Of a DNA stretch of 64,000 bases, positions 1 through 64,000 are shown in pieces. How positions within the stretch are numbered: position 1 is the first letter of the stretch; every line of letters begins with the position of its first letter. The notes under the pieces were generated by a model that was given only the letters and a program-made list of their open reading frames with translations, was not told the DNA's origin and ran no database searches. This DNA comes from Octopus vulgaris (lineage: Eukaryota). The DNA is taken from assembly GCA_951406725.2 (NCBI GenBank), contig OX597821.1:2418001-2482000 (forward strand), given 5' to 3'. Position numbers and translations under genes: made by a program.

Positions 1-35
1 ACACACACATATATGTGCACACACACACACATACA

Positions 36-92
<57 letters not shown>

Positions 93-100
93 TACACATG

Positions 101-169
<69 letters not shown>

Positions 170-436
170 TTATGTATGCATGTGTGTATGTATTCACGTA
201 AGTGTGCGTGTGTGTGTACGTGTATATTTCTACCACCAATTCATTCACCAGCTCCATTGAATGTACAACCACTACAGGATACCTGTAAATGTTTGTCGAG
301 CGGCTATGTAATGAAGAATAAATGTTAACTATCGGTACGAGGTTTTTAGAAAATTTACATACAAGTAATCTCTTTTACGAATATATATGTAGACATAAAT
401 ATATGTATGTAATTATATATGCACTCATATATCAGA

Positions 437-467
<31 letters not shown>

Positions 468-468
468 A

Positions 469-521
<53 letters not shown>

Positions 522-551
522 CCCCACCTACCTACCTACCTACCTACCTAC

Positions 552-622
<71 letters not shown>

Positions 623-623
<1 letters not shown>

Positions 624-829
624 GACCCCTCTGTCCGGCATTCGCCATGATAGATCGCTAGCCACTCCACATTCTTTATTTTCTGTCCTTGTTTCTTTCT
701 GTGTTCCTTTCTGTTGAAGAGCATAGGCTCGAAACGTTAAAGACGTTTTCACTTCCCGAGCGTTGAACTAATACATCTGCTTGTTGTCTACACCACCTGT
801 CTTCGTCTTTTGTTTTTCTGTGAACTTTC

Positions 830-830
<1 letters not shown>
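623..830 (+). mobile_element. Microsatellite-embedded short element with variant HHR-like motif (CTGTTGA core) at 706-743
   Basis: CTTT-CTGTTGA-A-GAGC-ATAG-GCTC-GAAA-CG-TT-AAAG. Related copies at 37327-37570, 32509-32590 (partial), 15616-15830 and 58225-58450. Confidence 0.65.
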
Positions 831-874
<44 letters not shown>

Positions 875-1397
875 TGTATATACATATATTTCTGAAAAAC
901 AAGAACAAAAATGTGCTACTTTCTTAAAATTGGGTACATTTTTATTTTCCTTTTACATGTTTCGGTTTTTGAAAAACCTTATCAAGAATATGTACTAAAA
1001 TGGGATAAGTAAAGAGAAAAGATCTATTAAAAAAATTAAATTAAAATTCAGATAAACTTTCATAGTTTACTTTCCTTTTTCCTGCAAGAAATACATGATA
1101 ATATCCTTTGGTTCTGGTAGAATGACAAGATCAACTGACTGTGACCGCAAATTACTACAATTGTCTGTTTTTGTAAATCGAATAGTGTGGTCAACACTTG
1201 TTTTCCTAGGTCTGGCTGTAGCGGTTGAATAACTAGCAGCAGTAATAATAATAGTCGTCGTGGTGAAGTTGTCCCCCCCCTGGGGTTTTAATAGAAATCG
1301 GTTGCTTCGACCTCTTGTCATTATTTCTTACACACTCACTGAAGCACACACACACACACATACATATATATAAGCATTTGTACCCACACACATATTT

Positions 1398-1610
1398 CGG
1401 CGAGCTGGCTGAAGAGTTAGCACGCCGGGTGAAATGCTTAACAATATTTCGCCTATTTTTACGTTCTGTGTTCAACTACCGCCGAGGTCGTCTTTGCCTT
1501 TCTTCCTTTCAGAGACAATAAATTAAGTACCAGTTGCGTACTGTCAGCGATCTGATGGATTGGGCCCCTCCCCAAAACTTCGGGCTTTATGCCTTGATTA
1601 AAAAAGAACA
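1398..1610 (+). mobile_element. SINE family B
   Basis: GGCGAGCTGGC...TTAGCACGCCGGGTGAAATGC...CCGCCGAGGTCGTCTTTGCCTT. Confidence 0.8.
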
Positions 1611-1764
1611 TTTTACCGTGTTGAAACATATGGATAGTAAGAGTTCAATTAGTAGATATTTAGATCTATCTATCTGTCTATCTGTCTGTCTGCCTGTCTA
1701 TCCATCTATACACACACATATAGATACCTCCTGAATTATAACTGTATCATACATTTTCATAATA

Positions 1765-1925
1765 GTGTGCTTTCTGTTAAGTAGCTTGCTTACGAACCAC
1801 ATGGTTTCACGTTCAGTCCTACTGTGTGGCACCTTGGGAAAGTGTCTTCTACCATAGCCTCAGGCCGACCAAAGCCTTCTGAGTGAATTTGGTAAACGGA
1901 AACTGAAAGAAGCACGTCGTATATA
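1765..1925 (+). mobile_element. SINE family A, 5' half
   Basis: GTTAAGTAGCTTGCTTACGAACCACATGGTTTCACGTTCAGTCC...GGAAACTGAAAGAAGC. Confidence 0.8.
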
Positions 1926-1949
1926 TGTATATATATATATATATATATA

Positions 1950-2357
1950 CTCTTTACTCTTTTACTTGTTTCAGTCATTTGACTGCGGCCATGCTGGAGC
2001 ACCGCCTTTAATCGAGCAACTCGACCCCGGGACTTATTCTTTTTTTTTAAGCCCAGTACTTATTATATCGGTCTCTTTTGCCGAACCACTAAGTAACGGG
2101 GACATAAACACACCAGCATCGGCTGTGAAGCAATGCTAGGGAGACAAACACAGACACAAAAACACACACACGCATACATATATATACATATATACGACGG
2201 GCTTCTTTCAGTTTCCGTCTACCAAATCCATTCACAAGGCATTGGTCGGCCCGAGGCTATAGAAGAAGACACTTGCCCAAGATGCCACGCAGTGGGACAG
2301 AACCCGGAACCATGTGGTTGATAAGCAAGCTACTTACCACAAAGCACTCCTGCGCCT
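1950..2357 (-). mobile_element. tRNA-derived SINE, family A (near full length)
   Basis: Head GGCGCAGGAGTG...TGGTAAGTAGCTTGCTTA...GGTTCCGGGTTC has Pol III A/B-box-like motifs, then an internal (TA/CA)n and a (TAAAAGAG)n-like tail. Many copies in the window. Confidence 0.85.
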
Positions 2358-2441
2358 ATATAGTTGAACACAGAACATAAAAACAGGCGACATATTGTTA
2401 AGCATTTCACCCGGCGTGCTAACTCTTCAGCCAGCTCGCCG

Positions 2442-2527
<86 letters not shown>

Positions 2528-2574
2528 TACATTTCTACATCTCACAGTGAGATTTATGTAGTAGTGTTGGATTA

Positions 2575-2947
2575 AAGTAGTTGTATACTGCTACTTAATG
2601 TGACAGTCCCATGAAGTGAATAATACTACTGATATCTAGCCCTAGGAAGCAGCACCACCTCCTGTCAACCATGACACATTCCTGTGTCCTTATGTTTACA
2701 AGTGGGAGATAAGCACCTCCACCCAGCTAAGCCAGCAACACCAGAGACTAGTTTCTGAATCATTGATCGTCTTCAGTCTGGAGTAGCGTGGCTTGCTAGT
2801 TGGAGATGCCTATCTAGCCGTTGTAAGCGTAAGGAGACAGGAAGTGTGACAAGGCTGACAGGAAGTCGTGTTGCTTCCTAGGGCTAAATAGCGGTAGTAT
2901 TATTCCCTTCATGGGACTGTCACTTTAAGTTGACAGCACACAACTAC

Positions 2948-2949
<2 letters not shown>
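2575..2949 (-). mobile_element. ~375-bp imperfect foldback element with a hammerhead motif at its apex
   Basis: AAGTAGTTGT...GTGACAGTCCCATGAAG...TAGCCCTAGGAAGCA pairs with TGCTTCCTAGGGCTA...CTTCATGGGACTGTCAC...ACAACTACTT. The element lies between (TA)n tracts. Confidence 0.75.
2741..2781 (-). ncRNA. Minimal type I hammerhead motif
   Basis: Minus strand reads CCAGA-CTGAAGA-CGATCAATGATTCA-GAAA-CTAG-TC-TCTGG. Stem I is CCAGA/TCTGG, stem III is palindromic and the triplet is GUC; stem II is imperfect. Confidence 0.75.
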
Positions 2950-2983
<34 letters not shown>

Positions 2984-2985
<2 letters not shown>

Positions 2986-3210
2986 GAAGTAAACACATAA
3001 ATGTGAAACAAGGTGGAAAAAAGAGTACTCAAATACCAGGGGTAGAGTAATATGCTTTATTCAAAAGCAGTAGAAAATTCAACAAAAGTTGTTACTCGGA
3101 GTTTCACGTTCCCGTTCGTCGGACAGTTTTTTCCGACGAACGGGAACGTGAAACTCCGAGTAACAGGTTTTGTTGAATTTCTCCTGCTTTTAAATAAAGA
3201 ATATATATAT
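2984..3210. mobile_element. Tiny inverted-duplicate element carrying a variant HHR (CCGACGA core) in each arm
   Basis: Arms at 3055-3123 and 3132-3199. Motif is AAAACTGT-CCGACGA-ACGGGAACGT-GAAA-CTCCGAG-TA-ACA. Flanked by (TA)n; a second copy lies at 37847-38060. Confidence 0.75.
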
Positions 3211-3219
3211 ATATATACA

Positions 3220-3272
<53 letters not shown>

Positions 3273-3318
3273 TGAATTGAAGAAATGGAGCTGAACGCAG
3301 ATTGAACAGAAATCGTTT

Positions 3319-3412
3319 TATTTCATTCTACACGTGTTTCGAAAGGCACAAATTACCAAAATCCGATGGAATAATGGGACCATATTGTGTCTTTCTCTTC
3401 AGGAAGAAAATA
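3319..3412 (-). ncRNA. Type I hammerhead ribozyme with extended stem II (PLE 3' end)
   Basis: Minus strand reads TATTTTCTTC-CTGAAGA-GAAAGACACAA...TTGTGCCTTTC-GAAA-CACGTG-TA-GAATGAAATA. This gives a canonical core, palindromic stem III, a GUA triplet and a paired stem I. Confidence 0.85.
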
Positions 3413-3999
3413 GGAAATCCGTTGGAAAAACAAAAACAGAACAGAGGCGGAGCAAAAACAAATCGAACTATGCTCCTAAGAGCCCATGGCGAAACTGTTT
3501 ATCAGTGTATGTTGAGAACCGGTGGCTGAAGAATTCAACGAGTCAGGCATCGGTCAATCATGTGGGTGAGGGTGCGTAGATGTTCTTTGTGACCGAGAAT
3601 AAAGTTCTGACTATTTAAGGAATATTGGATGTTTTATAAGGGGCGAGAAAAAATCTACTTAGAGACGTGTGTGTGTGTATACTGTTCTATATATGTGTGT
3701 GTTGGCGTAGGGGTAGAAAACATTTTTTGTGTACGTGTGTGCGTTTGATCGTTCGGCTGTCAGTGGCTACTGCCGTGATAACCGTTGGGTGGCAGAAAAA
3801 AAAAATATATATATCATGTTTTATGTGTGTGTGTGTTCATCTAAGCCTGCCTTGTCAAGGAAACCCCCCGCTGTGAAAAAACCAAGCCCCGTTTGTCTTA
3901 CAGGAGTAATTCCCCTTGCAGTGGTTAATCGTAGATATCTTAAAGGCTATTTCAGAATTTGTTACCAAGGGCTATGGGTGCCGGTATTATTTATAAACG

Positions 4000-5307
4000 C
4001 TATTTAAAAGCCAGATAAGTGTAACGCCGCCAATGGGGGCATCGAAAAGCCGACTGTAAAAGCCCGTTTACCATCCGGCCTCTGGCAAACAAAATATGGA
4101 AGAGTTCGGAGACACAAAGTTTGCACTGCCTTCTGCCCCTATCAAATGGGAGGGCCACCGACAAAGTTGACCATTCCAGCCTGTAGCTTAAGTTCGTATC
4201 CTTCAGTCGCCATATTAGCTTACTGAGTCCCGTGGTCTGGCGCTTGTTCATGTCCCGAAAAGTTGCGTAATGGTTGGAGACACGCAAAGACAATCTTGAG
4301 GATGAGGCCCCTACATAAGTGAAGACATCTGAGTCCGTGTAAACCTTGCATTGGTAGACGGCGTTTTTGATCTTGGAGTTCGCCGACGTGAATCTAATTC
4401 TGCTAGGATTAGTTTCTGAAATTAGAACTGCGTTCCTGTCACTATATTCGTTCCGAGACCTGCAGCCGCTTACTACTCTATTTTCCACTACGTCACTATT
4501 AACTATAGGAATAACCCCTGATTCTCCACTATCTATCAAAGTGCTGTCATTGCTACTGCCCGTGGTGCTGCTATTGCGGGAAATGATGCTGGGGATGCTA
4601 TTGGGGCTCTCTACCCTACTCCCATTGTTACCGTCAACCACAACACCCCTATTTATAACTATACCCCTAGTGGGTACTCCCTGGCTGGAGCTGAGATTAT
4701 GTGTCACTGTACTGGCTCTCATATCATTATTACTACTATAATTATTCCTACTGAGCATTAAACCGGGAGCGGAAGAGGCTGTGCCTCCGGAAAAAGGTGA
4801 TAGGGTCTTAGTAAGTAGCCTATTATTATGGGAGGCGATTATCTGGGCGAGGTTTTTAGTGTTGGAGAAAGCTATCCTAACTTTATGCGAGTTAACCGTG
4901 GAGTAATATTTGGAATTTCTGGGGAAGTTATTGGCGATGGCTTGTCTAAACATGAGGGGGAGGTTAGTTCTAATCTGCTTACCAAAGGGGATTACAAACC
5001 ATATATGCTTATTCCTATCAGTGTGATGGGTCGGGACGCCAGCTCTCGCATTCGGGTGGGTGATTCTCGGATGAATAACGGGTCTTGGGTTAGTGTAAGA
5101 CCTCCCGGACCGATAATTATCCTTGTTCGCTAAATTAAATGCGGGAGCGACTACCCCGGCATCCACCGCACTCCCGTCCTTACTTAAAATGTTAATGTTA
5201 TTATATACGGCCCTATCCTGATGACCGAATGATGGCATCGGAAGGGCCGGATCAATATAAATTACCTTCTGCCTATAACCGGCCTTGGATAGTGCGGCGT
5301 TATAAAA
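4000..5307 (-). CDS. C-terminal part of a PLE polyprotein (post-RT region plus GIY-YIG endonuclease), RT missing
   Basis: Frame is open from 5307 (FYNAALSKAGYRQKVIY, upstream of the track's Met at 5238). It continues through KHIWFVIPFGKQIRTNL...KVRIAFSNTKNLAQIIASHNNRLL to AVYQCKVYTDSDVFTYVG...NHYATFR...GLSKLIWRLK...CKLCVSE...CPHWRR. These motifs are typical of Neptune-type PLE endonucleases. Confidence 0.85.
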   Translation of the reverse strand, partial: FYNAALSKAGYRQKVIYIDPALPMPSFGHQDRAVYNNINILSKDGSAVDAGVVAPAFNLANKDNYRSGRSYTNPRPVIHPRITHPNARAGVPTHHTDRNKHIWFVIPFGKQIRTNLPLMFRQAIANNFPRNSKYYSTVNSHKVRIAFSNTKNLAQIIASHNNRLLTKTLSPFSGGTASSAPGLMLSRNNYSSNNDMRASTVTHNLSSSQGVPTRGIVINRGVVVDGNNGSRVESPNSIPSIISRNSSTTGSSNDSTLIDSGESGVIPIVNSDVVENRVVSGCRSRNEYSDRNAVLISETNPSRIRFTSANSKIKNAVYQCKVYTDSDVFTYVGASSSRLSLRVSNHYATFRDMNKRQTTGLSKLIWRLKDTNLSYRLEWSTLSVALPFDRGRRQCKLCVSELFHILFARGRMVNGLLQSAFRCPHWRRYTYLAFK

Positions 5308-5361
5308 TCAAAAAACTTTTGATTAATCCACTACAAGATTATTCATCTTTCTATTTCACAT

Positions 5362-5396
<35 letters not shown>

Positions 5397-5508
5397 GTAT
5401 GTAAATATATATCTATGTATATGTATATGCAAGTGTGCGTGCATGTATATGAATGCATGTATATATAAACATATATATACATGCATGTATATGAATGCAT
5501 GTATATAT

Positions 5509-5560
<52 letters not shown>

Positions 5561-5929
5561 CTGTATGATAAACTCATTTCCAGTCAGTAGCTCACGGATC
5601 CATATTTGATAGGTAGTATATAGAAGTAGGAAAGTTAGTAACAGGCTTGTAAACACTGTCGTAAGTGTGATTATAAGATTGATAATATAATGTATGATGT
5701 CAACCGGATATGTTATTCTGTCTCAGATGCAGAATATTCGTTCTGTAATTAGGAAGAAATTCTGTTCCTGTCAATAGAAGAATATCGCATGTAATTCTTC
5801 TGACTGGGATTGGCATGAAATGATAGGAAACGTTCCCAGCTAATTGCTGGTTACGGCAGTTTAGAATCCGCTTCAAATGCGACAGAAATAAACAAATACT
5901 GCATATGTATAAACATATGTCTGCTTAGT

Positions 5930-6064
5930 TTGTGTGTATATATATATATATATGTATATCTGTATATATACATTTATATATATATATATATATATATATG
6001 TGTATTATATATATTTATATATACATATATATGCATATTTGTATATATTATATATATGCAAATA

Positions 6065-6131
<67 letters not shown>

Positions 6132-6132
6132 G

Positions 6133-6163
<31 letters not shown>

Positions 6164-6178
6164 GTACATATGTATATA

Positions 6179-6243
<65 letters not shown>

Positions 6244-6360
6244 GTGTGTGTGTGTGTGTCTGTGTGTGTGTGTGTGTATATACGACAGGCTTTTTCTTTT
6301 TCCGCCTGACAAATTATATATATGTACATATATATATTCATATATATATACATATATATA

Positions 6361-6408
<48 letters not shown>
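5930..6408. repeat. Compound (TA)n/(TG)n microsatellite, one of dozens in the window
   Basis: Directly visible; it explains the YIYI ORFs. Confidence 0.95.
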
Positions 6409-6411
<3 letters not shown>

Positions 6412-6759
6412 CTGGTGTGTTTTTGTCTACGTCACGTACCGGTTCGCCAAGAGAGAACGGTAGAATGAGAACTAATGCTTACAAAGAGTAAGCCCTGGGT
6501 TTGGTTTTTTCGACTAAAACCCTTAAGGCTGTGCTCCAGCATGTCCACAATGAAATGACTGAAACAAGTAAAGGAATAAAAGAATACTATGGCTTCACTA
6601 AACTGTTTTTTTTTTGCTTCCGTGATAGCAAATCCATGGCATCATTGTAGACTATCGCATCCTGTGGATATTTTTATAACCCAAGTAGAAGTCATAAATT
6701 AAACATGGGGAAAAATATAAAATCCATACAGATGTTGACTGGTACATATGTTATTTTCT

Positions 6760-7735
6760 ATTCTAGGCACAAGGCCCGCGACTTTTGGTGTGGAGGCAAG
6801 TCGATTAAATCAACCTCAGTACACAACTGGTACTTAATTTATAGCCCCTGAAAGGATGAAAGGCAAAGTCAACTTCGGCGGAATTTGAACTCAGAACGTA
6901 AAGACACACGAAATACCGCTAAGCATTTCGCCCGGCGTGCTAAGAATTCCGTCAGCTTGCCGTCTTAAAGAATCTTTTCTCCGCTAGGCACAAGGCCTGG
7001 AATTCTGGAGAAAGGGTGCAAGTCGATTAGATCGTTCTCAGTGCACAACTGGTATTTAATTTATCGACCCCGAAAAGAGGAAAGGCATAGTCGACCTCGG
7101 CTGTATTTGAACTCATGACGTAAAGACAGACGAAATACCTATTTCTTTACTATCCACAAGGAGCTAAACATAGAGTGGACAAACAAGGATAGACAAACGG
7201 ATTAAGTCGATTATATCGACCAAGTATGTAACTGGTACTTATTTAATCGACTCCGAAAGGACGAACGGCAAAGTCGACCTCGGCGGAATTTGAAATCAGA
7301 ACGTAGTGGCAGACGAAATACCGCTAAGCATTACGCCCGGAGTGCTAACGTTTTTGCCAGCTCTTCCGCCTAAACTGGTACATATGTTATCTATCCAAGA
7401 GAGAAAACGGTCCCCAAAGGAAGGAATCATAGATAGGAAAGAAAATTAAAGAAACTACAAATATAAAATCATTATAAATACAAAATCCTTTCTACTATAG
7501 GCACAAGGCCTGAAATTTAGCGAAGGTACCAGTCGATTACATTGACCCCAGTATGCAACTTCACTTATTTTATCGACTCCGAAATGATGAAATGCTAAGT
7601 TAACAATTCTGCGAGATCTTCTCCATATAAAAGATGGAATGCAAAATCGACCTCGGCCGAATTTGAATGTAGAACGTAAAGACCTGTGAAATGCCGCCAA
7701 GCATTTCGGCGAGTTTTCTAACGATTCTACCAACT
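6760..7735 (-). mobile_element. Cluster of four head-to-tail tRNA-derived SINE family B copies
   Basis: Repeated GGCACAAGGCC...GTCGATT...AACTGGTACTTAATTTATCGACCCCGAAAGGATGAAAGGCAAAGTCGACCTCGGCGGAATTTGAACTCAGAACGT...GCCCGGCGTGCTAA units. Confidence 0.85.
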
Positions 7736-8732
7736 GGGAGCCTCCATATTCAGTATTAATAAAGATCTTCGGGAAACGGTTAATCGGTTGTATTAATGTC
7801 CGTACTTGACTGTTGTCTAACCAAGAATGATGTTACCTAATGTGAACCATTTTCGTGAAGTGGACCCAGAACATGAAACGTATCGAAATATCTGATAATT
7901 CTCTAGCCTAGGAATCTACTGCTGCGTTACGTATTTTCGTAATAATTGTATTTACTTTAAGCACAAAGCATGCAGTTTTGAGGAGAGGGGCCGTATCCGA
8001 TGACTTCAATTGCCGAAAGGATGAAAGTCGAAATTGCTCACTGCGGGAGTGGAACTCAAAATCTGAAGACCAGGAAAAGATATCTTTCCAGCGTTCTAAC
8101 AATTCTGCAAGCACGATGTCTTTAATCGTATGTACATTAAACACGGCGACAAAAAATTCAGTAAATTGATGAAGTTAGTGTTATCTACTGCAGTACTTGA
8201 CTTAGATCTTATCGTCCCCGAGGGAATGAAAGGCAAATTTGACATGGACGGATTACGAGATCTCTCCCTGTAATAATTTCCGATTTCTACAAAACGTCAA
8301 ATATTGGTGTATGTTTTATCGATTAGACTGTCTTTCGTATTGAAATGGTTAATTGTTTATCATCAGACCAAGAAAGGCAAATGTATAGTCGCTTCCTCTG
8401 GGATAAGAACTTAGGAACTGAGGAACTTTAACGAATACTGTATGACAGATTGTGAAGAGCAATGTACAGACGTCCGTACTCTGCGGCTTTCCAGTCAGAA
8501 ATAATAATGAGAGGAAAGATGGAGCAAGACAGAAGATGGTTCAACATTAATTACTGAAATGCAGAAATGGAGATAATACGGAAGGACAGGTCCATTGGTG
8601 ATGTTAACTGAACAGCGTTTGCATGTTGTTGTCAGAGGTACTGCGCAAACAAGATTCAGTCTCACCACCACACACAAACAAACATCTACATATCTACAGA
8701 CATTAAAGCACATTCACATATGCGGGGACACA

Positions 8733-8777
<45 letters not shown>

Positions 8778-10020
8778 TTGCAGAGTGTATGAAACGGATA
8801 CCAGCAGATATAGACGAGCATATGCTGAGGTCAGTTTAGGCAGAACGATAGAGGCAGACGTAAAAATTGGCGTATAAGCTTAAGAATAGACGTCTTTGTG
8901 TACACACATATACACTTTTACACACAGACAACCTGTCTCATACACACATGCAGATATCTGTATATATGCATTTATATGAGTCGTTATATTTGTGCATGTG
9001 TGTATACATATGTTTATACATGTACACAGGAACACGTGTGTGTGTGTGTACACACACACACATAGATATATATTTATATTCTAAATTAATCATGTTTAAA
9101 TTTTCTTTATACACAATCACCATTAGATAAGGTGTATAGTTATATTGTGCACTATAGCATAAAGTTCAAATCAATAATCCAAAGAGCAAGTAGGAAAGCG
9201 TTGTGTATGCAAATTGCTCAATTTGATTTCTTAATTGGTTACCTAAACCCTGAATAATACCTTGCATATATGCAGTGTTTACGTGGGAAGATAACATGGC
9301 TATTATTTTTCTGAGCAGATTTACCACATTCGATTGAAAATGTCTCGGTTGACACTTTTATGTCAGTAAAGAAATAAAGGAACGTTATTTCCATATTTTT
9401 ATACATCTACTGACAACTGAAATCTATGCACACATAATGCAGTACAGTGTAGTAGTGAAAAAAAAAATCATTGTTAAAGATCTAGTAATATGTTCATGAC
9501 TCGCCATTTCCCACAACATGCGCACCTGAAACACTGATCTCAAATGAAACGCAATTTTTAAATTCGTGTCTCATTTGTAAGCAAAACAAGACATTTTGTA
9601 ATTTAAGAAAAAGAAGTGAAGTTTTACAGAGATAATTCTTTAAGCTGCATTACAAACGTCCTGAGAGTGAAAAGAAATCTAGAACTGCAAAGAGAAACTC
9701 GCGTGCATAAAAAGAAAGTTAAGAGGAATTAAATGAAACATGTACACGTGTAAGCAGTAAAATGCACACACATACGCACAGACGCGCGCTACAGAGAGAT
9801 ATATACATACACACACACACTTATATGATTATAATTATTAGGGAATATTACTTCCGAGTACATATGAAAAATACATTCAAATTAGATGTACTAAAATGAC
9901 CACCTCTTAATGTTTAATTCGTATATATAAAAGTACTTATTTATATATATATAGTAATGTATCGTAAACATTGAAGGGCAACAAACAAAACAGCTAATTG
10001 CAAAATCTCACCAAGAGAGG

Positions 10021-10326
10021 AGAGTAGTAACTATACTAAGAAGTATAGTTAATGTGGCTATTCCATGTTTGGCCATCTCTATGGTGATGAGGTGTTCGAG
10101 ACCGAGGATGAGCAAAGTAGCTCGAAACCGTATTGATTCCGCAATCCTGTCCTTTCCTGGAGGATGGTAGTGATTCACTTCCCTTCTGGCAATATATATC
10201 TACAGGGTGCAGAGCTACACCGATAACCAGCTGGTGGAAGATCTGCCTGGGGTTAAACAAGTAATAACATGAAGCAATCGTATTGATGTGGCGGTAAACG
10301 TTAGTAGATAGTATAGTTACTATTCT
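10021..10326. mobile_element. 306-bp segment bounded by 18-bp inverted repeats, with an internal HHR-like motif
   Basis: AGAGTAGTAACTATACTA (10021-10038) vs TAGTATAGTTACTATTCT (10309-10326), 17/18 match. Internal motif CCGAGGA-T-GAGCAAAGTAGCTC-GAAA-CCG-TA. Confidence 0.5.
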
Positions 10327-12142
10327 GTTCTGTTTTTGAGATTTTACAAGTATGTATTTTGCTTCTACATCTCTCTAATTCTCTCCCCACGTGACCGGTG
10401 TTCGGCCAAGCCTGACCTTTCCTTCTTGATTCGTCTGCCGTCCGTGCAACATCTATATTCTTCCCTGTGCCTGTGGAATCTTGTATCCCTGCCGTAAGAC
10501 TTTACTTCCACACACGCCAGCTTAATTTAATTCGTAATTCGAAAGACGCCTGTTCTTATGTCCCGTTATTTGTATTCATGTAACATTCACTGTTTTTTCC
10601 CTTCCTTGTTTTCGCTGCTTTCTTGCAATGAATCTAATGCGCTTAGCTTAGGCTTTCCTTGGAGCTGGCCAGATTGGAGTAATCTCGAGTATAACCAACC
10701 AGCTGAAGTTGCAAAGATAATATGGAACTCGACTGAGCAAAGAAAACTCCGAATGACTTATTTTCTTGGTGTCGTCTATCTAGATGTTTTGTTGTCCCTT
10801 TTTCGTATCACCTACCTATCTGGATGTTTTGCGTTCTTGTCCCATTTTGTATTTTTTTATATATAATATATATACATATTCTAAACAAAATTAGAGTATG
10901 TGGCGTTCTAGTAAATGATAAGTTAATAACCACATGGTAAATGCACACAGGAAAGAGACGTAGAAGGTTATCAAATCTTCATTTATCGCTCAGATGGGGA
11001 AACGCAATTTGACGCCCTCAATGGTGGTGCCAGAAGCAAGAGGCAGCTGTGAATTGGCGAGTCAAGGAACAAGGATCAAACATAACAGAAATTGAACAAA
11101 GAAACAAGAAATAACGAAATATTCAATGTAGAAAGTGAACAAACAAACATTGAATAAATGCGATTGAAAACGAAGCCATTAGTGGACGGATGATGAACAA
11201 AGACGAAAACAAACAAGGCGAAATCTGGACATACGAACAGAAATAAATAAACAGAACAGAGCCTTAATTCCAGGCAGAAGATGGAAATATGTTTAACGCC
11301 AGGATGAATATCTCAACAGATTAGGGACAGAAGGAGAACAGAGAGAGACAGCGAAACGTGTTGGAAGTGGCAGACGAGAGAAAATTCGATCTGTTACCTC
11401 GGTCGGCGTGGAAAGGAAAAGAGAATAAAAGTTGACGATGACCACTGCTCACGTGACAGTAGTTGGAGGGAGAAAAGTGGTAAGGGGCAGAGAGAGAAAC
11501 AGAGAGCGGAGATAGAAGAGGAGAGGGAAAGCAAAAGACAGGAACAGATAGCAGCATATAGGAAGTGTAGAGAGGGAAGGGGAGATAAAGAGAAAGAGAG
11601 AGGGGGAGAGAGAGGATGAAAGGGAGAGAAAGTAGCAGAAAGGATAGGAATAGACGTCGTGCGTAAATGCAAAAACACTTAAGGTAAACAAAATGAGAGT
11701 ATGTTAAAAAAAACATGATAAATGCACAAACTATATTTGTAAACAGATGCACAAGGTCACCAATTACTCATCACCTTTCGGTCAGAGAGTCAAACGCAAT
11801 TTCTCCCCTTCAACGATAAAAGTGAACCCACTGGTGACGTCGGCAAAAAGAATTCACCGCTAAATGACGAGTCAACGAGCAAAAGAGCCAAACATGATAG
11901 GAATTGTACAAACGAACAAGAAATAAATAAATTTGCAATACCGAAAGTGAACATGCAATGATGTTGACTGAATTCTATGCTTTCCATGAAATACAGATGT
12001 ACTAATAGACCTGAACCTACTTGCTCACCCTATGTAATTGTATGTGTGTGTGTGTGTGTGTGTATGTATATAATCTTTGTTTTTTATGTTTTATTTATAT
12101 TCTTTATAATATTAATGTACAATATAGAATATAAAATATTAA

Positions 12143-12186
12143 GGGACTAGTATACTTTCTTGCATTATAGCAGTCTTCAAGGTCCC
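12143..12186 (-). ncRNA. Minimal type I hammerhead motif in a ~140-bp island between microsatellites
   Basis: Minus strand reads GGGAC-CTTGAAGA-CTGCTATAATGCAA-GAAA-GTATAC-TA-GTCCC. Stem I is a perfect 5 bp and stem III is the palindrome GTATAC. There is one extra T in the core and one stem II mismatch. Confidence 0.7.
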
Positions 12187-12203
12187 AGGTTGTGACAGGA
12201 GTG

Positions 12204-12266
<63 letters not shown>

Positions 12267-12399
12267 TATATACGTATGCATGCATATGCATATGTATATG
12301 TGTACATTTGCCTGGACCAGCTATACTAGAATAACCTCATAGCTAGGCTAATGAAAGTCAAATAACAATGAAAAATTATCAAAATTGAATGCCATTTTC

Positions 12400-13040
12400 T
12401 TTAGTTATTTTCTATATTTCCCTTCATCCTAATATCGCGGCTTTCGATTAATTAGAAATGTATTGATACAATTATCAATGGAACACTGATCCATGTTTAT
12501 CCAGTCTTTGGTTACAGCTTCATGCAGCTTTGTAATTGATGTCATATTCGCCGTCCTAGCTTGCAACATTCTATGACGATATTCCCCTACGTGTTCTATT
12601 AGATTTAAACCGGGGCATTGAACAACACATGTCAGAGACGCAATACTTTAGTTTTGATCTAATTCTGTGATACTTTGCTTGAATGCCATATTGCTCAATT
12701 TTCTTGAAGCACAGGCCTTCTTAACAATTCCCACATTCCAGTAAATATTTAATCTTTCCAAACATTTGACGAAATTTTGTGCCGTTAAACCATTTACAAG
12801 AGCGTAATTTCTGATCTACCTCTGCGTCAAACTGTTCCCCTTCCAATATATTTAATTCCGATATATTTAAATGTTCCTTGCAAACAATCTAACTCTCAGG
12901 CTCCAGATTTGCACCGCAAATGTATTTACGTGGATTCTATGGATTGTAGAATCTACCGTTGCCACATTCTATTATTCATGACCAAACCTTGTTCAACTTG
13001 TTACAGAATTATGCAACATAATTATACATGTTACTCATGA
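12400..13040 (-). pseudogene. Highly decayed Tc1-like transposase remnant
   Basis: Minus-strand fragment CPGLNLIEHVGEYRHRMLQAR...KLHEAVTKDWINMDQCSIDNCI resembles the Tc1 SPDLNPIEHVW region. Boundaries are approximate. Confidence 0.5.
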
Positions 13041-13109
13041 CAGCATTTAAAATGGTTGGTTTCCTTCTTGCGGAGTTTACGCAAGGTGTGGATATTCCTA
13101 TACTATCTT

Positions 13110-13336
13110 GTTACACTTTAACTTGTTTCAGTCATTGGCCATGCTGGAGCAGCGCCTTTAGTCGAGTAAATCGACCCCAGGATTTATTCATTGTAAGCCT
13201 AGTACTTATTCTATCGGGGTTTTTTTTTGCCAAACCGCTAACTTACAGGGACATAATCACACCAGCATCGGTTGTCAAGCGATGTCAGCGGGGACAAACA
13301 CAGCCACACAAACATATACACACACATACATACTTA

Positions 13337-13390
<54 letters not shown>

Positions 13391-14117
13391 TAATCTTTCA
13401 TTTTCCGTCTACCAAATCCACTCACAATTCTTTGGTCGACGCGAGTCTATACTAGAACACACTTGCCCAAGGTGCCGGAACCATATGGTTGCTAAGCAAG
13501 CTACATACCACACAGCCATATATGTAAATACATATATGTCTTTATACTTATATACTTTAAATTTTGCCCCTATACATATGTACGTTAAAGTTTTAAATGT
13601 CAACTTTGTTCTCTCAGAAACCGTCGACATCTTTTCTTCATATTGCGGTGTTGAATAATTGGGCGGCTTCTCAATTAGTTTCTTCCACTGCTACTAACTG
13701 TTGACTTGCCTGCAAGTAAATCACTCTTTACTCTTTTACTCTTTTACTTTGTTTCAGTCATTTCACTGCTGCCATGCTGGAGCAGCGTCTTTAGTCGGGC
13801 AAATCGACACCAGGACTTATTCTTTGGAAGCCTAGTACTTATTCTATCGGTCTCTTGTGCCTAACCGCTAAGTTACGGGGACGTAAACACACCAGCATCG
13901 GTTGTCAAGTTATGCTGGGGGGACAAACGCAAACATACAAATATATATATACACACACATACACATACGTATATATAAGACGAGCTTCTTTCAGTTTCCG
14001 TCTACCAAATCGACTCACAAGGATTTGGTTCGCCCGAGGTATTAGTAGAAGACACTTGCCCAAGGTGATACGAAGTGGGAATGACCCCGGAGCCATGTGG
14101 TTGGTAAGCAAGCTACT
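13110..14117 (-). mobile_element. Two SINE family A copies (~13110-13520 and ~13725-14117)
   Basis: Same head, core and tail motifs as 1950-2357. Confidence 0.8.
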
Positions 14118-14711
14118 TTGATGTTTATTATCAAGTTATTGTTTTCTTGTAACCAAAATATTTTAAACTACATAAAAACCTGCAGAAAAGAGAAACCAGC
14201 TCCAATTAGAAAAAAAGATGAAAAGAAACAAAAAGATGGCCACTACACACACACGTACAGATAGAATGATATGCGCACACAGACGCAGATGCGTATATGC
14301 ATCCGGCTCATGTTTCTCTCATATAAAATATAACAGTTAAATATTCTCTTACGTCAGTGTCAGTAGTTGTGTGATATCTAAATATCAACGCGTGTGTCTG
14401 TCACCGAGTGTTTTTACATGAACATACACGAATGCGTGCAATAACACTTATATATGCATATTTGAATACATAAACAGGTAATCATACGTAGTGACAAGTA
14501 TACAGACATATACATCAATGTGAATCTGTTCGCTTACGTATTAAGACGAATGTCTGCTTGTTCGTACATCTATATTCATATGTTAGTGTATGTTTGGATA
14601 TAGGCATGCATACATGTATATGCACATACACATATACATATATAAACACACACACAAATATGTATTATGTGCTATATACTATTTGTAAAGATGTCAACTC
14701 ACACGATTACA

Positions 14712-14756
<45 letters not shown>

Positions 14757-14812
14757 GTATAGATCTCTTCCTAGATTTATTCCTATTTATGTGCATGTAT
14801 AAGTATATATAC

Positions 14813-14880
<68 letters not shown>

Positions 14881-15293
14881 GCAATATAATTTCCTCTACC
14901 TCTGTTGTCATTTTAATAGGCAACCCGATCAAGAGACCAATTACTTTGTGCGCTTCATTTCGAGTAATTACGGGCAAAGTTGTCATGGAAACGTGCGTCA
15001 AAGTCACTTGCAAACGCTACTGAAAAATCAACACAATTGTTAAGGTAGATGATATAAGGGATAAATGATGGAGAGTCAGCAGTTAGGAAGTGGTGAATAA
15101 CTGTAGGATGGAGATAATAGGAGACGGTGAAAGTGAGATATGGAGTGAGAGAGGGAGAGATAAAGAGAGTGAGTGAGGGAGAAAGAGAGGTGAGATAGAG
15201 AAATAATGAGATACACATATGCAGAGACACACAAGTAAGCACGAGAAAAAAAGTATTTATCACAAGTATATGTACATACACACGCATATGTTA

Positions 15294-15352
<59 letters not shown>

Positions 15353-15557
15353 CACTTTGTTAGCTAGCTAGATAGATACAGAGATAAATCCGGGATCTGG
15401 AATTATCCAGTGATTTTTTGCTAGTTTATCTTGTCGTTTTGTTTTCTCTCCTGGTGCTGTATAATGTGGTTTTAGAGTCATGTTTTGGCTGCTATTTCCA
15501 GCGTGGAGGTATCTCTTAGATACCATGAATTATAATTTTAGATAGATAGATAGATGT

Positions 15558-15615
<58 letters not shown>

Positions 15616-15618
<3 letters not shown>

Positions 15619-15830
15619 ATCCAAACATGAAAACACAAAGAGAAAACACAATAATGCGAAGAGGCGGAACAAGTATAGTGTTATTGGGCGCTCAGGAAAG
15701 GAAAGAAAGAAAGAGGATTCAACGATTCGAGCGGAGCTCTTCGTAAGAAGCATAGAAACAGGAAAGGTCCATGTAAGGGGAGACGGAGAAAGAAAATCGC
15801 TAACGATGCACACGCTGTCGCATATTGAAT
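15616..15830 (-). mobile_element. Related short element with degenerate HHR motif
   Basis: Minus strand reads CTTCTTACGAAGAGCTCCGCTCGAATCGTTG...TTCCTGAGCGCCCAATAAC, between (TA)n tracts. Confidence 0.55.
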
Positions 15831-15989
15831 ATATATATATGTGTGTGTGTATGTACAAAGTTATGTACTGTTACATACACCTATATTTCCATAGCATGCA
15901 CAGTCAGACCTCACAGTGTCCTTCATGAGGCAGTGTTTACTTCGCAAATTGTGAAATTTGTGTTTTTGTGATCAAACATATGTTGTAGT

Positions 15990-16630
15990 CTGCAATTTTT
16001 TGAAGAACAGGAGCGTATAATGAAAATGATCTTTTTGCGTCAATCGTGGAAATCTGCTACAGAGACATTGAGCATAGCTCAGCAAGACTTATACTAACGA
16101 GGCAATGGGTCTTACGCAATTTTTCTAGAGGTACATATATGTGCTTCAAATGCGGTAGAACATTGCTGGAAGGCGATGAGCAATTTTGCAGACCTGCTGT
16201 GAGCTTTACCCCAGGAAATGTGGTATTGCGCATGGAGAATTCGTCTTGCAGGACCAGACCGTCAATCTAGAGTTTTACTGCAATGTTTTGAAGCGTTTTA
16301 GGGAGGGTATTTGGCGAAAGCCACAGTATCTTTGAAACGTAGAGAACTGGATTCTTCCTCGAGCTCTCCTCACTCGTTCGTTCTGGCCGAAAACATCATA
16401 GTATCGCTTCCGCACTTGCTTCCCTAACCCTAACACCACTTCCGAACTTCCATCTGGTTCCTAAGATGAAAATGCAGCTCAAAGGTTGCTGCTTTAACAC
16501 CGTATCAAGAGCGAATCGAAGAAGGTCCTCGATTCGATTACAGAAAACAATTTCTAGGCCGGGTTGTAAAAGTGGCAGGGTCGCTGGGACAGGTGTATTG
16601 CTATTCACGGTGTTATTTCGAAGAAATTAG
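15990..16630 (+). pseudogene. Degenerate, internally deleted mariner transposase
   Basis: N-terminal-like pieces (KSATETLS; CFKCGRTLLEGDEQFCRPAVS) and C-terminal pieces (FHLVPKMKMQLKGCCFNT; KWQGRWDRCIA...YFE), with stops and frameshifts. Confidence 0.75.
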
Positions 16631-16859
16631 TTAAATCTTAGGCATTATAAGTAGTCCGTGTATCCTTTGATACTTCCTCTTGTGTATTTGGTTTCGAAAC
16701 CAAGTCAAATGAGGAGTTGGTGTTCACTGATTTTTACTGGTTATGCGTTGCAAGGCTGAATAGTATAGGGGTTTTAGAGTCTTCGATGGAGTGAGAAATG
16801 ATTACGGAGGGTATTCTTCACAAATGATGCAGGACTTGCTTCAGTGTTCAAATGGTCAA

Positions 16860-17295
<436 letters not shown>

Positions 17296-17834
17296 AGAGA
17301 TGATACGGAGAGGAAGGAGGACATTCAACTTTCAAGCGTATATTGCTGAATTGCTAAGCTACGAGGAAGTAAACAAACTGACACCGGTTATCGAGAGTAG
17401 GATGAGACTAACACGGAGGCAAACATAGCCACACAAACATACAAACACACACACGCACACTCGCATAAACACACACATACACACACGCGCGCGCACTCTC
17501 CCCCATACACATACACACACACACACACACATGGACATTTACGTAATTCGAGTCTAGAATATACACATGGTTGCAAGATGAGAGTTTTATTGACACATAT
17601 AGGCCATCACTTACATATATACATACAATGTGAAATAGAAAGAAAAAAAAACTTTATACGATTTAAAAGGACCTATTGCCTTAGAAAAAGACAAGGAGAG
17701 TACCAGTCATATTGAAAATAATGAGAAAGAGCTAAAGAAAACCTTTGAAGAATGGGATTAATACATGCGTACATCTTACAGACACAGACACACACATACA
17801 CACACGCCCGATTTTGATATGTAATACAGATACA

Positions 17835-17869
<35 letters not shown>

Positions 17870-18633
17870 ATACATATATACATATCATGCTGAGTAAGTT
17901 GCAAGCAACGTTTTGAAAGTTGAAATTCATCACTATATTTCAACGATGCGAAAATTTTATTCATCCAAATACCATTACAATCAACACATTTTGGGTCAAG
18001 GCCAGAAAATTTGGGGGAGTAGGGAAATTGATTACAGCGACCCCAGCTTAACTGTACTTATTTTCTTGACCCAGAAAGAATGGAAGCAAACTTTTGATTT
18101 CGGCTGAATTTGAACTCAGATCAAAAAGAGAGCGAAATGTCTTCAAGCATTTTGCCCTGCCTACTCACGATTCTGGCTTCTCGCTGCATATATGAACACA
18201 CAAATCTGCCAACATATTGTCTGTATACTATATGTTTGTACGAATATATAGCTATCTGTCTACATAAGGATCACATGCATACATGTGGACACACATACAC
18301 TCCGGAATATAAAACCTGCTTGCAATCGATATGCGTTTGATACTCTTGTCAAAAATGCGTCATAATAACAATGAATGATCATATTAATTGTGTGGATTAA
18401 ATAATCTTCTTAACTATTATTCATTTCTTGGAATGGCATTCATGGTTATACAATTGCAGTGGAAGAATAATTATTGGGTTTCACCTCAAGACAATATATT
18501 ACTGGTATTGATTTTATCGAAAACCGAAGGGGTTGAATAAAGAATAAAGATTCTCAGATAGGAAGTAAATAAAATTTTAGCATTTTTTCAGTTGACGTAA
18601 CAATCCAGTGATGCTACTCGTGATAAAAATGTA

Positions 18634-18651
18634 TTAATGATAATAATAATG

Positions 18652-18718
<67 letters not shown>

Positions 18719-18932
18719 TGATGAATAATAATAATAATAATGATAATAATAATAATAATCATAATAATAATAATAATAATAATAATGATGATGATAATAA
18801 TAATAATTATAATAATGATGATGATGATGATGATGATGATGATAATAATAATAATAATAATAATTATAATAATAACGATGATGATAATAATAATAACAAC
18901 AACAACAATAATAATAATATTAATAATAATCA

Positions 18933-18960
<28 letters not shown>
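18634..18960. repeat. (AAT)n/(GAT)n microsatellite
   Basis: Directly visible. Confidence 0.95.
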
Positions 18961-18964
<4 letters not shown>

Positions 18965-19490
18965 GCAACATGTATGGACACGACAGAGCAAAAAGTGGTA
19001 CGAACATAAACCCAAAGGCATCATTGAAAAGGATAATGCAAAGATCCTATTGGATTTTATGATTCAGTGGGACCATGCGATACAGAAAAGGAAACCAGAT
19101 ATAGTGCTAATTGAGAAAGAAAGCAAACGATGGTGGATCATAGATATAGCATGCCCAGCTGACAAGTTATGCGATGAGGAAGAAATAAAAGTCGATAGAT
19201 ATAACAGGTTAGCGAGGGAGATTAAGCAGCTCTGGTCGCTGAAAAAGGTGGTAATAGTACCAATAATTGTCGGAGCCCTGGAAAAACAGTGAATAAAAGT
19301 CTTGAGAAGTACATGGAACAAATAGGGGCTGCAATAAGTATGGAGCACTTGCAGAAGACAGCACTGCTTGGAATTGCTCGAATGGTCCGGATGGTACTCA
19401 AAAAATAAGTGGGGTTTCTTTAGTTCACTGGTAGTGGACATCTGGCACCGTCGTACACCTCCAGAGTTAGATGCTGTGCAAAGACAGTAA
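18961..19490 (+). mobile_element. 5'-truncated R4/Dong-clade non-LTR retrotransposon (restriction-like endonuclease domain, frameshifted)
   Basis: KWYEHKPKGIIEKDNAKILLDFMIQWDHAIQKRKPDIVLIEKESKRWWIIDIACP...KVDRY...VIVPIIVGAL, then after a frameshift LQKTALLGIARMVRMVL* (stop 19406-19408). A short 3' UTR follows, with (AAT)n on both sides. Confidence 0.88.
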
Positions 19491-20510
19491 ATAATAATAA
19501 TAATCCTTTCTTCTTGAGGCACAGAGCCCCAAATTTATGGGGAAGAAGACTATTCGATTACAGCGATCCCAGTGTTTCACTGATATTTAGTTTATCGACC
19601 CAGAAATGATGAAAGGCAAAGTCGTCTTCGACTGAGGGATAACAGTTCTTCTTAGTATATAACAAAATCCTTTATAGGTTATTTTCATTTTTCACGAAGG
19701 TCATTTTTTTCTTCTCAAATAAACAGACTCACTCCATATTTGTTCTTCACTTCTTTATTTATATATCCATTGTCGACAAGTGGGATGCAGAGTCGCTGAA
19801 GGGGTCACATATGTGTGATGAAAGATTTCAGACAATGGAGATGATAAAATAAGAACAATAATAGAAAGTGAAGATTGAGTATATAGTGTGTGTGTTTTTT
19901 AGTCAAGAAAATAGTAACCATTCCGAAATATAACACTATTTGTTTCATCACACGATTCCACATCAGGAATCATGCAGAACAAATAAACTTTTGTAGGTTT
20001 CTGAACGTTCTTGAAGTTCTCATTATTTGGTGGGAGACATCGAAATCACCTACAATCCGAGGATATCACTGCTGCTTAAGTGAAGAACATACGCGCTACT
20101 TTTATTGTGTTCTACTCACTTTTCTAACTGTAATTTGCGAATTCTAATCATACTCTAGATACTATCCCAGTCCAGTGCGTACTCATGTTTAGAGGATATC
20201 AGCTGTTGCTTCGAGACTGGTCTTTTGTATATAAGATGTAACCCTTCAATTTTCCTGATGTCACATCCATCGGTTTCTGATGACGAGACAATTTCGTCTC
20301 TCCGGGCTTCTATACTGATAAACTACAGGAAATACAATCACCGTATCTGTACAACGGCAACACCGGTAGCAAAAGGTTTGGTCTTAATCTCGTGTGCCAA
20401 ACGGCCATCGCTGTCAGCTTTGATCTCTTCTCTTTTTAACTGATGGGTAGGTGTATAACAGTTCTTATTTAATAGCACATAAAGACATACACGTATGCTT
20501 ACATACATAA

Positions 20511-20551
<41 letters not shown>

Positions 20552-20701
20552 GATATATATATGTATATATATGTATATATATATATATAAATCATATATA
20601 CATATATACATATATATATGTATATTTATATATATATAAATAATATATATTATATATTATATATATATAATAATATTATGTATGTATGTATGTATATATA
20701 A

Positions 20702-20733
<32 letters not shown>

Positions 20734-21120
20734 GTATGTATGTATGTATATATGCAAATATTCTATAATTATACGCATAATTAGAATCAGGGAACAGCTA
20801 ATTGCTTCGCCACGCACAGAATTTAGAAATAGGAGTTAAAATAGCTTTCCTGCTACCATACAGATCTCCCAGGCAGTAACATATTTTTATACGTAGGCCA
20901 AAAGAAAAATAATGAATCCACACGGCTCAGCTTAGCTACATATGCGTTTTGAGGTAAATTAAAGCTACATTTACTTATATATTTTCCATCTTCGATGCAG
21001 CATTTGGAGATATAAATTGGAGAGTGTTGAGATTAAACATGTAAGCGATCAAGCGTCTTCGCTACCCTTTTATTATTATTGATATGTGTATATATATTTA
21101 TATATATATGTATACATATA

Positions 21121-21310
21121 TTAATGCACTGAGAAATAAAGGGTGCATTTTGTGCACTAATTACGAATTCATGTGATATGCAGCTGAGTCTGCAGTTTCA
21201 TTCGACAGTTCCATTCCCTCGAGTTCGGTACAATGTGGTTATTATGGTAGTTTTTACTTTAAGTGTCCCTCCTAGCGTAAGGCATTTATGAATAGTAATG
21301 CCCTTAATAT
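21121..21310 (+). mobile_element. Diverged relative of the 36775 HHR element
   Basis: TGCA-CTGAGAA...GTGCATTTTGTGCAC...GAAT-TCATGTGA-TA-TGCA. Its 3' part GTCCCTCCTAGCGTAAGGCATTTATGAATAGTAATGCCCTTAATATA aligns with 36981-37028. Confidence 0.55.
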
Positions 21311-21385
21311 ATATACATATATACATAGATATATATCGTATGCATATATATATATATATATATATATATCGTATGCATCGTATGC

Positions 21386-21417
<32 letters not shown>

Positions 21418-21861
21418 ATGCATTCATACAACTTAACAACATTACATGCATACATACACACGTATCCCACATGCACAAACCTCATGAGAATTTTATATCA
21501 ATCATTTGGGAATGACGAAAAAAATATCTGCTAGATGAGAGAATTAATCTGCTCTATACCCAGGATGACAAAACCTCATGGAGATACCTTACCATCAACA
21601 TCATCGAAAGACTAAAGCAAATAAGAAAAAACAAACTGAATAAAATGGCTTCTGTATCGTGTGTATCTATGATCAGCTTTATATCAAATATTTGCTCTAT
21701 ATTTCGTTTTATAATTTTTCTTTAGTTTCTTTTTAGCACCGAATCTAAAGTCATGATAAGGCACTGCTATGTAAGCATACTGTAACCAGCAGGAAATATA
21801 ATATTCAACCCGTTTACAAAAGAAAATATATCCTTAATAATATCCCCATAAGAACAACAAC

Positions 21862-21940
<79 letters not shown>

Positions 21941-22669
21941 TGGAGAAGAAGAAGAAGAAGAAGAAGAAGAAGAAGAAGAAGAAGGGTTTCAAATGTGGGA
22001 AAAAGGATAGCAGTCTTAGGTTGAGGGGTTATTCGATTGTATCAACCTCACTGTTAAACTGGCTCTTATTTTAGGGAACGCGAGGGATGAAAGGCGAAGA
22101 TGATCGTGGTGGAATTCGAACGCAGAACGTAAAAACGTACGAAATGCCCGTAAGCTTTTGCCGTGCCTGCAAACGATTCTGCCAGCTTGAATAGTAATAT
22201 TAATAATAATATTAATAATAATAACAACAACAACAGGAATAATAATACAAAAAAACAAGCTTTAAATGTCACAATTAAACATCTTAACAAATCCATATTT
22301 TTTAATGTTAACATAGAACGAAATCAAACAATGCTGTAATCGAAGGAGTAACTTCACACTGTGTTATGAAGGAGTTCGCTATTCGACCCCTGGAGTCATA
22401 CGTAAGAACTACTTAGCGAAAAAGATCATTAATAATCTAAGTGCCTTTGTCATGGGTTTAGTCTAGCTTTCGGGACAGGATACAAACCAAAGAAAATTCT
22501 ACTCCAAATTCGGAACCTTTCCGAAACGGCCATCTGTAAATTTTTCAAACTTAATTCAGCATATGTGTGCATCTGTGAAATATCGTATTTATGAATGTAT
22601 ATATATATATGTATACATATGTGTGTGTGTGTATTCATACATATATATGTGCGAGTATGTGTGTATGTT

Positions 22670-22717
<48 letters not shown>

Positions 22718-23228
22718 TGTATGTATGTATGTATGTATGTATGTATGTATGTATGTATGTATGTATGTATAATGTTCTAAGACTTCGAGGAATATTTTAA
22801 AAGCAAAAACTTCCACAAAAGTACATAAATCTATAGAATGATACTTTCTGTTTCAAATTTCGCAATTTCATAATTATACGAAATTTACTTATTTATTTTC
22901 ATTTTTTCCTATCTTTTCTTTTTGTGTTTCGATTATTAGAGATTCTGAAAATGTTTCTGTTAGAATTTACAGATAAAAATGATTCACGATTCTGCATAAT
23001 ATTGCTTTTGTATTCTCAAGGAGTCTCTGAAGAAGGATTATGGAAATTTCCATATGAAAAATGCATCTTGAAGCTATCATTGAATTTAGTTATAATAAAT
23101 ACTGAATAGTAAAGATATTACCTTATATTGTATGTATGATATCGCCGATGCCTTACATCTATCATTGCACACATATTCATCAATACATAAATTTATATAT
23201 ATACGTAAAGACATATATTTATATATAG

Positions 23229-23268
<40 letters not shown>

Positions 23269-23444
23269 GAATGCATACAGACAAATGTACATTCGAGCAT
23301 ACGTACATATATAATGATTTCACTGTTCAATTAGAAAAAATTAAAAATCTATTGGATATTTAAAGGAGATATATTCGAGTGACACCTGAGAAATAATTTC
23401 AAGTGTATCCTGAAAGTAGACAATATAATAAGAACTTGTTTTAT

Positions 23445-23462
23445 CACTATTATTATTATCAA

Positions 23463-23519
<57 letters not shown>

Positions 23520-23546
23520 CATTATTATTATCATTATTATTATCAA

Positions 23547-23633
<87 letters not shown>

Positions 23634-23643
23634 TATTATTATT
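23445..23643. repeat. (ATT)n microsatellite
   Basis: Directly visible. Confidence 0.95.
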
Positions 23644-25728
23644 GCGCCTACTTTAAATATATATAATGAAGCTTATTCAAAATTACGATTTCCTTTCTTA
23701 ATTTTTGCAGCTGCTGTCGGCAACAATACGTTTATAGTAATTAAATAACATCTTATTGCGCATAATGAAAAATAATTTGAAGAAAAAAAATAATGAATAT
23801 AGTTTTAATAGATATAAACTTCTGATGAGAAACGTTGTGAGGCACGATGTAATCTCTCAAACTATACATATTCAGGTATGCACATATCTGCACATCAAAT
23901 TACTACAGCCTTCAATTTAGATTTCACACAGAGATGCATATATGCGCAGACATATACATGTATATATATATATATATATGTTTGTGTGTTTGTGAGCTTA
24001 TGTGCGTGTGTAGTGATGTGATGCGGTAGAATTAGAAGTTAGTCCTGAGATTATACGATTTAGGTTCGCATCCATTGTGTAGGGCAACAGTTTTACTTTA
24101 AATTTGGGTGAAAGTATCTCTAGTGACTAAAATTTGATGAACAAAATCTGCAGAAGCAGGTGCTATACATGAAACCTCGCGCATAAGGACCCACAAACGT
24201 TCTCGCAAAGCACACACTTACATATACATCTACGTTTGATGATAGCTTGCATGTTAATTTCGACGAGGTCCGGAGGAAATGCGTGTCTATAACAATATGT
24301 TTTCCCTAAGTTTTCAGAAGACACCCACACGTTGTCTCTCAAAATTTTCTTCTAGTGGCAAGAGAAAATAAAGACAATTCAGCTTGTCTGAGAATGCCGA
24401 CGAATACTAAATTGCCTGAAGACAACTTCATCATAGGAGTACCCAGTCTGTTCAGTCCCTAATCCTTTTAGATGTGTAAACGACTCCAGATTCTGAAAAC
24501 ATTAAGTGCCTCTCCAAGTCTACTTCAATCTTCCAGAGGCTATATATATACATACATATATACGATGGGCTTCTTTCAGTTTCTGTCTACCAAATCCACT
24601 CAGAAGGCATGTGGTTCATTAGCAAGGTACTTACCACACAGTCATCCCTACGCCTATATAAATATAAAATACTTTTCCAGGTCTTCGCTGGTTTCTTACT
24701 GATTAATTGTGTCTATATGACCTTGTTACTGATCCTAACTTTCTTCACCCAAATCGGATACAACGTTTGGAATACTTTCTTCCTGTCATGAAATGTCGTT
24801 GGAAGAGTTTTCAAGAAGCAGCTCAACAGTTACCAAGAAGTAATGCTGAAGATATCTGTTTTTTAAGATCAATAAATAGAGAAACCACCCTTAGTAGATT
24901 GATGCTTTACGATTTCGCCTTCTTTAGGAAATAAACTAACACTGATTCAATGATCAGGTAATTACTTTCTCCCAACAACTTGTTTCCTCATCGTCGAACG
25001 ACAGAGAACCATCCACCCAGTTTGTGACTATTGCACCATGGCTAATAGATTGTATTTTCGGTAGATGTTTATGAAATGGGTGTCACCGTCGTCGTCATTG
25101 TTCTTACAAGAAAACCTGCATTTATTGTCACATATAATCTATTTTTCACAAAGTAAGGCGTCGAGGTGGCAGAATCGCTGCCACGAAAGGCAAAATGCTG
25201 AGTGGAATTCCGACCGACTTCACGTTCTGAGGTAAAATTCCACCGAGGTCACCTTTGACTTTCATTCTTTCTGGGTCGATAAAATACGGACCAATTGTGT
25301 ACTGGAGTCAATGTAAACGTCTTGCAGCTCCTTTAAAATTGCTGGCCGTGTGCCAAATATGAAAATAATAATTCTTCCTAAAATGAAAAATGCTGGATGT
25401 TGTTCTAAGATAGACTGCTGCGCTCAAGTATATTATCCTTTGAGTTCTCCGTTCTCCTGATGACATAGCCTCGTATGAATTCTATAGATAAACGCAAAAT
25501 CTCTGTTATAGTCTTTGCGATACGGCCGAACAAATTCTCTGTAAATATATCCCTGATCATCACTTACAAAATACGACGCTGGCACATTTGATAAGTGGAG
25601 GCATTCAATGAGTATCAGTAGAATGATAGTATATAAGTATGTATATATTTATTTCCATATGTATATCTATGTATGTATCTCTCTCTTCCCCACCCCTCTC
25701 TCTCTCTCTCACTCACTCTCTCTCTCTC

Positions 25729-25764
<36 letters not shown>

Positions 25765-26602
25765 CAAAACATTGATGAGAACGACTCACATAGAACCTGT
25801 TCTGTCGAGAGATCGCGTATGGAACTACGAAGATACGACGCAAATTTGTTACATACATAAACATGTCTGTATTGATAGATAAAAGTATCAGAGAAATTAC
25901 TTGTATCTATGTATAGGTGACTAATAACCTTGAGGGAAGTGCCCCTGTTTGGCCGGTGTTCATTGCCTGGGACGAATAAAAGAGAGAAAGAAAACGAAAA
26001 CAATATAGTAAGTAAACTACTTCCAGATTTCAACACTACTTTATATATCTTAATTAGATCAAATATTCGATCTCCATGAATCGATTTGAATTGAGCACTG
26101 GAAGTTAAATATATCTACTATACTCCTTGAAAGTTCTATGTCTTGGCAATGGATTGAGGGCAGCTCCGTTGATACTTACTGCTTGCTCTACGATGCTTCG
26201 AAGCATCTAATTGATTATAATGAAGTTTAACACATCTAATTATCTACGTTGCCGTTGACAACCTGGCCGATTAACCTTCTGAGATATTGGCAGCCATGTT
26301 TTTGCCGGTTTTCAATGATAATAGATTTACGAAATACGATATTACTTCTCAGCATGTAATACTCAATTAAGAAACCTTAATGTTAAAACTGTCAATTATA
26401 TAGCTTCTACCTGGTGAAATATTTCAGACAGTAATAGGGAAGAAGAGATGCCGACAGAAGGGTGGAGAGTTAGAGAAGTGGAAGTAAAGAGAAGAAACGT
26501 ACACTCACACACATGTATATCATCTTATATACATATATATATGCAGTGTGCGTATGTCTATTTGTATTTGTGTGTGCATATACGTACGTATAGGTATAGA
26601 TG

Positions 26603-26639
<37 letters not shown>

Positions 26640-27455
26640 GCAATTATTTGTGTGCATGTCTATATGCATATATGCACGTATGTATGTATTTATATGAATA
26701 TATACGTATATGTATGCAGAGCGAGAGCGAGAGAGAGAGAGAGAGTGAGAGAGAGAGAGAGAGAGACAGAGACACATATATGAATGTATGTGTGTTTATA
26801 TAAATTAAAGGGATACACATACAGACAAACAGACAGGCAGAGAGGCAGACAAGCAGACAAGCAGACAGGCAGTGAGGCATACAGGAGGGAAAGAGAGACA
26901 GGGTGGTAATATTTCTTTCGCTCTCGTTAATGAAAAAAGGAAATTACGGAAGATAATTGCAAGCATTCTATCATTTCTTTATTGGTTAGACAGGAGGTAG
27001 TTGTAGAGGTCGAGATCTTTCTAGATTCTTCTAAGCTGGTGAGTGTGCGATGGTATTAGTCCATAGTTTTACTCTCTTTTCCTGGAAGCTCGAACGAAAA
27101 TACGCTGGATAAATATGGAAAGCATTCCCCAAAAAATGTCGAACGAATGCTGTTGCATTGACAGTGTCTACTTTGTAAATGGCATACTGTAAGTGATGAC
27201 AGAATGAGAATCGGGTTTGTCAAGTAGACTACGAGGAAGGGCTATTTTGCTTTCAAATCTGAAGCTATGTTGTTCGAGTAGCGTCGTGTTGTATGGCTGC
27301 TGTGTGGCTAAGAAGCTCGCTTTACAACCATATGGTTTGGGGTTCAGTTCTGCTGCGCAGTTCCTAAGGCAAATGATTTCTACTATAGCCCCGAGCGAAC
27401 AAATGCCTTATGAGAAAATTTGGTTAACAGAAACTCTGTGGAATTGTGGAATTAA

Positions 27456-27690
27456 GGCGGTGAGCTGGCAGAAACGTTAGCACGTCGGGCGAAATGATTA
27501 GCGGTATTTCGTCTGCCGCTACGTTCTGAGTTCAAATTCCGTTGAGGTCGACTTTCCCTTTAATCCTTTCGGGGTCGATAAATTAACTACCAGTTACGCA
27601 CTGGGATCGATGTAATCGACTTAATCCGTTTGTCTGTCCTTGTTTGTCCCCTCTGTGTTTAGCCCCTTGTGGGTAGTAAAGAAATAAGAA
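27456..27690 (+). mobile_element. SINE family B (well preserved)
   Basis: GGCGGTGAGCTGGCAGAAACGTTAGCACGTCGGGCG...GTTCTGAGTTCAAATTCC...GGGTAGTAAAGAAATA. Further copies near 17990, 19505, 22000, 25157, 28000, 35510, 44375, 54790 and 62455. Confidence 0.85.
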
Positions 27691-28383
27691 ACTCTGGAAT
27701 TGAAGGTCGTTTCTGAGAATATAATGAGATTCTCTAAGGAGATGCGGATGGAGTTTTGCGAAGACTAAACATTTACAAATTTCTTCCATGTGGAAGAATG
27801 GTTTCAAAGAAAAGACGAAACTCTAAGATGATAGATTTTGCAACATGGTACAGGAAATATAATTCAAAAATCATTGTACAGTTATTCATACTAATATTTG
27901 TCCTTCCGGATTAGATGTGACAAAAGATCAGAGACAGACGGAAAGTTCAGATATTGAGGGATGAAACTATAAATACTTACATTTGCTGCAATACCGGTCT
28001 AAAATTTTGGGACAAATCCAGCAATGTCGGTGAAGTGGTGGCGGTGGTGGTGGGGCAAGTCGATTTCAAGGAACCCAATGCTCAACTGGTAATTATTTTA
28101 TTAACGCCAAAATGATCAGAGGAAAATGTACTCCGGCGGCACTTAAACCCAGAATGCAGAGACGGACGAAATGCCGCTAAGGATTTTGTCCGGTGTGCTT
28201 AACCATTCTGCCGGCTCGTCCCCTTTGGATTCGATGTAATGTTGACTGAATTTACGTAACATGAGTTGAAACAGAAATATATCATCAAACCAAACAGATT
28301 TTTGTTTGGTAACTTTCTTACTTCATTTCCCTTTATCAACATCTATCACCAATCAAATGCCAAACTGCACAATTGGAATAATT

Positions 28384-28476
<93 letters not shown>

Positions 28477-29667
28477 AGGAAAATCGTGTCCAGAAAATTT
28501 GCCGGAAGTCATGAAGCCAAATAATAAAATATCGCCGTAGAACGGATTCTCTCTATAGAGAATTATATGAGCATTTAAAAAAAAAAACAGAAAAGGATGA
28601 TAAAATCTTTTCTAAAACATTAAAAGTGTAAGTCTTCATCCAAAGTCAAACACCAAAAAACGTGATGAGGTCATTTAAGGTGAAATTTCGTACGTCGAAT
28701 TTCTGCGTCGAATTTTCTATAACCGAGATGAATACCACAGCAGTTGAGAAGAGATGCCAGAAAAGATATTCCCGGATACAAACTCAATGAAACTGGGAAG
28801 ACCTTTCTCAACAAAACTCATTGCAATGACTTTATGGTTGTTGGCTGCATGTCAAAGAAAATTATATTAGCTCTCACTGTAAAGGGTATACATTTGCAAT
28901 CGCAGGCTAGGAAGTGACGACGACGATGGGGATGGTAGTAGTGGTGATGGAGGTGGTGATAATAATAATATACCACATGCATAAAACCAATAATTATGCA
29001 GTTAAATCATTTATAGGTGTTACTCGCATCCTCTGTGCAATTAACACCGAATATGCAACCCACGCTAAAATTAGCCGTGTGAAAATTTTATCAGGAAATG
29101 ATCAGCCTATAAAGCCCAAACCCTACAGAGTGTGATTTCTTAGAATGAATACTATTGATGATCAAAATATAAGAAATTATAGTGTTATAGAAATTAAACG
29201 TGCTATGAATATAATCAACAGAAAATCATTTACATAGGAGCCTTTAAAATTTGAGTGAATATAATGAGGAATTACTGGTGAAATGTTGAGTGATATGCAC
29301 ATAGTATACACGCACATAAACTTTAGATTTATACAAATGGCGTTTGGTTACGGAATTAAATATATCATTGCTAATAGTGGAGAGAGAACGTTCAACTAAG
29401 CAGAAAGTACACATTTATCTAAAAAATAAGAATTTCGCTGTAAACGTTACGTAGAATGTTTATGTAGTTTTGCTCTCGTAGATACAAATACACGGGTATT
29501 GATATACAAAACATATGCATATACAAAACAGGCCTGTGAAATTCACTCAAAGGATATAAATATTGCCAAATATACAGGAAACACAAGACTCCTTTTTGCA
29601 TCTCCTAACTGTCTGGATGTTTTGTGTTCTTCTCCCATTTTTTGTGTGTGTATATATATATATATAG

Positions 29668-29824
29668 TAGAAATATTAAAATTACTAAGTCTCTCCAAAG
29701 GAGATTGCGGCAGCGTTACTGGATATTAATCGTTATCGCCATACTAATATGGCAGTCCATAAAGCGACAGCTTTAATCTTATATTTATGGACTGCCATAT
29801 TAGTATGGCGATAACTATTAATAT
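29668..29824. mobile_element. Shorter copy of the 33241 inverted element family
   Basis: Same leader TAGAAATATTAAAATTACTAAGTCTCTC...GGCAGCGTTACTGG. Arms at 29723-29763 and 29784-29824, flanked by TA repeats. Confidence 0.75.
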
Positions 29825-29869
29825 ATATGCAATAGGCGCTGGAGTGGTTGTTTGGTAAGTAGCTTGCAT

Positions 29870-31700
29870 ACTTCCTATGAGTCTTTGTTGTCAGTGAATG
29901 AATGCGTCATTGTGTTGTGCACTGAAGAAGATAGCCGGCGGTGTTTAGCCGGTGAAAAGTAGCTGTTGCAAAGTAAGACTTTAGTCTCTTGGGTCCGGTG
30001 GGGGGTTGTTGTCTGTGGTAATATGTTTTACAAACAAGGAGTCCTCACTGGATTCAGAACTTTAGTCTGCTTGCAGTTCAGCAATATTATACCCGTGAAG
30101 TGAAATTTTTTTCTCATTGTGAGAAGTATAGTTTGGAGGCGTATCCTGCCGCCAAAAGTTGTTCACTTTTTGTGAATAGTGTGTGTTTTTACAAGAACGT
30201 TTACCAATAATTGGAAAGCTGTATTGCAAGCAAGCATTCTATGTTCTAATCAGAATACCAAAGGGATTTGAGTACATGAATACCCAGAATAATTTTTGTT
30301 GTGTTTTGTTGAATTGTTGTTTTCTTCTCCTATTCTTTAATTGTGACTCTCTTTATTGAAGTGTTTGCTTTTCTTCTTCCCTTTTGTTTCCTTTTGATTT
30401 CTCTCTTGTCGTTTTGAAATTGTTTTGGACTATTGTTTTGGACTTTTTAATTCAAAGCACGGCAAAAAAATACGGATAAGATTGTAGAGTGGAAGATTGT
30501 CCCACCTAAGGAGTGGCTGAGACAGCAAGAGGAGAGAAAGGTGGTGTTGAGAACGTATGCGAAGATTCTCGACACCATTGCCGTCTTCTCCAGGCTGTTG
30601 ATTGAACAGGAGTTGGCGGAATATCTGCCAACCATTAACTATATCTCTAGGGGTGTCAAACATGCAACGGTGTGGTTGACATTTGTCACCCCAGAGGAAG
30701 GTCGTAGTTTTGCGAGCCAGCCTTTTGAGGGGAGAGAAGTTTTGTTTCTTCACACTTATTGTGGGAAAAAGTTAACGAGGCCTTCAGTCTGTGGTTTCTC
30801 ACCTGGAATTGAATCCGAGTGTATAGAGGATACTATCTGTCGAGGTCTGTGTGGAAGCCGAGCAAAGTTCCTAAATGTGAAAATTCTTCTTGTGGCTGAT
30901 TGGGTTGGGTCAAAAGCTGTTTTGACCCTGTGTACCCAATCAGCCATGAATCTGGTTATGCCAGATTTTTGGAAAATGGCCGGGTGCAGGTACCCGGTGA
31001 TTCTCAAGCGTGTGCCCCCCCCCCCCCCCCCGGTGTGATCGGTACCTGGAGTCTGGCCTTATAAAGAAAAACTGTCCTCAGGAACAAAGCAAAGTCCTGG
31101 AGCAGTTAATCGAGACCTCTGTAGAAGAAGGGATGAAGGCGGCCGAGGTGGTGCAGGACTCCTCGAAGAAGAGTCGCAAGAGAAGAAGGTGAGCAACAAT
31201 GGGTGCTCACCGAAGGATCCTAGGGATGCGGGAGGGGAGGCGAATCTCCCGGTTACGGAGGAGACGCACCCTCCCTCAGTAGAGAAAAAAAGATGGAGCG
31301 GAAGAGAAACGAGACATTGCCAGCAGTCGGTGACATAGCACCGGGATTTCACGGAACCATGTCGGTAGGAGTTGTGCCACCGGCAGTGGAAGAAACACCG
31401 GTGGTGGGAATTGTGCCGCCAACGGTAGAATTGACTACCTCGACCCAGGAGGAAGACCAATTTTTGGTCTTCTTTTACAGAGGCGTAAAAATAGAAAAGG
31501 TGGTGGAAAAGCACCATAAGGGATCCCCAGTGGCCTCCGCAGATAGCTGTGGAGGTCATAACGTTGCCCGTGATGCATAAGCTGGAGGTACTCAATGAAG
31601 ATTATCACTTGAGATCGGGCGACGCCGACTCGGAACCCGACTTTGTCTTGAATGAAGCGTGGGTGGTGGTGCAGTATACATGGACAAGCAATATTGGGGA
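29870..31700 (+). pseudogene. Degenerate non-LTR retrotransposon 5' region / ORF1-like gag with decayed CCHC knuckle
   Basis: GC-richer island. ORF 30541-31038 frameshifts at a poly-C run into PPRCDRYLESGLIKKNCP (decayed CX2CX4HX4C), followed by a basic/acidic low-complexity tail. Boundaries are approximate. Confidence 0.55.
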
Positions 31701-32009
31701 GGAATAGTGACAAGAGGTTGAAAAGCCTCAGTGTTATAATATTTATTGTGTGTAAGAGGCATAGCGCCCCAATTTTTAAATGGACAATTAAGTCCAATAA
31801 TATTAAGAACTAAAGTAAGAGGTTCAATACCGCGTTTTTTTTCTTTGTAAAAAAAAAGAGAGAATAACGTTTAAGACAAGCAAAAAATCATCGGGCGTTT
31901 CTTGTCTTCTATTAATATCATCCTTTCTTCATCGTTCATCTCACCAATGTTTTTGCCCAGCCCGCAACCTATTCTGTGTAATGCCTTTATGGCAAAATGT
32001 TTGAAATAA

Positions 32010-32144
32010 AATAGCTTGCTTACGAACCAAATGGTTACGGGTTCAGTCCAACCGCGTAGGACCTTCAGAAGGTGTCTTCTACTATAGCCTCGGGCCGAAC
32101 AAAGTCTTGAGAGTTGATTTGCTTAAACTGAAAGAAGCCCGTCG

Positions 32145-32177
<33 letters not shown>

Positions 32178-32390
32178 ATATATGGTTGTATCTGTGTTTG
32201 CCCCCCCCTCCAAACATCGTTTGACAAGCGATGCTGTTGTTTACGTCCCCGTAACCTAGCAGTTCGGAAAAAGAGACCGCTAGAATAAGTACTAGGCTTA
32301 CAAAAGTATAAGTTCTGAGGTCGAATTGCTCGATTGAAGGTGGCGCTCCAGAATGGCCGCAGTCAAATGATTGAAACAAGTGTAAGAATT
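32010..32390 (+). mobile_element. SINE family A
   Basis: TAGCTTGCTTACGAACC...GGCCGCAGTCAAATGATTGAAACAAG. Confidence 0.8.
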
Positions 32391-32452
32391 AAAGAATATA
32401 ACTAAAACTGCCAGAAAAGTTTGGCCCAAAGATCTGGTGCATATATACACGC

Positions 32453-32512
<60 letters not shown>

Positions 32513-33051
32513 AGAGAGTTCACCAAAAAAAAACGAAGACGGGTGGTGTACAAAACAAACAGATGCATTAGCATAACGCTCAGGAAAATTGGTTGGTAAA
32601 ATTAGTATAAAAATTTGTTTGTGTTGGGCATTCTGTAATAAAGGAAAATGGCGAAATATCAGGAGTGCGGCTGCGTAGAAAATATTTGCTTAGAATCTGG
32701 CTAAATTTCAAGATAACGTTCGATTCTTTTCCCTACTGCATAGATGCTAGAGGCTCTTCGATTTGCATAGATTACAGACACTATAATCAAAACTAGAAAC
32801 ATCGGATTCATCCTGGGTCACTACTTGAACATAAATACGCAAAACACAAACACACATTCGCACATACGTACACACATCCATACACACATGCATACACATA
32901 CACACCTACACACAGAAACGATCATGCAAGGACACACTGACGAAACATATATGTACATGGATACGTTAGTATGTCTGTGAGAAAGTTTATTTATCTTTCT
33001 TAAGTACGAATATATATATATGTGTGTATGTATGATATACATACGTATATT

Positions 33052-33201
33052 GGCTGAGTGGTAAGTAGCTTGCTTACGAACCGCATGTTTCCTTGTTCAG
33101 TCTCACTGCGTGGCACCTTGGGCGAGTGTCTTCTACTATAGCCTAGGGCCAGCTAAAGCCTTGTGAGTGGATTTGGTAAACGGAAGCTAAAAGAAACCCG
33201 T

Positions 33202-33242
<41 letters not shown>

Positions 33243-33670
33243 GAAATATTAAAATTACTAAGTCTCTCTAAAGGAGATTACGGCAGCGTTACTGGATATT
33301 AATAGTTATCGCCATACTAAAATGGCAGTCTATAAATATAATACACATCTGTCGCTGATTAGCTCCAAGAGGCCACCGCCTCTAGCTAGCTATATGACAC
33401 ACGAACATGTGTCCATTACAACCTTCGAACAGGGGAGGTCAGCCGCTTCACCTTGCTAGTCAGACATCTGCAGACATGTTGCAGGGTTGTTGCCCTTTAT
33501 CAATGCAGCGTAGTCAAACACGCAGGTGTCGCTACTGACCGTCTGTTCGAAGGTTGTAATGGACGCAGGTTCATGTGTCATATAGCTAGCTAGCGGCGGT
33601 GGCCTCTTGGAGCTAATCAGCGACAGCTTTAGTCTTATATTTATAGACTGCCATATTAGTATGGCGATAA

Positions 33671-33728
<58 letters not shown>

Positions 33729-33910
33729 TTGTGTGTGTTTGTATATGTTTGTGTGTCTGTGTTTGTCCCCCCAACATTGCTTGACAACCAATGCTGGTGT
33801 GTTTAGGTACTAGGCTTACAAAGAATAAGTCCTTGGATCGATTTGCTCAACTAAAAAGGCTGTGTTCCAGCATGGACACAATCAAACGACTGAAACAAGT
33901 AATAGAGTAA
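33052..33910 (+). mobile_element. SINE family A interrupted by the 33241-33672 element
   Basis: 5' half at 33052-33205 and 3' half at 33740-33910. Confidence 0.8.
33241..33672. mobile_element. Asymmetric inverted-duplicate element inserted in the internal (TA)n of a SINE
   Basis: Arms at ~33306-33432 and 33543-33670, with a ~65-bp unpaired leader. It splits the SINE at 33052-33910. Same family as 29668-29824. Confidence 0.75.
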
Positions 33911-34754
33911 AGAGAATTCATATACGCACATATATACGTTAGTATATCTGTGAGAAATTTTATCTTTATTAAGTATGAACATATATGTGTGTATGCATGA
34001 TATATATATATATATATATATACGTATATGTATGAATAAGTGTGTATATGCGTATGAATATACGTAGTAATATGCGCATGAATATATATACACTCACATA
34101 AATCTAATTCGTAGATACTTCCAACAAACTACAGAGGTAAGGTAAGTATCAATGTATCTCAAAATAATAATACAACGGATGCATGAATGTTTCAAGTTGT
34201 TTATAAATTCCAAAGAATATTCTTAAAAATATAAATCATAAATTACAGAGCAAATATATATTTAATAAAATGCATGAAAGCAAACAGGAAAAATTAGAGA
34301 ATGTGAATAAAACATTACGTTGTCATTAAAAAGTGGCATAAAGTCATTCTTATACACGTATCTAATGTATCTTCATAGAATTTGAATATGTATAGTTCAT
34401 TACATCAAAGCTGCAACTTGGGAAAGAAAATTGAAGAGAGGAGAGATTACAAAAGAAAACTGTAATTTCGAGTATGTACGTTGCCTTTGTATTATTTCGG
34501 GAAATTTGTTTATAGAAATTCTCAAGACAGTGTAATCATCACTTAAATCTTTCACAAGCATCCGACACGAAAATTTCCAACTCCCTTTCATTATTTCACC
34601 TAGCATATTTATTTAGTATATTACATAAATACTTATTCACATGAATACAAAGACATATGCATGTATGTGTGTGCATGTAAGAATGTGTGAATGTTATATA
34701 TGCATATATATGTGTGTGTGAGCGCGCACACACGCGTATATATATACACACACA

Positions 34755-34865
<111 letters not shown>

Positions 34866-34873
34866 GCATGTGG

Positions 34874-35135
34874 AGTCGCAATGGCCTAGTGGTTAAGGCA
34901 GCGGACTCACGGTCGTAGGATCGCGGTTTCGATATCTAGACCGGGTGTGCTGAGTGTTTATCGAGCGAAAACACCTAAAACTCCTAGAGGTGGTGACGAT
35001 CCCTGCTGTACTCTTTCGCCACAACTCTCTTTCTTCTGTAGGCCTGCTCGCGAAGGCTAAAACAATACGATGCGCATTGTGACCTGCGATGTGTAGCAAC
35101 ATCTGATGGCCTGGTCGATCACGTGATCCCGTGAA
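34874..35135 (+). mobile_element. tRNA-derived SINE, family C
   Basis: GCAATGGCCTAGTGGTTAAGGCAGCGGACTC...GGTTTCGAT head and a GATCACGTGATC end. A reverse copy lies at 57652-57925. Confidence 0.75.
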
Positions 35136-36705
35136 TATTCTGCTATAATATATATATATATACGTATGAGTGTATATATATGTATTACACTGGGTATCAT
35201 TACTTCATATTTATCCATAGAAATACTTTTGTCTTTCGTAATTTCTCTCTGCTCCTTACACCATCATCCACCACCTCCCACACACACACGCACACACGCA
35301 AGCACACACACACACACGGTTCATATGTTTTAGTGATGTTATTCCCTTTCTTTCCACACTCCCACAACATACGCACATTGAGACATACGCACATATGCCT
35401 GCATATATCACACCATATATTTCATTCAAATATGTAGATGAAATCAGAGCTATGGCGGCTAAGCTAAATGTGAGATGAACGTATCTGCCTAATATTTCAC
35501 CCCTAAAGGGGGCGAGTTGGCAGAAACGTTAGCACGCCGGGCGAAAAGCGTAGCCGTATTTCGTCTGACGTTACGTTCTGAGTTCATATTCCGCCGAGGT
35601 CGACTTGCCTTTCATCCTTTCGACTTAATCCGTTTGTCTGTCCCCTCTGTGTTTAGCCCCTTGTGGGTAGTAAAGAAAAAAAATATTTCACCCCTACAAA
35701 TGGTATGATATGCCTACTATACCATACCATATATTTTCTTACAAATATTATTTATGATCTCTACTAATTCACTTTATACACCATAAATCTTTGGCCTCGA
35801 CCAAGTAAAATTTGTCCTAGCCTAAGAATTTATATATTTTTAGTCAATTACGTTTTCATTGTATACAAACAAAGAGTCTAAATGACTGAATCCCGTATAC
35901 TAAATTTTTTATTTGTTATCGTCGCGGAACATAGGCGCTTGATATTTAAAGATTGAAATTAGACAGACGATTCTTGATACAATAACATATTTGTTATTTT
36001 GTTTAATATCTTCCCATTATCTCTATATTTGCAATTCCTTTATTTACTAATTTTGCAATTTAATCTAATTTTGCAATTAAACTGATTTTGTAATTTAAAC
36101 ATATAATGGACACTGGCGCTATACTGATATTTCTTCTTTCTTAAAATGAACTCGCGTATATATCAAATACAAACAGTTATTTCAATTATGATTCAGTATG
36201 GAAAGAATATTTTTATACGAATTCATGTCCTTGCTGAGTCAAGATAATACTCCATAAGTGACCAGAGGAAAGGGACATATATTTCTCTAACTTGCCGGCC
36301 GCGCCAGAGTGATGATACTAATATACAAAGGGAACATATGCAGTGAAATATTTCCAAGATAAACGGGAAGTGGCGCGGGAACCAAGTGCCTCAACTTAAT
36401 GATTGGATTCTCATGATGGCGTCTACCGATAAGCACAAAATCTCCCAGTTGTGGTCTGTTGCCACAGGACGTACATATTCCCTGTTAGTAGACTTAATTT
36501 CCATTACGTCTAGTGAATGCTTTGACCTAGAGAACATGCTTCGTGAAGCCGGGATCACATCCGAATAAATTGCACTTAAATGAACGATTTTAAATTTTTA
36601 CAGGCACAAAAGTAATGGAATTAAAATGGATGTCACATCTGAATAGCTGACCCGGAACGAACTTTATACGTTGTTCACTTATTTGGCTGCGGCCATGCTG
36701 GAGCA

Positions 36706-36757
<52 letters not shown>

Positions 36758-36774
36758 TATATATATATGAATAT

Positions 36775-37138
36775 ATTTATATTATATTGAGGTTACTACT
36801 ATTCGTAGATACCAACACGCTAAGAGGGACCAATGCGGTCACTGACGAACATGAAATGCATATTCTGCATTAAATGCGAAATCACATGTGATATGTAACT
36901 GAATTCTTTTTAAAATGATGTGTTTTGAAGTTTTGCATTCGGTAAAATTTTGTTTATTTTTAGTAGTTTTGACCGCATTGGTCCCTCTTAGCGTGTTGGT
37001 ATCTACGAATAGTAGTACCCTCAATATAATATAAATGAATATTTTCAAAGAGGAAGAATTTACGGATTTTTTCTCTTACGAGGTTTTTCACGCTGACTAC
37101 TGATAATTTCTTTTAAAGATTTTATCCTCAATTGTTAA
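36775..37138 (+). mobile_element. Short HHR-bearing element with asymmetric inverted duplication, in (TA)n
   Basis: 67-bp arms at 36775-36841 and 36970-37036, with a ~100-bp unpaired tail on the right. The HHR core starts right at the inversion junction. Confidence 0.75.
36842..36899 (+). ncRNA. Hammerhead motif (5' strand of stem I replaced by the inversion)
   Basis: CTGACGA-ACATGAAATGCATATTCTGCATTAAATGC-GAAA-TCACATGTGA-TA-TG, with a 10-nt palindromic stem III. Confidence 0.7.
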
Positions 37139-37140
37139 TA

Positions 37141-37234
<94 letters not shown>

Positions 37235-37326
37235 TATAAATATAAATATGTATATATGTATCTATCTATCTATATAACTATCTATCTATCTATCTATCTA
37301 TCTATATATATATATATATATATATA

Positions 37327-37785
37327 CGGGAAGCTTTATGAAAATAGACAAAAGACGAAGGCAGGTTTACGGAAATAAACAAAAGACGAAGGCAGGTGGA
37401 ATACAAACAAACAATTGTATTAGTATGGCGCTCAGGAAATATAAATAAAACAAGTATTTAACGTTTCGAGCCTATGCTCTTCAACAGAAAGATACACAGA
37501 GAAAAAACACAGAAAGAAGGAGAGAAAATAATGCGCGCAGAAGCTAGCGAATCAACATGGCGATCTGATTTCGGCCAGAAGTCAAAGATCAAATGTGAGA
37601 CGCTAGAGCGAAATTAGGGGAGATAATAGGGTTAAATGACCTCGCTCCAACATAAATAACGGTATCTTAGTATACCACCATCCTAGATATAGCACCTAAT
37701 AATTTTAATAATAATGATTAAATATGAGGTTTTCATTCCCAAGCTAGCCACCTGATAGAATCGGTATTTTAAATAACGATCATAT

Positions 37786-37788
<3 letters not shown>
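37327..37788 (-). mobile_element. Copy of the CTGTTGA-HHR element family, within (TA)n
   Basis: 37455-37492 on the minus strand reads TCTTTCTGTTGAAGAGCATAGGCTCGAAACGTTAAATA. It is followed by ...GAGCG...CTAATACA...CCACCTG.CTTCGTCTTTTG, as in 623-830. Confidence 0.65.
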
Positions 37789-37846
<58 letters not shown>

Positions 37847-37847
<1 letters not shown>

Positions 37848-38060
37848 TGGAGTAAGCACATAAATGCGAAACAGGGTGGAAAAAATAGTACTCGAATACC
37901 AGAGATATTGAAAAGCAGCAAAAATATAACAAAAGCTGTTACTCAGTGCTTCACATTCCTGTTCGTTGGACAGTTTGGTTTCAAAAAAACTGTCCGACGA
38001 ACGGGAATGTGAAAATCTGAGTGATATTTTTTTGTAATATTTTTGTTGCTTTTCAATAAA
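37847..38060. mobile_element. Second, more diverged copy of the CCGACGA-HHR inverted element
   Basis: Shares the leader (GAGTAAGCACATAAATGCGAAACAGGGTGGAAAAAATAGTACTCGAATACCAG) and AAAACTGTCCGACGAACGGGAATGTGAAA with 2984-3210. Lies within (TA)n. Confidence 0.75.
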
Positions 38061-38065
38061 TTATA

Positions 38066-38130
<65 letters not shown>

Positions 38131-38320
38131 TACAAAATTAGAGAATGGAGAAACATACTTAAATCAATAAAACATCAACCATCCGATGATACCCAATCAA
38201 TACTTTAATACACCATTACATATGAGTAAAGGCATTATACAAAATGAGATATACAGTAATAGTAAAAAGATAAAGAGATATAAGTAAAAAATTTCAAATA
38301 TAATATGCAATTAAATCAAA

Positions 38321-38430
38321 ATTGACAGCTGTTTCGGCAGTGAGGGCAGTCATACCTCATTTAACCTATAAGCCATAAAGGCAGGTATAAATGAGGCATT
38401 AACAAGGATGCCCCACGGCCTCTTCAGAGA
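38321..38430 (-). ncRNA. Type I hammerhead ribozyme with ~85-nt stem II
   Basis: Minus strand reads CTGAAGA-GGCCGTGGGGCA...ATGCCTCATTTA...TAAATGAGGTAT...TGCCCTCACTGCC-GAAA-CAGCTG-TC. Stem III is palindromic and the triplet is GUC; stem I is weak. Confidence 0.8.
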
Positions 38431-40497
38431 ATTAAATTAAATTTGTTATAATTGTGAAAAATATTATATAATCATATACATATAAATATAAAAATATAAA
38501 AATATAAAATATAAAAACTTATACATCATAATGCTACACTTATATAATATAATACTCATTGGTACAATGAAGGAAGGTAAGCAGAACAAAATAAAACAAA
38601 ATATATATCAGTGTATATATTAATATTAATAAGTACCGATATTATATATATTTGGCTAAAAGTTTTTTTTTTAAAAACTAACACATAGGGAGATGAAAAA
38701 TAATAATTAAAATTAAAACCATGGTTCAGTTCATAAAATTCTAAAGTTATAAAAAATTAATAAAATTACTATTAATATTAATAATAATAATAATAATAAT
38801 AGATACAGTTAAGTTTGCACCAAGTCCATCCTTTCAAGATCGAAATAACTATGAGTTTAGAAATGCTGACCACTAGGTAAAGAAAATTTAGATTAATTCG
38901 ATTGGCTATTGGTTTGAAATTTAAAACACAAAAGAAAATTATACGGTTGGTTAGTCAAGGAACGCCAATATTCACACACGCATCTACAGATCAATCGCAC
39001 ATACACACATAGTTATATGTATATACATACACTTATACACATACATAATCACAAGCAACAACTAGCACATAGATAACCAAAAAGGGAAGCAACTATGCTA
39101 CCATTTAGTCCTTCAAAATTATAACTGTGCTTCAAATAACGAAAAAGAACCACCCATGCATTACATAAAATATTTAATTTAGATATAAATATATTTTTAA
39201 ATATCAGTATGTTACTAAGTCAGATAATTATTTCATGGGTAACTTAAAATTTATAACACCGGTTGGTTGCAAAGTAAACATACGGTTGATAGATTCATCG
39301 TAAGTTTGTTATGATTCCAAGTACGCTAAATTATAAAATATAAAATATATATTAATTTATATATATTTATATATTATAAATAAATCACTTATTTACTTAA
39401 TAAATTTAATGCCATAATATACCAGTTTAGGTATTAAAAAATAGAAGGGGAAGTACTAATGTAAACGCTTATGAGAACATCACAGAAATTTTTAAAAATT
39501 TATATTATAAATACTTAAGATAAAATGTGATAAAATAAATAAGAAGGAATAAACACGAAGGAATAAATACGGTTATACACATATTATAAGTACAAACCAG
39601 TATATATGTATTCATATATTATTAAAATTAAATAAAAATAAAAGATAGATATGTATGTATAAAACTACCCTAGTATAAGTAAATAAGTAAAAAATAAATA
39701 GATAACAAATTGGATGACTTGATATGTATGTAAACATCTACACTTAAATAGGCAAATAAATAAATATATAATTAGAAGACTAAATGCAGAGATTGATAAC
39801 ATTACAATAAAATAAAAAATAAATAAAGTGAATATATATGTTATATTGTTGAAAGTAAATATGTATGGAAGGGTAATTTAAAGTACAGATCCAGAGGACT
39901 ATAGATATAAACTAAATATATGAGGCTGGTAATATTTATAAAGCCAAATGTATGTAAAAGAAAAAATGAAAAAAATGAAAAAGGTTTATTAGTAAATAGC
40001 ATAAGATACAAATTAAGGTGAGTACAAAGAAAGACCAAATATACAATAAAAACCTTCCAAATAAACACATACAAAAAACCTATATTCTCAACCTAAACAC
40101 ACCAAACTCATAAAAGGCTCTCATATATTACATATTATACAATACAATATCATTACATTATCTAGAGCTAGGTATCTAACCAAGATATACATATATACTA
40201 TGCAATATACTATGCAATATTAGAAAACTTCAAAAATCACATATTACAAGGCAAATACCAAACTGAATATGTTATTTCATGTTATATTGCATTTCCCTTA
40301 AAAAACAAACAAAAACCCACATACAAAAACAAGAAACAAATAATACTAGACACATCTATTATTATTATACAAATGTAGCTATAAAAATTATAAAATTATA
40401 AATTTATAAGTTGTATACTTTAGAATTATAGAAGACCACAGGTGTAGTTAGTTAAAGAAGGGAGTTAAAAAATTAATAATAGTGGAAGTGCTAAGTT

Positions 40498-41332
40498 CTA
40501 TTTGAATCTAGAAAAGGTGAACGGTAGCCTATGAATGCAAAAGAAGTTTTTTTCATTAATGTTGTTAATAATTTGCCGACCCGCTTTAATAATGAAAAAA
40601 ATTTCATTAATACATAGAGAGCATTTTTTATTTTTTCCATTATACACAGGTGCTGAAGTTAGTATTTTCCAGTTTAATCTAAAATCTAAGTTCTTACTTT
40701 TAAGTTCCCAAATGTATGCACTTAGCCCTGTGGAGTACATTCTATTTTTATTTCTAAAAGTATATCTGTGATAATTCAATCTTTGTTTTATGCTATTCAT
40801 AGTTGCCCCGATATACACCCTACTACTCAATTGTGTATCTACAGTGCATTGGTAAACTACCTCCTTCCTGAGGCATTGATTACCAAATACACATTTATTT
40901 TTGTTTCTGAAATTACAAAGATTAACAGAATGAGGAAATCTAAGATTGGTCTCCACCCCTATACTACCATTCACATTATAAGTGTTACAATTGTTATCAT
41001 CATCCACACCCAAAATCAACGAATGAGTTAATTTCACATTGTCGGCTATATTCCTATCACTAGTACTAGTATTGGTAGTAGAAGTATGATCTATTACATT
41101 TATATTATCTCTGACAGGTACGGTGCACTCATTATTAGTAAGGGGGTTGTTCACATTCGTTCCAAGAAAGTTTCTGTTCCTATTATTATTAAAGAGGGGC
41201 AAATTTCCCTGGTCTAAATTCAATTTTCTATCCTTATAGAAGTGATCCAGTTTCCTGTTATTAAAAGAGGAGATAATGGTGGCTAGATTATGAGTAATGC
41301 TATATCCCACTCTAACAGTACCGTTGTTAATT
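40498..41332 (-). CDS. PLE GIY-YIG endonuclease domain (5'-truncated)
   Basis: INNGTVRVGYSITHNLATIISSFNNRKL...LCNFRNKNKCVFGNQCLRKEVVYQCTV...RVYIGATMNSIKQRLNYHRYTF...GLSAYIWELK...CSLCINE...CIHR. Clearly homologous to the 4000-5307 ORF. The first residues in the track (MPHGL) come from the inverted repeat. Confidence 0.88.
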
Positions 41333-41630
41333 AAGAGGCCGTGGGGCATCCTTGTTAATGCCTCATTTATACCTGCCTTTATGGCTTATAGGTTAAATGA
41401 GGTATGACTGCCCTCACTGCCGAAACAGCTGTCAATTTTGATTTAATTGCATATTATATTTGAAATTTTTTACTTATATCTCTTTATCTTTTTACTATTA
41501 CTGTATATCTCATTTTGTATAATGCCTTTACTCATATGTAATGGTGTATTAAAGTATTGATTGGGTATCATCGGATGGTTGATGTTTTATTGATTTAAGT
41601 ATGTTTCTCCATTCTCTAATTTTGTAGTAT
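41333..41630 (+). repeat. Inverted copy of the PLE 3' end (partner 38127-38424)
   Basis: Apparently identical reverse complement over 298 bp. It begins inside the HHR core (only AAGA of CTGAAGA is kept). Confidence 0.95.
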
Positions 41631-41800
41631 TAATTTACGGTAATATTATTACCTTTACCCATATAATACAATAGATGAACTGATTGTTTGACAATTTTTA
41701 ACATCTATGTATTAATCTTGTTGGGTACCTATCTGGCAGTATATTGGATATATATTATCCCATGGTGGGTTGAATTTTCAACCCCTATCTCATTTTATAA

Positions 41801-41873
<73 letters not shown>

Positions 41874-42879
41874 TTGTGTATTTGTGTGTGTGTTTGACTG
41901 TGTGTGTGTCTGTGTGTGTGTCAAATTCTCATATTGCGAGCATAAGACGTCTTACTACTTCGTCAAAAATGATTGATTAAACCACAGAGAATGCATGATG
42001 TAATAAATGTCGAAGCAAAAGATCGTAATGTAAATGAACTACATCAATTCCGAACGAAAATATAACACGCAAACGCGCGCACGCACAGGGATACCCACAC
42101 ACGGACAAACCCGGACACACCCGCACAAACAAGCGCACACATATCTATCTTGAAAGAACTGAGTGGAACTTTCCTCAGTATCTCACAAGAAGCAAAGGGT
42201 TTGCATTTTCAAGCCTGGGAAACAATCAAATTACCGTAGCTACACTTTCAACTATTAAGTCATTTTATAATCACTTTATGCACCTCTATTACCAGTTGAG
42301 CACTTAATTTAATTACCAGCTCATCAGGCAAGTAACCTTATTGCTTCGTATTTGAAATAGCCGTTAATTTGGATTAGTCACCATTATTGTAATATATAGT
42401 CATTTAAAGCAGTGGAATGAAAGCTGGAGAACGTGAGGTTTTCAATTCAATAAGTAAGCCCAAGTAGGTTCATTATCATCATTTAATATTCAGCTTGCGT
42501 CAAGCGTTAATGCAGAAAATCATGATTAGCTGTGCAACTAATGTCGGTCTGGTTTACAAAAAGACATTTTAACAAGTGTTATATTTCGAAATCGACGCCG
42601 TCTTGGCAATTTTATTTATCATTGTTGCAACTACATACATGCGCACATATATACGACCTCACATACACACAGACACATAGTCACAAACACACACATACAC
42701 ACATGCACGAACAGGTGCAAGTATTTGGCTTTGAATTGCTTTTCAAGATTCTCGGTGTGAACACGTGAACTCTTGTGTTTAACCATATTTTGTTGTATCT
42801 TACGAGCGTCGGTGAAATATAAACTGCTTGTGTTAATTATTAGCATAGTAACTCTTCCGGAATACAGTTATCTGGGCGC

Positions 42880-42933
<54 letters not shown>

Positions 42934-43055
42934 GCATATATATATATATGTATATCTTGACTATTGAGTAATTGTAACATTATTTTATATATAAATTTCC
43001 TCTATTTACATTATATTGAGGTATCTTTCTTTCTTTTGTTATCTTACCGTTTTTA

Positions 43056-43133
<78 letters not shown>

Positions 43134-43188
43134 CATATATATATATACAATATATATATATATATACATACATACATACATATATGTA

Positions 43189-44038
43189 CAGGATGCGGTA
43201 AATACATTGTCGTGTGAATTACGCAAAAAGGAAAATATCACTGGCATCTCATATTAGCAGCTACATTTCCCAAACTTACATAAAAATATCTTGAATTACT
43301 AAAGAATAAATTTGTTCAATAACTTTGCCATTAGCTTGAACCACGGCCTCCAGACGACTTTGGAATCTCTTGCAACACTTAGAGACGGTCTCCTTGTTGA
43401 AGATGATAAATGTTGCTATAATCCTTGCATTCAGTTCAGTGTTACAAGGAGTTTTGTTGGTCTCTCGCTCAACTGTGCCCCACGCATAATAATCAAGTGG
43501 GTTGCAGTCCTAGGAGTTAAGTGGCCATGAGTAAGTTCTACTTGTGCATCATGATGCAGAGTCCTGTTGCCAGACAAATGATGTTCCAGTAGCCACCCTC
43601 TTCACCTAGGGCAGGACTACCTCCCCCAGGCACTTGTGTTGAGTTTGAGGCCTTGTGGAAAGATGTATGGCAGTATAACCTCGCCATCAATATTGATCAC
43701 TCGAAATGGTATGAAGGTGACTGGATATTCGAATTTTATCACTCTCCATACATCACCAGACTGCACTGTCCTCGGTACATCATCAGATTGCACTGTCTTT
43801 AGCTTGACATCCAAACACTCTGACACGTTCATACTGGAGCTGCCCGTGCGAATGCTAATCAGTACAGCAAGTCTTTTCCAAATTTCTAGCAGACTGAATT
43901 CAGTCATGGAGCCGTTTTTCTCACAGACAGTGCCTAACTGATCCTACAATACTGTGTAGTCGACAAAATCAAAAACAAATAACGCGGATGCGCGAAATTT
44001 AAAATATAAAATGGCGACAACTTACGTATTAAACACTG
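43189..44038 (-). mobile_element. Degenerate Tc1/mariner element, maT/DD37D-like
   Basis: TA|CAGGATG...CACTG|TA ends. Minus-strand fragments read FVWQQDSA, WPLNS*DCNPLDYYAWGTVERETNKTPCN and RFQSRLEAVVQANG. Confidence 0.75.
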
Positions 44039-44103
44039 TATTCGTTTATTCTTTATTCTTTCAAATGTTTCAACCCTGAGGCTGGGCCACCTCCAGTGTA
44101 CTG

Positions 44104-44134
<31 letters not shown>

Positions 44135-45706
44135 GTATAGAGAGAGAGGGGGAGAGAGAGTGTGTGTGTGAGAGAGAGAGAATGTGAGAGAGAGCGCGAA
44201 AAACAGATATACAAGCATAAGTATAACAGCTACCGACATGTACACAGAATCTCACCCACAAACACACACACGCATTATATAGGTATAAAGCTTGTGAATA
44301 AATTTGGTAGACGGAAACTGAAGGAAGCCCGTCGTATATGTATATATGTATATGTATGCGTGTGTATAGATTTCAAATCTTGGCACAAGGCCAGCAATTT
44401 TAGTGCAGAGGTGAAATCGAATACATCTGCTACTTTATTTATCGACTCAGAAGAAATGGAAGGTGGAATCGAACTTTGCGGAATTTGAATTCAAGATGTG
44501 GAGACTGACAAAATACCGCGAAGCATATCGGGTGTTGTGCTTACGATTCTGCCTCCTCGCCACCTTTCGAATTCAGTAAATACTTTATGTAATATATATT
44601 ATAATATGCGTACTGGTTTACTTATTCACTTGGTGTGTATTTCATGTTGTATGAGACCACCATATTTCACACACATGCGCACATTAAATCTGCATACGTA
44701 TTGAAACACATGCGCGCACACACACCAACGCATGCATTCACTCATGGATGTAATCATACCTATATATTCGTCTATATGTCTCCGTGCGTGTTCATATTTA
44801 TGTAGACATATATATCTTTCTGAGATATGCATGTGTAAAAAATATAAACCTGGAAAACCTGTATTCCGGTAATAACAACTACCAGATTATCATATCGCTA
44901 TATTTGTTCTGGAGTTTACACACAATTCCTTGAGACTCTCATCTCGGCATTATAAACATAATGAACCACTGTTCGGGTTTTTGAAATATAATAGGTTTTA
45001 AGACCATTGCACACACAACTGTGCTGTAAAACACAGAAAAAATGCTTGAACGACACAGAAATTGCTTCAAGAGCAACTCTGCTTATATTTAGAATATAAT
45101 AAGGCTCTGCCAGTGATGAAAGTTAATATATTTTCAAAAAAACACCGAAATGGATATTTTACTTTGAAATAACAAGACAGATTAAATAACCCTAAACTAA
45201 AAATTTAGCAACCTTGATATTGCTACATTATCCAGTTATTGTTCGCCTTCTAGAATACTAGTTTGTATTAGCATTGCCATTGTCATCAAGAAAGCTACAC
45301 AGATCTTATATAATATAAAGACAAGTTTTTTAGATAGCCATCCCCAATAGGTTTATATAGTCAATCTGAAAGAAATGCTCAGAAAAACGAATCCTTCTTC
45401 ACAACCGTTATCGCAAAAGAATGTGGATGTATATGATCGTACAATGCATAATCTCAGTATATCTAAGTGAAATATTTTATTAGTGTGAATGCAGAATGAT
45501 TGAACAAATAACGAGCAATAAGAATTCATGAACATATTTTTTCGACTATAAAGCTGTAAAGACATTGGGATTGTGAATGGATTGATCTACGGTTTAAGGC
45601 CTTTAGACACTGCTTTGGAACAATATCTAATCTATAGCAACTACGTAACAGATTCAACATAATTCAGTCAGGGAGACGAGTTTTTATACATGTATATAAA
45701 TGTATG

Positions 45707-45748
<42 letters not shown>

Positions 45749-45750
45749 TG

Positions 45751-46299
<549 letters not shown>

Positions 46300-46554
46300 T
46301 GTGTGTATACATATAGTTAAAGAAAACAGAAAATGGAGAAATATTGATGAACTAAAATTGACTTACATCAATTATTATTTATTAGTACAGTACAAACGGA
46401 CTGTATCCGATCTAACAGCTCTTTGTGTATATGTTCATATGGATATTTTCTCCTTTATATTCTTAGTTAACAAGATTTTCTTAGCTTTGGCATTATTTTC
46501 AATCTAGCAACACTATTATCAAGTAACATAATAAAAGATTTATCAGATAGCCAT

Positions 46555-46759
46555 CTGCGTTACGTTTATACGTGTGAGTATGTGTGTGAATGTAAGTATG
46601 TGTGTGTGTGTGGGCGTGTATGTATGTGTGTGTGATTGTATGTTAATATCGAGGAACGAAAATGAATTGAAAGGCTGCAATGGTTTTCATGCAAAGAGAT
46701 CTGGGAACGGTCATTGAAATATATATGTTATGGACGAGGAAAATCTTATATACAACTGC
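46555..46759. repeat. Left arm of a long-range inverted duplication (partner 52615-52793)
   Basis: About 180-200 bp of mostly non-repetitive sequence, present in reverse complement 5.9 kb away. Confidence 0.9.
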
Positions 46760-47149
46760 AGCGCCCCAAAATTACTGTTGGACTTTGTAATCTTATCAGG
46801 CGCGTCTATAGCAATTAGAAAATAAAATAAAGACACTCCACGCGTCAGGCGCGATAATGAATTGAATTGAATGTTGATTTCCTATCAAGATTGAAAATAG
46901 ACATCAAAGGCTCATATAATATATTAGTCAATTAGAGTAGGTAACTTAGCATATGGCATTGTACTTACATATAACTGCACATGTCACAATGTGTTACTTG
47001 TTAAGAAAAGGTTTTTGCAAAACGGATACATGTATGCTAGTATCCTTGTATGAATATAAGGGATTAAGTATTTATATATATATATAATTAATTAATAAGG
47101 GTGAGAGAATTAGATACTAATTTAATAGTATATTTATTCAACACCAATA

Positions 47150-47184
<35 letters not shown>

Positions 47185-47419
47185 TGATAATTAGTGGTAT
47201 CTTTATATATTAATATATTTTATATGTAAATTATAATATGTCATACATGTATGTATATTCTTGTGGTTGTCATCTTATCAAATAAATAAATAAGTTGAGA
47301 TAATATATATAAAAGTTGATCAACCACCTATTGATCCCCTCCATTTTCTTATAGCTCTCTCTCTCCCTCTCTCTCCCCCTCTCTGCCTGTCTGTCTGTCT
47401 GTCTCACTCTCTCTCTCTG

Positions 47420-47450
<31 letters not shown>

Positions 47451-47470
47451 GATATATATGTCAGATATAA

Positions 47471-47830
47471 GGCGCAGGAGTGGCTGTGTGGTAAGTAGCT
47501 TGCTTACTAACTACATGTTCCCAGATTCAGTCCCACTGCGTGGCCGACCAAAGCTTGTGAATAAATTTGGTAGACGGAAACTGAAGGAAGCCCGTCGTAT
47601 ATGTATATATGTATATGTATGCGTGTGTATATGTTTGTGTGCCTGTGTTTGTCTCCCCAACATTGCTTGACAACTGAAGCTGGTGTGTTTACGTCAACGT
47701 AACTTTGTGGTTCGACAAAAGGAACCGTTAGAATAAGTATTAGGCATACAAAGAATGAGTCCTGGGGTCGATTCGTTCGACTAAAGGCGGTGCTACAGCA
47801 TGGCCGCAGTCAAATGACTGAAACAAGTAA
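47471..47830 (+). mobile_element. SINE family A
   Basis: GGCGCAGGAGTGGCTGTGTGGTAAGTAGCTTGC...CAAATGACTGAAACAAGTAAAA. Confidence 0.85.
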
Positions 47831-47930
47831 AATAATATAGAGCATATGTGTTATATTGTGTCTTCTATGTTTCTCTATGCATGCCCGTCCGTGTCTAAAC
47901 GTCTCTACCCATACATACATACATACATGC

Positions 47931-47968
<38 letters not shown>

Positions 47969-48902
47969 ATGCGTGTGTTTGTGTGTGCAAAGTTAGGGTG
48001 TAACCAGTAAATATTAGTCGGTTGTGAAGCTGTGTGCTTGCTTTATTAGAAACATACATTATAACATCTCTTTCTACAGCTCGTTTATATGGAGGCGTCT
48101 CCAAAAATCTTAACATGTTTAAACCACATCAGAATATAAAATAATAATAATTAGAAATAAAAAAAAATGATAGTGGACCAAGAAATTTATAGTCAAAGAT
48201 GGAGGAATTTTAAAAAAGATTCTGGTTCGTAAAAACGTAGGCAATAAACGAGTGCTGTCGTCTAATTTTATTAGAACTTGTCAGATATCAACACACCTGA
48301 GAATCTATATCGTTCATAATTTTCAGATGCTGTGGATTAATACAATTTACGATCAGAATTTATTTTGCGCATTCATGACTCTGAACACATGGTTTTGAAT
48401 GTCAAATCTATACTGCCTGTGTTGATGATAACACAAAAATTGGATGCAGGCCACTAAACTGCAGCCTTGCCTTGAAGAAAGCATGCATGCTTATAAACGT
48501 GCTTGTATACATTATACTCAAGATTTTGCATACATATTCAGTCCAGTATAACCAGGGATGATAGACATATTTAGTAATATTTTGCCTTCTTTTATGTCAG
48601 GTAACCATATAAAATTTCATTCGATACTCATTTCGTTTGCCCTTGCTTAAATATTTTTAACACACACTATCTTTATTTTGCTCTGTATGTATGCATGTTT
48701 CTATGAATGTATGATGAATATCTTTATATACAGGTATGTGTATGTATGTGTAAACACAGAAACACTCAAACACACACACACAGATATACATATATACATA
48801 TATAGATACATATATACTTATATGTATATATACGTACATCTGCCTGCCTACCTACCTACCTACCTACCTACCTACCTACCTACCTACCTACCTACCTATC
48901 TA

Positions 48903-48938
<36 letters not shown>

Positions 48939-50667
48939 CATGCATGCATACATACATACATAAGAAGCAACATATATTATATGTGTATACAGGATAAGCA
49001 TAAAATATATGGTGAATGTTTATACAGGTGTAACGTACCATTAACAATTAAATTTGCTGCTTTATATAGAAAATGATTTTCAAAAATTCAGTATGTTAAA
49101 CATGGTCTTACGTCAAGAATGGTTATTCGAAGATACTAAGAAAACTAGCTGTAGAGCAAAAACATAATCACCCCCTACAAATATAACGGTTTCAACACCC
49201 TCGAGAAGGCACAAACCATATATGAGTGTAAGGTACATGATCCAACTGCAGCTTAAATATATAATAAATGAAAGGATGGTTTGGTCGACTTGCTAATGAA
49301 ACAGAATAAAAGGTAACATGTATGTTTAATAGAATATACCATGACAAGTCTGCTTTATTCTATATCACGAAATAAATCACTAGAATTTAAAATCTTTTCA
49401 TCAGCACAAAGCCACAGACATTTCCAGTCACAGAAAGTACTTCAGACAACCAATGTAATTCTATATTCCATTGTGAACATGAAGTTCTAAACCACGGAAC
49501 GCAATCTGTTACATCCGACACATAAACGCGCAATTTGTCGAGATATGACCATATATTTGTAACAATGAGTCATTGCAAGCACATTGTAGTAGAGGGAAAA
49601 TAATAGAATGATAACTCTGCCATCTTAAATATAATTATGTCAATATATTGGATTAGTTTTAGTAGCTTCACTAATAACAAAGTACTGACAAAAATTTAAT
49701 ACAAAGATAAACCACACAGCTAATGAATATGAAACAGTTACTGGTTCTTCAAAGTAAATTGGAGATGAGAAGATAACAATTAAGCATAAAATAATTAAAT
49801 TCTGTGATGATGGCTCCATTAGTTATAGCGACGACATTTGCTATGTAGTTCAGTGTTGTTTTTGTACCCACTTATTTTTGTATTCACTTCCATATTGTTA
49901 TGCATGGGAAAAGTGTTATATTTCATAAAATGCGATTTACGAACAATATTTTGACGAAAATTGAGAAAGGCAGAAACCGTGTGGAAGGCTTTTGGAGTCG
50001 AGGTAAATTATTCCACTTCCAATTTTATAAATATACTTCGTATCTTAATTAAACACCGGTATCGATTTACATAACAGGTGGATCTATCTAGAAAAAGCAT
50101 CTAACTATAAATTCCCTATTTGATTTCACAAGAATCTAAAAACCAGTAAGATATCAAAGGAGTAAGGATCTCTTTCTTTTCTGATCGAAATACAAAGAAA
50201 ATGTTCCTATAATTCCTGTAACCAGCAAAAAAAAAAAAAAACAGTACTAACATCAACTGCATTCATAAGATGAGATTCAAAATATATGTAAACATTCATA
50301 GATTTGGGAACATTATTCTTACAAAGTAAACAGAGAAAAGCTATATAGGAAATCAATGAAAAATAGATTAAACTCCAATAGTTAAATCTTCATTATAACG
50401 TGTTTGAAAGAAAAGTTATTTCGCATGCAGTCCCCGATACATATGTGTGTTTATGCGCACATAAATATATGACTATGTATGTTTATATGTATGCCTCTAT
50501 GTATCTTTATACATATGCATATATACATACTTAAATACACACATACACACACACACACACTTGCATGTATTCATGTATATATATACATGTGTATATTTAT
50601 ATATATATATATATATTTATATATATAATATAAACAAAGGCAAATAAAGGGATGTATGTACTTAAGT

Positions 50668-50698
<31 letters not shown>

Positions 50699-51618
50699 GT
50701 ACATGTGTTTGAATCTTTGTGTGCGAGTGCGCATGTATATGTATGCATTTGTCCATATATAAGTATATATATTATGTATATATATACATATAAATATAGA
50801 TGCACATATTTACATACATACATATATGTATATATACATATACATACATGCATACATGCATACATGCATACATACATACATACATACATACATGCATACA
50901 TATATACATATATATATATATATCGATGTAGATTTAAGTTCTATATAACAGTTCTATTTTTAATAAGCCAGGAGTCCCAGATTGTCAGCCTGGTTTTCTC
51001 TCACATCTCCATGAACCAGTCAACAAAAGCAGTTTTTATGGTCATCGACTGCTCTCACTGGCCTAATAACCAATAGATAAACATAATTCAAGTTGATTTA
51101 TTGCTTTATTCTCACGTGTTATCCTTCTCAGCCTCTCTTTGTCCTCACTGTATTTATACAGTTGTATTCCATAAAAATCTATCTGGCACATTCGATAACA
51201 ATATTAAACAAAAACAACAAATGTAACAATTGGAACAGCAACAACCGGAGTACAACAAGTATAATAAGAATTATAATAATAATGATAAAAATACATAAGA
51301 ATGATAAAAACGATTATGATAATGATGATGATGATGATGATAATAATAATAATCATAATAATAATAATAATAATAATGGTGATGATGATGATAACAATAA
51401 TACCAACATCAACTACAATAACAATCGTGTAACATCGATCTGGTGTTGCTTACTTAGCTCTTTAGTGAGTATCGCTTTACTTATACACTCCATGCATTGA
51501 TTTTTGTTTTTGTTTGCTTTCCTTCTTATTTTAATTTATTTACTTATTTATTTGTTTTACTTTCCGCTTTGCAGGCAGGTGAATAAACTGTGTAACATGT
51601 GAGTCTACGTAGATACAG

Positions 51619-51671
<53 letters not shown>

Positions 51672-51764
51672 GTATGTATATCCACTACGAAAAAAAATAT
51701 ATATATATATATTTGCATATATGTATACATACGCATACAAACACATATATATATGTATATATAT

Positions 51765-51824
<60 letters not shown>

Positions 51825-51848
51825 TTATTTATCTATACACAATATATA

Positions 51849-52175
51849 GCGACGCAGGAGTGGTGAAGTGGTAAGTAGCTTGCTTACCAATCACTGGCTT
51901 CCGGGTTCAGTGCCACTGCGTGGCACCTCGAACAAGCGTCTTCCAGTATATTCTCAGGTTAACCAACGTTTTGTGAGTAGATTTGGTGGACGGAAACTGA
52001 AAGAATCCCACCATATATGTATATGCGCATATGTATCTGTATATGTTTGACTGTTGGTGTGTTTACATCCCCGCAACGTAGTATTTCGGCAAATGACACC
52101 TATTTCTTCGACTTCAGGTGGTGCTCCAGTATGGCCGCAGTCAAATGACTGAAACAAATAAAAGAATAAAAGAAT
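51849..52175 (+). mobile_element. SINE family A
   Basis: GACGCAGGAGTGGTGAAGTGGTAAGTAGCTTGC...GACTGAAACAAATAAAAGAATAAAAGAA. Confidence 0.8.
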
Positions 52176-52614
52176 ATATGTGTGTGTGTGTGCTTTTGTT
52201 AGTGTGTGTCTGTGCCCGTGTCAGTATGTGTGAGTGCATGTGTTAATGTGGCCCGTGTGCTTGCGTGTTTGCGTGTTTATCATGTTACATCTGATCACGG
52301 ATTTCAGGCACTCATATAGACGTAAGGTTGCTGCTGGTTACATACATTTCTGCTAACTTTTCCGTGTCTCATTCTGAAGGCCGTAACACCTCTCACATTT
52401 ATAATGTGGAACTAACAGCATCAAAGGATGATTGTAAAATAATTGAAAATATTAAATAATAAATGGAGATAATTTTTCACAAACACCTCTGAGAGATTCG
52501 TTGTGTCCCAGTGATATCTGTACGTTATTTTGTTTGAGATTTCTTCGTCGAATATGTAATAATGCATAACGTGCAGGTAGTTTCAAACATGAAGATATCT
52601 ATATGCTCTATCAG

Positions 52615-52793
52615 GCAGTTGTATATAAGATTTTCCTCGTCCATAACATATATATTTCAATGACCGTCCCCAGATCTCTTGGCATGAAAACCATCGTAGC
52701 CTTTCAATTCATTCTCGTTCCTCGATATTAACATACAATCACACACACATACATACACGCCCACACACACTCACACGTATAAACGTAGCGCAG
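52615..52793. repeat. Right arm of the long-range inverted duplication
   Basis: GCAGTTGTATATAAGATTTTCCTCGTCCATAAC...CACGTATAAACGTAGCGCAG is the reverse complement of 46555-46759, with a few substitutions and one indel in the TG tract. Confidence 0.9.
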
Positions 52794-54153
52794 GTAATTT
52801 ATATCCAAGAATGGCGGGGAGAAATAAGAAAATACTTTGAAAAGTAATGGTTGACATATTACTGCAACTAACATTGTAGAAGAAAATGAAAAAAATAAGT
52901 TAACGTTTCGGAGTAGGGTCTTTTGTCATGACGGAAAAAGAATAGAACAAAATAAGTGTTCTTCAAAAATAGGATAATTTTCTGAGAAATGACGTTTCAT
53001 TTGCAGTCATAAATATGTCAAATTGAATAATTTATATTGTTATACAAAAATCCCATTGTGGTGTTATCAGAGTTCAATGTATTTCAGGTTATCGAACACT
53101 GAATAACTTTCTTCAACTAGTATCTAATTCGTGGTCGCTGCCATTTCTTCTCACACTAAGCCTTAAAAAACTTCAAGTAGTGCATGCATATGAAGACCCT
53201 ATTCTCGTTTATCTTAAGTCTATGTGATTATAGTTGCCACGGGTGTAAGCAACGTCAACAATTACAACATCAATGTAGGACTGCATAACAATTACTAAAT
53301 TACAAGGCCTCGATATAGGTTATGCAGTATTCGTAATGTAGCAGTGTATAAGGATGAAGTATTAACCGAATCAGCTGCCTTGTGGTTGTAATATCTAATA
53401 TCATTTCAGAATGCACTCCTTAATAGACTGAGATCTATGGGAAAATATCATTGAGATCAAAAGAATACTGTTATTTTATACTTGGATTTTAATTAAACAA
53501 TGTGATTTTCAAGAGCATTGTTAAGCCGATACAAAAGTCGTTGTCATAAAAATCTGCTAGCTTCTGTCTCAGTTAGAAACTATTCTTAACATATTTAAAG
53601 CGATCTAAAACCGTACCGATTTTCGAAGTTAGTAATTATACTGTATATGTTACTCTAGGTAAATATCTCTGTTATTCTCTACATATCATCGTAGGTCCGT
53701 TAATAATATATATTTATTAATGACAGGTGACGGATGACTGAACGCGTAGAGGTTCAACCTAAGTAATAAATTATGCATTTCTTCTTATAGAGTGGAGACA
53801 ATTATCTCCACTATGGCGTGAAACTGACTTTTATTTAATTTATAAGTTCTGTAAGGACTGAATGATTAAGCCCATGTAAGTTCCTAGTATAAATCTAGTT
53901 GAGTCGACTTTGTATTTTGGTCATAGGATGGTGTTGCGATGCGTGTGAAATAATTGTTTGCCCTGTGGTTTGTGAGCTTCAGTCGAGTATAACAAATATC
54001 AGTAAAACTGTGTAAATAAAACATTAGTATTATCTATGATTGTCTGTGATTGATACCTTCCTTTTATAGATTCATTTGAGGATCACGTGGATACGAAGGA
54101 ATACCGGACTTACGATACGTAAGGAATAAGAGAAACATTTACCTAGAGAAATA

Positions 54154-54718
54154 TTGGGTTGTCCTGACAGTTCTTGCCGATTTTTAAAAGAAAGCAAAAG
54201 GTAAAAAAATACTTGCCATCAAATTTTTAATCAACCAAATATGAACCATTTTGTTGCACAAAGCGTCTCCATCTTTCTTTAACTTGAAAATACCCTCTTC
54301 CCAGAACTGAGGTGGTTTCATAGCAAAGAATTCATCAAGGTATCTTTTTACGTCATCCAAGGAATTGAAATTTTTACCATTACGACTTTTCTGCAGAGAT
54401 CCGAATAAGTGGAAATCCGAGGGTGCAATAACTGGTGAATATGGAGGGTGGCGTATCACATCCCAGCCGAGCTATAGAAATTTTTGTCTGGTTCCCAAGG
54501 CATCAAGTGCTGAAAATGAACTTTCTTCTCTTCCATTTTAAAGGGTTACAGAATTAATACAGGTTATAGGAACATAAACTTTCTTCCACGAAAAGATAGC
54601 TTAAACTGTGCTATAAATGGAGGTGCAGTCAAATGCAATTTTATGGACTCAACCATGTTCTAAAATAATTCGAAATGTAAGCTACTATAAATCGACACAA
54701 ACTTTCCGGACAACCCAA
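54154..54718 (-). mobile_element. Internally deleted mariner element (MITE-like) with TA target duplication
   Basis: TA|TTGGGTTGTCC...GGACAACCCAA|TA. Carries the transposase C-terminus HPPYSPVIAPSDFHLFGSLQ...FWEEGIFKL. Confidence 0.92.
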
Positions 54719-56412
54719 TAGATACAGTAATACGACTGACTTGGAACTCCGAAAGGATTCGAGATTCATTTATATATGATAGTGGTATCAAATCTTGGCA
54801 CAAGGCCGGCAATTATGGGGGAGGTTGTATGTAGATTACCTAGACCCCACTGCTCAACTGCTACTCGCTTTATCGACCCCGAAACGATGAGAGGCATAGT
54901 CAGCTTCAGTTCAATTTTACATCCGAAGAATGACGTGACGCCAACATTTTTCCCAGCATGCTAACGATTTTCCTTTGCGAGAATAGTTTTTCTAGCTCTA
55001 CGTCACTCATATCCATGAAATTCATTTACTTCTGCCGGACAGGATATAATAGAATAATTAGTAAAAAATCGTTTTAGAAAAAAATGTATCATTTATGACG
55101 AGAATAATATAGCGAAATGAAAATTAAAGAAAAAATTGTATCTATTATTTCACTCCTTCCAACTAAAATTCTATTATCCAAAAGCTATTTTCTATTATTC
55201 GTCTATTCTCTATATTTTCTAATAATGATAATATGACAGAGTACACATGAATAGCATTTTCAGTTTAAACAAATTCAGAGAAAAAAATTAAAAAATACGG
55301 ATAACTTAGCATGGTTTATTGGAAAAGAAACGTTTTATTAGTTACATCAGAACACTGTCGATTGGGCTCCGTTGGTTGCACGCAATACATCTAGATAATA
55401 ATTGTGGAATTATGAGAGATAACTTAAGGACACCCTATATTTACCGAGTCGATTGAGCTCAGTCGCTGTTGTGTGGTTCAGACGATGCTTTCGCATCCAC
55501 GTGATTCGAAGTTCAAAACCCTAATGCATGGTCTTTTGGCTGACATACAGCATTATATCATATCAGTAAACGTTTTTTTTTTACTGTGTGAAAGGTTTGG
55601 ATATTCTCCATGAATGGAATACTTGTTATGTACAATGAAACGAATGTCTGGTGGAAACCAGTCTATTAAATCATTCAGAAAATATCGGCTGTATGAAGAT
55701 TACAGAATCCCCTCTATTTTCTTCTACCTCTTTCGAGGCCATGACCTAGCGGTCAGAAACAGCATTCCTTCTCCTCGCATTAATCACAAAAAAATGCTCA
55801 TATTATTTAGTGTAAGGGGACTTATACATCCCTTAATAGAAAAGTCAGTGTCAATAGCAGGTTATAAATTTTGTGTCCGTCATCTCCCCTCCCAGAAAAA
55901 AATTCCTGTTACTAAAATTGTTTAATGTTACACATTAGTTAAAATACATATTCTATAAATCTATTACATATTAAAATCTATTAAAAATTGTCTACACGGG
56001 CACCAGACCTTGTGGTTTTGAACGCAGAGTGTTCCTGTTTGTATAACTCAAATTCACTAACCGTATTTTATACCGCCATTCTATATGTGTCATATAAAAT
56101 TTTTATGGACGTAAAAACCAGCTGCTCAATTAAATAGCTTTCTATTTAATTCTAGTCTTTCAGCATCTGACAAATTTGTTTTCCGTGACAACCTAGGAAT
56201 AGATAATTTAAGTGTTTACTAAACGTTCTATATATAACAGTCAGTCTTAGCGCATATATCTTACTGTCTTAAATTAGGGAGGGCAAATTGGAAGTTTCAG
56301 CCCTTCGTACGCAGTGTTAGAAAGAATAGAATTTAGAAAATAAAACATATCAGATGAGACAAAATTAAAAATTATAAGTGTAGAAGATTGAATATATATG
56401 GATAAGTTATAG

Positions 56413-56724
56413 GAGCACTCCGTGGTTACGACGACGAGGGTTTCAGCTGATACAATCAACGGAACAGCTTGCTCGTGAAATTAATGTGCAAGTGAATGAG
56501 CAATCCACAGGCACGCGTACTCTTAACATAGTTCGCAAAGAGATTCAGCGTGACAAGGCTGGCCCTTTTGAAATACAGGTACTACTCATTTTTGCCAGTT
56601 GAGTGGACTGGAGGAACGTGAAATAAAATGTCTTGCTCAAGGACACAGCGCGTCGCCGGGAATCGAACTCCCAACCTTGCAATCATGAGCCGAATGCCCT
56701 AACCACAAAGCCACGCGCCCTCAC
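56413..56724 (-). mobile_element. tRNA-derived SINE with 15-bp target-site duplication
   Basis: Head GGCGCGTGGCTTTGTGGTTAGGGC...GGAGTTCGATTCCC. Direct repeat ATGGATAAGTTATAG at 56398-56412 and 56725-56739. Confidence 0.88.
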
Positions 56725-57651
56725 ATGGATAAGTTATAGTTTAGTGCTAACCAAACGATTGCAATGTAATTACAGTGATTGGCAGTATTAAAACATATGT
56801 TCGCTGGATCATCTACATTCTGTTTCATGGCCAATAAAACTGTATTGAGGTAGATAGAGACAAGGTGGAAATGACAGCCCATGATATTTCCAACGTTCCA
56901 AGAATTGTAGATGGTATTAGCATAGCTTGAATGCTTTTAATAATAAATTTAACCAATCTTGGTTAAACCAGGGCTAAAGCTGCAACAGCAGTCTCCATAC
57001 AACTAGGATCTGGGTATCTCAAGAGGAATTTCAATTTATCTTAACCATTGTGTTTCACATAAATACTGATTTATAAGGCGATCCTACTTCCGGAAGGGCT
57101 TTACTACTTTAAATGGGGTTGTTATAAGTCATAGGTGCTATTTTTCACTTCTGAGTAACTAATCCAAATAATTGCCATTGTCAATGCCAATATACAGCCA
57201 AGGAAGGATTATTGTTGTTGCTTTTGTTGCTTAATGATTTTGTCTAGCAGAAATATAATCAACAAAATTATCACAATCATGACGATGAATGTTTTTAAAG
57301 TTTATATCGAAAATATGACGGTTTATGCTTTCAAAGTCGGTAGAGTGCGATACGAAATTTGATGACGGTTTTAGTTAGTTGGGGGATACAGACAGATTGT
57401 TGTACAAAAGGATTTATGTAAGGAGATGCATAAACTTATAATGTTATGTCACGGGTTTCAGGTTATGGCCTTCCTGTTTGAATATTTTCACCATATTTTA
57501 TATAAGTTAAGCTACACAGGAGAAGACAAATGTAAATTGACTTTGGTATGTAAACAATAAAACTATGAAGTATACTAAAGCCTAGATACATAGAAACAAA
57601 TGATGGTGACATGACAATGATAGACATGTACATACTTGTAAAAATATATAT

Positions 57652-57925
57652 ATCACCGTGATCACCGTGACCGACCAGGCTATGAGATGTTGCTACATAT
57701 CGCTGGTTACCATGCGCTTCGCATTCTTTTACCTTCAAATGACGCCACCCCGCTGGCTAAGCGAGCAAGCCAACAGAAGAAAGGGAGAGAGAGAAAGTCG
57801 TGCCGAAAGAGTACAGCAGGGATCGCCACCACCCCTGCCGGAGCCTCGTGGACCTTTAGGTGTTTTCGCACAATAAACACTCACAACAGAGAGTCCGCTG
57901 CCCTAACTACTGGGCTATTGCGCCT
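57652..57925 (-). mobile_element. SINE family C
   Basis: Reverse-complement homologue of 34874-35135. Confidence 0.75.
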
Positions 57926-57943
57926 CCACACACACACACACAC

Positions 57944-58029
<86 letters not shown>

Positions 58030-58224
58030 ACACACATACAGACGCACGCATACATACCCACGTATATATATATATTTATATTTGAAATATATAATGCTTT
58101 ACCAAAAGCATTATTTTTATCATTCTACTATATATATATATACATACATACACACACGCGCACACGCATATATGTGTGTGTATGTATCTATGCATGCATG
58201 CATATATGTATGTATATAATATCA

Positions 58225-58450
58225 CGGGTTGCAGGTTATGGCCACCTGTAACCACATGTGGATTATTGGCGATTGCATTCCTCCGTCTTCCTTTACCCTT
58301 GGGCTTTCTTCTGTCACCTGCTTCTGACGAAGAGCTTTGCTCAAAGTATAAAACAGTCTTTCCTTCCTTCTCTGAGCATCTTATTGATACGTTACATGTA
58401 ACACGTCCTCGATGATTTTCTTCTATTTTTCTCTGTTTTTTTTTATACAT
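58225..58450 (+). mobile_element. Related short element with degenerate HHR motif
   Basis: CTTCTGACGAAGAGCTTTGCTCAAAGTATAAAAC...TCTGAGCATC. Similar to 15616-15830 and between microsatellites. Confidence 0.5.
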
Positions 58451-58479
58451 TATATATATGTATGTGTGTGTGTGTGTGT

Positions 58480-58510
<31 letters not shown>

Positions 58511-58659
58511 CGTGTGTGTGTGTGTGTGTGTCAGTGTGTGGTGTACATACATACATGCTGGACGCTGAAATCTACAAGTTTATTTTTCATTTTTCCCGAG
58601 CGTCAAACTTGCTTATTATTCATACACCTGTTTTCATCTTCTGATTCTCTATAAATTTC

Positions 58660-58701
<42 letters not shown>

Positions 58702-59989
58702 TTAAAAAAGTGTATATGCAATTTCTGGGACAAGCTAGGGCAACGAAATCCTGGGCCGATGTAATAAACTTTTAGCTCTGACAGAATTACAAGATAATTT
58801 CCTAGTAGATTCGTATCTGAATCTGTTGTTTGCTGCATCTTTTCTTCAACTTCCTTCATTATGCGATATAGCAGATACTTCCATTGAGAGTAAAAGACAT
58901 TAGACGATATTGCTTCATTTCATTAATTCTACGCAAGGATTCTGAGGGCGTCAATAACAACACATCTTTGATTTGTAAGGCGATAACCGTCAAAGAAACC
59001 CACATGCTTGCTACCTGTTTTACCCTTATTCTTTTTTTCTTAATCAAACACTACAAAGGAGAGACAGACACGGCTTTTGTTCTTTTTCAATGAATCATTC
59101 ATTATGGTGGTTGTGATTCTTTTAGGTAGCAATATATTTTTGAAACCATTAGGCAGTCAGTGTATATAATACAGCAGAGTAAATATCGACATAAGAATAT
59201 TACAACAAGAATCTTTTGTAGATTACCATAACAATACACTGTAGCAAGTAAAGCACATCCACTCATGCACTCCAGAAGCATTGATAATTGGAGAAATACA
59301 CATATACTTATATACAGACGAACCCACACAGAGTTACACACACATATCGAGTAATATACCCCGAGAAAATAAATCTCCTTCATTTGCATTGCATCCAAAC
59401 AAATACCATGGATACACTCTAGATATTACCAGAATCATGTGACTTACCTACGTTTTTATCAAGCATTTTTTTGTCCGTATAACACATTGGAAGTCCGAGA
59501 TTTCAATGCATGAAAAGGAAGTAATTGCTTGCAGCTGACTTCTTGCATGGACAGATATAGACTCACAAATACCAATGCTAACTTCCTTTTGTGTATTTCG
59601 TAATCCTTGGGCGGAATAAATGTCGCAAAAGATTCTGATAATATTCGTTGGCTATTGATCCAACTAAATAACACAGAATATAAATCTGGGACTTGCATAT
59701 TTCTAGAGCTGTTGTTATCTCAGAATAAAAGTGTCCTTCATTCTATTCAAGGCTGCTATTTCACATCTCGAAATAGCAGTTTATAACCTGCAGTGCTTCT
59801 CTGAAGTTGAATTTTGGAAATTCAATATGACAATGGCGGTTTCCAGTGATATGATTCGCTCCCTCTCTCACTCTCATCGTTTCTCACACAACACACTCAC
59901 TCTCTCTCTCACACAGTCATTCTCTCTCTCTATCTACGTATCACTCTACCTACCTACCTAACTACCTAACTACCAACCTACCAACCTGC

Positions 59990-60065
<76 letters not shown>

Positions 60066-60389
60066 ATATATATATATATATCTGTCTTTCTGTCTGTCTA
60101 TCTGTCTATCTGTCTATCTATCTATCCATCTACCTACAGGCGCGCATATATGACTACTGTATTATGGCTTTATGTGTACATGTACGTGTATATGTATGTG
60201 TGTAATTTGCATTATATATGAATGTAAATACATTTTCATTAATATATCTATGAAGAAACATAAAATATATGTATATAACTCTGAATATATACACACGTTC
60301 ACGCTTGTACGTGAGTTTATATACTGTCAGTCATACACAGATACATCCGCATATAAATATACATTCACAGACACAGCTTAATTTTTATG

Positions 60390-60560
<171 letters not shown>

Positions 60561-60830
60561 GATATATACACGCATATCTCTATATATATGTGTGTGTTCG
60601 TGTGTGCGTATTTGTGAGAGTGAAAGAGTAAAGTATATCGTAATAAATTCTGAAAGGTTTCATTTGATTGTCATACTCTAGAATATCTGACAACCTGCAG
60701 AAATCAGTGGATAGGTACATCGTCTGCGACTGAAAACTTCTCTTCGATTATAACTACAGGCCCCATCTTAAATAAAGCACAACCACAAACGCGCCTGTCT
60801 ACCCACTTGCATGTACTTGCTTTTGTGATA

Positions 60831-60917
<87 letters not shown>

Positions 60918-62040
60918 CTGGAAAGTAATACATTCGTATTGCATTATTATATATATATAATATATATTCATATCATTGAAATCTCACGACAATGCAGCTA
61001 GTTCTATATCCTATGTCTTTTCTCTATATGAATGAAAGAGAGGTCTCCTTAAGTATGAAATCTAAAGAAAATATAGAAAATTCGAAAATAGTCAAAACCC
61101 GATATATCTACATTTCTCAATAAACACTCAATCGCTGGCACATAAAGACAAAGATGATGAGTTACTCTGAAATCAGGCATTATTTAGACGTTGTTACCAT
61201 CGCCAAATATTGATATGAATATCAACCAGGCCAGACAAAGGAAGAGTTATGATGGTAACCATATCCTCATTATTTATATATGCAGTCCCATTGCTAAATA
61301 TAACCAGGCCTTTATAATGCGGAGCACCGTGATTCAATAAATGTATATTAAATATTTCTAGCATATTGATCAATAACATTATTGATTAGGAATCGATCCT
61401 TTCTTTTGTCTTGTATTTTTTCGGGATCTTGAGCAAACGTTATCATAACAACGTACAAGCGATTGATCCGAATCTAAAGAAAAAAAAAGGACAGAAGAGA
61501 TATGGTGGTGTCACCTGTTAAAATAGTTGCAAAGCCATCAGGGTACTGTATACAACCATTTAAAGTAAGAGGGCTTGTCGATTTTTGCATTACTAAACAT
61601 ATACACACAAGGAGCGCGCGCGCGCACACACACAACACACACACACACAGAAACGCACTCACATGCACACGCACAAAGATAATAATGGTGCTAACACCGT
61701 TGACATTATACCCCATTTATGAAGTTTGATACGTTACTAAAATAGCATCATCATCATTATCATCACCATCGTCATGACCAACAACTATATCAACAATGGC
61801 TCTCTGAATTGATGCTGTTAAATGGATCTATAATCGGGTGTTACATCTACAAAGTAAGTGCAGAATGAACATCTTAACACACAATAACAAGTACTTCATG
61901 GCTGCCTGTCATCGGATGATGTACGTTAAATGTCGGCAAATATTGTAGTATGTAGATGTGTGTATGTTTGTGTGAATGTAAAGATAGGTAGATAGGTATT
62001 TGGATAGGCACACTATGTGTAATAAAGACGACAACGCATG

Positions 62041-62072
<32 letters not shown>

Positions 62073-62934
62073 TCACACACATACACGCATATGTATATGT
62101 ACATATATACGTGTGTGTGTATGAAACATTAAACGTTAATGTTTACACTATGAAATCTTGTGAAAGATTTGATGACTCAGATGTTGTCAAGCATCTTATG
62201 TAAATATGTTTAACAACCTGTGTAAACTTGCTGGTATGTACGCACAATGCTTGTCTTTAGAACATTATACGTATGTGTGAGAAAGATTATTTCAGGATTG
62301 GAAAGCTGCCTTGCAGTCACATGTGCCAGCAAGTCTGCTTACATTAAGCGAGATATTATAAAATATTTAGCCCTCTTACGTAAGAAAATCGTTTAAGTTC
62401 GAATTCACTTTGTCTCGGTGTTTCAGTTGTACTTTCTAATCTTATTTCTTATTTACTTATTGCCCACAGGGGGCTAAACATAGACGGGAGACATAAAGAC
62501 AGATTTTCGACCCCGAATTGATGAAAGGCAAAGTCGACCTCGGTAGAATTTGAACTCAGAAAGTAGAGATACGAAATGCTTCTAGCTATTTTGCTTCGCG
62601 TGCTGACTGTTATAGCAGCTGGCCAAACTTGAAATCGTGTATAATATTAGAGTGACACTGTGCAACAGTGAGACACCACTGAATTACAGATATGTTCATT
62701 ACGAATAGATTCCAATCTATTATCATCCACACAATTTCAATTCCATGATTTAGGGATTGATAAAAGGAACTAATAAAAAAACATAAAACACCGTGTAGGA
62801 GAGAATTTCTTGATCGTTCAGCCATGCATGTGTGCGTAGTTGTACACAGATAACTGCAAATGCAAAAATTAATTCTTTCTAATTTTGGCACAACGCCAAC
62901 AATTCCAAGGGGAGAGGTAAGTATTTGACATACA

Positions 62935-63498
62935 TTGGATTGTCCGGAAAGTTCGTGCCGATTTTTAAAGGAAACAAAAAGGTCAATAAATACTTGCCAT
63001 TACATTTTTAATCAACCAAATATGAACCATTTTGTTGCACAATGCGTCTCCATCTTTCCTTTAACTTGAAAATACCCTCTTCACAGATTTGAGGTGGTTT
63101 CATGGCAAAGAATTCATCAAGGTATCTCTACGTCATCCAAAGAATTGAAATGTTTACCATTAAGACTATTCTGCAGAGACTTTAATAAGTGGAAATCCGA
63201 AGGAGCAATACTTGGTAAATATAGAGTGTGGGGTAACACATCCCAGCCGAGCTGCAGCAATTTTTGTCTGGTTCCCAAAGCATCAAGTGCCGAAAATGAA
63301 CTTTCTTCTCTTCCATTATAAAGGGTTACAGAATTAACATAGGTTATAGGAACATAAACCTTCTTCCACGAAAAGATAGCTTAAACTGTGCTATAAATGG
63401 TGGTGTAGTCAAATGCAATTTTATGGACTCAACCATGTTTTAAAATAATTCGAAATGTAAGCTACTATAAATCGGCACGAACTTTCTGGACAACCCAA
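62935..63498 (-). mobile_element. Second copy of the same deleted mariner element, nested in an old SINE
   Basis: TIRs TTGGATTGTCCGGAAAGTTCGTGCCGATTT and AAATCGGCACGAACTTTCTGGACAACCCAA. Collinear with 54154-54718, including the same deletion junction. Confidence 0.92.
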
Positions 63499-64000
63499 AT
63501 GATGAAGAGCGCAATTAACTACGATGTGATTTCCACTCGAAATCCGAACCGATAGAAATTTTGCCAAACAGTCTTGTCCGACATGCTAACGATTCTGCCA
63601 GCTCGCTTAATAATATTATTTAAGAATATTAATTATCAAAGACTAATGCCATTGTATTAACGACCTGAATGACGATAATATTCTGAAGGAAAATATGACT
63701 ACGATTGAGAAGTCGGAAGCCGATATGAATGACATTATGAGTAAAAACTTTCATGTGACATTATCACGTCATTGCTCACCTGGTGGCAATAAATAGAAGA
63801 AAATAGCAAGAATTCGTGACATTCAGGTAACGTTCCTCGTAAGAGAGGTTTTAAAACATGGGAAACAACGCATTTGGATATTTTATTCAATCATTGACAT
63901 TTCGACATTCATTTCTGATTATCTATTGATTGTTATGTTTTGTTTTATTTAAAACCATATCGATCTAGCCCACAGACACACAGGCATGTGTATGCGTACA

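Follow-up and report, generated by a model that had tools for sequence, protein, structure and literature searches.

The DNA analysed, referred to here as the window, is a 64-kb stretch of Octopus vulgaris contig OX597821.1, from a host genome of 2.8 Gb that is rich in microsatellites. Positions 2575–2949 had been noted in a preliminary description as a hairpin with a hammerhead ribozyme at its apex. The segment does fold as a single rod, as stated there, and it does so on both strands, with predicted energies of −233.8 kcal/mol on the minus strand (z −21.1) and −216.8 on the plus strand (z −21.5), and none of 100 shuffled sequences equalled either value. Alignment of the two 171-nt arms gave 141 Watson–Crick matches. 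The mismatches, which had been called regularly spaced, are no more even than chance (spacing CV 0.78 vs 0.87 for random placement; P = 0.29), and the boundaries given for the hairpin fall short of the insertion, which extends through a tail of ~54 nt to about 2522. Using a natural copy of the repeat (L010:1401-1752) as the ruler for unit coordinates, the following parts could be distinguished.

2522–2951, minus strand: whole insertion, consisting of an inverted 5′-truncated copy, a direct copy and a tail of a ~351-nt retrozyme-type unit (mapped on L010:1401-1752)
2827–2951, plus strand: inverted segment, unit ~230–352 in opposite orientation, which supplies the left arm in the outer part of the rod (complement of the unit column majorities matched at 108 of 123 bases)
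2575–2826, minus strand: direct segment, unit 101–352 (91% to L010)
2777–2831, minus strand: 5′ side of the intrinsic ~55-bp rod, running up to and including helix I; the target of ORF1-only elements in other copies
2746–2776, minus strand: type I hammerhead core (predicted cut between 2746 and 2745)
2776–2746, minus strand: core parts, namely CUGAAGA (2776–2770), helix II (2769–2756), GAAA (2755–2752), palindromic CUAG (2751–2748) and UC (2747–2746)
2691–2745, minus strand: 3′ strand of the intrinsic rod
2522–2574, minus strand: tail, unit 1–57, with which the following tandem unit begins; found at a single end only
2490–2521: (TA)n flank
2951–2982: (TA)n flank

The order within the insertion is unit ~230–352 inverted, then direct unit 101–352 followed by 1–57, and the switch from inverted to direct lies inside a self-complementary stretch at about 2818–2831. 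No ORF1-only insert is found in this copy. The rod is a composite of an intrinsic ~55-bp stem and a ~120-bp inverted duplicate of the element's own 3′ part. Stem I of the hammerhead had been equated with the entire rod, of which the ~55 bp alone are repeat-unit sequence, and the hairpin had been contrasted with recent inversions elsewhere in the window, although it is itself an inversion, merely an older one.

Other hammerhead-bearing elements can also be seen in the window. A truncated element similar to Penelope-like elements (PLEs) occupies 3270–5307 on the minus strand, with TA flanks, a 435-aa frame and, at 3402, a hammerhead with a long helix II and a palindromic CACGUG. The C-terminus of the 435-aa frame, which has no Pfam match, is presumably GIY-YIG-like; Pfam searches with four window ORFs gave no match. 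A second PLE-like element (38120–41637) has 305-nt inverted ends that are 99% identical and a hammerhead at 38427 with a palindromic CAGCUG. A small repeat with a compact hammerhead (C/U-CGACGA core) occurs at 2983–3200 and at about 37830–38070, in part as an inverted pair, with hammerheads at 3133 (plus strand), 3122 (minus strand) and 37994 (plus strand).

At the apex, the minus strand was found to read CCAGA CUGAAGA (14 nt) GAAA CUAG UC UCUGG, with the core at 2776–2746, exactly as proposed. Rfam returned no match at gathering score in the whole 64-kb window and no hammerhead family at E ≤ 10 in 2000–4000. The type I core (CUGANGA...GAAA...UH) is nevertheless present in a repeat family to which this copy belongs, and a 35-nt core pattern gave 105 exact matches compared with 0 for the control. 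In the family, an internal loop follows the 6 bp of helix I, while helix II comprises 3–4 bp and helix III 1–2 bp. These sizes and the palindromic helix III loop, which are shared by sister families, are those of the canonical metazoan type I form (6, 4 and 1–2 bp, respectively, with a palindromic loop), which works as a dimer (PMC4209133). In 13 of 15 representatives the insert of helix III forms an exact palindrome while differing in sequence and ranging from 4 to 8 nt in length; of this insert, the search pattern had fixed solely the end letters. Position 10.1–11.1 is C-A or U-A in the family, not G-C, and A-U, C-U or U-U in the sisters; this mismatch-prone base of helix II resembles that of axolotl HHR_Amex2, which has U-U at 10.1–11.1 and is described as still cleaving (PMC7229834). 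In the window copy, helix I comprises 5 bp and helix III 1–2 bp, and helix II is damaged, with two changes that no other of 90 distinct hammerhead strings shows; the CUGAA core of the copy is predicted to pair with a new UUCAG. Because this hammerhead stands alone, with so short a helix III and a damaged helix II, cleavage is unlikely, and from the modelled misfolding the copy is probably inactive. Co-folding two strands of the apex did not yield a double hammerhead, and that fold is uninformative.

To characterize the repeat family, the element was used as a query, which gave 93 matches among 40 scored of 2405 candidates. Divergence from column majorities has a median of 6.5% (102 loci, with 21 duplicates dropped), and from this value and the 105 exact core matches the genome is estimated to hold about a thousand core-bearing copies. 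The unit is 350–352 nt long and circularly permuted, since copies lacking the inversion carry, ahead of the hammerhead arm, the sequence found downstream of position 375. Tandem copies, which had been named as something to look for, were found at a spacing of 350–351 nt as four pattern matches at three loci (two dimers and one trimer), and further tandem copies were found among loci selected by a right-arm pattern; in many loci unit 352 is followed directly by unit 1 and then by another hammerhead. No long ORF was found in six frames of the unit, and no LTR-like structure in the mapped loci. The 350–352-nt family has the 150–450-bp non-coding unit, single hammerhead and tandem copies that mark a non-LTR retrozyme, a class defined in PMC7229834, where PLEs are proposed as helpers and the main text is silent on octopus and cephalopods. 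Further traits of that class are a GC content below 50%, the lack of LTR, PBS and PPT, and expression as abundant monomers, both linear and circular. Reported unit sizes in metazoans are similar (350–390 bp in mussel and 330/350 bp in axolotl; PMC7229834), and the likeness extends to one type I hammerhead per unit and a weak palindromic helix III. Unlike those elements as described, the octopus family has copies that are mostly dispersed, truncated and inverted, with few and short tandem arrays, a covarying ~55-bp rod extends helix I, and ORF1-only inserts are present. Sister retrozyme families (L138-L162, L157, L100 and L164-L193), which are 68–85% alike or cannot be aligned, have variant cores (CCGAUGA, UUGAUAA) and palindromic helix III loops that differ.

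Inverted and direct segments lie side by side at 23 of the 29 distinct loci selected by the core and at 12 of 30 loci chosen by the right-arm pattern. The junctions differ between loci, and about 5 of the 29 core-selected loci are in or near the register of the window copy. Of 160 outward 3′ ends, 123 lie at one of two places, unit ~351 (59) or tail ~57 (64), and 31 of 35 loci with two such preferred ends have one of each (P = 3e-6). (TA)n adjoins 57 of 160 ends compared with a background of 4.7–8.3%. The inverted 5′-truncated copy, one-sided tail and microsatellite target are the features of PLE insertions (PMC8557442), and partial tandems, TA-repeat targets and a palindromic helix III also agree with published PLE insertions and pseudo-LTR (pLTR) hammerheads (PMC8557442, PMC4209133, PMC11167929). 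For PLEs, the tail is described as the interval between two start sites of the RT, which can be used on either strand, and uncut RNA as the main substrate (PMC11167929). In the octopus family, genomic segments show no pile-up of 5′ ends at the ribozyme cut (1 of 18 starting at unit 165–215 lies within 2 nt), and the templates are therefore likely to have been uncut multimers or circles. Direct segments (L064-L093) often start at unit 134–148, the stretch targeted by inserts, which is partly a sampling effect.

From this insertion anatomy, a link between the retrozyme copies and PLEs is likely. Tandem copies would be transcribed, and two hammerheads could pair through the palindromic helix III and cleave as a double ribozyme; the products may circularise. 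A PLE enzyme would then prime cDNA from both target strands on uncut RNA, multimeric or circular, with unit ~351 and tail ~57 as the preferred start points. For the window copy, the two cDNA 3′ ends (copies of unit ~96–109 and ~223–236) would be complementary, because those stretches form the base of the intrinsic rod, and could anneal in register to give a seamless hairpin. The window hairpin is thus read, with considerable confidence, as an old and probably inactive copy of a ~351-nt hammerhead-bearing tandem-unit repeat of the non-LTR retrozyme type, its intrinsic ~55-bp stem lengthened by an inverted duplicate that likely arose through insertion by a PLE RT/endonuclease into a TA repeat. 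Taken alone, it is an unremarkable, decayed representative of an already known class.

The insertion anatomy equals that of PLEs, and the unit could instead be the solo pLTR of an undiscovered autonomous PLE, with the copies being 5′-truncated PLE insertions and no independent retrozyme existing. Xenopus retrozymes are reported to be homologous to PLE pLTRs (10.64898/2026.07.22.740005), and the two PLE-like elements of the window own hammerheads with a palindromic helix III. Against this, the unit closes on itself at many loci, its helix II is short and canonical where those of the window's PLE hammerheads are long, and no PLE ORF was found to continue a unit in 123 screened loci (top candidates scored), save apparent neighbours or nested insertions; these were the PLE ORFs near L065, L078, L099, L160/L224 and L169, which were rejected as parents. 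Neither an autonomous PLE sharing the unit sequence, among the top-scoring candidates, nor, in the 123 loci of the ORF screen, an RT plus GIY-YIG ORF lying between pLTRs and continuous with the unit was found. The unit also differs from PLEs as published in having no RT/GIY-YIG ORF, a tail of ~57 nt rather than 30–40, and a canonical-size hammerhead in place of the minimal PLE form. A solo pLTR is accordingly considered improbable, and a retrozyme inserted by PLE machinery is retained as the preferred reading.

The rod had been put forward in its entirety as a selected, viroid-like RNA structure. This stands for the inner ~55 bp, where 7 of the 9 mismatches are family-wide and fixed (the register near the internal loop is uncertain) and 23 of 33 predicted pairs covary, with both partners altered. 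Pairing was found in 90% of cells of the inner rod; 0 of 500 shuffles scored as high in pairs altered at both partners, and slid controls gave 31–52%; the alignment comprised 15 hand-picked, related copies of this and sister families, and the structure was derived from that same alignment. Each intact representative is predicted to fold into a rod of 40–52 pairs beneath the hammerhead. The claim fails for the outer two thirds, an arm that the family does not have, the left arm being the reverse complement of unit 230–352. Here both arms map to one column, so family complementarity holds by construction; 17 of 121 mapped pairs mismatch, every one through a private change, with 5 being G-U and 4 A-C. 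Across 37 loci with both arms, G-U (81) is not favoured over A-C (93; P = 0.40). Because the mismatches are private and there is no G-U bias, the outer arm is not under selection for RNA pairing and has decayed neutrally. Neutral decay of an old repeat, which had been named as the outcome that would count against a selected structure, is therefore what the outer two thirds display, whereas the inner third passes.

The strong fold, the handful of core-selected loci in or near the same register and the G-U share of the outer mismatches are what a selected viroid-like RNA spanning all 375 nt might show. The junctions, however, vary by locus, the outer mismatches are private and include A-C, and the family has neither a G-U bias nor an imprint of A-to-I editing, which had been named as something to look for (A>G 1.8% vs T>C 1.5%). 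The element shares a hammerhead, size and self-pairing with Avsunviroidae and viroid-like circular RNAs but is genome-encoded, with a hammerhead on one polarity only. The predicted fold of the circular unit consists of the ~55-bp rod and branched hairpins, without the long rod, and no evidence of RNA–RNA replication was found for the element. Selection on the whole rod is thus very unlikely. That the apex is a conserved hammerhead in a retrozyme-like element rather than a DNA MITE, as first supposed, is borne out: inverted ends and TA flanks would suit a MITE with long terminal inverted repeats and a chance hammerhead-like string, but variable junctions and tandem permutation rule out fixed terminal inverted repeats with a fixed TSD, and the circularly permuted tandem units, one-sided tail and covarying hammerhead helices make such an origin scarcely credible.

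Expression of the family was examined in three RNA-seq runs from one study, with ~6% of each sampled; the species carries the family, although its label may differ from that of the window, and RNA selection is unstated. Family reads numbered 792, 757 and 570 in 12.9, 12.0 and 11.5 million (50–63 per million), about equally on both strands, and 82–85% of them continue into unlike sequence. Depth is lowest over unit 84–131, and starts or ends do not pile up at the predicted cut in any of the three runs. Reads jumping back by 352 nt (15, 16 and 14 per run) can also be explained by tandem DNA. The signal resembles what dispersed copies would give by read-through. The three libraries gave no hint of an abundant circle, a pattern compatible with either its presence or its absence.

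Several retrozyme copies break at unit 125–150 and then run into ORF1-like frames. These inserts are ~1.7 kb long with one ORF bearing a CCHC knuckle (below the Pfam cut-off, E about 1e-3) and no ORF2, and were found in several retrozyme families (L124, L125, L127, L130, L131, L049, L134-L163 and L194-L223). Duplications at the inserts span unit 125–139 (L124, L049) or 133–150 (L125, L127). A pattern for the insert 3′ end, built from inserts first met in retrozymes, gave 75 matches; among the first 30, a hammerhead core lies 21–36 nt downstream in 24, compared with 2 of 116 control stretches. A target-specific LINE is defined by more than 20% of flanks in one target, with a TSD (PMC4494074), and the inserts, at 24 of 30, agree with this definition. 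In the top 30 ORF1 loci, a retrozyme is found upstream in 26 (one by a 20-nt match only) and downstream in 19, and an exact 12–18-bp duplication is present in 10, 3 of them off target. ORF1s just 26–53% identical occupy one host family, and inserts 93–96% identical occupy hosts that are 68–82% alike or unalignable. These two observations support independent targeting of retrozymes. In 11 of the 30 top loci of one sister family the same single junction is shared, so composites also amplify as units, which weakens simple counting. Composites of insert plus retrozyme (L164-L174; L167/L168) with one junction can be seen as inverted pairs. The data suggest that the composite itself was spread by PLE machinery.

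The ORF1 of the inserts is 26–33% identical to that of a LINE with a 1134-aa APE-RT-zf ORF2. At 26 of 29 loci this LINE family (L226-L254, L255-L258), in which ORF2 is intact, is followed directly at its 3′ end by a single abundant SINE-like repeat. An ORF2 fragment in L160/L224 was rejected as the autonomous partner of the inserts, as the LINE ends ~200 nt earlier and, of 29 loci holding its relatives, 26 have another repeat next downstream and 0 a retrozyme. An autonomous partner was not found. From these features and PMC4494074, the inserts are likely Tx1-derived. Target-specific Tx1-clade LINEs described there include Tx1 (into Tx1D), Tx1-Mar (into Mariner-N4) and Keno (into U2), and the inserts resemble them in occupying a narrow site in another repeat, in the 12–18-bp duplication and in a CCHC-knuckle ORF1 related to an APE-RT LINE of this genome. 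They differ in lacking ORF2 and in having as target a ribozyme-bearing retroelement whose sequence differs between host families.

On balance, a three-tier parasitism is somewhat favoured, in which retrozymes ride PLE machinery and several ORF1-only Tx1-derived families have specialised on retrozymes, inserting 21–36 nt upstream of the core in hosts 70–80% alike or unalignable while sparing the ribozyme and proximal helix I. Such inserts could thereby be transcribed, obtain ends cut by the ribozyme and be spread by PLEs as ~2-kb composites carrying an RNA-binding protein gene. Animal retrozymes had been tied to PLEs by co-occurrence and pLTR homology (PMC7229834, 10.64898/2026.07.22.740005), the latter source supporting a PLE origin of vertebrate retrozymes in a sample given without molluscs. 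Octopus L1-Tx1 and Penelope families have been catalogued in PMC13282606, whose supplement contains no ribozyme term. In a literature search that did not extend to Repbase and subscription papers, nothing was found joining Tx1 LINEs with hammerheads or retrozymes, and among the titles listed for octopus hammerhead ribozymes none concerned such inserts or this family. The class to which the window copy belongs is already known; the retrozyme family with a PLE signature and site-specific inserts represents a new form of it. Here the insertion signature of PLEs (inversion, one-sided tail, TA target) is found on the retrozyme copies themselves, and genomic 5′ ends that ignore the cut make the choice of template, uncut multimer or circle, testable. 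ORF1-only LINE derivatives in a fixed window upstream of the hammerhead in divergent hosts represent a new target class for site-specific retrotransposons and prompt the question of what is recognised in targeting: sequence, the structure of the DNA or co-transcribed RNA. In addition, the inversions create many long hairpins within DNA that is transcribed, and these are possible ADAR or RNAi substrates.

Two further ORF1 sequences were observed. An ORF1-only element with a 14-bp duplication occupies the 3′ part of a PLE-like element at L199/L152, and a CUGACGA motif follows ~60 nt downstream. In the window itself, 30451–31038 on the plus strand holds an ORF1 fragment related to the inserts (25%, E 2e-8), located outside any retrozyme of the ~351-nt family.
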